DNA of 47,827 nt from Octopus bimaculoides (taxonomy: Eukaryota). Below are positions 1 to 47,827 of this stretch, in pieces. Position 1 is the stretch's first letter. Each line of letters starts with the position of its first letter. The position numbers were made by a program, and so were the translations under genes. The stretch is taken from assembly GCF_001194135.2 (NCBI RefSeq), contig NC_068998.1, positions 29,447,337 to 29,495,163 of the forward strand, written 5' to 3'. The notes beneath the pieces were generated by a model. It saw only the letters and a list, made by a program, of their open reading frames with translations. It ran no database searches and had not been told where the DNA came from.

Positions 1-20
1 ATATATATATATATATACAT

Positions 21-181
21 GACGGGCTTCTTTCAGTTTCTGTCTACCAAATCTACTCACAAGGCTTTGATCGTCCCGAGGTTATAGTAGAAGACTCTTT
101 CTCAAGGTTCCACGCAGTGGGACTGAACCTGGAACCATGTGGTTTGGAAGCAAGTTTCTTTCCACATAGTCACGCCTGCGC
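21..181 (-). mobile_element. tRNA-derived SINE, family A, 5' half
   Basis: Minus strand has a pol III A-box-like head (gcgtgactatgtgg) and B-box-like ggttcagtccc. The body (gggcttctttcagttt..ctaccaaat..cacaaggcttt) recurs at 8.5, 11.05, 15.06, 41.08 and 41.58 kb. Confidence 0.9.
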
Positions 182-586
182 GTATATATAGTTATATATA
201 TGGGCGCGCGCGCGCACACACTAACATACATACACATACGCACGCGCGCACACACATGAAGTTGACGAGAAGAATCTCTTGTTTTGTTGTTGTTGTTGTT
301 ATCATGCAGACCTATGACGAAAACATACCAGTCATGACCATCTCATCTTAATTTCAGATAACTTCTAAGTCTACATTATCTGCTGCGTCTGTTCTTTTTA
401 AAATGATAAGGAGAACTTCGGCTGTTGTAAGCTAAGTGCCCGCCTAAAGGCTCTCTTGTTGGTTCATATGGAATCTCAGGGTTTTATATGAAACTAATTA
501 ATCTATTTAGTCTGACATTAGCTATTGTGAAATTGTAAAACTATCAGAATCGGCAGGTGGCTATGTCTCCCCCCCCCCCCCCCCCC

Positions 587-601
587 NNNNNNNNNNNNNN
601 N
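587..601. other. assembly gap (N) after a poly-C run
   Basis: N run in the sequence. Confidence 1.
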
Positions 602-1890
602 GCCACCGTCTGCTTCTGCCAGCTACACAGAAAACAAATTAGTAAAATAAAAAGATGAGAAAACTGAAAATTCTTCTTCTTTCAGTTGTTTCGTAATGAA
701 AGTGTTTAATGACGATATGTTAAAGCTGGGGCACCAAAATAGCACTGTATCGTTTGAAAGTTTTATTTAGTCTGAAGGTTTTGTACAGTCTAAAAATTTC
801 TTTATAGCCATAAGTTTTAATGCCGTCATTTTGTAAAAATGTTCGACTCTGCCGAGTTTTTAAAGCGATTTTAAATATATTTGGATGGACTCTATTGCAA
901 AATTTATAAAAATTACGATCATGACCAGTCAAACTGTGGAATATTTCAGTCTGATTCTATTTCAGATTAATTTATTTCCCTAGTGACCGAGTATCGGCAT
1001 TTAATCTTTGATGCTTTTGCTTCTCAGTGTCATTTTACTAGGCTTGTTAGGTGGTCTCAACAGCTGCATCGAACTGCTAAGGACTTTGTTGTCTCAGAGT
1101 TTATAAAGAAAATAAAGAAATTAAAAAATTGGCATCGGTTTTGGGTCAAAGGTTTATTTTCGTGGTCACGTTCAAAATCATTCTGATTACTTTTTCGTTT
1201 TGGTTATGGTGGTGATGATGGTGATGGAGCAGACTTCCGATCTTGATAGTTACTTGAGTGTTTTACTGATATGAAAGGATAAACCGGGTTATTTTTTGGG
1301 GATTTGAAATTATATTTCTACTCGAACAGAGAAAAGACGATACCAATGGTAAAGTAAGAAATCAGTTTATTGATCTACAAATATGAATGCTATTTCTAAG
1401 GTTTCATTATAGTGATAAAGTGGAATATAGCAGTGCGGAGATTTTTGGTTCTGTTTGGAGTATGTTGTTGGACATACTTCGATAGGTTGTTAATCTGTAA
1501 GGGATGAAACAATTATGTTTATCAGGCTATAAAAGGAAAATATGAGAGGACAACACTTATATACAGAAATATAGTAGAAGAGGAGTAGCTGTCATTTAGT
1601 TTACTCTGGAGAGTCGATGGATTTGTAATTTTAAAATGATCAGCAGGGAAGCTTAGTTATTCAAGCAAAGTTATTAGATATATTTAAAAAAATAGATGAA
1701 AGGCGACGTTACAGTAAACAACAGCAAAGCAAGCGTCCATTGTTGCCTTCGTTTCGGCCATGAATACTCTTGAACACTTAAAACTCTTCACGTTTCATAC
1801 ATGCCACGAGCTGTTAAAACGAATATCCTTTATCGGACTATTAATCTCATCTTTGCAAATGAAACATTCTTTAATATTTACATTTACATA

Positions 1891-2104
1891 AAGCAGCTGG
1901 CAGGATCGTTAGCACGCCGGGCGAAATGCTTAGCGGCATTTCATCCGTCTTCACGTTCTGAGTTCAAATTCTGCCAAGGTCGACTTTGCTTTTCATCCTT
2001 TCGGGGTCGATAAGATAACTATCAATTTTGCACTGAGGTCGATATAATCGACTTACCCACTCGCCCGAATTTGCTGGCCTTGTGCCAAAATTTGAAACCA
2101 ATAT
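1891..2104 (+). mobile_element. tRNA-derived SINE, family B, full length with target-site duplication
   Basis: Head gagctggcag(g/a)atcgttagc, B-box gagttcaaattc, central gtcgactttgcttttcatcctttcggggtcgataa. Flanked by direct repeat aatatttacatttaca (1873-1888 and 2100-2115). Paralogues at 11.37, 24.36 and 24.84 kb. Confidence 0.9.
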
Positions 2105-2371
2105 TTACATTTACAGATCAGTTTGATCTTTGATCATCATCTGGTGTCTTATTCCTGGACATGTACTTGGTACCGGATTGGATTCGAAATGGGAACCCTT
2201 ATTTCTAAACTAAATATATCTTATGCACTAGGTTTCTGTAATTTAAATTGATCACTAGAGAAGCTCGATCATTCAAGATATTAATACAGATTTTTTTTTC
2301 ATACATAGGCGCAAGATTTCAAATATAGGGATTTTATCAAATAGTCGATTGTACCGATTCTGTATACTGTT

Positions 2372-2482
2372 ATGGTATTTTCTTTTATCGACTCAGAAAG
2401 ATGAAATGTTAAGCTGATATCGGTAGGAATTGAACTCAGAACCAAATACCGGAAGGCATTTTGTCCGACTCTACCGATTCTG
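2372..2482 (-). mobile_element. degraded SINE family B fragment
   Basis: atcgactcagaaagatgaaa...ggaattgaactcagaacc...ggcattttgtccga aligns to the reverse complement of the family B head and centre. Confidence 0.6.
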
Positions 2483-3771
2483 TAGTAAATACTGAAACAT
2501 TTTAAAGCTCATTACTATCTTTAGTTAAGAAATAAAGGTCTGATACAAAGTACACACGCCTAGGAATAAAACATCAGATGATGATAGGAGTAATTAATAG
2601 GAGTATTACACAACATTAGGATAATTAGAAATATAAGTTAAATTTATGGTATGTGGAAAGAATTTAATATCTGAAATGTTGAAGGTTGGCTGAGCATAAC
2701 TTAATAAAAGAAAAAACAAAAAAGGGCTAGGGAGAATAGGATCCGAAGGAAGAAATGCAGCCCAAAGTATATTGTTTAGGGTCTGTCAGTCAAGTACCGG
2801 CAAGTTTAGGATGTGGTCTGCAATGTACCTGTGCAGGTGGGATGCATCATCTCAAGTGTGTGAACATTATAGGATGAACTTTTGCTTTGTGTAGCAAATT
2901 CTCGGTGGAGAAATATTTTTGCTTACTCTGAAAAAAGAATCCAACTTGATTATAGGATGTTTGCGCGATATGCATGAATAGTTAAGAAAGCTAGAAAGTT
3001 GAACACATCTACTGTGTCTAATGCATTTTAACTCTCTGTTGTTCATAAACAGAGAAACTGAAAGGGTGTGACATAGATACGTGCGCGCGCACACACATAC
3101 ACACACACACACACACACATACGCGCGCGCGCACAGACACACACAGACACACACACACACACAAATATGACGAAACGTACCACACAATAGCCCCGCTCAC
3201 TCACAGCACTGGCAACATACATAAAATACAAACACGCATCGAACACGCGTGCCTACTCATATATACTCACATGTATACATTCACTCAAACTGTAGATAAA
3301 ACTAGTTACTCCATTGGCTCTACCTATTGTCTGCGTTATGTTACTTCATATCTCACCAGATGGCGCCTTCTATCTGCTACTGATACTTAAAAAGACACGT
3401 GGCTTTGCACCTACTTGAATTGTACTAACCCCTCCCATTCTCAAATGTAGTAGCGTAGTGACCTTCCTGACATCTGTCCCGAACCCTTATCGCCAGCACG
3501 AGACCAAGTTGCCTTTCTATAATGTTTCAATCAGTTTTGCGGATGCCCTCTGTTCTTCCACAACCCTCCTTCACATCTTAAATCATAATATAGACACACT
3601 CACATACACATACATACATTTATAAAAGTACGTACATTGTCCATTTGTTATTCATTGATATATCTGTGTATGAGTGTGTAAGAGTGTGTGTATATGTGCA
3701 TATGTGTATGCTTGTGTATGAATGTGTGTGTATGTGTATGTATGTGTGTTTATATCTTCTATCTTTTACTT

Positions 3772-3952
3772 GTTTTACTCACACTACGGCCATGCTGGGG
3801 CACTCCATGAAGAATTTTGTTGAATGAATCGATCCCAGTACGTTTTTTTAAGCATCGATCCATCGATCATTTTAACCGAATCGCTAGTTTACGGGGACGT
3901 AAATACACGAACACCGGTTGTCAAGCTTCTTACCACACAGTCATGCCTGCGC
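3772..3952 (-). mobile_element. SINE family A, internally deleted copy
   Basis: The 3' module (ggccatgctggggcac...ggttgtcaagc) is joined directly to the extreme 5' head (ttcttaccacacagtcatgcctgcg). Confidence 0.8.
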
Positions 3953-3977
3953 ATATATATATGCGCAGAAGAGTAGA

Positions 3978-4027
<50 letters not shown>

Positions 4028-4028
4028 T

Positions 4029-4330
4029 ACTCTTTTACTAGTTTTGGCTTGAGAGCTACGGCCATGCCGGGGCACAGCCGTTAGTTTTGCTACACTTCCG
4101 TTACTTGAAAACCCCCTCTGATATGTGACATTTGGTGAACGAGTGAGTTCGATGTTGCTAGCCTCATCTGCGTTTCCTGCCGCGAGGTAGGTTCATCCGA
4201 AACTCTTGACAGAAGGAGATTCAGTTGTGCTTTGAAGACACATACATCCACCCCATGTAGGTCTATCAGGCTTTTTGTGGGGATATTAAAGCATTGTGAG
4301 CCCTTGAAAGCCAAGTTGTTGCATTATCTG
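4029..4330 (-). mobile_element. 5'-truncated LINE 3' end (CR1/L2 group, ORF2 C-terminus plus tail)
   Basis: Minus frame AFKGSQCFNIPTKSLIDLHGVDVCVFKAQLNLLLSRVSDEPTSRQETQMRLATSNSLVHQM resembles CR1/L2-group ORF2 C-termini (GP.LFN.LP..., FK..LD..L..VPDEP). It is followed by tail gtgccccggcatggccgtag...aaactagtaaaaga. Confidence 0.75.
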
Positions 4331-4844
4331 GTCCTGTATCTTGTGTGTATGTGTGTGTGTATGCATACATACCCAAACACTTACACATAAACACACATTA
4401 TGGAAGGAGATACAGAATAAGAAGGCGAAGACATATCTAACAAACATACAAACACGCATGCGCACACATATGTGCGAGTAGGTGTATATATATATATATA
4501 TATATATATATGTAATATAAATCCCATTCTGTGTGTGTGTAAAAGATTATAACGACCGTATTTTTCAATTGATTTTCTCCAAACTCGGAACATACATTAC
4601 TTATGTTCCAGCGATGGTTAAAATTTTTCACATAATGAGTAACGGGCACCCTGAGGGCAGAAAACACCCGTTCCTGGGTTACGTGTAGAAGGGAGGTAAC
4701 TGTTTGCGAAGTAACTTTCAGACGTTGATTCTCTCCCTTACATCCATTGGTCATAAAAAAAAAATTATATTAGATTCACGTCTTCAAAAGTTTTAAAAGA
4801 TATTTACTTCCGGTTTTCTAGCGTCAGTGACCTGTATATCTGTC

Positions 4845-4897
4845 CATCTCTATCTCTATCTATCTTTCTATCTATCTGTCTATATCTTATCTTATCG

Positions 4898-4935
<38 letters not shown>

Positions 4936-4946
4936 TTTATCTTATC

Positions 4947-5004
<58 letters not shown>

Positions 5005-5101
5005 ACCTACCTACCTACCTACCTACCTACCTACCTACCTACCTACTTACCTACCTACCTACCTACCTGCCAACCTGCCTGCCTGCCTGCCTGCCTGCCT
5101 A

Positions 5102-5146
<45 letters not shown>

Positions 5147-5150
5147 TTTA
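4845..5150 (+). repeat. compound microsatellite (TATCT)n-(CTAT)n-(CTAC)n-(CTGC)n-(CTGT)n
   Basis: Read directly from the sequence. Confidence 0.95.
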
Positions 5151-5168
5151 TTTGTCTAACTAGGTAGC

Positions 5169-5262
5169 TCTCTCTCATTCCACTCTCTCTCACCCCATTC
5201 TCTCTCACCCCACTCTCTCTCACCCCACTCTCTCTCACCCCACTCTCTCTCACCCCACTCTC
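5169..5262 (+). repeat. 15-bp tandem repeat (ctctctctcacccca) x about 6
   Basis: Read directly from the sequence. Confidence 0.9.
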
Positions 5263-5888
5263 TATATATATCTCACTCACTCTCTATTGTTTTCACTTTC
5301 ATTTTTCAGACGCTATTATTTTCACTTTAAGTTCAATCGTTATTGTTTTTACTGTATGTTTTCAATCGCTATTTACAAACAACAACGACAAATTACTGAC
5401 AGAAAGTAGTTCACAATTACTGATGAAAGTAATTTCATGCATAATTTACTGACAGAAGTAACTTCATAAATTTCACTTCAATCCATACACTTCCTTAAAT
5501 TTGCCTACAAATTTCTTATTTACTTTTGCAACGTTTTGGGTTTTTTTTTGTTGTTGACGGAATTACTGAGAAAAATAAGATCATAATTTACTGACAGAAG
5601 TGACATCAAACATTTCACTTAAATCTGTACACTTTGTTAATTTCCCTAAAGATTTCTTATCTACTTTTGCAACGGTTTTGTGATTCTCTGTTGTGAACGG
5701 TCCTTTCGATACTGGCTCTTTGGTTCACTGACAAATTTTGATTCAACCCGTACAAATCTTTATTTTCCGCAAAAATGTCTTATTCACTTTCTGCCCGTTG
5801 TATTCAGAAATATAATTTCCGTTACCCAATTATTTTCATTGATTACTATCTTCTGCCCCCGTGTATTTCTGTATACATATATATAACC

Positions 5889-6505
5889 ATGTCTAGAAGA
5901 AAATGTCAAATTTGTCTACAACGACAAGGTCAGCCAAAAGAATGTCTCTGTCCAGGGAAAGAGAGACAGCTGCCGAAAGGGAAGCATACCAAGAAAAGAA
6001 CACTGTGCACTACAAAAGCCCAAAGTGATGAACAGAGGTATGCACAGTTGACAAGGAATAGGATCTCCACTGCAGAACGAAGAACCGTTGCAACAGCCCA
6101 GAGAAGCAACTTCTATGAAGCAGTTTTCAGTTATGACCCAGTAGTTCATTATGCAGATGATACTAGAGTAGCCATTGGTGCAATGACAACTGAGTGCATA
6201 CATTGTAAAGCAAGGAAGTGGTCTGGAGAGGCACCTGCACTGTGCTGCAGTGGTAGAACGGTTAAACTCCCTGTAATCCCCCAACCTCCAGAGCCATTGA
6301 AGAAACTGTTGTCATCAACTGACCAAGATTCGAAGCATTTCCAAAACTAAATTAGACAATACAACACTTCACTACAGATGACATCACTTGGAGACACAAG
6401 AGATTTAACTGAGCCAGGATTCATGCAAACTTTCAAGATCCAAGGTCAGATTTATCGTCGGATTGGCTTTCTACTACCTCTGTCAAATGAATCACCAAAA
6501 ATCGG
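5889..6505 (+). pseudogene. Helitron RepHel N-terminal region, disrupted
   Basis: VFSYDPVVHYADDTRVAIGAMTTECIHCKARKWSGEAPALCCSGRTVKLPVIPQPPEPLKKLL...KHFQN*IRQYNTSLQMTSLG...FMQTFKIQGQIYRRIGFLLP. This is the zinc-finger plus YN..FQMTSFG and FK.QGQ.YH.IG motif set of Helitron RepHel. In-frame stop at 6348-6350. Confidence 0.9.
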
Positions 6506-6581
6506 CCTTTCACTGTTGATAATCTGTACCTGTTTTTTGGTTACGAAATAAGCCACACAAAACGCATTTTTGAATTACGTG

Positions 6582-7276
6582 NNNNNNNNNNNNNNNNNNN
6601 NNNNNNNNNNNNNNNNNNNNNNNNNNNNNNNNNNNNNNNNNNNNNNNNNNNNNNNNNNNNNNNNNNNNNNNNNNNNNNNNNNNNNNNNNNNNNNNNNNNN
6701 NNNNNNNNNNNNNNNNNNNNNNNNNNNNNNNNNNNNNNNNNNNNNNNNNNNNNNNNNNNNNNNNNNNNNNNNNNNNNNNNNNNNNNNNNNNNNNNNNNNN
6801 NNNNNNNNNNNNNNNNNNNNNNNNNNNNNNNNNNNNNNNNNNNNNNNNNNNNNNNNNNNNNNNNNNNNNNNNNNNNNNNNNNNNNNNNNNNNNNNNNNNN
6901 NNNNNNNNNNNNNNNNNNNNNNNNNNNNNNNNNNNNNNNNNNNNNNNNNNNNNNNNNNNNNNNNNNNNNNNNNNNNNNNNNNNNNNNNNNNNNNNNNNNN
7001 NNNNNNNNNNNNNNNNNNNNNNNNNNNNNNNNNNNNNNNNNNNNNNNNNNNNNNNNNNNNNNNNNNNNNNNNNNNNNNNNNNNNNNNNNNNNNNNNNNNN
7101 NNNNNNNNNNNNNNNNNNNNNNNNNNNNNNNNNNNNNNNNNNNNNNNNNNNNNNNNNNNNNNNNNNNNNNNNNNNNNNNNNNNNNNNNNNNNNNNNNNNN
7201 NNNNNNNNNNNNNNNNNNNNNNNNNNNNNNNNNNNNNNNNNNNNNNNNNNNNNNNNNNNNNNNNNNNNNNNNNNNN
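6582..7276. other. assembly gap (N)
   Basis: N run. Confidence 1.
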
Positions 7277-7323
<47 letters not shown>

Positions 7324-7365
7324 ATGGATGGATGGAAGGATGGATGGATGGATGGATGGATGGAT
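7277..7365 (+). repeat. (GT)n then (GGAT)n microsatellite
   Basis: Read directly from the sequence. Confidence 0.95.
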
Positions 7366-8035
7366 GTGTACATGTTATAATGTGGATCCTCATCCACTTG
7401 TATGTTGTTGTCGCCACTATTATGTTGTGGCGGTATTCTGCGTCTTATCTTTGACTTGTCTGTCGTACTATCGCTGATAGCTCTGCAAGTCAACGACTTT
7501 GTAACATCTCCCTTGACGTAACTCGAACTCGTATATATCACGTAACTGACACTGACTCCAACTGAGAACTCGTACAACGACTCTATTACTACTGACCTCC
7601 TTCAACAACTGACTGTCTGACTTTTTCACGTGGGAAGGAGTGTACCATTTTCACTACAACAGTACATATAAATGCAGGGCATAGTGAGGGTCATGGTTGA
7701 ATTGTCTTTGATCATAGTTCTGCTTGATTGTTCAAGGATGACCTAGAGGTAAGCAACAACTTACTCCAGATATTACTGTAATTAAAACAGCATTATACGC
7801 TCGCACTCATCCCCACACTCCTACACACACATACACACACCCACAAATATTTGTGTATTGTGATAGCGAAGTCTAGATGTTGTTATAAAACCAGCTTATT
7901 GCATGATGGACTTTAAATGTTGTTTGATAATTTCCTTCTTTTAGTGAAATGCTGCACGTGTATTTGGTTTCCAATTTGATTTAAGTGATTTAAGTGTACA
8001 TCTAGAAATTTTAAAGCGTGAACGTATGCACTTGC

Positions 8036-8036
8036 G

Positions 8037-8117
<81 letters not shown>

Positions 8118-8124
8118 TGTGTGT
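8036..8124 (+). repeat. (GT)n microsatellite
   Basis: Read directly from the sequence. Confidence 0.95.
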
Positions 8125-8295
8125 GTGAGCGCGCACCCGTGCAGATGTTAATGTGCATGTGTTTGTGTGAGGTAAATTAAATAAAATGGTTAGTTTGATA
8201 CTGGTGGTATTGTCAACATGGGTTTCATGGTATCAATAAGAGTAGTAAAAGGCGGTGAATGGCACGATCGGCAGAAATGTATTTTGAAGAATAAT

Positions 8296-8697
8296 CTTTT
8301 ATCTTTTATCCGTTTCAGTCATTAGACGACGGCCATGCTGGGTTACTACCTTGAAGAACGTTTAGTCGAATTAATCGACCCCAGTACTTATTTTGTTTTT
8401 AAAGCATGGTACTTATTCTACCGTTTTCTTTTTGCCGAACCGTTAAGTTACGAGGATGTAAACAAACCAACATCAATTGTCAAGCGTGGTGAGGGACAAA
8501 CACAGACGCAAAGACATACACACACACATGCACAATATACAACGGGTTTCTTTCAGTTTTCGTCTACCAAAATCCACTCACAAGGCTTTGGCTGACCCGA
8601 AGCTATTGTAGAAGACACTTGCCTAGGTGCCATGCTGTGGGACTGAATCTGGAACTATATGGTTGGGAATCAAACTTCTTACCACACAGTCATGACT
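8296..8697 (-). mobile_element. SINE family A, full length
   Basis: All modules present: tRNA-like head, central CA tract, ttgtcaagc module, 3' tail and (aaagat)n end. Confidence 0.9.
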
Positions 8698-10184
8698 ATT
8701 TATTCACGTCTCTATTTTCTAACTTCAAATTATGTGAAAGTTGACCTTTGTTCTTTTGTCATTTCCAAGTTCGATAAAATATGTTCTTAACACACTCGTA
8801 GATCATTTTCTACTCAATATTTAACCTAACTATAGAAAAACACTTATTGAAAATTTCTTGAGCCATTATATACAAACAGGCCTTCTAAACACTCGCTTTC
8901 GATTATAAAGATATATGAACAGCAAAATCTTCACAAAATCCACCGATGGCAAAACACCCATAGAAAGGGGCGAAATATCAGGATTTATACTAATGCTAAA
9001 CAATCAAGCCTCATTTTAAACCCTAAGAGAACTAGGAAAGGAAAGATCACCTACACCAATGCGTTCTTTAGCCAAACGTAACAAAAATATTTCCGAGCAC
9101 CAATCACCAAATATTTTCTGACCAATCACTTGTAGCTTGAGCTCTTTCATAATAATAATACTAAACTTAGCACTACACACAGAACTATTAGCATGCAATC
9201 CAGAATACGAATTTTGAAATAACTAGTAAAATTAAACCAATAGCCGGAAATAAATATAACTGCAACAAATAATAACAAGAAGGAGGGTAACAGATAGGAA
9301 GAGAAAAAATACAGTGGTCACAGTGAACGAGAAAAAAATTATACGCATACACATATAATCTCGATAACGTCGTTGAATTGTACATAACAAATACTAAGCT
9401 GATTCCTAGTACCAAATGACAAGTGTTACTACTTTTTATTCTTCATAAATTCGGCTGAAAAAATATGAGCGTTATAACTACTGATATCACCCTTCCTGTT
9501 TCTAAACCTATCAATGTAAGTTAGTTATACTAATATTTAAGGAAGAAAAATGCACTAATCAGTGTGTAATGAATGTATAATTAGAGATACATGACCTTTT
9601 ATTGTGGTAGAATGTTTCTTAAACTAGATAGCGGAAGTAAGAAGAGTATAAAATGTGACACAAACAACGAAATAAATAAAATAGAAAAACCAAGGAAGAT
9701 TAGGAAACAACTTAATTATGAAACGAATCTGCTTGAAACTTCTTAGTTCAAACGTCAAAAATAAAGAGACAGAAGCATTAAGATGGCTTAGCAGTGATGC
9801 TGGTGTTGGCTGTAATAAGGATGGTGGTGATAGTTTTGGTGTTGCGAGAAAATGAGACGAAATACGGTATAATGACCATAGGGTCAAATGTACATACAGC
9901 ATACGATCTGTTGCATTACATGGCAATGGCGACGGCTGTAGACTTAAATAAGTTTAGTCTGTCAAAACTGACTTCTAAATAGTTTGGAGGAAGAAGGCAA
10001 AAGAAGCGCTACGCAGAGTATGATTTGTTTGGTTTTGTTTGGTTTTGTTTTGCAATTTACATATATCCACCATCCAGTGACATTTGATTTTTATTTCCTG
10101 TTTTCTCTATTCTCTTTTTCTGACCTCATGTTTCTCATAATCTCCACCTTTCTCTTGGCCACACCCATCACCACCCTCCTGCCG

Positions 10185-10201
10185 CTGCCACCACCACCAC
10201 C

Positions 10202-10259
<58 letters not shown>

Positions 10260-10266
10260 CCACCAT
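10185..10266 (+). repeat. (CCA)n-(TCA)n trinucleotide repeat
   Basis: Read directly from the sequence. Confidence 0.95.
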
Positions 10267-10761
10267 CTCCTTTGTTGGTTCTTGGATTTATTTTTCTTGC
10301 TTCAGCGATTCATTACTTTTATTATGGACTTCCAGTGTGTTCTCTTGCTTGATAGCCTAAAAATACGTATATGCATGCTTATATTATGTGTTTACGTGTA
10401 TTTGTGTGTTTACGCACACCTGTGTTCAAGTGCCGAAAGACATTTAGTGAAATTTAAAAAGGCTGAAGCTATAGATCGTTAACAATCGTAAGTTCTATTT
10501 CTGGTGAGAAACTGACATGTATAAGAAAAGGAGAGACGTTTATAAAGAAATAATTTTCTCAGGCCACTGTGTTTCAGTAATAAACTCAATTGGCAAATAT
10601 AGAATTGCGGTGAACGAAATTCTCTGATATTTTACTGGAACTGCTGCTCTTCACATAATGCTTCAGAAAATGCTTCTGGCAATACTACAGTCTTCTCTCT
10701 TCAGTTATATATTGATAACATTATTAGAATGTTCATCATAGGCAAATGAGATGATTTGATC

Positions 10762-11000
10762 TTTTTTTTTTACTTCTTTCAGTCATTAGACTTTGGCCAT
10801 GCTAGGGCACCACCTTGAAGAATTTTTAGTCGAATGAAACCGACCCCAGTACGTGTTTTTTTCTTTCAAGCCTGGTGCTTGTTCTATCTGTCACCTTTGC
10901 CGAACCACTAAATTACACGGATGTAAACACACCAACACCGGCTGTCAAGCAATAGTGGAGCACAAACACAGAAACAAAAACATACACAGACAAAGACACG

Positions 11001-11037
<37 letters not shown>

Positions 11038-11205
11038 CCCACTACAAATACGATGGGCTTCTTTCAGTTTCCGTCTATCAAATCTACTCACAAGGCTTTG
11101 GGCGGGCCAAGGCTATAGTAGAAGTCACTTGCCCAAGGTGTCCCACAGTGGGACTAAATCAGGAACAATGTGGTTGAGAAGCAAACTTCTTACCACACAG
11201 TCACT
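10762..11205 (-). mobile_element. SINE family A, full length
   Basis: Colinear with 8296-8697. Confidence 0.9.
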
Positions 11206-11369
11206 TCTTATGTTTTCTACTTGATTTATCCATTTTTGCAAGAACATTAGTGACGAAAAGAATGTGAAACTATTCCACAATGGAATTGTTTCACATTGAC
11301 AGATGGTTCCCTCTGGATATACCTCAACACCGTGCCACTTACTACTTCAGAATATTAATGGCCTTTATT

Positions 11370-11573
11370 AAGGCGGTGAGCTGGCCGGATCGTTAGCAAG
11401 CCGCGCAAAATGCTTACCGGCATTTCTTCTAACTTTATATTTCAAGTTCATCCGAGGTCGTCTTTACCTTTCGGGGTTGATAAAATATTTATCATTTGAG
11501 TACTAGGGTCAGTTTAATCGACTCATCGCTCCCCTGAAGTTGTTGTCCTTGGGCCAAAAATTGAAACCAATAC
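11370..11573 (+). mobile_element. SINE family B
   Basis: aaggcggtgagctggccggatcgttagc...ggccaaaaattgaaaccaata, colinear with 1891-2104. Degenerate flanking repeat ta(t/c)taatg(gc/a)ctttatta. Confidence 0.85.
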
Positions 11574-12502
11574 TAATGACTTTATTAATTTTAATTCCCT
11601 AAACGTTTCATTTTCTATCTCTAAATCACACTCTCTTCTCATTGAATTTACTCTTTTTTTTTACTTTCATTTTCATTTACTCTCTCACGGCCCTTTCTTC
11701 ATTTAGTCATAATTACATAAACATTACTATTTACTCTGTCATACGCTCACAATTTTGCAAACGAACACATAGACACACAAACTCATGTAAACAGTAAGTT
11801 CTCTTCTCTTGGTTTATCTGCCTCCCTCTCTCCCTCTCTTTCTTTCTCTGTCTCTCTACCTCTCAATAAATATATATACTTTTACTTGTAGTAGTTTTAG
11901 TCATCCACCTGCGCGTAAGCCGTGGCACCATACGTACTTGCGCGCACACACACACACACGTATATATATGTGAGAAGAGGTGGTGCTCTAGCGTGGCCTT
12001 GATCAAGATGGCTAAAATGAATCTAGAACTAAATATATATATACAAAATATCTACTAATACAGTTTGCTGTGGTTCTCTCCTCTCTCCGTTGTCTCGACA
12101 TGCGTATGACAAGCAATTCGCTGCTTGGTACTTTTATATTTTTTAGGTATTTCATTAAAACATTGACTGGTCGTTTAGTTAACCGAGAAATGTACGTCAT
12201 AAGTTTAACTGTCCATTTTCAATAATCTAATTAGATCTTACATTGTGCACAACTGTGTCACTCCTTTTAATAATTCCTTCATGCTAATCTTTATTTCATC
12301 CAGAATGTTGTCCACCGTTTATTTCCTTCATCCTTTGCATCTATTTTGACTCTTCTTCATATTTTCTTATCTCTTATATTCTTCTGCTTCAATATCTACG
12401 TCACTATTTTGTTTTTAATGTTTTAAGCGTTTAAATAAATTTTCTATTCCAGTTTATCCTTTTCTGGATCAAACTCTTGATACTAAGTAATCAATAAAAC
12501 TG

Positions 12503-12610
12503 ATAAAATTTAATGCCTTTTAATTCATAAAATTTAATGCCTTTTAATTCATAAAATTTAATGCCTTTTATTTTAAACTGCCTTTTAAAATGCCTTTTAT
12601 TTTAAACTTA
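12503..12610 (+). repeat. 24-bp tandem repeat (ataaaatttaatgccttttaattc) x about 3 plus partial copies
   Basis: Read directly from the sequence. Confidence 0.85.
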
Positions 12611-13199
12611 ATGATTCTTGTTACTAAAGGTTTAGGCCCCACTCCACCCCTTTTTCTTTTTTACATATATCCCTTAGATTACTTATGTTTAGAGTTATTT
12701 TTATATGCTTGACAAATTGAACATTTTTACACAATTTTCTCATGTTTACACAATCAAACATTTAAGAAGAAATTCTGAAGAAATTTAAGTAGTTCTATAT
12801 CAGTATTGCTTTTATTATTTTAAAGATTATAGCTATAATACTTAGTATAATATTTTCGTGACCCTTTCCCTCACAATATATCTTTTACATTATTCCTACT
12901 TAATTCAGCTATTATATTTCCGTCACATTTATTCTAAAAATATAGCATATGTGAAGTCTGCACTTGTTTTACGCTGGTCTTTCGAAAAAATTTGTTTACT
13001 TTTCTGACTTGAGTCATCTAAAGTAGTTACGTTTGTTTTCTCTAGTAGCCGGGCAACCACCGACGAAATCGTCCCCACCCCGGTTTGAATGTGAAACGAG
13101 CTGTTATGCCTACTCCAAAAATCAAGTTATAATATTTTGAATAAATTTCCAAAACTGTTCTCTTTAGAGTTGAAGGAAAGACTGAAGAAAATCTATCAT

Positions 13200-14120
13200 T
13201 ATAGAAGTATCTCACAAAGTAGTCAAAAATGGAATGGCTTTTGATCTCAACCGTATGATAATTGTTCTTTCATAATAGGCATTAGGACAATTTCATGCTT
13301 TCTTTATTTCCGAAGTGAATCACAAGTTGACAAAGCTAACAGTGCCAAGAGAACTTATGCAGTATTGAGTAATCATGGAATGAAGCACGTGCTTCTTTTC
13401 CTTCAGGGAATTTACCGAATGTTGAATTTCAGTTTCAATCGTTTTAGTTTACATAATCAGTATTTAATGATATCATTAGTATACGAAAATATTTTGAGTT
13501 TCTTAATTAAAGATGAATTGCAGAAAGAAACTAAATTAATCGAAATTGACTCCAGTAATTAAAGTAATTACAAAAACTTTAATAGTGTTTATCTTGAAGA
13601 AAGGTAACAGCACATTTAATTAGTGAACCTTTTGATGATAAGTTCAGAGTTAGAAGATTTAAAATTGATTCCTTGAAATTTCTGTGACATTTTATATTCA
13701 AATGAAAGTTTTCATTTTAGTGAAGAGAGAATTATTGCTAGATTAAAGATATAAAGATTTAAGATCTAAAAGAAGCTGATGATCTTAGTGTATCTATCAT
13801 TGTTATCATTACGCTAATTGTCCATTTCTGCCCATTGTGACCGAAAGCAATCTAGAGAGGGTATTGTTTAACAGCAGACAATTTACTTACTCGACAGAAA
13901 ATAATCCCGAATATTGGTACCAGAGAAAGTACACAAGAGATGGGCTTCATCATTCAAAATATGATTTGTAATCGAATTTAATGACTAATTTAACCATCTT
14001 GCTACATTCATCAACATTCACTGAATAAATATTCTCTTAAATTAACTGTATCAAAACAAGAAATAACAATTCTTTAAAAACAGAGAGACTGCATAAGATA
14101 GATTACTTGCAAAGCAATTT
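13200..14120 (+). pseudogene. highly decayed hAT-family transposase
   Basis: From 13975: NLMTNLTILLHSSTFTE*IFS*INCIKTRNNNSLKTERL resembles the hAT dimerisation domain (LPHSSA.VERIFS.MN.IKT..RN.L..E). Near 13.24-13.32 kb, WLLISTV...*DNFML(F)FISEV resembles the RW.S...W..L..FF motif. Multiple stops and frameshifts. Confidence 0.6.
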
Positions 14121-14782
14121 ATTATTAGAAACGCTGCTATGGAATGCACTATGTAGGAACCTAGAAAAGAATTAATCAAGTACTTAAAAGAAGGTGTCAT
14201 CAACAAAAGATTCTAGAAGTTAGAAAATAACGAATTGTTTACCCTTTTTAGAGATTTGAAGATGCCGAATTATAATTATTATTGTGGTGTGCATATAAAA
14301 ATAAGTAAAATATTCTTGAAAATCTCATTTGGAGCCCTACTACCAATCTGTTTCATTACAATCAATATTTCTGAAAATCTTTAAAAATTATTAAATGTCT
14401 TAAAGCGACTTCATTATTTTTCGTATTAATGTTTGAAGTATTTTACTAATGTTTCGCTTTCCTTTTCGTATTTCATTATTATAATAAATTTCAATCTTCT
14501 TTTTAAAAAAGTTGAAGACACACTGAAGAAATGTTGTACAAAATACCTTCCAGATTCGCCATCCTTGATAAGCGTTTCTACAGCAAACGTATTTTGTGCA
14601 CTGGTTCAAACCATGATGGTAACTAAAAGAAAATTTTTTTTTAAAAATCAAAAATAGAACCTGTAAAGCTTCAGCTATATGAAGATACCATTACCACATG
14701 TCTAACGTCACTTGTGGCAGTGTGCGAAAGAAAAGCCTATAGGGGTGGGCTTCAGCTGTACGCGGTATGACGGTATGGGAGT

Positions 14783-15219
14783 CTTTTATTTTTACTTGTT
14801 TCAGTCATACGACTGCGGCCTTGCTGAAGCACACCAGAAGATCTTTTCTTCAGTTGTTTCAGTTATTGGACTGCGGCCATGCTGAGCACCGCCTTGAAGA
14901 ACTTTAGTGGAAAGAATCGACCCCAGTACTTATTTTCTTAAAGCTTGGTACTTATTCTATCGGTCGCTTAAACCGAACCGCTAAGTTATGAGAACGTAAA
15001 CACACCAACGCCGGTTGTCAAGCTATGACAGGGGACAAACACATACATACACACACATATATGACGGGCTTCTTTCAGTTTCCGTCTACCAAATCCATTC
15101 ACAAAGTTTGGGTCGGCCCGAAGCTATAGTAGAAAGCACTTGCCCAAGGTGTTATGCAGTGGAACAGAACCTGGAACCATGTGGTTGGGAAGCAAACTTC
15201 TTACCACACAGCCACATAT
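14783..15219 (-). mobile_element. SINE family A with tandemly duplicated 3' tail
   Basis: Full body plus two successive tails (14783-14832 and from about 14842). Confidence 0.9.
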
Positions 15220-15929
15220 ATAATTAATCAAAGGAGGGCAGATTTCATGAGAGTATTTGTAATGATGGATCGAGAAATGTAGGTCAATGTATGTCAAGGA
15301 ACGTGCAGGAGCGCGTGTGTGGAACATACCTGTTAGAAATAGATTATACTGAAAAGGATCTGTTATAATTTTTGATTAAATTTTAATGAAAAATTCCAAG
15401 TGAAAAAAAAACTGAAATAACTTAATAAAATCAGGAAGAAGAAGCTCTGCAGAATTTTTGCATTGCAAAATATGAGTAGTATTTCGAAGGTTAGTGACGC
15501 CTCGTTGACCATTTTTACGCCGAATAAGCAGTTTCTCATTATATAACAAAATTAACATATAAAAGTAATTTTTTAAAAAAAAGGGTACGTCGAACAAAAT
15601 GCCTTATTGTATTTTGTTGCAGTTTTTTATGTACTGAGTTGAAATCTAGCCGATGTTACGCAGTCAAATTTACTTTTCATCTCTCCTAGTCGATAAAACA
15701 AGCATAGGTTAAGCATTAGGGTCAATTTAATCGACTGACCCCACTGCACTAATTTCAGACCTGGTGACTATGTTACAAACAATTAAGCGAGTTGATTGGT
15801 AGAGTCGTTAGAACATCGGAAGGAATGCATTGAAATATTTCTTTCGGCTTTCAAATACCACTGAAGTCCACTGTAAGGGTTGATTATATCGACTGACCCT
15901 TTCCCTCATAAACGCTGGCTTTGTGCCTA

Positions 15930-16115
15930 AAACCTCCTCTTCCTCCTCCTTCCTTCTTCCTCCTCCTTCCTTCTTCCTCCTCCTTCCTTCTTCCTCCTCC
16001 TTCCTTCTTCCTCCTCCTCCTTCTCATCATCTTGTTATTGTTGTTATCGTTGTCGTCGTCGTCGTTGTTGTTGCTGTTATTGTTGTTGTTATTATTGTTA
16101 TTGTTGCTGTTCTTG
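15930..16115 (+). repeat. low-complexity (CCT/CTT)n then (TCG/TTG/TTA)n tract
   Basis: Read directly from the sequence. Confidence 0.9.
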
Positions 16116-16124
16116 TTGAGGCGA

Positions 16125-16515
16125 TGGGCTGGGTGGGTAGTCTTACCTGGAAATGGACCGAGAAGAAACTATCCCTGAAGAGTCGGGTGGAAGTAGCCAA
16201 TGCCTACACTGCATCCGTCTTCTATTACCTCCTGACCGTTGTGTCTTGCCCTGCTTTATGACTGGTTGGAATGGAATGCTTTCTGCAAAGAGGCGTGTTC
16301 CGCTGTCAGCTGCTCCATTTTCTGTCAACATTCGTTAAGTGGAGGACTAGGCATTTTGCACGGTTATTGATGTGCAAATATGAAATGAGGTTGCGATACC
16401 TCCAGTGTTTCCTTGACGGTGGGCAAGTGTTGTCACTGTGTATTAGACACTCATTTCCGCAGCTTGTCTCTTTGACAGAGTTACAGTCGTGGATCAAGCG
16501 TAGATTAATGCAGAA
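16125..16515 (+). mobile_element. Tx1/L1-clade LINE ORF2 fragment (post-RT region)
   Basis: WTEKKLSLKSRVEVANAYTASVFYYLLTVVSCP...MRLRYLQCFLDGGQV...FPQLVSLTELQSWIKRR. It matches the L1/Tx1 LS..GR...N....S...Y motif and is homologous to 45306-45497 (minus). Confidence 0.75.
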
Positions 16516-16775
16516 TTAAGACAATCTTTTGCACTTCCTGCATTGATGGTAAGTCAGGGTCATTCTCAAATAATTTTCAGTTCCTCTTTTGATCATTCCA
16601 AGTGCTCCTACAATCACTGGTACTGTAACCGTCTTGAGATATCACATCTTTTCGATTTCTATTCGCAGATCTTATATTTTTTGAGCTTATCAAATTCTTT
16701 TTCCGAGATATTATGGTCACAGGACATGCTCATGTCAATCAATAAACAGACTTTATTGTTCTGACCTTTCACAAC
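16515..16775 (-). mobile_element. R4/Dong-like retrotransposon fragment (restriction-like endonuclease domain)
   Basis: Minus frames: VVKGQNNKVCLLIDMSMSCDHNISEKEFDKLKKYK..IEK...KTVTVPVIVGALGMIKRGTENYL..PDLPSMQEVQKIVL, i.e. the REL PD..D...K..KY and P.VVGALG motifs. Confidence 0.8.
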
Positions 16776-16790
16776 ATTATTATTGTTATT

Positions 16791-19306
16791 TTGGTTTGGC
16801 TCAGGTCCTGGTAGAATTTAAGTGGGTAGCGGGTTATCACCTGTAATCACAAGTTTTCAGCAGTCTTTCAAGTGCTTAGAACCCTCCTGATAATCCTTGT
16901 TCTCCCTAAGAGACAAACTTTCTGTATGAGCTCTATCGGGCATTCTATTCCAATCTCCTTCAGCCATTTGTCTATATCTTTGCTTACTGTTCCCAACGTA
17001 CCAATTATTATAGGCACGATCTTTATTGTTCCCATACTCCAAATTCTTCCTATTTCAAGCTTTAAGAGATTGTATTTTTTTTTCGTTTTTCTTCTTTCTT
17101 TACAATCCTGGAACCAAACGGGCAACCTCGCTTTTCCTTATATATAATTATTATGTTTGATCTATTATTTTCTAGCTTCTTATCCGTTTGAATAGGAAAG
17201 TCCCACAAAACCTTACATTTCTCCGGCTCCAATACTCTTTTGACTCGATGATTGTACCATGTGTTCAAATCCCAATTTCTGGCACAGTTTCCAGTGTAAA
17301 ACTTTTACAATCTGATCGTGCCTCCATTTCTTAGATTCTTGCTGTGCCAAGTAGGGGCAATGTGTACCACTGTCTCGTTTCAAGTTCCACAGACTCTACA
17401 ATTTTCTGACACATTCTCTCCATATATATTTTTTTCTCAAATTGTTTGTTTTTATCGTATGATCTTGGGCTGCTACAATTAGGCTCTCTGTTTCTTTTTT
17501 TAATTGCCCCTTTTTTAACCAAGCCCAGGATTTTGTTCGATATAGGTCTTCAGTGGCTCTCCAAAATTGGCCATGCAGAGGTTTCTTTTCGATCTGTCTC
17601 ACGTGCTTTCTTTGTATTTCATTCTTGTCTTTTTCTCCTATTACGCGCTTCATCACCTGTTCTTTATTCATTGTCTTCAGTAGTTTTTCTGTACTTCTCT
17701 GTAAATACTCTACTAGGCTTTTTCTTTCCAAACTTCTGTCTTACTGTATATAGATTAATTCTGACGTCTTTTTGTCTTGGTACAGTTGCAACTTGTCTTT
17801 CTATCTTTATTAGACTTTCCGCGCTTTCTTTATGTCTCGCCAGCCTGTTCCACAACCTTCCCCAAAATTCTTTACTTTTTCCCGCATCTGGAATCAGTTC
17901 CTGGTGTTGGTCTCACTCTATTTCCTCAAAAAGACGCCTCATATTTCATTGGAAAAGTCTATACTGTTCGAAACCTTTGCATCTAACATCATATCTTTTC
18001 ATTTTGTATCAATTCTTCGTGTACTGGTTGTTTTCCCCTTTCTTCTAACCTGTACTGTTCATTCAATTTTCTGATTTCTACCTTATTCTTGAGCTCCACA
18101 CTCATTATCCTATTCATTTGCCTCAGTTCTTTCCGTGTCTTTTCCAGCTTCATTTGTATTCTCTTCCGCCAGTTTGGTTTTTTTCCTTTCATTTGATTTT
18201 ATATCTTCATCTTTTTCGCTTGCAGCCTACTATGTTAGTTGGTTTGTTTCACTGAAGTTTTCTGTTTTAATCAGACTTCAAACGCCATTTACTTTGCTTG
18301 TGGCTCTTCCCACTTTTTTTATGTTCATATATCTTACATTGTTCCCATCAGTCATTTTGCCTCGCAACATTTCTAATACCTCCTTCTCTTCATCATTCAA
18401 GTCTTGTGCAGTACTTACTGTCACTTGACCATCTAGATTGTTTTCATTAGCTACTTTATCAGTATTCTCCGGTACTCTGGTTTCCATCTGTTTCATGTTC
18501 TTCATCTCTTACCCATTCGTTACCGCTTTCTGCTACAGCTGTTTCACTATCCTTCTGCTCTTTTTTATGTTTGGATTGCTCTTGCTTGGTTATCAGTCGC
18601 TGGGCGGATATTTCAAAACCTTTTTCATCCCCTATTCTCTTGAATCGCTTCAAAAAGCCTCTTTTATTTGGTACACTTCTCAGCCAGCATTCTATTACTG
18701 TTTTGTTTATATCTTTTTCCCATTTCGTTCTTTTTCTTTTGCACTTTTCACTGCGATTTTGGTCCTGATCAATAGCTTGATGACGACCTGCTGGAGCCTG
18801 GTCAGATACTCCCTGCCTGCCGTGCGCGACACTTTCATGGTTAACAGTTCCAGTTCCGATAGTGAAGCTGTGGTTATTATTTAATTTTGACATCACTCAT
18901 TTAGAGGTAGCATTTGTAAGGTTGTGCAATAACCAGTATCGTGACACTATCACTAGGAGAGTTGCTAGCCAAGGCTCTAAGAGTCCACATTTACCCTTGT
19001 GTACAGTTTTTAGTGTCAGTTCGTTCACTCCATTGTTTTATATCTTTCTATTTGTCATTTTCATTCCTGAGAATTTTGGTGTTGAGGTAACACAACCATC
19101 AGTGTTTTTATTGAGACACTGTCTCTAGAGGGGTTGCCGACCAAGGCTAAAGGGATTCCTCTCCCATGAGATTCGCGCTAACGCCAACATGGTATTTCTA
19201 GGTCTCGAGGTCGGCTTACAGGTACTACACTTTACCCAACGGTGATCTGAAAATAGTTTTGGTTAAGGGCAGCCTTGTCCTTCCCACGTCGCGACGCTAC
19301 AACCAG
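16791..19306 (-). mobile_element. R4/Dong-like non-LTR retrotransposon, 5' UTR to 3' end, RT domain deleted
   Basis: N-terminus KRTKWEKDINKTVIECWLRSVPNKRGFLKR; KKPNWRKRI; PLHGQFWR..SWAWLKKGQLKKETESLIVAAQD; LAQQESKKWRHDQIVKVLHWKLC; KVLWDFPIQTDKKLENNR; KIVPIIIGTLGTV...IQKVCLLGRTRIIRRVLST*. AAT/AAC-rich repeats lie on both flanks. Confidence 0.88.
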
Positions 19307-19479
19307 ATTATTGTTGTTGCTCTTGTTGTCTTTTTAACTCTCATTTTTCCAGGTCAATAAATAAACGCTAGACAATTACTGAAGTTGATATAATCGACTG
19401 TTTCCTTTTCACTAAATTTGAGACCTTGTACCTATGTCATAAACCAGTATCGTTGTCTTCATTAAAGTGTATATACAAA

Positions 19480-19860
19480 AATATAATAAAATATAATTAT
19501 TGTGAGCCTCTCAAAACGTTCAGACTCTACTCTCTCCAACCCTGCTCTAAACTCAGCATCATTTGGACAAAGTGTAAACATATCAACGTTGACCAAATGA
19601 TATTAGCATCATGTATGATATCATCCAAGGCTAGGAATCCATACCTTCTACCAAAATCGAACTCACATCATATAACCACATTATGACACAACACTTTTAT
19701 CCAGACTGGGCCTGCTCCATTTAATATCATTCCAAAATTAATCAAAGAAGAGAATGATACCATATCTATTAAACGGTATCTGGACATACATCAGACAAAC
19801 CACCGACACGTTTCTTGTGAGGGCTACCACATCCCCAAATGTATCTTAAAACGCCTACCA
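19480..19860 (+). mobile_element. decayed LINE 3' fragment (CR1/L2 group)
   Basis: PRLG...SNSHHITTL*HNTFIQTGPAPFNIIPKLIKEEND.ISIKRYLD...DKPPT, the same motif class as 4090-4314. Confidence 0.6.
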
Positions 19861-21221
19861 GGGGTGGGTGTCATTAAGTTAGCTATGCTTTTAACCCATG
19901 CTAGTTGAAAACTATCTAAATTTACCTAAGTTTATGTGTATTCTGTATAGGATATGATAGTTTTCATGAACCTATATTTACTTGAATTAATTGGTACATC
20001 TCCATAGATTTAAGGATCCATAAATGTACACTAAATATATGTGATTGCAATTGTATTACACAATATGAAGTTTCTTAATTTTTTACCAGCAGTCTCTTAA
20101 TATATATCTATAGCCATCCCTTACTGTCACATGAGTCTCTTTTGCAACAATTTTCAATACAGAAATTTTGTCTTCTTATTTGAATCAACCATTAGGTTGA
20201 GATGAGTCTCAACCTTTATTAAAACATTCAACCCTTTCTGTATAAGGAATGTTGGATTTTGTCTACTTCATTTGTTTTCCTTTTATGAAGATTATTAATT
20301 CTTCGGTTGTCTGTCTTCACCATAGTTCTTTAGTTTGTCTTAGTTATCTCAATTAAGGCCATGCTAAAGCATAACATATGGTGGTTCAAATTTTCTTTTG
20401 TTTTGTGACTTATTCTACATTCCTAATTTTTCTTACATGTTTATACTTCTTTTACAGGGAAGTTATCTGTTGTTTTAGTTTTGTTTCTTTTCCGCAGATT
20501 ATCATTATGGTTGTATCTACAGTTATTGCTATTTGTTTTCTAGCAGGCAACCCAGAAGGTGAGATAAAAATGTAAGAGACAAAGCAGGAAATGTGATATT
20601 AATGTTTTAATGGTAACGTTCGACTTCAGCTACATGAGAATGCTTTCAAGATTTTCACCATCTGTATGCACTCACTTTCTTACACTAAGCTTATTTTTCT
20701 TGTTATTTTAGTTGTTAGTAGTGTTGTTCTCATAGTATGGTAATGGAAGTAGAATAATTTCTATAGTAGAAAGAATAAGATGCCAGAAGTTATTCTATCA
20801 ATTTTTTGTTTGTTACATGTCGGAAAAAATAAGTTTCCAATAGTTCTAAGTGTGAAATCATATTTAATGCGAATAAACTATACGCCGTACATAGAAATGG
20901 GGAAAATTGTTAGATTGTTTTTGGCAAGCAGAGGTGAAAATTTGCTATCCGGTTTAATCGTATGTGTTATCTTTTTCTGCAAAGCTAAATTTGAATAAAA
21001 TTATGATGTAGATATATTACTATACAAACTAACAAATAAATCCACACGTAGATATGTTAAAATGATCACCTCTAATTAATTTCCTTAACGACTGCCAAAT
21101 ATGTATTTATAATACAACAGTTAATACGAATATCAAGATAATTGGATAAAAATCAAAATGATAGTTACCCACAGCATGGTAACAGGAATGTATTAATGGT
21201 GATTTGATTTTTTATTCGTAT

Positions 21222-21222
<1 letters not shown>

Positions 21223-21294
<72 letters not shown>
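21223..21294 (+). repeat. (CA)n running into a gap
   Basis: Read directly from the sequence. Confidence 0.95.
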
Positions 21295-21739
21295 NNNNNN
21301 NNNNNNNNNNNNNNNNNNNNNNNNNNNNNNNNNNNNNNNNNNNNNNNNNNNNNNNNNNNNNNNNNNNNNNNNNNNNNNNNNNNNNNNNNNNNNNNNNNNN
21401 NNNNNNNNNNNNNNNNNNNNNNNNNNNNNNNNNNNNNNNNNNNNNNNNNNNNNNNNNNNNNNNNNNNNNNNNNNNNNNNNNNNNNNNNNNNNNNNNNNNN
21501 NNNNNNNNNNNNNNNNNNNNNNNNNNNNNNNNNNNNNNNNNNNNNNNNNNNNNNNNNNNNNNNNNNNNNNNNNNNNNNNNNNNNNNNNNNNNNNNNNNNN
21601 NNNNNNNNNNNNNNNNNNNNNNNNNNNNNNNNNNNNNNNNNNNNNNNNNNNNNNNNNNNNNNNNNNNNNNNNNNNNNNNNNNNNNNNNNNNNNNNNNNNN
21701 NNNNNNNNNNNNNNNNNNNNNNNNNNNNNNNNNNNNNNN
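21295..21739. other. assembly gap (N)
   Basis: N run. Confidence 1.
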
Positions 21740-22109
21740 GCAATTCTCTTTTTTGTAACCATCTCACTCCCTCTTAACCTGCACTGAACTTGATCACATC
21801 CATAAAATTAACTTTATTACGTAAACAGAAACTTCTGTAAACTTCTGTACATTGATTTCTACACTTATTTATCTGCACACACATTATATTATTTTCAGTA
21901 ACCTCATGCACACACACTGAAATGTGCTGCCTGTGTCTATTGCCGCTAGCCACATACCTACACAATTATATCCTCAAATCCTCTTCCCTCTTCTCTGAGG
22001 TTTGTTCTTCGTTTAAACTAAAGTTACAAGACAATTCAATAAGCAAACATTTTAATTCCATTACAAAAAAAAAAAAAAGAAAAAAAGAAAATTCACACCT
22101 ACATCGTAA

Positions 22110-24300
22110 GTTTCTACTTCCCTTTCCTCACCATATTCTCAGTACTTTCAAAATGCATCTGCCAATCTGTTTCTTATGGGCTGAAGCAAAAGCCATCACC
22201 ACCGCCAAACTACTTCGACTTGAAGAAAGCAGACTAGAACTGTTACCGCACTGAGTCACAACGCCCAAACTGACTTGAATTTCACAATTCCGGAGATGTC
22301 AATTCTGTACTTCAGAACATCCTCAATTCAAACCGGGCCATATATGAAGCATAAGTATCTCGTAAATGCATTAAAAAAACCAAAATGCAATTTGGGAGTC
22401 TGCAACACTCCGAATTGCCAGGAGAAGACATCATGATACTGAACAGGAGTACAGACTACATCGAACATAGGAAAATAGAAGGCGCATCTAACCATCAGGT
22501 GACAACGCCCCCCCCCCCCAAAAAAAAACAGTGCTTGAATTTGAACGTGTAGCAAGCAAACCTAACAACAAAGTGCTCTGGAAATATGTTCGTTCGAAGC
22601 AGAAACCTCATTCTCCAGTTGACCCGCTTTGTAATCTCCACACAGGTCGGACTATTGATGATTCTAAAGAATGCACAGAACTTACGAATTGTTGAATGCT
22701 ATGTTGCTGAAAATCCAAATGTACCATCTTCATCACCTCTGACATCAAATTCTATAACATCTGTTAAATTTACCCCTGCAATACTGCGACGCTATCTCAA
22801 GTATAAGCACAACTATGCTTCTCCTAGTCTTGATGATATTGCTTCTCTGCTTCTCAAACGCAGTGGGTTCTTACTTTTGCACCAGCTTTCATTCTTCTTC
22901 CAGAGCAGTGGAAAACTGCCAGCGTCATTCTCCAGTCAGTCTTACAAAAGCTGTATTACCAAACCGTTGGAATCCTCTGTCAGAGAAACATCTTGGAACT
23001 TCTAGAACTCCCAAAGCCTTATTCAACCCTCACAATTTGGATTTATCCCTTATTTCAGCTGCTGTAGTTAACTCATCGAGTTTCTTGAAGACATCACCCG
23101 AATACCTGATGGCGACTCATGGGTGGATGTTATCTATGCTTTCAATTCTGTGCCACACAAACGACTTATGGCACAACTTTCTGCAATGGGTGTGAGAGAT
23201 GATCGTTATAACTAGTTGAAGTCCTTCATTCTTGGTCGAAAAGATGTAACCATAGTTCTAGGACAGCATCCTTCAGCCTTTGAGATGACATCTGGTGTAC
23301 CACCGGGATCCGTTCTTAGACCGCTCTTGTTTGATGTATATATTGACATAAATGCCAACTTGAAGAACGTTACAGTGTTGAAATACGCAGATGACATCAA
23401 GATGCGCCCTGAAATAAAAAGAACAGATATTATACGCTAAAGATCTTTCCAGCAATCAAACCTACACATAATGCAGCAATGGATTACTGACTTGCAACTC
23501 AAACTGGCTAAGAACAAGTGCACCTCTATGCATTTTGGGAAGAAAAATCTAGCTTTTACATACTCTCTTAAGAAGTCTGCTGGTGAACGTGGGCTGGGCA
23601 TTATTTTCAACAGTAATTTGCGTTGGACTAATCACATATCTAAAATTGTCAAGAAGGCCGAGTGTATCTTAGCACCACTCAGTAAGATCTTTGTCTGCCG
23701 TTCTCCAGTTATCTATTTAAAGCTGTATATGGTTACTCTTAGACTTTGCTCACCAGTATGGAACCCTTGTCTTGCTCAGTATATCAATCTCCTGGAAACT
23801 GTTCAGAAACGTGCAAACAGACGAATACCCGGCGTCAGGCATTTACCATACTCTGAACGTCTTGCTTTCCTGGGCGTAGGCACATTGAAGCTCCGACGTC
23901 TGGAAACTGACTTGGTAGATACCCATAAGATTATCAATCTTTTCAATAACAACATTGGGTACCTTTTTGAATTCCATATGTCTAACATTCGTGGACATGA
24001 TTACAAAATCAATAAACGACACAACACCCATGACTTACAGAAACACTTTTTCACACTCAGACTTAATGAAGGATGGAATAAACTAGCTGTATCAGTTGTT
24101 AGTTGTCCAGCCACTATATCCTTCAAAACTTCCATGCTTTCTGGAATTCTCTAACGGTACACCCGATCTTCACCACCAATTTTAAACGACTCATTTCCTA
24201 TTCACTTCCTGTGCGTTATTTTATATGCTGTTCATGCACATTTGGCTACTTTTTCTGAAGAGCACAGTATACCATATTTTTATTATTATTAAGTGTCCTC
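22110..24300 (+). mobile_element. CR1-clade LINE, ORF2 pseudogene (linker, RT, C-terminal domain)
   Basis: LWKYVRSKQK; QFGF; FNSVPHKRL; SGVPPGSVLRPLLF (GVPQGSVLGP motif); KYADDIK (YADD); GIIFNSNLRWTNHI; SPVWNPCL; LETVQKRANRRIPG..LPYSERL; WNKL. Several frameshifts. Longest open piece 23471-24154. The 5' boundary is approximate. Confidence 0.92.
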
Positions 24301-24357
24301 ATCTTGGTTAAGTCACAATAATAGCCTGACTTTATCAGTGTATAATAACCCTTTTAG

Positions 24358-24561
24358 CAATAAGTTCAAGGCCTGGAATTTTGAGTGAGGGGGTAGTCGA
24401 TCACATCGACCCCAGTGATAAAATGTAGTTATTGTAAAGTCTCCGAAGGGATGAAAGGCAACGTCGACCTTGGCGGCATTTGGACTCGGAACATAAAGAC
24501 GGATGAAATGCCGCTAAGCATTTTGTCTGGCACGCTAACGATTCTGCCAACTCGCTGCCTT
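24358..24561 (-). mobile_element. SINE family B
   Basis: Reverse complement of the 1891-2104 family. Confidence 0.88.
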
Positions 24562-24698
24562 ATAGCTGAGTATAATAATAGTTTCAAATTTTGGAAAAAA
24601 TTTCATTATCATAAATCCTCATCTCAGAAATTTAGACAAAAAATATTAAGAACTTTTCTTATCTAACAGATCAGTCAGTTTTGCCTCAAATTTTCCTC

Positions 24699-25140
24699 TG
24701 GCACTCCGTCGGGTACGACGACGAGGGTTCCAGTCGATCCGATCAACTCAACAGCCTGTTCGAGAAATTAACGCAAATGTGGCTGGGCATTCCATGGACA
24801 CGCGTACCCTTAACATAATTCTCAGTTAGAATCAGCGTGATACTGTTCAAATTCCGCCGAGGTCGACATTGCCTTTCATCCTTTAGGGGTCGATAAGTTA
24901 AGTAACAGTTGCATATTGGGGTCGATGTAATCAACTGGTCCACTCCCCACAAATTTTGGGCCTTGTGCCTAGAGTAGAAAAGAATCAGCGTGACACAGAA
25001 TGCGAGAAGTCTGTCTTTTTGAATTACAGGTACAACTTATTTTTACCAGTTGAGTGGACTGGACCAACGTGAAATAATGTGTCCTGCTCAAGAAAACAAC
25101 GCGCCGCCAGCAATCGAACTCACGGCCTTACAATCGTAGT
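24699..25140 (-). mobile_element. tRNA-derived SINE family C, interrupted by a nested insertion
   Basis: Minus strand has B-box gagttcgattg, then ttgagcaggacacattatttcacgttg and a 3' end ggatcgactggaaccctcgtcgtacccgacggagtgcca. Confidence 0.75.
24841..24980 (+). mobile_element. 5'-truncated SINE family B nested in family C
   Basis: gttcaaattccgccgaggtcgac...gccttgtgcctagagtagaaa flanked by the perfect 13-bp repeat agaatcagcgtga (24828-24840 and 24981-24993). Confidence 0.88.
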
Positions 25141-25275
25141 TTGTGAGTGTGTGTGTGTATTGCATCTATAGAAATCCACATTTTCCACTTTTTCGTAAAA
25201 TTTTTACATGAATGGAATTTTCTCGATGTGAACTTCCAGTGCAGTAATTAAATTTTTTAAATTCTGTTTACTTTG

Positions 25276-25814
25276 NNNNNNNNNNNNNNNNNNNNNNNNN
25301 NNNNNNNNNNNNNNNNNNNNNNNNNNNNNNNNNNNNNNNNNNNNNNNNNNNNNNNNNNNNNNNNNNNNNNNNNNNNNNNNNNNNNNNNNNNNNNNNNNNN
25401 NNNNNNNNNNNNNNNNNNNNNNNNNNNNNNNNNNNNNNNNNNNNNNNNNNNNNNNNNNNNNNNNNNNNNNNNNNNNNNNNNNNNNNNNNNNNNNNNNNNN
25501 NNNNNNNNNNNNNNNNNNNNNNNNNNNNNNNNNNNNNNNNNNNNNNNNNNNNNNNNNNNNNNNNNNNNNNNNNNNNNNNNNNNNNNNNNNNNNNNNNNNN
25601 NNNNNNNNNNNNNNNNNNNNNNNNNNNNNNNNNNNNNNNNNNNNNNNNNNNNNNNNNNNNNNNNNNNNNNNNNNNNNNNNNNNNNNNNNNNNNNNNNNNN
25701 NNNNNNNNNNNNNNNNNNNNNNNNNNNNNNNNNNNNNNNNNNNNNNNNNNNNNNNNNNNNNNNNNNNNNNNNNNNNNNNNNNNNNNNNNNNNNNNNNNNN
25801 NNNNNNNNNNNNNN
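25276..25814. other. assembly gap (N)
   Basis: N run. Confidence 1.
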
Positions 25815-26099
25815 TTTGAGAAGTGTTCCCCACTCGGTGGTGTTTCAGAGCAAGTCGTTCATATTTGTTTCATTTTTCTCTATTATGTGCGTATGTGCAT
25901 CCGTAGATTTCTAATGAAGTAATAGGCAGTGAAGAGAAACCGTCATAAGAAAACTTTTAACTACCTCTATTCCTTTCTCCCCCTCTCTCTACCTCTTCCT
26001 CTCTCGCTCTCTCAAACACATACACGTGCAAGTACACAATCATTCAGTAAAATATAACTCATGTTCGTCAATGTTTTGTAAATATACCACGATTTTCAC

Positions 26100-26241
26100 T
26101 AGGGTGTTAGGGTTATGGTTTAGGGTTACGGTTACGGTTAGGGTTAGGATTAGTGTTACGGTTACGGTTGTAGGGTCAGGGTTAGGGTTTAGGGTTAGTG
26201 CTAGGGTTAGTGTTAGGATTAGGTTTAGGATTAGGGTTGGG
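26100..26241 (+). repeat. degenerate interstitial telomere-like (TTAGGG)n array
   Basis: Hexamer period with TTAGGG, TTACGG, TTAGTG, TTAGGA and TCAGGG variants. Confidence 0.85.
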
Positions 26242-26620
26242 TAATCGTGCGGGTGTTAATCTGAAAAATTACAGATATGTGAAAAGTACCGACCCTGCCA
26301 TCTATTATAACTTTTGTTGTTCTGTTTAATATATACATAGACTATGCCTACAAACAAGAGAGTTTGCTGGGGAAAGACAGCAACCGGTTTAAAATGACAG
26401 CAACAGACTGCAGCAATTCACCACATTCCAGAAGTTACTTTGAACATAATGCAAAATGGTGCATCAACATCTTCTGCCCAATCTGATAGAATTCTGGCAA
26501 AACTGTGTAGCAACAGATCGCCAGCAATTGCTTCATCACAAATTGCCGTCCTAACTCCTGCGAAAAGGGATTACCCTGCTATGTATAATCAGGACAGCGC
26601 AAAAAGTTGTTTTGCACAAG

Positions 26621-26900
26621 NNNNNNNNNNNNNNNNNNNNNNNNNNNNNNNNNNNNNNNNNNNNNNNNNNNNNNNNNNNNNNNNNNNNNNNNNNNNNNNN
26701 NNNNNNNNNNNNNNNNNNNNNNNNNNNNNNNNNNNNNNNNNNNNNNNNNNNNNNNNNNNNNNNNNNNNNNNNNNNNNNNNNNNNNNNNNNNNNNNNNNNN
26801 NNNNNNNNNNNNNNNNNNNNNNNNNNNNNNNNNNNNNNNNNNNNNNNNNNNNNNNNNNNNNNNNNNNNNNNNNNNNNNNNNNNNNNNNNNNNNNNNNNNN
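26621..26900. other. assembly gap (N)
   Basis: N run. Confidence 1.
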
Positions 26901-26945
<45 letters not shown>

Positions 26946-26959
26946 CATATCTATGTGTG

Positions 26960-27163
26960 TGCGTGTATTTGTGTCAGTGTTTGTCCCCTGCCACCGGTTG
27001 ACAACCGGTGTTTACGTCCAGTAACTTAGTAGTTCGGCAAAAGAGCCCGATAAAATAAGTACCAGGCCTTACAAAAATAAGTAGTGGGGTCGATTCGTTC
27101 GACTAAACCTCTTCAAAGCAGTTCCCAGCATGGCTGCAGTCTAATGGCTGAAACAAGTAAAAA
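26960..27163 (+). mobile_element. SINE family A, 3' half (5' half probably in the gap)
   Basis: ggttgacaaccggtg...ataagtaccagg...cagcatggctgcagtctaatggctgaaacaagtaaaa. Confidence 0.88.
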
Positions 27164-28179
27164 ATTATATACTATTATAAAACATATAAGATTGCAGATT
27201 CAAACATGTACTATAAATAAATACAATGCATGAAGTCTGAATTTTACTTCAAGAATTAGACGGAATATACATAACCCCAATGTAAACTAGGAGGACCATA
27301 TAAAATATTGCAAAAGGAATTTAAAAGTAGATACGAACTCTGCGAAATGTAGAATTGGCTTAATTAGCTTACAAATCGTGAATAGCTTTAGCAATAACAC
27401 TTATAACACTATATAAAATTCACACCAAGCATATTTAAAAGTCGTTATATCTAACACATAAGCTCTTTTTGAAACATATGTAAGAAGAATACCACAGATT
27501 TTCCAAAAGATGATGACTTTTAAAATAGAAAAGCAATATTCCTCTAAATATGCTTAACTCACAGCTGTAAGGTAATCAGTTTTGTAGTACTAAATCTCCT
27601 GTGAATTCTTACTGCATGCTTACTTAACCCAGAACATTACTGAAAGAACGGCGCCAGCTGAAATGATGTAGCACTGCAGGAGGAATAAAATTGAATTCAA
27701 TACTGTTTGTTTCAAAGGATGCTGTTTCCAAGGGCATTAACGATATCATATAACTTTCAAATGTAGATCGAAACAGCGAAACTACGAAACAAAGGAAAAT
27801 GATATTAGTAGAAACCCCATTTGTAAAAATGACTGAAACTTTTTTTTTAGTTGTTCGACGTTCTCGTCATCAACAGCGCCATTGTCATCATTTCCCTCAC
27901 CATTGCTCCTGTCGTTGTTGTTAACATCAAATTTATCCAAATCGGATAAAATTTTTATTGACCTCCAATTAACCGCCATTTGACGGATTATATTTTCCCC
28001 AGATAACAATATAGTTGACATTAGTCTTGTTACAAAAAGAAGAGAAGCAAATCTGTAAAAACAAAATATTTATATAAAAACGACTGACAACATTGTTTCA
28101 TGGTCTGTTTTTCCCTTAGTGGTAATGGCTTCTTAACCCTTCACTTCTCTAAAGCTAGTGTCCCAGTTGCTACTGCTGT

Positions 28180-28238
<59 letters not shown>

Positions 28239-28239
28239 T
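28180..28239 (+). repeat. (CTA)n trinucleotide repeat
   Basis: Read directly from the sequence. Confidence 0.95.
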
Positions 28240-28894
28240 ATTCTTTCCCCAGGTTTTTATTAGGACTGATGCTAATTCCTCCTCCCACCCCTCAACACCA
28301 CTGTGCCCGTTATAGTGGACCATACTCTTCACCATCGTCTTTCCTTCTTTCTCCGCTCATTATCTCTGTTTTCCAATAGTATATATATACCTACCCCCTC
28401 ATCCTACACTTTTTCGTGTGCTTCTGTTTTCCTCTCAACTTTTCTCTCTTGCTATGCATTCCTTCCTTCATTTTTTTCTTTCTTTCTTTCTTTCTTTCTT
28501 GATTCCCTCATTAATTCTTTCTTGTTTTACTTCAATTCCTTCATTTTCATTGCTTCTTTATATACTATTTGCTAAACTTGTCACTCTCTTCGTGTTTTTC
28601 TTCCCATTTAAAAAATTTTTTCTCAATCTTCCTCAATAGTCAAAATTCTTCCTATTTCTTACATTCATACTGCCCACCCCCAAGTAAATGAATTTTAAAA
28701 GAGGAGAAGGAGAGACGAGTGAGTCTAGTATTCGAAGGCAGGTTGTACGAGACCAGACAACTTTGACGAGCAAATACCTTTATGGTAACTTTATAGAAAG
28801 GACAAAGCACGCCGACGGGGTATAAACTAAAGATTGCCTAGAAGTAATTTTATATCAGTCAGTCGAGTAGCCATTTTTCTGTGTGTAGCAGCAT

Positions 28895-29812
28895 CGTCAA
28901 CTGAATTTAGGAGAGGAAGGGAGAGTCTTGAAGATGACCCAAGGTCTGAACATCCTGCAATTGCCACCACCGAAAACATTGATCATGTTTACTACATGGT
29001 GGTGGATGAGAGAGTTGAGAATGTTCTGCCCAATGAACTTGATATGGCGAAGGTTTCTGTTTGGTGGGTGCCACGTTTGATACCAGATCAAAAGCGCACC
29101 AGGCTGATCATATCATTGGAAAATCTGACTTTGTTTGGGGTAGATCCAGCTGGTTTTCTTGAACGTTACCTTATTCAGGATGAGTGTCGAGTTTATCACT
29201 TTGAACCAGAGACAAGGAGACAATCCATGCAGTGGGAACAGCCCTCCTCACAGCTCCAAAGACGGCCAAGGTCGTTTCATTTGCAGGGAAGGTGATGGCC
29301 TCAGTTTTGGGGGATATAAAAGGTTTTTTGTCATTGTGCTTATTGACTAACTTCAAAAGGGCCACACCATTAATGGAGATTAGTATTTCAACTTGCTGAG
29401 GCAGTTACGAAAGACTATCAAGATCAAACGCCCCGAAAAACTGACGAAAGGGTCTTGGTTTATCAAGCACACAAGTTCTTGATTTTAATGGCTGCTGTGC
29501 GTGATTGTGGCTTTGAACTGGTTGATTCCTCTCCCAATTCTCTTGATTTGACCCATCTAACTATTATCTGTTTCTCAACATAAACAACGCTTCGCTGGGA
29601 ACCAGTATCGTAGTGATGATGACGTCATATTTACTGCTGACGAGTTTTTTGACCAGCAAGATGAAAGCTTCTTCACCAATGGGATCCAAGCACTGCAACA
29701 CTGATGGACGAAATGTGCTCACTACATGGGGGACTATGTTAAAAGATAAACCTCATTTGTTCATATTCCATGAGAGCATCTTGGTGAGTCTATGAACTTT
29801 TCAGCCGACCCT
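28895..29812 (+). mobile_element. mariner (DD34D) transposon relic, 5'-truncated
   Basis: EFRRGRESLEDDPRS..P; WVPRL; QDECRVYHFEPETRRQSMQW; later frames KVMASV.., CGFELVD..PNSLDL (YSPDL-like) and C-terminus GDYV. Right TIR-like gtctatgaacttttcagccgaccctc at about 29785-29812; left TIR not found. Confidence 0.9.
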
Positions 29813-30900
29813 CATTCATTGGAATTATATACACTTCGCGTTTTAAAAATATCAATAGATGAATTACCTGTATGAATAGACATAGACACATTCTTTAAAA
29901 TCTTGCAGTTGTACATAACATTTATTAATCTTGAAATTTCTATGCATGTTCCACGATGTAGTGTTGAATCTGTTGTTCGAACCTAGCCGTTCTGCTCTAC
30001 TATGTACTCTATCAACACAACAACGAACTCTTAACAATACACATTCTACATACGAAACAAACGAAACACTAATATCATTAACAACAATAAACAGATCCCC
30101 TTTTAGCAGGGAGAATTAACTGATAGTTTGGTAACTGGCTAAAATAAACATTAAAAATCGAAAGGAGAAAATAAACAACTTTGCAAGTTTAACTCTGTGT
30201 TTATTGAACAAGAGAGGTGCGAAATTTAAGAAGCGACTTGCTAGAATATACACGTCTGTGAGGAAACATAAACAAGAATAGCAAAAATCTTCTATACCAA
30301 AAGAACTGGTAATACATACATTACAAGTGTTCTATGAAGAGAACATAAGATTGCTGTATAATTCAACATGAATGACGACATTAAATATCATGTAAGGTAA
30401 ATGAAGGTTTCTGTGAGAACGCTAAAAGTCATATTCACTTAGTGAGTTTACGTATTCGAGGATGCATTATGATATTGTCGTTGTCGGCGTTAGATGCAGT
30501 AAGAGTTGGTAGCGGCGATACCGGCGGTGATGAATTTCATTGTGTCGTAACGTGGAGAAAGCGAGCAATAGCTTCCTGGTGGCAAGGCAAGCTAGACTCC
30601 CTAAGCAGAGAAAAACTGATCTATTAAAGAAATTGCTAAGCTCTACAGAGATGTGAAAGGTTTTTCCGACAAGAGAACACGTGATCCATTTGAACGCATC
30701 TGATTGGTTGACTGGGTAATTTGGTGTAATTGTTTAGAGGACAAATTGCACCTAAAAACTAACCAATCAGAGCAAATGGTTAAAACATGATTTTTATAGC
30801 TAAGTATTCTCTGCTACGTTCAACTATAAATAAAAGGGAGAGAGAATAGTTTGTCATTTATGATTTTGTCAATCCATTCTGCTACACCCTCATTTTAACA

Positions 30901-31003
30901 CATTAGATGTAACATACCTTCTCACAAAGCAACATACCTTCTCACAGAGCAACATACCTTCTCACTAAGTAAACAAACATTAGATGTTACATAACCTTCT
31001 CAC
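30901..31003 (+). repeat. 20-bp tandem repeat (aacataccttctcacanagc) x3 plus a displaced fourth copy
   Basis: Units at 30911, 30931 and 30951; cattagatgt(a/t)acata recurs at about 30978. Confidence 0.85.
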
Positions 31004-31701
31004 ACCTCAGACATTTTCTCAGAATCAGGCCTTGAGAATTTTTGGCTAACCAGTGAACTTTCTTTTAGCTTCAACCCTGTTTAACGTTTCGATTAATCCA
31101 AATTATTCAAACCCGAATCAGACTTACATGTAGCTCTCTCTTAGGTGTAGTACACAAATTTTCCAGGGTATATTTTATCGGAACCGTACACTACTGTGAG
31201 CTCGATGACTTTAGTAAGAGCCTCTGTCAAAATATGTCAGCCTAAAATCATCCACTATTTCCCTTTTAACGATATCTTCTCAATCAAACTACTGAAAATA
31301 TTATCAGTTTGATGCAAATTGCGAATTGTCTACAAACTAACAGAAATAAATAACAGTACAAAACGATATACCTTTCTTTAAATGGCGATTGTAAATTCTC
31401 GTCTTCATTCTTGGTATAATGATAAACAAAAAAAAACATGACTCAAACATATCCATTGGGAAACACAGCAACACACATTTTTACGCTGCACAATTCAAAA
31501 TTAATAATGATTTTTAACTGGAGTTGAACTCAAATAGTAAACAAAATCAAACAAATGACGGCAGGCATTCCTCCTCCCCCATTGCTCTATCGATTTTGCT
31601 ATCCACTGACCAAAGCTGTTCATAATGACTTGTGGTCTAGATACATCAGCTCAAATTTGGAGAGAAGGCTACAGTCAAGTTAATCGACCTCATAAGTGAA
31701 A

Positions 31702-31703
<2 letters not shown>

Positions 31704-31766
<63 letters not shown>
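31704..31766 (+). repeat. (GCA)n-(GTA)n trinucleotide repeat
   Basis: Read directly from the sequence. Confidence 0.95.
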
Positions 31767-31987
31767 ACAATTATGCCGATGATTCAGACTTCAAAAGAAA
31801 TTGGAAAATTTTTTATAGCCCATGCTTTGAAGGATTATCCTTTTGCACAAGATTCTTATGGAATTAAGTTTGCTTGTGTGTGATTATGCGTGTACATCCT
31901 TTGCAGAGTGTGTGTGTATGAGTGTGTGTGCGCGCATGCGCGCGTGCGTGTTTCTGTGTGTCTGTGTGTATGAGTGTATGTGTATGC

Positions 31988-32033
<46 letters not shown>

Positions 32034-33051
32034 TAGAGAGAGAGTGTGTGTGTGTGTCTGTGCGTTTGTGAGTGTTTCTCTGTTTATTTGTGTGTGTACG
32101 TGTATATGACACTGTTCTTTTAATGTGCTTATATGTTAAATGTTTGAAAGTGCATAAAGTTGGCGTGTCTGATTAAAGTTTGACGCTAATTGGTCAGTAT
32201 CAGTCGTAATATTCAGCTGGGCAAAATAACATCTTAACTAGTGTCCGTAAGTTCGTATTCCGCTAATTGTTAGTACCAAGAGAATTTTTAATTATGTGAG
32301 ATTCGGCGTACAGATAGTAAAACCAAAGTTTTTAAAATTTGCTATAGGGTTCCTGGTTTATGCGTGAGACATAATGCGAGTATGTACGGTGTACCAAAGG
32401 AAAATCACCCTAACGGAGCCAATCCTTATTAAGCTCTTGGCACAGGCGAAGAGAAATGAAAACTGAGGAAAAATGCCCGCTATCAAAATAACGTACTTCC
32501 ATTAAGGTCTCTCTCTTTATCTCTCTAATTCTCTTTCCCTTTATCACTTTCTTTTTCTCTTTGTCTCTCTAATTATCTTTCTTTTTATCACTTTCTCTTT
32601 CTCTTTATCTCACACACACAAAGCGATTATTAATTATACATGGGCTACTTCAAATATCAACGCTTTATAAAACAAATTCGTGAGTAGATGAGCAAAACTT
32701 TGAATGAAAGTAAACAAACTTAAGACCAATTCAGATATGTTTGAGGGCCTGGCGGCCAAGAGATGCTAGTATTGTCTGATTTCTCATAAGAAAAGCTTCC
32801 TCTATTTTGGTAGCTAGTGAATATGAGACCTTAGAGTTCGAAATGCATGCAGCCCTCAGTCAAATCAGAGGATACTCTGAAATGGCTGGGGTATTTTTTA
32901 CACCTTTTGGTCTCAAGCGAGATCTTTTGTCCATGGTAAATTGCAGTGAACAGCCTTTTACAGTCTCAAATATCTTTCAAACATATTTGAACTGGTCTTA
33001 AGCTTGTTCCCTTTCAGTCAATGCCTCGCACATCTACTCACAAATGTATTT

Positions 33052-35050
33052 ATCCATCCATCCATCCATCCACTTTCTTTTCCCACTATTCTTGGGAGGA
33101 TCCTGGGGATATACTCCTCAGACACGTAGTACTATCAGAAGCAACCATCATTATACTTTCCGGTTGGATTTCCTAATGTGACCAGCCTTGTGCTTGGTCT
33201 ACTCCTAGGTCTCCTGTCGGTTAACTGAGCTTGAAGAATCCGCCTTGTGATTCTTTTCTACGACATTCTAACTATATGTCCGTAGTAAGGGAGCCGTGAC
33301 TTCTCAATGCAGAGAAGTAGCGGTTGACCTAGAAGGATTGCCTGATCTCTGAGATATGCAGTTACTCTACAGATTCTTCGGAGGAACCTCATTTCGATCG
33401 CTTGTATTCGCGATCGAACTCTTTCTGTCATTACTCAACGTTTATGAGCAAAGGAACAGATAGGTACGGAAACCGAACTGCAAATAGCGAGTTCGGCTTT
33501 TTTCTTAATTTCTCCTCTTCTAAGAATCGAATGATTTTATTATGATTAGATTTAGGAGATCAGCAAATAATGCTCTCCACCTCACAAAGATGCTCTTCTT
33601 TGTAGGGAGAACATCAGCTGAGTTCTTAATAGCAGGTGTAAGATGACTTCACGTTAAGAAGTCAGTGGATGACACGCCAGAATACTCTATTGGTCAATCT
33701 AAACTCAGAGCCTAGTTTAACCCCGAAAGTCCATCCATGACTAAGTCTACGACGTTTTAGCTGTTTCCGCCGCAGCTTTTTGCGCCTCAGTGCACCGCAT
33801 GCACAAAAGAGGAGACTTATTTTCAAGCTAAATTTTCTAAGCCTCCTTTTTTGCAGGGACAACATCTTTAACTTCCTGGTTAAACCTGGGGGTTCTTTTA
33901 CCACCCGTTGCGGTATCCACCATCTTCCACCCACAGCATTGTATAGCAGAAGAAACTGTCATGTATTGGAAACTGTCGAATAAAACAATCTCCACTCCGT
34001 TCCGACCTACTCATTTTGTTCAGGAACGTCTCTGAATTCGAATTTAGTAGTATCTTCATATTTGTTTCTGATCTCATCATCCTCAGAGATTCTCATTCTA
34101 TCTTACAAGTTGCACTGGAATTACCAGTTTTGTGAGCTCTCCTTACTATAGATAATCATAGGTTGCAAACGACTAGGTGTTCAGCTGATACCTCAGCTCC
34201 TTTCTTTATACGAGCTTCCAGCACAGAATCAGAGGTCCGAAACGATAACAAAACCTGTCTGTGACCTCTGACCCAGAATACCCCTATACAATGTATACTT
34301 AAGAATATTCCTGTGCTGGAAGACGGTCTTCATAATAAAGACCCCATTTCTAGCACACAAGTCTAGTAAAGCCTCTCCATTCTCATTGAGTTCAAGGTTG
34401 CCGTTCTCCGCGAACATTCCATTCCACGTCCAGTGATAATTATCAAGGCTGCAGTGTCTTTGTCAAGGAAAGATTTGTATTCGGCCTTGCTGTTTGGTGC
34501 ATATACTTGCAACAGTCACAGCGGCCTTCCCTTCATCCTGAACTTCAGGAAGCAAACCCTCCCACCTAATGGCATTTACTCCATAACAACTGGTGGGGGG
34601 GATGTCTTGTAAGTATTCCCATCCCACTTGTTGGTATAGTTGGCACCACACCTGAATATTGGAGTTTTCACTTCCCCATCCGAATATGCGGTAACAGAAC
34701 CACGGAACCTTGTAGAGGAGAAATCAACTGTATCAAGCAGGTGGCATTTGACCTTCTCCACTAGTTCCTGCTCTTTTCCTGAAAAGGTTGTTACAGTCCG
34801 ATTCTCAGTCACTAAAACCTATTTCCTCCTAGATCCACTTCGGGGTCCTGAGACACTTATTCTTTGTGCTCTCACCCCATGCCTCCCAGAACAAGTTGCA
34901 TGTTTATTGTGATTGTATGGGCATTGGATACAGACTGCAATATATTTTTCGAAAGGACCACTCTACCTAAGATCCAAACGCACACTTTGTTAACCTGCAC
35001 GACTGACGATGTGCTATGGTTATTTTCTCGAACCTCTTTTCAATAAGACT
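33052..35050 (-). mobile_element. RTE-clade LINE relic with AP endonuclease and (GGAT)n tail, RT core missing
   Basis: APE: TTFSGKEQELVEKVKCHLLDTV..SST; ELNENGEALLDLCARNG.FIMKTVFQH..; GQRSQTGFVIVSDL. C-terminus: KAELAICSSV.VPI; YYGHIVRM..RRILQAQ..RRPRSRP. Tail (tcca)n at 33052-33072 on plus. The 5' boundary is approximate. Confidence 0.85.
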
Positions 35051-35574
35051 AGTTGTGGTTGTCTTATTCACGCTAGGCACTGAGGTGGTATTTGTTTTCG
35101 ACCCGCGAACATAAGTATGTATGTATGTATGTATGTATGTATGTATGTATGCATGTATGTATGAATTTATGTGTATATGTATGTGTGTGTGTGTGTATGT
35201 ATGTATAAGTCTGCCACGTTCTATATATTTCTACTCGTTTGCCTCCTTTCAAAATTTTGCCAACCTTTTACTTCAAAGAAACATATTAACACTATCTCAT
35301 TCATAGATTTTAAAAATATATATCTGGTTATTTGTTGTAGTTTTGGCATCCTGCATACATTTCCTTTTTTTATCTTACATCTTTTGAAAAATGAATAAGA
35401 ATTGAAATAATTGTACAACTACCAGTTATTCAGTTATATAATTTTTACTCACCCTACGGAATATTTTTATACTTCTTTTTCGAATCTTAGTCTCTCGAAT
35501 AGACTATACATTGTTTGTTTGTATGTATGTATGTATGTATGTATGAATGAATGTATATATGTGCGTGTGTGAGT

Positions 35575-35998
35575 ATGTGCACCAAGACGCTGTTGGAGAG
35601 GTTGAAATTAAGCCTGAGATGTTAAAATTCTTAAATGGAATAGATATCCTCTGGTTAACCAATGCATGCCAGGTGGCTTCGATCTCTAGAAAGACACCAA
35701 AGCAATGGCAATCAGGAGTGATAATTCCAATTTTTAAAAAGGATACAAGAGAGGATACTCTAATTATGGAAGAATCTCTTTCTTGAACCTCCCTGGTAAT
35801 GTCTACGCTTGGTGTCTGGAAAAGAGATGTCGGGAAATTGTTGAGTCCAAGCCAGCTGAAGAATACTGTGGTTTCCGCCCTGAATGCAATACAACCAACA
35901 TAATATGCATACTGCGGCAGGTCTTCAAGAAATTGTAGGAATATTACCAAGAGACGTACGCTTGCTTTGTGAACCTCGAAAAGAAATATGGCCGCATT
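35575..35998 (+). mobile_element. RTE-clade RT N-terminal fragment
   Basis: AVGEVEIKPEMLKFLNGIDILWLTNACQVA...KTPKQWQSGVIIPIFKK, then frameshifted SLPGNVYAWCLEKRCREIVE...EYCGFRP...FVNLEK. Confidence 0.85.
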
Positions 35999-36195
35999 AT
36001 TTGTTTCTGATCCCATCATCCACCAGAGCTTCCCACTTTATCATGTAAGGTTCACAGGGCTTACCAGGTTTGTGAGTTCTCCTTGCTATAGATAGTCCCA
36101 GGTTGCAAACGACTAGGTGATCAGCTGATAGTCAAACTCTTTCTTTACACTAGCGTCCAGCACAGAATCAAAGAGGTCCGAGACGATAGCAAAAT
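35999..36195 (-). mobile_element. RTE-clade endonuclease-end fragment, inverted relative to the adjoining RT fragment
   Basis: Clearly aligns to 34060-34255 (ttgtttctgat...gttgcaaacgactaggtg...cagcacagaatc..gaggtccga). Confidence 0.85.
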
Positions 36196-36369
36196 ATGTA
36201 TGTATGTATGTATGTATGTATAACCAAACGCATAGACTACTCTTCTTTAGGTTCTATGTGTCAATATCTGTGTATGTATACACACACATACACACATTTG
36301 TGATTTCTTTGACCAATATATATAAGACGTACTGTGTGAGAAATTTTCTGCATCCAGTATAGGGTTCAA

Positions 36370-36895
36370 TCACCATTGCTACCTGGTCCTTTTCTCAAAA
36401 TGCAAACGATTTTACATTAGATACTTTAGGCGGGCCCTAACAAGCATTGCATTAAAAAATTTTGGTTTAAAAAATAATATCAGTAATCTTAGCATTGTAA
36501 ATTTCTTAGACACCACTTTAGATTTAAGCACAGGCAAATGCCAACTCTGGAGAGGATTTTACCCAAAGATTTTAAATTTCTATTCTATAACATAAATAGG
36601 AGGATCTTCAAATTCTTATATCACAAAAAACCTTTCAACTAGGTGCTCTCTTATTACAGTAACTCTTTAGCTGCTAGCCGGTTCAAAGGTTAGATTGCTC
36701 ATACCGCCAACCCTTCACTTTCTAATACAAGCTCGATAAAATTAATCTGTTGACATTTTTTTTTTAAAAATCATACCAAATATTGCCAGTAATTTCCTAA
36801 ACTTGATAAATAAAAATTACACCGTTAACCACCTCCACTGAAAACTATTCATCAAAAACTGCTATACTCCAAACTTGAAAGCTGTTATAACATAA
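36370..36895 (+). pseudogene. Penelope-like element RT/thumb relic
   Basis: KNFGLKNNISNLSIVNFLDTTLDLSTGK resembles the PLE motif GLKITI..NLK.VNFLDVTLNL.TG.Y. PNIASNFLNLINKNY..NHLH*KLFIKN-CYTPNLKAVI resembles TNIGK.FL.LIDKHF......KIFN...SYSC.PN.K.II. Confidence 0.7.
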
Positions 36896-38048
36896 ACTGA
36901 TGAAATTGATGAAATTACACCAATGTAATTTCACTTGACTAGTCAGGCAATGCAGAAGCGATAATATATGAAGTAGAATTCAGTTCTCTAAGCTATACCA
37001 TACAATAAAGCTTAACCACTGTGTTGGTAGGTAGATTTAAATAGTATTATTATTTCACCCACACGTCATCCTTTAGTTATTGAAATAATATTACGGTACT
37101 ACAAAATCTGGCATTTAAGGAAATAATGTACAAACTTTGACACAAAAAGCAAAACCCTAAAAGGGGTAGACAGTATATAAATAAATGAAACAAGTACAAC
37201 TTAAGTAAATCTTAGAAAATTAAAATCTTGAGTGACTGATTTTTTAATGTCCTTATTTAAGCACAAAGTCGGACATTTTACGACATGGTGTTACTTCCAC
37301 AAATAAACCTTTTGAGATTTTGGAAACCACCACCAGCCCAAGATTAAGCATGCTAGATGTTATATCCTTACGCCTCCAGTATCATAGTACGGTTGATATT
37401 GTCGACGATAGATAAAGAATACACGGTAACAGTGTTATAACAATACAAAATAGAAGCAGCGGCAGTAAGAAACACACAAGGAACCAGCAATTTTTTACGA
37501 ACCAACAATCAATATTCCCAACACACTAACTCGCACTGTAAACTGTAGCTGGACTTCGAAGACCAAACTACGAACTGATTTCTTTTATTTAGGCACATGG
37601 CCTTTATAAAGAGGGAACACCACAAGGACAGACAAAACAATACATGGGGTACATGCAAACATATAACGAATGGATTATGAATATGAAAGTAATGGCTTTC
37701 CTACACCCCAAAATAGGTAGTTCCATTTTACTGTCTTTTTTGTTTAAATAAAATAATTACTTAGCACAATTTTATACCAAGCATTATATTATCATATGTA
37801 ATTACTGATAACAAATCATCGTAACGAACTCGTAATCCTGTTGTTTCTACTCTGTCGCCAAATATATCCTTCAACCTTCCTGCTCTATCATCCTCCAACA
37901 ACACCGCTTTCAAATTTCAGTTTTCCTCTGTGTCAGCCAGTTTCACTCTTATTACATTTTTCATTTTAGAAATACTTTTCTCTATTTCTTCGCTCTTTTT
38001 GTAAGTAACGAACATTGTTTCGTGCCTCCCCTTCGGTAGTTCTGTCTT

Positions 38049-38210
38049 CTGTACCTCACCACTCACCACTCACCACATACACACACACACACTCTCTCTC
38101 TCTCTGCTGTACCTCACCACTTTCTCTCTCTCTGTGCTGTACCTCACCACTCTCTCTCTGCTGTACCTCACCACTCTCTCTCTCTCTCTGCTGTACCTCA
38201 CCACTCTCTA
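38049..38210 (+). repeat. minisatellite with core ctgtacctcaccac plus a variable (CT)n spacer
   Basis: Cores at 38049, 38107, 38137, 38161 and 38191. Confidence 0.9.
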
Positions 38211-38935
38211 CCTCTGTTGTTAGCATTCTCGTCTCTGCTTGTTCTTCCTTTTCACTTTCCTGTCTCTTTTTCCTTCCTTCCTTCCTTACGAGTAGAGGGC
38301 ACCGGTCTTTGGGTTCGTTCTTCAGTCGGTTCCTCATTTTTTCTTTTCTCTCCCGCCTTTCATTTCTTTTTAGGTGGAGATTCTACGTTACTTTTCTTTC
38401 TTTCTACTACTGTATATTCCTCCTTTTCCTCCTCTGCTACAGCTGTACTCTCTTCTTGAATCTCTGTCTCTATTATTTCCTCCTCGTGTTTCTGGTGACA
38501 CTTGGCCTTCATGTGTTCCCTTATTCCACACGCAAAACATATTGGAGGTCTACCCTCCACAACAATCTTTAAACTGGTCTCGTCAGGTAACATCAGCTCT
38601 TCCACAATCTTATGAAGGTCTGGCAGGCTTATATGGACCATTACTTCTAGCCCATATCCCCAACAATTCACCTCCGTAGTCTTCTACATTTTTAAAACTT
38701 CTGTATCTTCCTCTGTATGATAGAGAATGGCTGCCACCAGCCATGCCTCGTCAATTTCAGGAGGCACTCTACCTACCCTTTCTCTTGCCGCACATTTGCC
38801 ACAGTAAGTAGGTAGTAGTGCCCACTCCGCTGATTTCAAGGCTACAGTGAAGTACTTCTTTGCTTCATTCTCGTTTACGAAGCGCACCTTCACCGTGCCG
38901 AACTTCCTAATTTGCTTAATCAAGCATTTTCATCA
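38056..38935 (-). pseudogene. LINE ORF1 (gag-like, CCHC zinc knuckle), Tx1/L1 type, disrupted
   Basis: FGTVKVRFVNENEAKKY...RVGRVPPEIDEAWLVAAIL (RRM-like), then LKIVVEGRPPI-CFACGIREHMKAKC, a perfect CX2CX4HX4C, and an acidic/basic tail. One in-frame stop at 38684 and a later frameshift. Confidence 0.8.
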
Positions 38936-39524
38936 AAATAGCCTAAGCATTAATTTCCTACAATCCTATAAGTCATTTCTCTGGATTTCTCCCTTTTCTG
39001 TCGAATAAAGGAATAACCATTTACCGTTTGCGTGTTTCAGTCATTTAGTCTGTGGACCTGCATGGGCGTCGTTTAGAAACCGCTACACAGAATCGAACTC
39101 TATTTCTCAAATTCTGACTAAGCGCTCTGCACCTTTGAGCTAAACAACTTTTATCTGATTAAATTTTGTAAAATCTCGAGATTTTACAGCTCAACCAAGA
39201 GACATTAATAAAGTCGTATTGCACGAAAGCATGCTATGCTTGGAAGATTTTAAGAAGAGTTGGCGTCCCTTTGTGAAACTTCAATGATTTTTAGAGTCTG
39301 AAGAGAAACTGGACATATAAATGTACCATGCTACGATTAATAATGTTGTCTTAGTTCATACATTCATAAACTCTATGTATTTTACTCTACAGTCTCGTTC
39401 AGTACTCTATTTTTGTTCACGTCGTTTCAATTAGTGTGTATGTCCGGGTATGTGCATGCGTAGGTACGTTATATATGTATATATACATACGCACGCACGC
39501 ATGCACACATACATACACACACAG

Positions 39525-39556
<32 letters not shown>

Positions 39557-39603
39557 CTGTCTGTTTGTCTGTCTCTCTTTCTCCCCCTCTCTCTCTTTCT
39601 ATG

Positions 39604-39634
<31 letters not shown>

Positions 39635-40447
39635 CGGTGCACATATTCAACAATCCTTTTTGTACTTTAATATTCTCATAAATATTAATTATATTCACAA
39701 CACTAACCATTCAAAATTCACAACTTATTCTTCTTGTTTATTTTTTAACCCAACACCCACCTTTAATAAATTACTTGACACAAATCCTAATTTATTAGAT
39801 ACGTAACTGATCCAGAATTTACACCTTAAAACTTTTTTTTTATATATATCCAAACCGGTGCACACCGACCTTTATTCACAAATATATATATATAGACACT
39901 AATCAGCGTCGTATTCTTCATATTTTTCTTTTTCTATTTGGCTATTTCAAAATATAAACACCACACCCGTTGCACATATCAAAATTACCAAATATCTTCC
40001 TTATAGTAATTAATTTTCTAATGTGAACCTCGATATATCCTCCTACTTTATAGCTGTCTAGTGCTATTAACATAACATCTATTTTTATATGTGTTTAACC
40101 CGGTGTGCACCAACCTTAAATATAAATAATTATAGATAATTTATAACCGTATTCTTCATTTCTTTCCCCTCTCTTTGGTTAATCTAAAAATATATAAAAT
40201 ATCAACATCATACCCGATACACATACCAAATTACTAAATATCTTTCTTTACAGCAAACAACACTTTAATGAGAAGCTGATATGTCCTCCACATGTTTTTA
40301 AACATCTACTAATAAATTCACTTAGCTTAATGCACTATATAAAAATTAGATACCTATTAGAACATCGTTGTGTTCCTCAAAATCCTTTCCGCAATTCTTT
40401 GTCTATTTTCCCTCTATAGTCAACTAGCTTACATTTTATCCTAACAT

Positions 40448-40479
<32 letters not shown>

Positions 40480-40857
40480 TAAATACATCCTTAAACACAG
40501 TGTGTTTATATATACATATTGTCCAAATTTACGCATGCCAGCTTATAACACCTAAGTTCTCTATTTCATTATAATATTTATTATATTTGCATACTTTATT
40601 CATCTTTTTATTTATTTATTTTTCTATTTATCTATCTATTTCCTAATTATAATATATTGTATATAGTATATTCACAAATATTCAAAACCTACCAATCAAA
40701 TAAAATCTCAATACATAGTGCTAACACTTAGGTTAAAAATATAAGTGTATTTATGCTTAAAACAAAGGATACTGATTGAACAGAGGACTAATTTCGTACA
40801 TACCTACATGCATACATACACACGCGCGCGCACACACTCATTCTTTCATTCTTTTTT

Positions 40858-41233
40858 TCTTTTATTCGTTTCAGTCATTTGACTGCGACCATGTTGGAGC
40901 ACTACCTTGAAGGGTTTTAGCCGAACAAATTGACTCCAGGACTTATTTCATAAGCCTAGTACTTATTGTATCAGACCCTTTTGCCGAACCGCTAAGTTAC
41001 GGGGACATAAACACACCAGCATCGGTTGTCAAGCAGTGATAGGTGAAAACACACACACACACACATGTATCTTTACGACGGTCTTCTTTCAGTTTCCGTC
41101 CTTCAAATCCACTTACAAGGTTTTGGTCGGCCCGAGGCTATAGTAGAAGACATTTGCCCAAGGTATCACGCAGTGAGAATGAACCTGGAATCATGTAATT
41201 GAAAAGCGATCTTGTTACCACACAGCCACGCCT
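40858..41233 (-). mobile_element. SINE family A, full length
   Basis: Colinear with 8296-8697. Confidence 0.9.
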
Positions 41234-41733
41234 TTTCTTTTGTCTTTTATCTTTTGTTTCAATCATTGTACTACGGTCATGCTGGAGCACGGTCTTGTAT
41301 AGTTTTAGACGAAAGAATCGACCCTAGTGCTTATCTTTTTAAGCCTGGTACTTATCCTATCGTTTTCTTCTGCCGAACCGTTAAGTTACAGGAATGTAAA
41401 TAAATCAACACCGGATGGCAAGCAGTAATGGGGAACAAACACAAAGACACACAAACATTGACACACACACACACATACACACAAACACACACACACAAGC
41501 AAATCGATGACAAACGGTAAATTCAAGAAAAAAACAACCAACGTTAAATGGATGAACACAGTTTGACGCTCGGACGGGTCTCTTTCAGTTTCTGTCTACC
41601 AAATGCAATCACAAAGCTTTGGTCAGCCCGGGGCTATAATAGTAGATATTTGCCCAAGCTACCATGCAGCGGGACTGAACCCGGAACCATACGGATTGGA
41701 AGTAAACGTTTTAACACAGAGCTACACCTGCGT
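41234..41733 (-). mobile_element. SINE family A, full length, directly adjacent to the previous copy, with an internal insertion of about 70 bp
   Basis: Colinear with family A except for extra sequence at about 41500-41572. Confidence 0.88.
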
Positions 41734-41798
41734 CTACACTCACCACACACGCACATAATAATGACTTGTATGTTTGTGAATGTATACAACCATAAACT

Positions 41799-41825
41799 GA
41801 TAGATAGATAGATAGATAGATAGAT

Positions 41826-41902
<77 letters not shown>

Positions 41903-41912
41903 TAGATAGATA
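41799..41912 (+). repeat. compound microsatellite (GATA)n-(GA)n-(GACA)n-(GATA)n
   Basis: Read directly from the sequence. Confidence 0.95.
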
Positions 41913-42525
41913 AAAAGAGACAATAAGTTGAGCACAAATTAGAAAGAAAATATGTAAATAATATTTAATCTGAAAGCGTGTGAGTGAAAGAGAAGGAGAA
42001 AGGTTGGAATAGAAAGTTAAACACATGCACCCAACTTATACATAGACAGAGAACCACAGATCTGGGAGCATATGTGTGAGCGCGCGTCATTCTAAGAAGG
42101 CTGTAGCGTTGCTGAGCTCCCTCCCGTCTGTTGGAGATTCTATGCTTGTCCACTGATGGAGGTACTTAGCTCACGTGCTGACTGGCCTTATAGGATACGT
42201 TTAATGACTCATTACTCTCTCATTAAAGTCACTCATTAATTGTTCTTAACCTTTTTCGCTTTCGTTCGTCCCCTCATACACATATTATATCTCTTCCCAA
42301 TCATCTTCATCAACTTATTGCCTTCTGCCCCTCCTACTCTTTCACGGTTTTTAAAGCTTTTATTTGTTGTATTTCTATTTTCATTATTTTCTTGTTCGTT
42401 TTGCGTTCTTCACATCCTCCTTTTCCTTTCCCTTTACTTTCTTTTCCTTTTACTCATCCCTTTGCTTTCTACCCAACCCCTTTCCTTTCATTCTCATTAT
42501 TTTCTTTATCGATTTTTATCCCCCT

Positions 42526-42564
<39 letters not shown>

Positions 42565-43462
42565 ATACTCTCCTCTCTTTTCTCTTTCTTTTCTTTCTGA
42601 TAGTCTTCCCCCTCTTTTTCTTTTCATTAATTCTGTTTTATCGCATGTATATTTAAAACCAGTAAAGCTGGTCACTGTGCATGTGTTTGGCGAGTGCGTT
42701 GGTGTAGTGGCTGCGACACAGTGAAGTTTAGAGTTAAAGTACGGCAGGTTGTTGGTCAGATTTAAATGCTTTAATCGTCTGAGAAGATCGAACAAGGACG
42801 TAATAATGCATAAATGCACCATCCCCGCCACACACATATATACACGCGCGCGTACATATTGTTGTTGAAGCAGACTTGTAATTCGCGAAATAAATGATAC
42901 AAGCGCGCACGTGCATAGATACAAACGGATCGGAATATACATCCACACACAAACATCCATTCACTGACGTATATATGTACACGCTGTGATTTACGTTGTC
43001 ATGAATAAACATATTAACGAACATACACCAATACATGTATTGAGAAGAATGTACACAGGAATATACACACACTTAAGTACATGCATATACAATCATAAGC
43101 AGAATCTCATACTCATGTGAACACACGTAGTATATAGATATGCTCTTAAGGTTACACCTACGCGAGCACATACATAGATTTAGATATGTATAATTAATGT
43201 TCATGTTAACCTGCAATGAATAAAACAAAAACAAAAACAAAAAAAATCTGTACAATTTTTAGTTATATTCAAAATTAATAGCGTGCGCCCGCGCGTGCGT
43301 GAACATGCGTGTGTGCTTAGAGCGTTAATATGTTTTAATACTGTCGGTTGGAGCTTGACGTTCCGTGATATACTGCCGAAAGGTGACCGAAACAAAGATG
43401 AGATCAGCAAAGTTCAGTTCTTCTCTTTGCAAGATATTCAAAGCAGAACTATACGTCAGAGT

Positions 43463-43475
43463 TAATAATAATAAC

Positions 43476-43514
<39 letters not shown>
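43463..43514 (+). repeat. (TAA)n tract 1; further tracts at 43683-43709, 43894-43937 and 44494-44523
   Basis: Read directly from the sequence. Confidence 0.95.
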
Positions 43515-43515
<1 letters not shown>

Positions 43516-43682
43516 TAACATACAGAAAATTGCACTACTGGGTACTGCACACATTCTACGCAAAACACTTTCAATACAGTAAACATAAAAGCACCACAGC
43601 AAACCACAGCACATACCCAAGGCGCACAGAGCTGCGCTCGGTAGTGAAGTGAAAGCACGTTATAAAAATAAAACTACTGAAC
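43515..43682 (+). mobile_element. extremely 5'-truncated R4/Dong-like 3' end (family X)
   Basis: NIQKIALLGTAHILRKTLSIQ* (the QK..LLGTA.ILR.VL C-terminus of R4/Dong ORFs), then a 100-bp 3' UTR with a gcgca-cagagc-tgcgc hairpin. (TAA)n on both sides. Confidence 0.82.
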
Positions 43683-43709
43683 AATAATAATAATAATAAT
43701 AATAATAAT

Positions 43710-43893
43710 GAAACTTCAAGACTTCTTAAGGCAGCTGGAAATCCCATGCAAGATTGATGTCTTGCAAAAAGCAGCCTTATTGGGCACAGCGCACATCTTA
43801 AGGAAAGTATTATCTGTCTGAGGTCCTTGTTGTGACTTGACAGATGACTAAAGACTCCGGTGCCTTTTTACCTACACTGTGTTACGAAGGAAC
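43710..43893 (+). mobile_element. extremely 5'-truncated R4/Dong-like 3' end (family Y)
   Basis: KLQDFLRQLEIPCKIDVLQKAALLGTAHILRKVLSV* (43711-43821), then a different 3' UTR. (TAA)n on both sides. Confidence 0.85.
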
Positions 43894-43938
<45 letters not shown>

Positions 43939-43939
<1 letters not shown>

Positions 43940-44494
43940 GCCCTGATGCAGTACCAAGCAGTGACTCTCATGGCTTTTGATCTTAACTGATTGGAAGTGT
44001 TATCATGTACATTGTTTTGTCTTGGTATAAAAGATGGGCTACAGCAAATATTCTGCTCAATACCACAGATTTGCTTGTCTGTTGTTTTATCTTAACCAGT
44101 TGAGCACGTCCCTTGGTGGCTAACGATATGTGCACCTCTGATGACGAGCAGAAGTAGTGGGGGAACATCATAGCCATGTGTTGAAAGGAATTCTTTGGGG
44201 TTTGGATAATTCACATCTGAAAACATGGGTGTTTCATTCAGCATCCTTAGACAACCCTTATTCAGGGACCTTTTGAGCGGGATGGGCTATTCGACCTGAA
44301 GAAAATTCTAACTGGGCCCTACCTGCAAGGTCATACGCTGTTTATCTTGATATGAGATCACCATGTCGCGCACATATTGTTGTAATGCATGTGCCTGGTG
44401 TACCCTTATCAGACGGGTAGTCATGATGGGTATACTGGGTTTCGTATATTTTACTCTAGTGTCACTTTGATGGCATGCACTGCTCTCTCACTCA
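43939..44494. mobile_element. 556-bp non-coding interspersed element embedded in (TAA)n
   Basis: Sharp boundaries (tgccctgatgcag...ctctctcactca) against TAA tracts, GC-richer than the flanks, no meaningful ORF. I recall it as an abundant octopus repeat (memory, not a search). Confidence 0.65.
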
Positions 44495-44523
44495 ATAATA
44501 ATAAAAAGAATAATAATAATAAT

Positions 44524-45500
44524 GTTTTCTTTTATTAATCACTTAGGGTTCACAAAACATTGAGAACGGTACAAGACAATTCAATGCGAGGTTACGTAAA
44601 CTGGAGCGTATAAACAGTGAAAATTATAACAAAATAAATTTTAACAGTGAAAAATTCCCCAAAAGTAGGAGACTTCCAAGGGCCGCTAGTGGAGACCACA
44701 CAAAACGACGGTCACCTTGACCACTAGGGCAATTGTCCTGTCCACATCGTCCTCCTTCAACCTCTAGGTACATGCTTAGAGTTGGCCCGTTCACTCGGAA
44801 TTTTCTTGTCACAATCAACTACCTGTCAATAAAATTGCTGGGCGGCTGCACATCTCTCTTTATCCTCACCTTTCTTTTCAAGTGAAATTTGTAAAAGTTG
44901 ATAAGGGCTTGGTTAAAGAAGAAAGTACCTGTCTTCAGCCCTTTCAGTCTGGTCCACCACACGACCTCTTTCGCTAAGACCACCAGACAAATAAACACTT
45001 CCTGCTCTGCGTGACAAACTTCACAATGGGCTAAGTCGATAATCGGATCCGTCCTACATGTGACAGCAAGTGTTCAACATAAACCTACATTTCAGTAATG
45101 TTCGGACACTGGACTAGAGCGTGCAAAACAGTTTCGTCGCTCTACGCGCATTTCGGGCAACCCTGCCGACGGTATTTCCATGTCTGTAAAGTTCATTCTA
45201 AACCGGCAATGCCCCTCCTGCCCCCACAAACGGTAACCACATCTACTCACTGTCAAGGAAGTGCAGGAGATGCCGTAGTCTCAGCGCATGTCTGTGTGTC
45301 AGCAGCTACGGTATGCACAATCCTCCATTTAGCGGATGTTGACAACAAATGGAGTGCCTAACCAGTGGGATGCATTCCTTTCGCTTCAGTTTGGTCAGAT
45401 GTAAACTGGGATAAGGTGCGATTGTCAGGCGGTAATATGTAACGGAGGCGATGCATGCATTCGTCATCTCTGTCCAATTTTTCAGAGACAGCTTCAAACA
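44524..45500 (-). mobile_element. Tx1/L1-clade LINE 3' end (ORF2 C-terminus with cysteine-rich motif, plus 3' UTR)
   Basis: KLSLKNWTEMTNACIASVTYYRLT..PLVRHSICCQHPLNGGL; CPKCA*SDETVLHALVQC (CCHC); VFICLVVLAKEVVWWTRLKGLKTG...FHLKRKVRIKRD..FIDR*L; then UTR ending aataaaagaaaac. Confidence 0.85.
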
Positions 45501-46628
45501 ACAGCTTCAAACCTTGCAATACCATTAAAGTCTTTACTTTTACGATTGAGTTTTAAAATTCAGAAATCCAGCCAACAGTGAAGCAGTTATTGTATATTCA
45601 GAACTTCTATGGTGTAATATGACCTTGTAGATGTCGATGTAAATCGATATCCGCAAGTTATAAAGTTTCAGACGTAGAGGGAAGCGGAGCAGAATGCGAG
45701 GTCTTGAAGACTGGCAGTGTATAACGTAGTAATGTGGAGTGGAGTATGATGTGAAGATTGGCGATGATTTATTCCATGGTGGATGGTATGGTGTGTTGTC
45801 ATGCAAGTACAGTTCTGTTGTTCTAAAGTTATGTTGTGTAGAAAGATGAAATAATCTGTAGTATAGTGGTGGACACTAGTGTACAAGTGGAGGGCTGTGT
45901 AGTGTATTTTGCTAACATTTTATTTTATGTCTCTGAAAGCTGAGACATTCCAAGATTTTTCAACTTATAACAATTCTTTGTGCTTTTCTTTTTTGTAAGA
46001 TTGCAGTTCCACCATTAGGCACCAATTACTGAGAGAAGTATTACAATATTTCTGAGCTGTAGTTGTTAAGCTACAAATCTTTTGTGGTCGACCGTATCTT
46101 TGATCAAAGGCATTTAAGTTGTCTCTTTCCTGTGCACAAGAAAAGGAATTCAGGAAATTGTTAATTCTAGTAGATTGGGCAACTACATTGAAGCCCCCTT
46201 GTTGGCTTGCACTATATTCTCTTGAAGCTATTGCTGCTGTTATTGTTGTTACTATCGATAGTATCATTCCTGCGCGCAAATATTTTAACTGTGCGGTGAC
46301 TTTTATTTTCATCCCTATTATTTCTATAACTGTCGTTAGTAGTATTATTGTTGTAACTGATGCCATCATCAATGTTGCAGTCACTGTTTCCCACCAGGAC
46401 GTTTCCTCACGGTTTAATTGAAGAATAGACAGCTGTAATCCGAAAATAATTGAAGCTGCCTTCTTTATCTGTTCTTCGTCACCAGTAAATCATCTGTAGT
46501 AACGATCTGGAGAGTAGAGGAAAGAGAAAAGTAAGAGAGTAAGAGAAGAAAGTAAGAGAAGAAAGCTAGAGATATTGATATGCACGTGCGCGCGTGTATG
46601 TATGAATGCGTATGTCTATCTATATATT

Positions 46629-46810
46629 AGGCATGGCTAACAAGGCTGTGGTTTCAGGTTCAGTCCCATTGCGTGCAGGGGCGTATATTCCGGGTGTGCT
46701 AGATGTGCGCTGCACACCCAATACAACAACTACCATATGCCACTGTAACGCCCTACCAAAGGGACTTCTAGTTTAACCTGGGGTCGACAAATGCCTTGTA
46801 AGTGGAATTT
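46629..46810 (+). mobile_element. degraded SINE family A head interrupted by a mini-MITE
   Basis: ggcatggct...ggttcagtcccattgcgtg [insert] ...gacttctagtttaacctggggtcgacaaatgccttgtaagtggaatttg. Confidence 0.65.
46676..46745. mobile_element. 70-bp MITE-like element with hAT-type ends
   Basis: Ends caggggcgtat / atatgccactg (9 of 11 inverted match) plus internal inverted repeat gggtgtgc...gcacaccc. Confidence 0.55.
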
Positions 46811-46922
46811 GATGCACAAATACACGCACACACGCGCACACACACATACACACACATACACGCATACACACAAACATACATACACACACATATATAAATA
46901 TATATATATACATATATATATG

Positions 46923-46961
<39 letters not shown>

Positions 46962-47085
46962 CTGTGTGTACGTGTATGTGTGTGTATGTTTATATATATA
47001 GAGAGAGATAGAGAGAGAGATAGGTTAGTAAGGCGAGTGAATTAAAAAGGTTTCAAAGATACACACACACACGCATATGTATATA

Positions 47086-47151
<66 letters not shown>

Positions 47152-47195
47152 GGAGAGAGAAAGAGCAAGTATTGAAATAAGCAGATAGATGAGTC

Positions 47196-47235
<40 letters not shown>

Positions 47236-47827
47236 CGTGCGCGTGTGTGTTTTGCTTTTCGCGCAAAAGCGGCTGCGCGATTTGGTTCCATACTTGGGAT
47301 GCATGGATAATTTGACCTCGGATACATAATAGGGTCTTCAGTTTATTTTTGTTATTAAAAATAAATAATATTGCTTTATATATATGATTCACTTCTTTTA
47401 AAAGGTTTTTCAACGTACATCAACTTCCGGTATTGACGTAGCAACAGCGAAATTTTTCGTTTTCATTTGCGAAACCTCTTTCTATTTTCATTTCAAGTTT
47501 CAATTTGCTACTTGCAAACAACTACGATGAATTACTGAAGGAATTAAAAACCATGGAGGGAGCCTTTTCGGTAAAAAAAAAAATGTAAATATTTTCAGAG
47601 GCAAAGGTGTACGATTCAAGGGAGATTTGGCTGTTGTTTCTAGCACCTCCCAAAATACCCTCCGTTTTCACTTTCGCATCGTCGCATGTATTGATGTTTT
47701 TTTTTTCAATATTTTTCTCCCATGAAACACATTTTATGGAATAATGGTGCAGAAGTAACGCACGTGTGATCCATTGATATAAGCAAAACAAAAAAAAAAT
47801 TGTAATTTAAATTTTTACCTCCCCCCT

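Follow-up and report, generated by a model that had tools for sequence, protein, structure and literature searches.

With a probability of about 0.7, the array described here arose when one (TAA)n tract in the Octopus bimaculoides genome was hit by three separate TPRT insertions carried out by TAA-specific RLE machinery of the Dong/R4 type. The array occupies positions 43463–44523 of the window, by which we mean the whole 47,827-nucleotide stretch of DNA that was analysed. Tandem Repeats Finder and a regular-expression search delineate four (TAA)n tracts, all reading TAA on the plus strand, that separate three unique segments, X, Y and Z, as follows.

43463–43514, plus strand: (TAA)n tract 1, 17.3 units with a single A to C break at 43475; what is left of the target tract on the 5' side
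43515–43682, plus strand: X, 168 bp
43517–43579, plus strand: X coding part, 21 codons in frame +3, NIQKIALLGTAHILRKTLSIQ, with the stop codon at 43580–43582
43583–43682, plus strand: X 3' UTR, 100 nt, ending ...ctgaac directly 5' of tract 2
43683–43709, plus strand: (TAA)n tract 2, 9 perfect units; the X 3' tail/target junction and the Y 5' junction
43710–43893, plus strand: Y, 184 bp
43711–43818, plus strand: Y coding part, 36 codons in frame +2, KLQDFLRQLEIPCKIDVLQKAALLGTAHILRKVLSV, with the stop codon at 43819–43821
43822–43893, plus strand: Y 3' UTR, 72 nt, ending ...aggaac
43894–43937, plus strand: (TAA)n tract 3, 14.7 perfect units; the Y 3' junction and the Z 5' junction
43938–44493, plus strand: Z, 556 bp, with 5' end ATGCCCTGATGCAG... 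and 3' end ...CTGCTCTCTCACTC
44494–44523, plus strand: (TAA)n tract 4, 10 units at 88%, broken by 'aaaaag' (AATAATAATAAAAAGAATAATAATAATAAT); the Z 3' junction and what is left of the target on the 3' side

The array is bordered by ...cgtcagagt on the 5' side and gttttctttt... on the 3' side, and the unique flanks of the locus read ...ctatacgtcagagt and gttttcttttattaatcac.... The TAA-X-TAA-Y-TAA-Z-TAA layout of the original prediction, together with its coordinates, its codon counts and the 556 bp length of Z, is reproduced in full by the repeat and translation analysis. When (TAA)8 is searched for with at most one mismatch, all 21 overlapping matches fall inside 43463–44523, and none is found in 100 dinucleotide shuffles. 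The remainder of the 47.8 kb window contains no long TAA tract, its TAA/TTA runs being limited to just two of four units each. The window as a whole has a G+C content of 36% and contains assembly gaps and many transposon remnants.

On sequence comparison, X and Y are strongly 5'-truncated copies of Dong-like (RLE-type non-LTR) elements that belong to two diverged lineages of a very large family. An HMM of the family tail, run on six-frame translations, picks up both stubs (i-E of 6.5e-9 for X and 5.9e-13 for Y) and recognizes exactly four tails in 118 kb of octopus DNA, the other two lying on the minus strand at 16.5–17.1 kb. Stubs of 21–36 codons can still be assigned with statistical support via their conserved C-terminal motif. 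The closest relative of X (P0010, contig L002) shares 19 of 20 amino acids and 82% of nucleotides over 57 nt with it, while Y is 69% identical in amino-acid sequence to P0003 and 73% identical in nucleotide sequence to positions 8223–8320 of contig L001, the latter similarity extending beyond the stop codon. The 3' UTR of X has a folding z of -2.5.

The 18 codons that can be aligned between X and Y are 61% identical at the nucleotide level. Fifteen of these codons differ, 12 synonymously and three non-synonymously. The preponderance of synonymous differences argues against X and Y being duplicates and for an origin from two long-separated lineages, both under purifying selection. This agrees with the proposal that X and Y are the C-terminal stubs and 3' UTRs of two RLE-type ORFs in the same orientation. 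The description of the locus as a stack of three unrelated elements holds for Z, which is unrelated in sequence, and is loose for X and Y, which are homologous lineages of one superfamily. The window, 70 kb of O. bimaculoides sequence and protein-derived searches yielded no further copies of X or Y. Translations of the non-coding frames of X and Y and the ORFs of both unique flanks were also used as protein queries, with the aim of finding other octopus copies or the orthologous or empty site, and gave no matches at E ≤ 1. An exact-sequence look-up of the Y ORFs returned none on record.

We label X and Y 'Dong-like, RLE-type, TAA-specific', which stops short of proven R4 membership. The R4 label is withheld because some HERO families also target microsatellites (PMC4640811). 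HERO and the NeSL-related, (TG)n-specific Togen are likewise RLE-type non-LTR elements, some of them targeting microsatellites as here; the published TAA-specific lineage is Dong.

The parent family can be described in more detail than the stubs themselves. Used as queries against protein collections, the X and Y stubs retrieve about 100 short ORF calls that continue the motif upstream (..IDVAxPxD..EKxxKYxxL..VIPVVIGALG..LQKxALLGTAHILRKVLS). A profile built from these short fragments has hits in 13,171 representative clusters, in every case at the very C-terminal end, and a scan of viral contigs with the tail gave no true match. Eight full-length relatives of 977–1204 amino acids, on contigs of 3.2–7.1 kb, were tested against Pfam. 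A central RVT_1 domain is present in all eight and a weak zf-RVT (CCHC) domain in seven, while the APE endonuclease (Exo_endo_phos) is absent from all eight. The RT of the full-length relatives matches solved R2 proteins with E = 5e-28, and the RLE block (..RPDIIIQDR..LIDVAVPND..EKLSKYKDLE..) aligns to the R2 endonuclease motif as a weak second stretch that is non-significant alone. The complete C-terminal module lies in a single frame in a TAA-flanked copy on L001, an unrelated eukaryotic contig, which contains CRMC..HHIVSGC and RRPDIVIV..ILDIAIPVD..EKIVKY and ends in ..LLGTARIIRQVLDI followed by a stop codon. As judged from these motifs, the architecture of the relatives, as distinct from X and Y themselves, is RT, CCHC and a C-terminal RLE with no APE.

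In the R4/Dong group the N-terminus bears a diverged Myb/SANT-like domain and no zinc fingers (PMC7998251), and the 5' end carries a self-cleaving ribozyme of the HDV-like type (PMC3774820). Among nine full-length relatives no C2H2 or CCHC pattern occurs in the first 350 amino acids, and a (K/N)W(S/T)xxE..W..NP motif is visible N-terminally in several of them. Neither Pfam nor a PDB profile search assigns an N-terminal Myb domain to the full-length relatives. Both X and Y are devoid of element 5' ends. The putative 5' end of W1, a related element elsewhere in the window (about 19312, minus strand), gives nothing in Rfam at E ≤ 10; HDV-like ribozymes are hard to detect by sequence. APE and RT ORFs upstream of the tail on L001 had prompted the idea of a dual-endonuclease (APE plus RLE) element. 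We rejected this because TAA tracts part these ORFs from the tail-bearing copy and because the full-length relatives are without APE.

The family inserts into (TAA)n in a fixed orientation, and three independent lines of evidence agree on this. Among 134 short representatives, 30 contain runs of at least five Asn or Ile residues, these being the two non-stop readings (AAT and ATA) of (TAA)n. The only other homopolymers in this set are of Met (four proteins) and Leu (one protein). Most of the Asn and Ile runs lie directly 5' of the tail, at varying truncation points; a few are C-terminal. Next, 80 family loci in 283 kb of metagenome contigs, mostly from non-octopus hosts, were fetched with the tail profile. 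Of the 62 tails in this sample with enough downstream sequence, 47 (76%) are followed within 600 nt by TAA on the same strand and six (10%) by an opposite-strand repeat, and the same-strand tracts lie at a median of 154 nt past the stop codon. Over the entire 283 kb, 142 tracts are on the same strand and 18 on the opposite strand (8:1). The nearest relatives of X (on L002, a TARA scaffold) and of Y (on L001) have TAA-type repeats following a 3' UTR of about 75–170 nt. The expectation that relatives of X and Y elsewhere would mostly be flanked by same-strand TAA is thus borne out by these counts, at the level of the family and mostly outside octopus.

Stacking in TAA tracts is common for the family and not exceptional. 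At least two same-strand tracts occur in 44 of the 80 loci and at least three in 15. The substantial units between tracts number 58, of which 39 are 5'-truncated tails (59–141 codons, with the exact C-terminus reached) and 19 are non-coding. Two or more such units follow each other at 12 of the 80 loci (about 15%), the units often being about 400–700 bp in length, and L001 carries two stacks. A second, older stack is present in the window itself.

16510–19312, minus strand: second stack, consisting of W1, its 3' UTR, a short aataacaataataat and W2
18731–17730 fused to 17728–16871, minus strand: W1, the N-terminal part (first range) fused to a CCHC/RLE tail (second range); Dong-like, internally deleted, with the RT missing
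16787–16773, minus strand: aataacaataataat, between the W1 3' UTR and W2
About 16772–16510, minus strand: W2, a 5'-truncated RLE remnant

The suggestion that such arrays could be widespread gains support from these stacks, at 12 of 80 independent loci and at a second place in the window. The accompanying claim that they are easily missed by ORF finders overstates the novelty, since homology-based repeat annotation is independent of ORF finders.

Z is a complete 556 bp non-coding unit of a dispersed octopus repeat family. It contains stops in all six frames and has no terminal inverted repeats. Rfam finds no tRNA, 5S, 7SL or snRNA match in it at E ≤ 10, and ARAGORN finds no tRNA. No promoter or ribozyme was found in Z, and inspection of its first 150 nt by eye revealed no P1/P1' arrangement of an HDV-like ribozyme. 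With translations of Z as bait, the matches are three Octopus gene models (P0104–P0106) and one Logan ORF. The three gene models carry Z fragments, and besides the full-length copies two partial ones were counted in gene models; exact-sequence look-ups of the Z ORFs and of the Z-containing models P0104 and P0106 gave none on record. Full-length copies of Z are present elsewhere in O. bimaculoides (L004, positions 62546–63101, 86.6% identity) and in a Logan contig (L003, 75% identity).

In a three-way alignment of the full-length copies, homology begins exactly at ATGCCC/ATACCC and stops exactly at CTCTCACTC/CTCTCACTT, with unrelated outer flanks. The three copies are flanked on the 5' side by (AAT)14, AAATAATAAT and (AAT)4–5 and on the 3' side, in the same order, by an interrupted (AAT)10, (AAT)11 and AGTAATAATAATGAT..., such that TAA-type repeats stand on both sides in all three. 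Since Z occurs at two other sites without X and Y, X-Y-Z is not a fixed composite, in line with what the original prediction required. A long hairpin is located approximately 50–100 nt from the 3' end of Z (about 44393–44440). Its z is -3.1 in the window copy, -2.0 in the L004 copy and +0.2 in the diverged L003 copy when folded alone; in the alignment, the L003 stem is retained via two double-sided changes. With three sequences, the conservation of this hairpin is no more than suggestive.

No sequence similarity links Z to the 3' UTRs of X, Y or W1, and the (TAA)n tail or target is common to Z and the Dong-like stubs. It is probably best described as a non-autonomous, TAA-associated retroposon. 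R2 SIDEs and SINE/LINE pairs offer the closest parallels, Z being likewise short and non-coding, with fixed ends, a structured 3' region and a shared target or tail type. SIDEs are short, non-autonomous elements that derive from R2 by internal deletion; W1 is a Dong-like copy with an internal deletion. In contrast to these, Z has no similarity to the X, Y and W1 UTRs, no tRNA-, 5S- or 7SL-like head and no detectable 5' ribozyme, and for these reasons it does not qualify as a classical SINE or as an established SIDE. An all-against-all comparison also brought up a shared family upstream of TAA tracts on L004. It was rejected as a common tRNA-like SINE that occurs in both orientations and is not a Dong-type 3' end.

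On this basis a sequence of events can be proposed. At the start, the DNA from ...cgtcagagt to gttttctttt... would have enclosed one (TAA)n microsatellite. By analogy with published R2 and Dong biology, the endonuclease would nick the TTA strand, and the element RNA would pair through its (UAA)n 3' end with the nicked repeat and prime cDNA synthesis. Pairing and priming in this manner would place all copies in one orientation relative to TAA. Each insertion would turn one tract into two and supply a fresh TAA tail. X and Y would then be abortive copies of two autonomous lineages, with reverse transcription halted after about 170–185 nt, and Z would be a complete copy from a non-coding family borrowing the same machinery. 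Direct support is available for the anatomy of the locus, the homology of the stubs, the strand-specific association with TAA, the variable truncation, the stacking elsewhere and the ends and flanks of Z. We infer that there were three separate events, that Z depends on Dong-type enzymes and that its 3' hairpin has a role. No orthologous locus and no intermediate or empty-site allele was retrieved.

The main rival to three separate insertions is a single chimeric cDNA, which we consider unlikely. Here, a Dong-type RT primed on TAA would have copied a full Z RNA, jumped to the (UAA)n tail of a Y RNA and then to that of an X RNA, aborting soon after each jump to leave TAA-X-TAA-Y-TAA-Z-TAA as the product of one event. 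The R2 reverse transcriptase is well known to jump end to end between templates. The dimensions of the units are compatible with this scenario: the unit next to the priming site, Z, has its full length and the upstream X and Y are extremely short, as if processivity fell after the jumps. Also, tracts 2 and 3 are perfect and the outer tracts 1 and 4 are interrupted, which fits internal tracts that are young, RNA-templated tails of the same age. On the other hand, RNAs of three different families would need to be present in one particle. Moreover, stacks elsewhere often consist of several truncated units of ordinary length, about 400–700 bp, and repeated hits on a preferred target explain these stacks equally well.

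Less probable still is that the units inserted at separate TAA tracts and were joined later by unequal crossing-over, slippage or ectopic recombination, or that the block is a copied composite. Long perfect microsatellites are indeed prone to recombination and slippage. However, neither X nor Y nor the block turned up a second time in the window, in the 70 kb of O. bimaculoides sequence or in the protein-derived searches, and Z stands alone elsewhere. Direct repeated insertion needs nothing more to account for the same-strand order, and the family often forms stacks. Least credible of all is that the TAA repeats are merely the elements' own 3' tails, brought together without target recognition by chance nested or adjacent insertion or by a preference for AT-rich DNA: some non-LTR elements with non-specific targets do end in TAA repeats, the abundant tRNA-like octopus SINE on L004 abuts TAA/TTA tracts in either orientation and AT-rich microsatellites may attract elements non-specifically, but TAA lies directly 5' of truncated copies at many different truncation points, TAA-type repeats are found 5' as well as 3' of all three Z copies, and the strand bias of 142:18 contrasts with a pure AT-rich preference, which is strand-neutral.

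The array has close counterparts among known systems. Insect, mollusc and cnidarian Dong elements insert at (TAA)n (PMC7998251, PMC3812793), with DongBg as a named member from a snail, a mollusc (PMC3812793). Dong of Bombyx mori, DongAg and DongBg, all R4-clade and RLE-type, have the same (TAA)n target and fixed orientation as the octopus family. Like the relatives of the octopus stubs, Dong encodes, in one ORF, RT, CCHC and, at the C-terminus, a PD-(D/E)xK endonuclease, with no APE, and copies of Dong, as those of the X/Y family, are often 5'-truncated with TAA on both sides. Compared with Dong, X and Y retain only 21 and 36 codons. Their placement in the clade is via architecture, target and published octopus annotation. 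In O. vulgaris, Dong-R4 is abundant and recently active, with five families and 1,129 recent insertions, compared with 13 recent insertions for HERO (PMC13282606), and O. bimaculoides has a full-length Dong consensus (PMC9115989). Target-specific RLE elements have also been recorded in tandem, Utopia-1_NVit being 'occasionally inserted in tandem' (PMC4640811). Utopia in U2 arrays and the telomere-repeat- and rDNA-specific elements resemble the octopus case in hitting a repetitive target again and in tandem. They differ from it in that the octopus target is a microsatellite that is split and re-created with each insertion, and in that three families are present in one tract.

The locus adds a clean case to a known kind and has the footprint that a TAA-targeting family is expected to leave. 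The (TAA)n target and the repeats on both sides that the original prediction ascribed to Dong are features of that element and are matched by the relatives analysed here. The idea of the tract as a landing pad is correct and follows directly from the published (TAA)n specificity of Dong. The Z family, as a non-autonomous partner, may be the sole new item here.

More tentatively, TAA tracts and Dong-type elements could together form a self-amplifying system in octopus in which the supply of targets rises with copy number, and in which several autonomous lineages would share the niche with at least one non-coding parasite specialised on it, the Z family, that has a conserved 3' hairpin and no recognizable SINE head. 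We regard this wider picture as possible rather than probable. If it is true, a large share of the genomic (TAA)n tracts would be made by TEs and not by slippage.

For octopus genome annotation, the locus means that element junctions underlie many of the (TAA)n 'simple repeats' and that Z-like units are drawn into gene models; in P0105, for example, the 3' part of a Z unit and its TAA tract are read as protein. The Z family merits classification and appears to use the same (TAA)n target. Current understanding of Dong/R4 biology is unchanged by the locus, which provides a tidy, fully resolved example of target-specific retrotransposon behaviour.

The window holds a second stack of Dong-like remnants, on the minus strand, which is older than the (TAA)n stack at 43463–44523. 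Features of the window outside the latter stack include:

5775–6350, 191-aa ORF
16510–19312, minus strand, stack of the Dong-like remnants W1 and W2
23471–24154, CR1/jockey-like RT C-terminal ORF
26106–26242, degenerate, interstitial (GTTAGG)n telomere-like array beside an assembly gap
28834–29295, mariner-like transposase ORF fragment

Within the second stack W1 comes first, next a short 'aataacaataataat', and last W2, a further RLE remnant that is 5'-truncated. W1 contains internal stops and lacks the RT, its N-terminal part being joined to the CCHC/RLE tail, which corresponds to an internal deletion. Its putative 5' end lies at about 19312, after 'caacaacaataat', and opens with a GC-rich segment (ctggttgtagcgtcgcgacgtggg...). 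This GC-rich start is where an HDV-like ribozyme of the Dong type would be expected, and no Rfam match to such a ribozyme was obtained at the putative W1 5' end (∼19312, minus strand).

The X stub, one of the 5'-truncated Dong-like units of the (TAA)n stack, has its closest relative in a 587-bp TARA Oceans open-ocean metagenome scaffold (19/20 residues; 82% nucleotide identity over 57 nt), which suggests that DNA of a cephalopod or other mollusc is present in that sample.

A copy of Z, the 556-bp non-coding unit, is found in a 70 kb stretch of O. bimaculoides DNA (L004), shortly upstream of an exon of the gene for the PP2A 55-kDa regulatory subunit B. In the same 70 kb, about half of the TAA/TTA tracts adjoin the 5' head of an abundant tRNA-like octopus SINE (ggtggtaagctggcagaa...), in both orientations relative to TAA. 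The L004 features are:

27598–27633, 28200–28217, 37913–37933, 46748–46762 and 66332–66349, TAA/TTA tracts adjoining the SINE
62546–63160, Z copy with its (AAT)11 tract

The NCBI gene model P0105 reads the Z copy and (AAT)11 as protein (..CAWCTLIRRVVMMGILGFVYF..ALSLNNNNNNNNNNNDNND..), and its Z-derived part probably reflects mis-annotation or exonisation of the repeat. Two further models, P0104 and P0106, start within Z on its minus strand. For the SINE, AT-rich microsatellites are either a favoured target or are made by the element at its 5' junction.

In the 80 metagenome-contig loci fetched with the Dong-like tail profile (L005–L084), the lengths of the units between TAA tracts bunch at ∼420–580 bp. 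This clustering points either to truncation at a preferred length or to a short, defined derivative in the Dong-like family of the host of these loci. The contig carrying the Y-stub relative (L001) has two non-coding units between TAA tracts:

6808–7364, non-coding unit
13195–13285, non-coding unit

Both share a 3' end (..tcgaaacgta..aacagttgtgtt..), and one, at 557 bp, is near Z in length and unrelated to it in sequence. These units may represent a non-autonomous TAA-specific family, analogous to Z, in another eukaryotic lineage.
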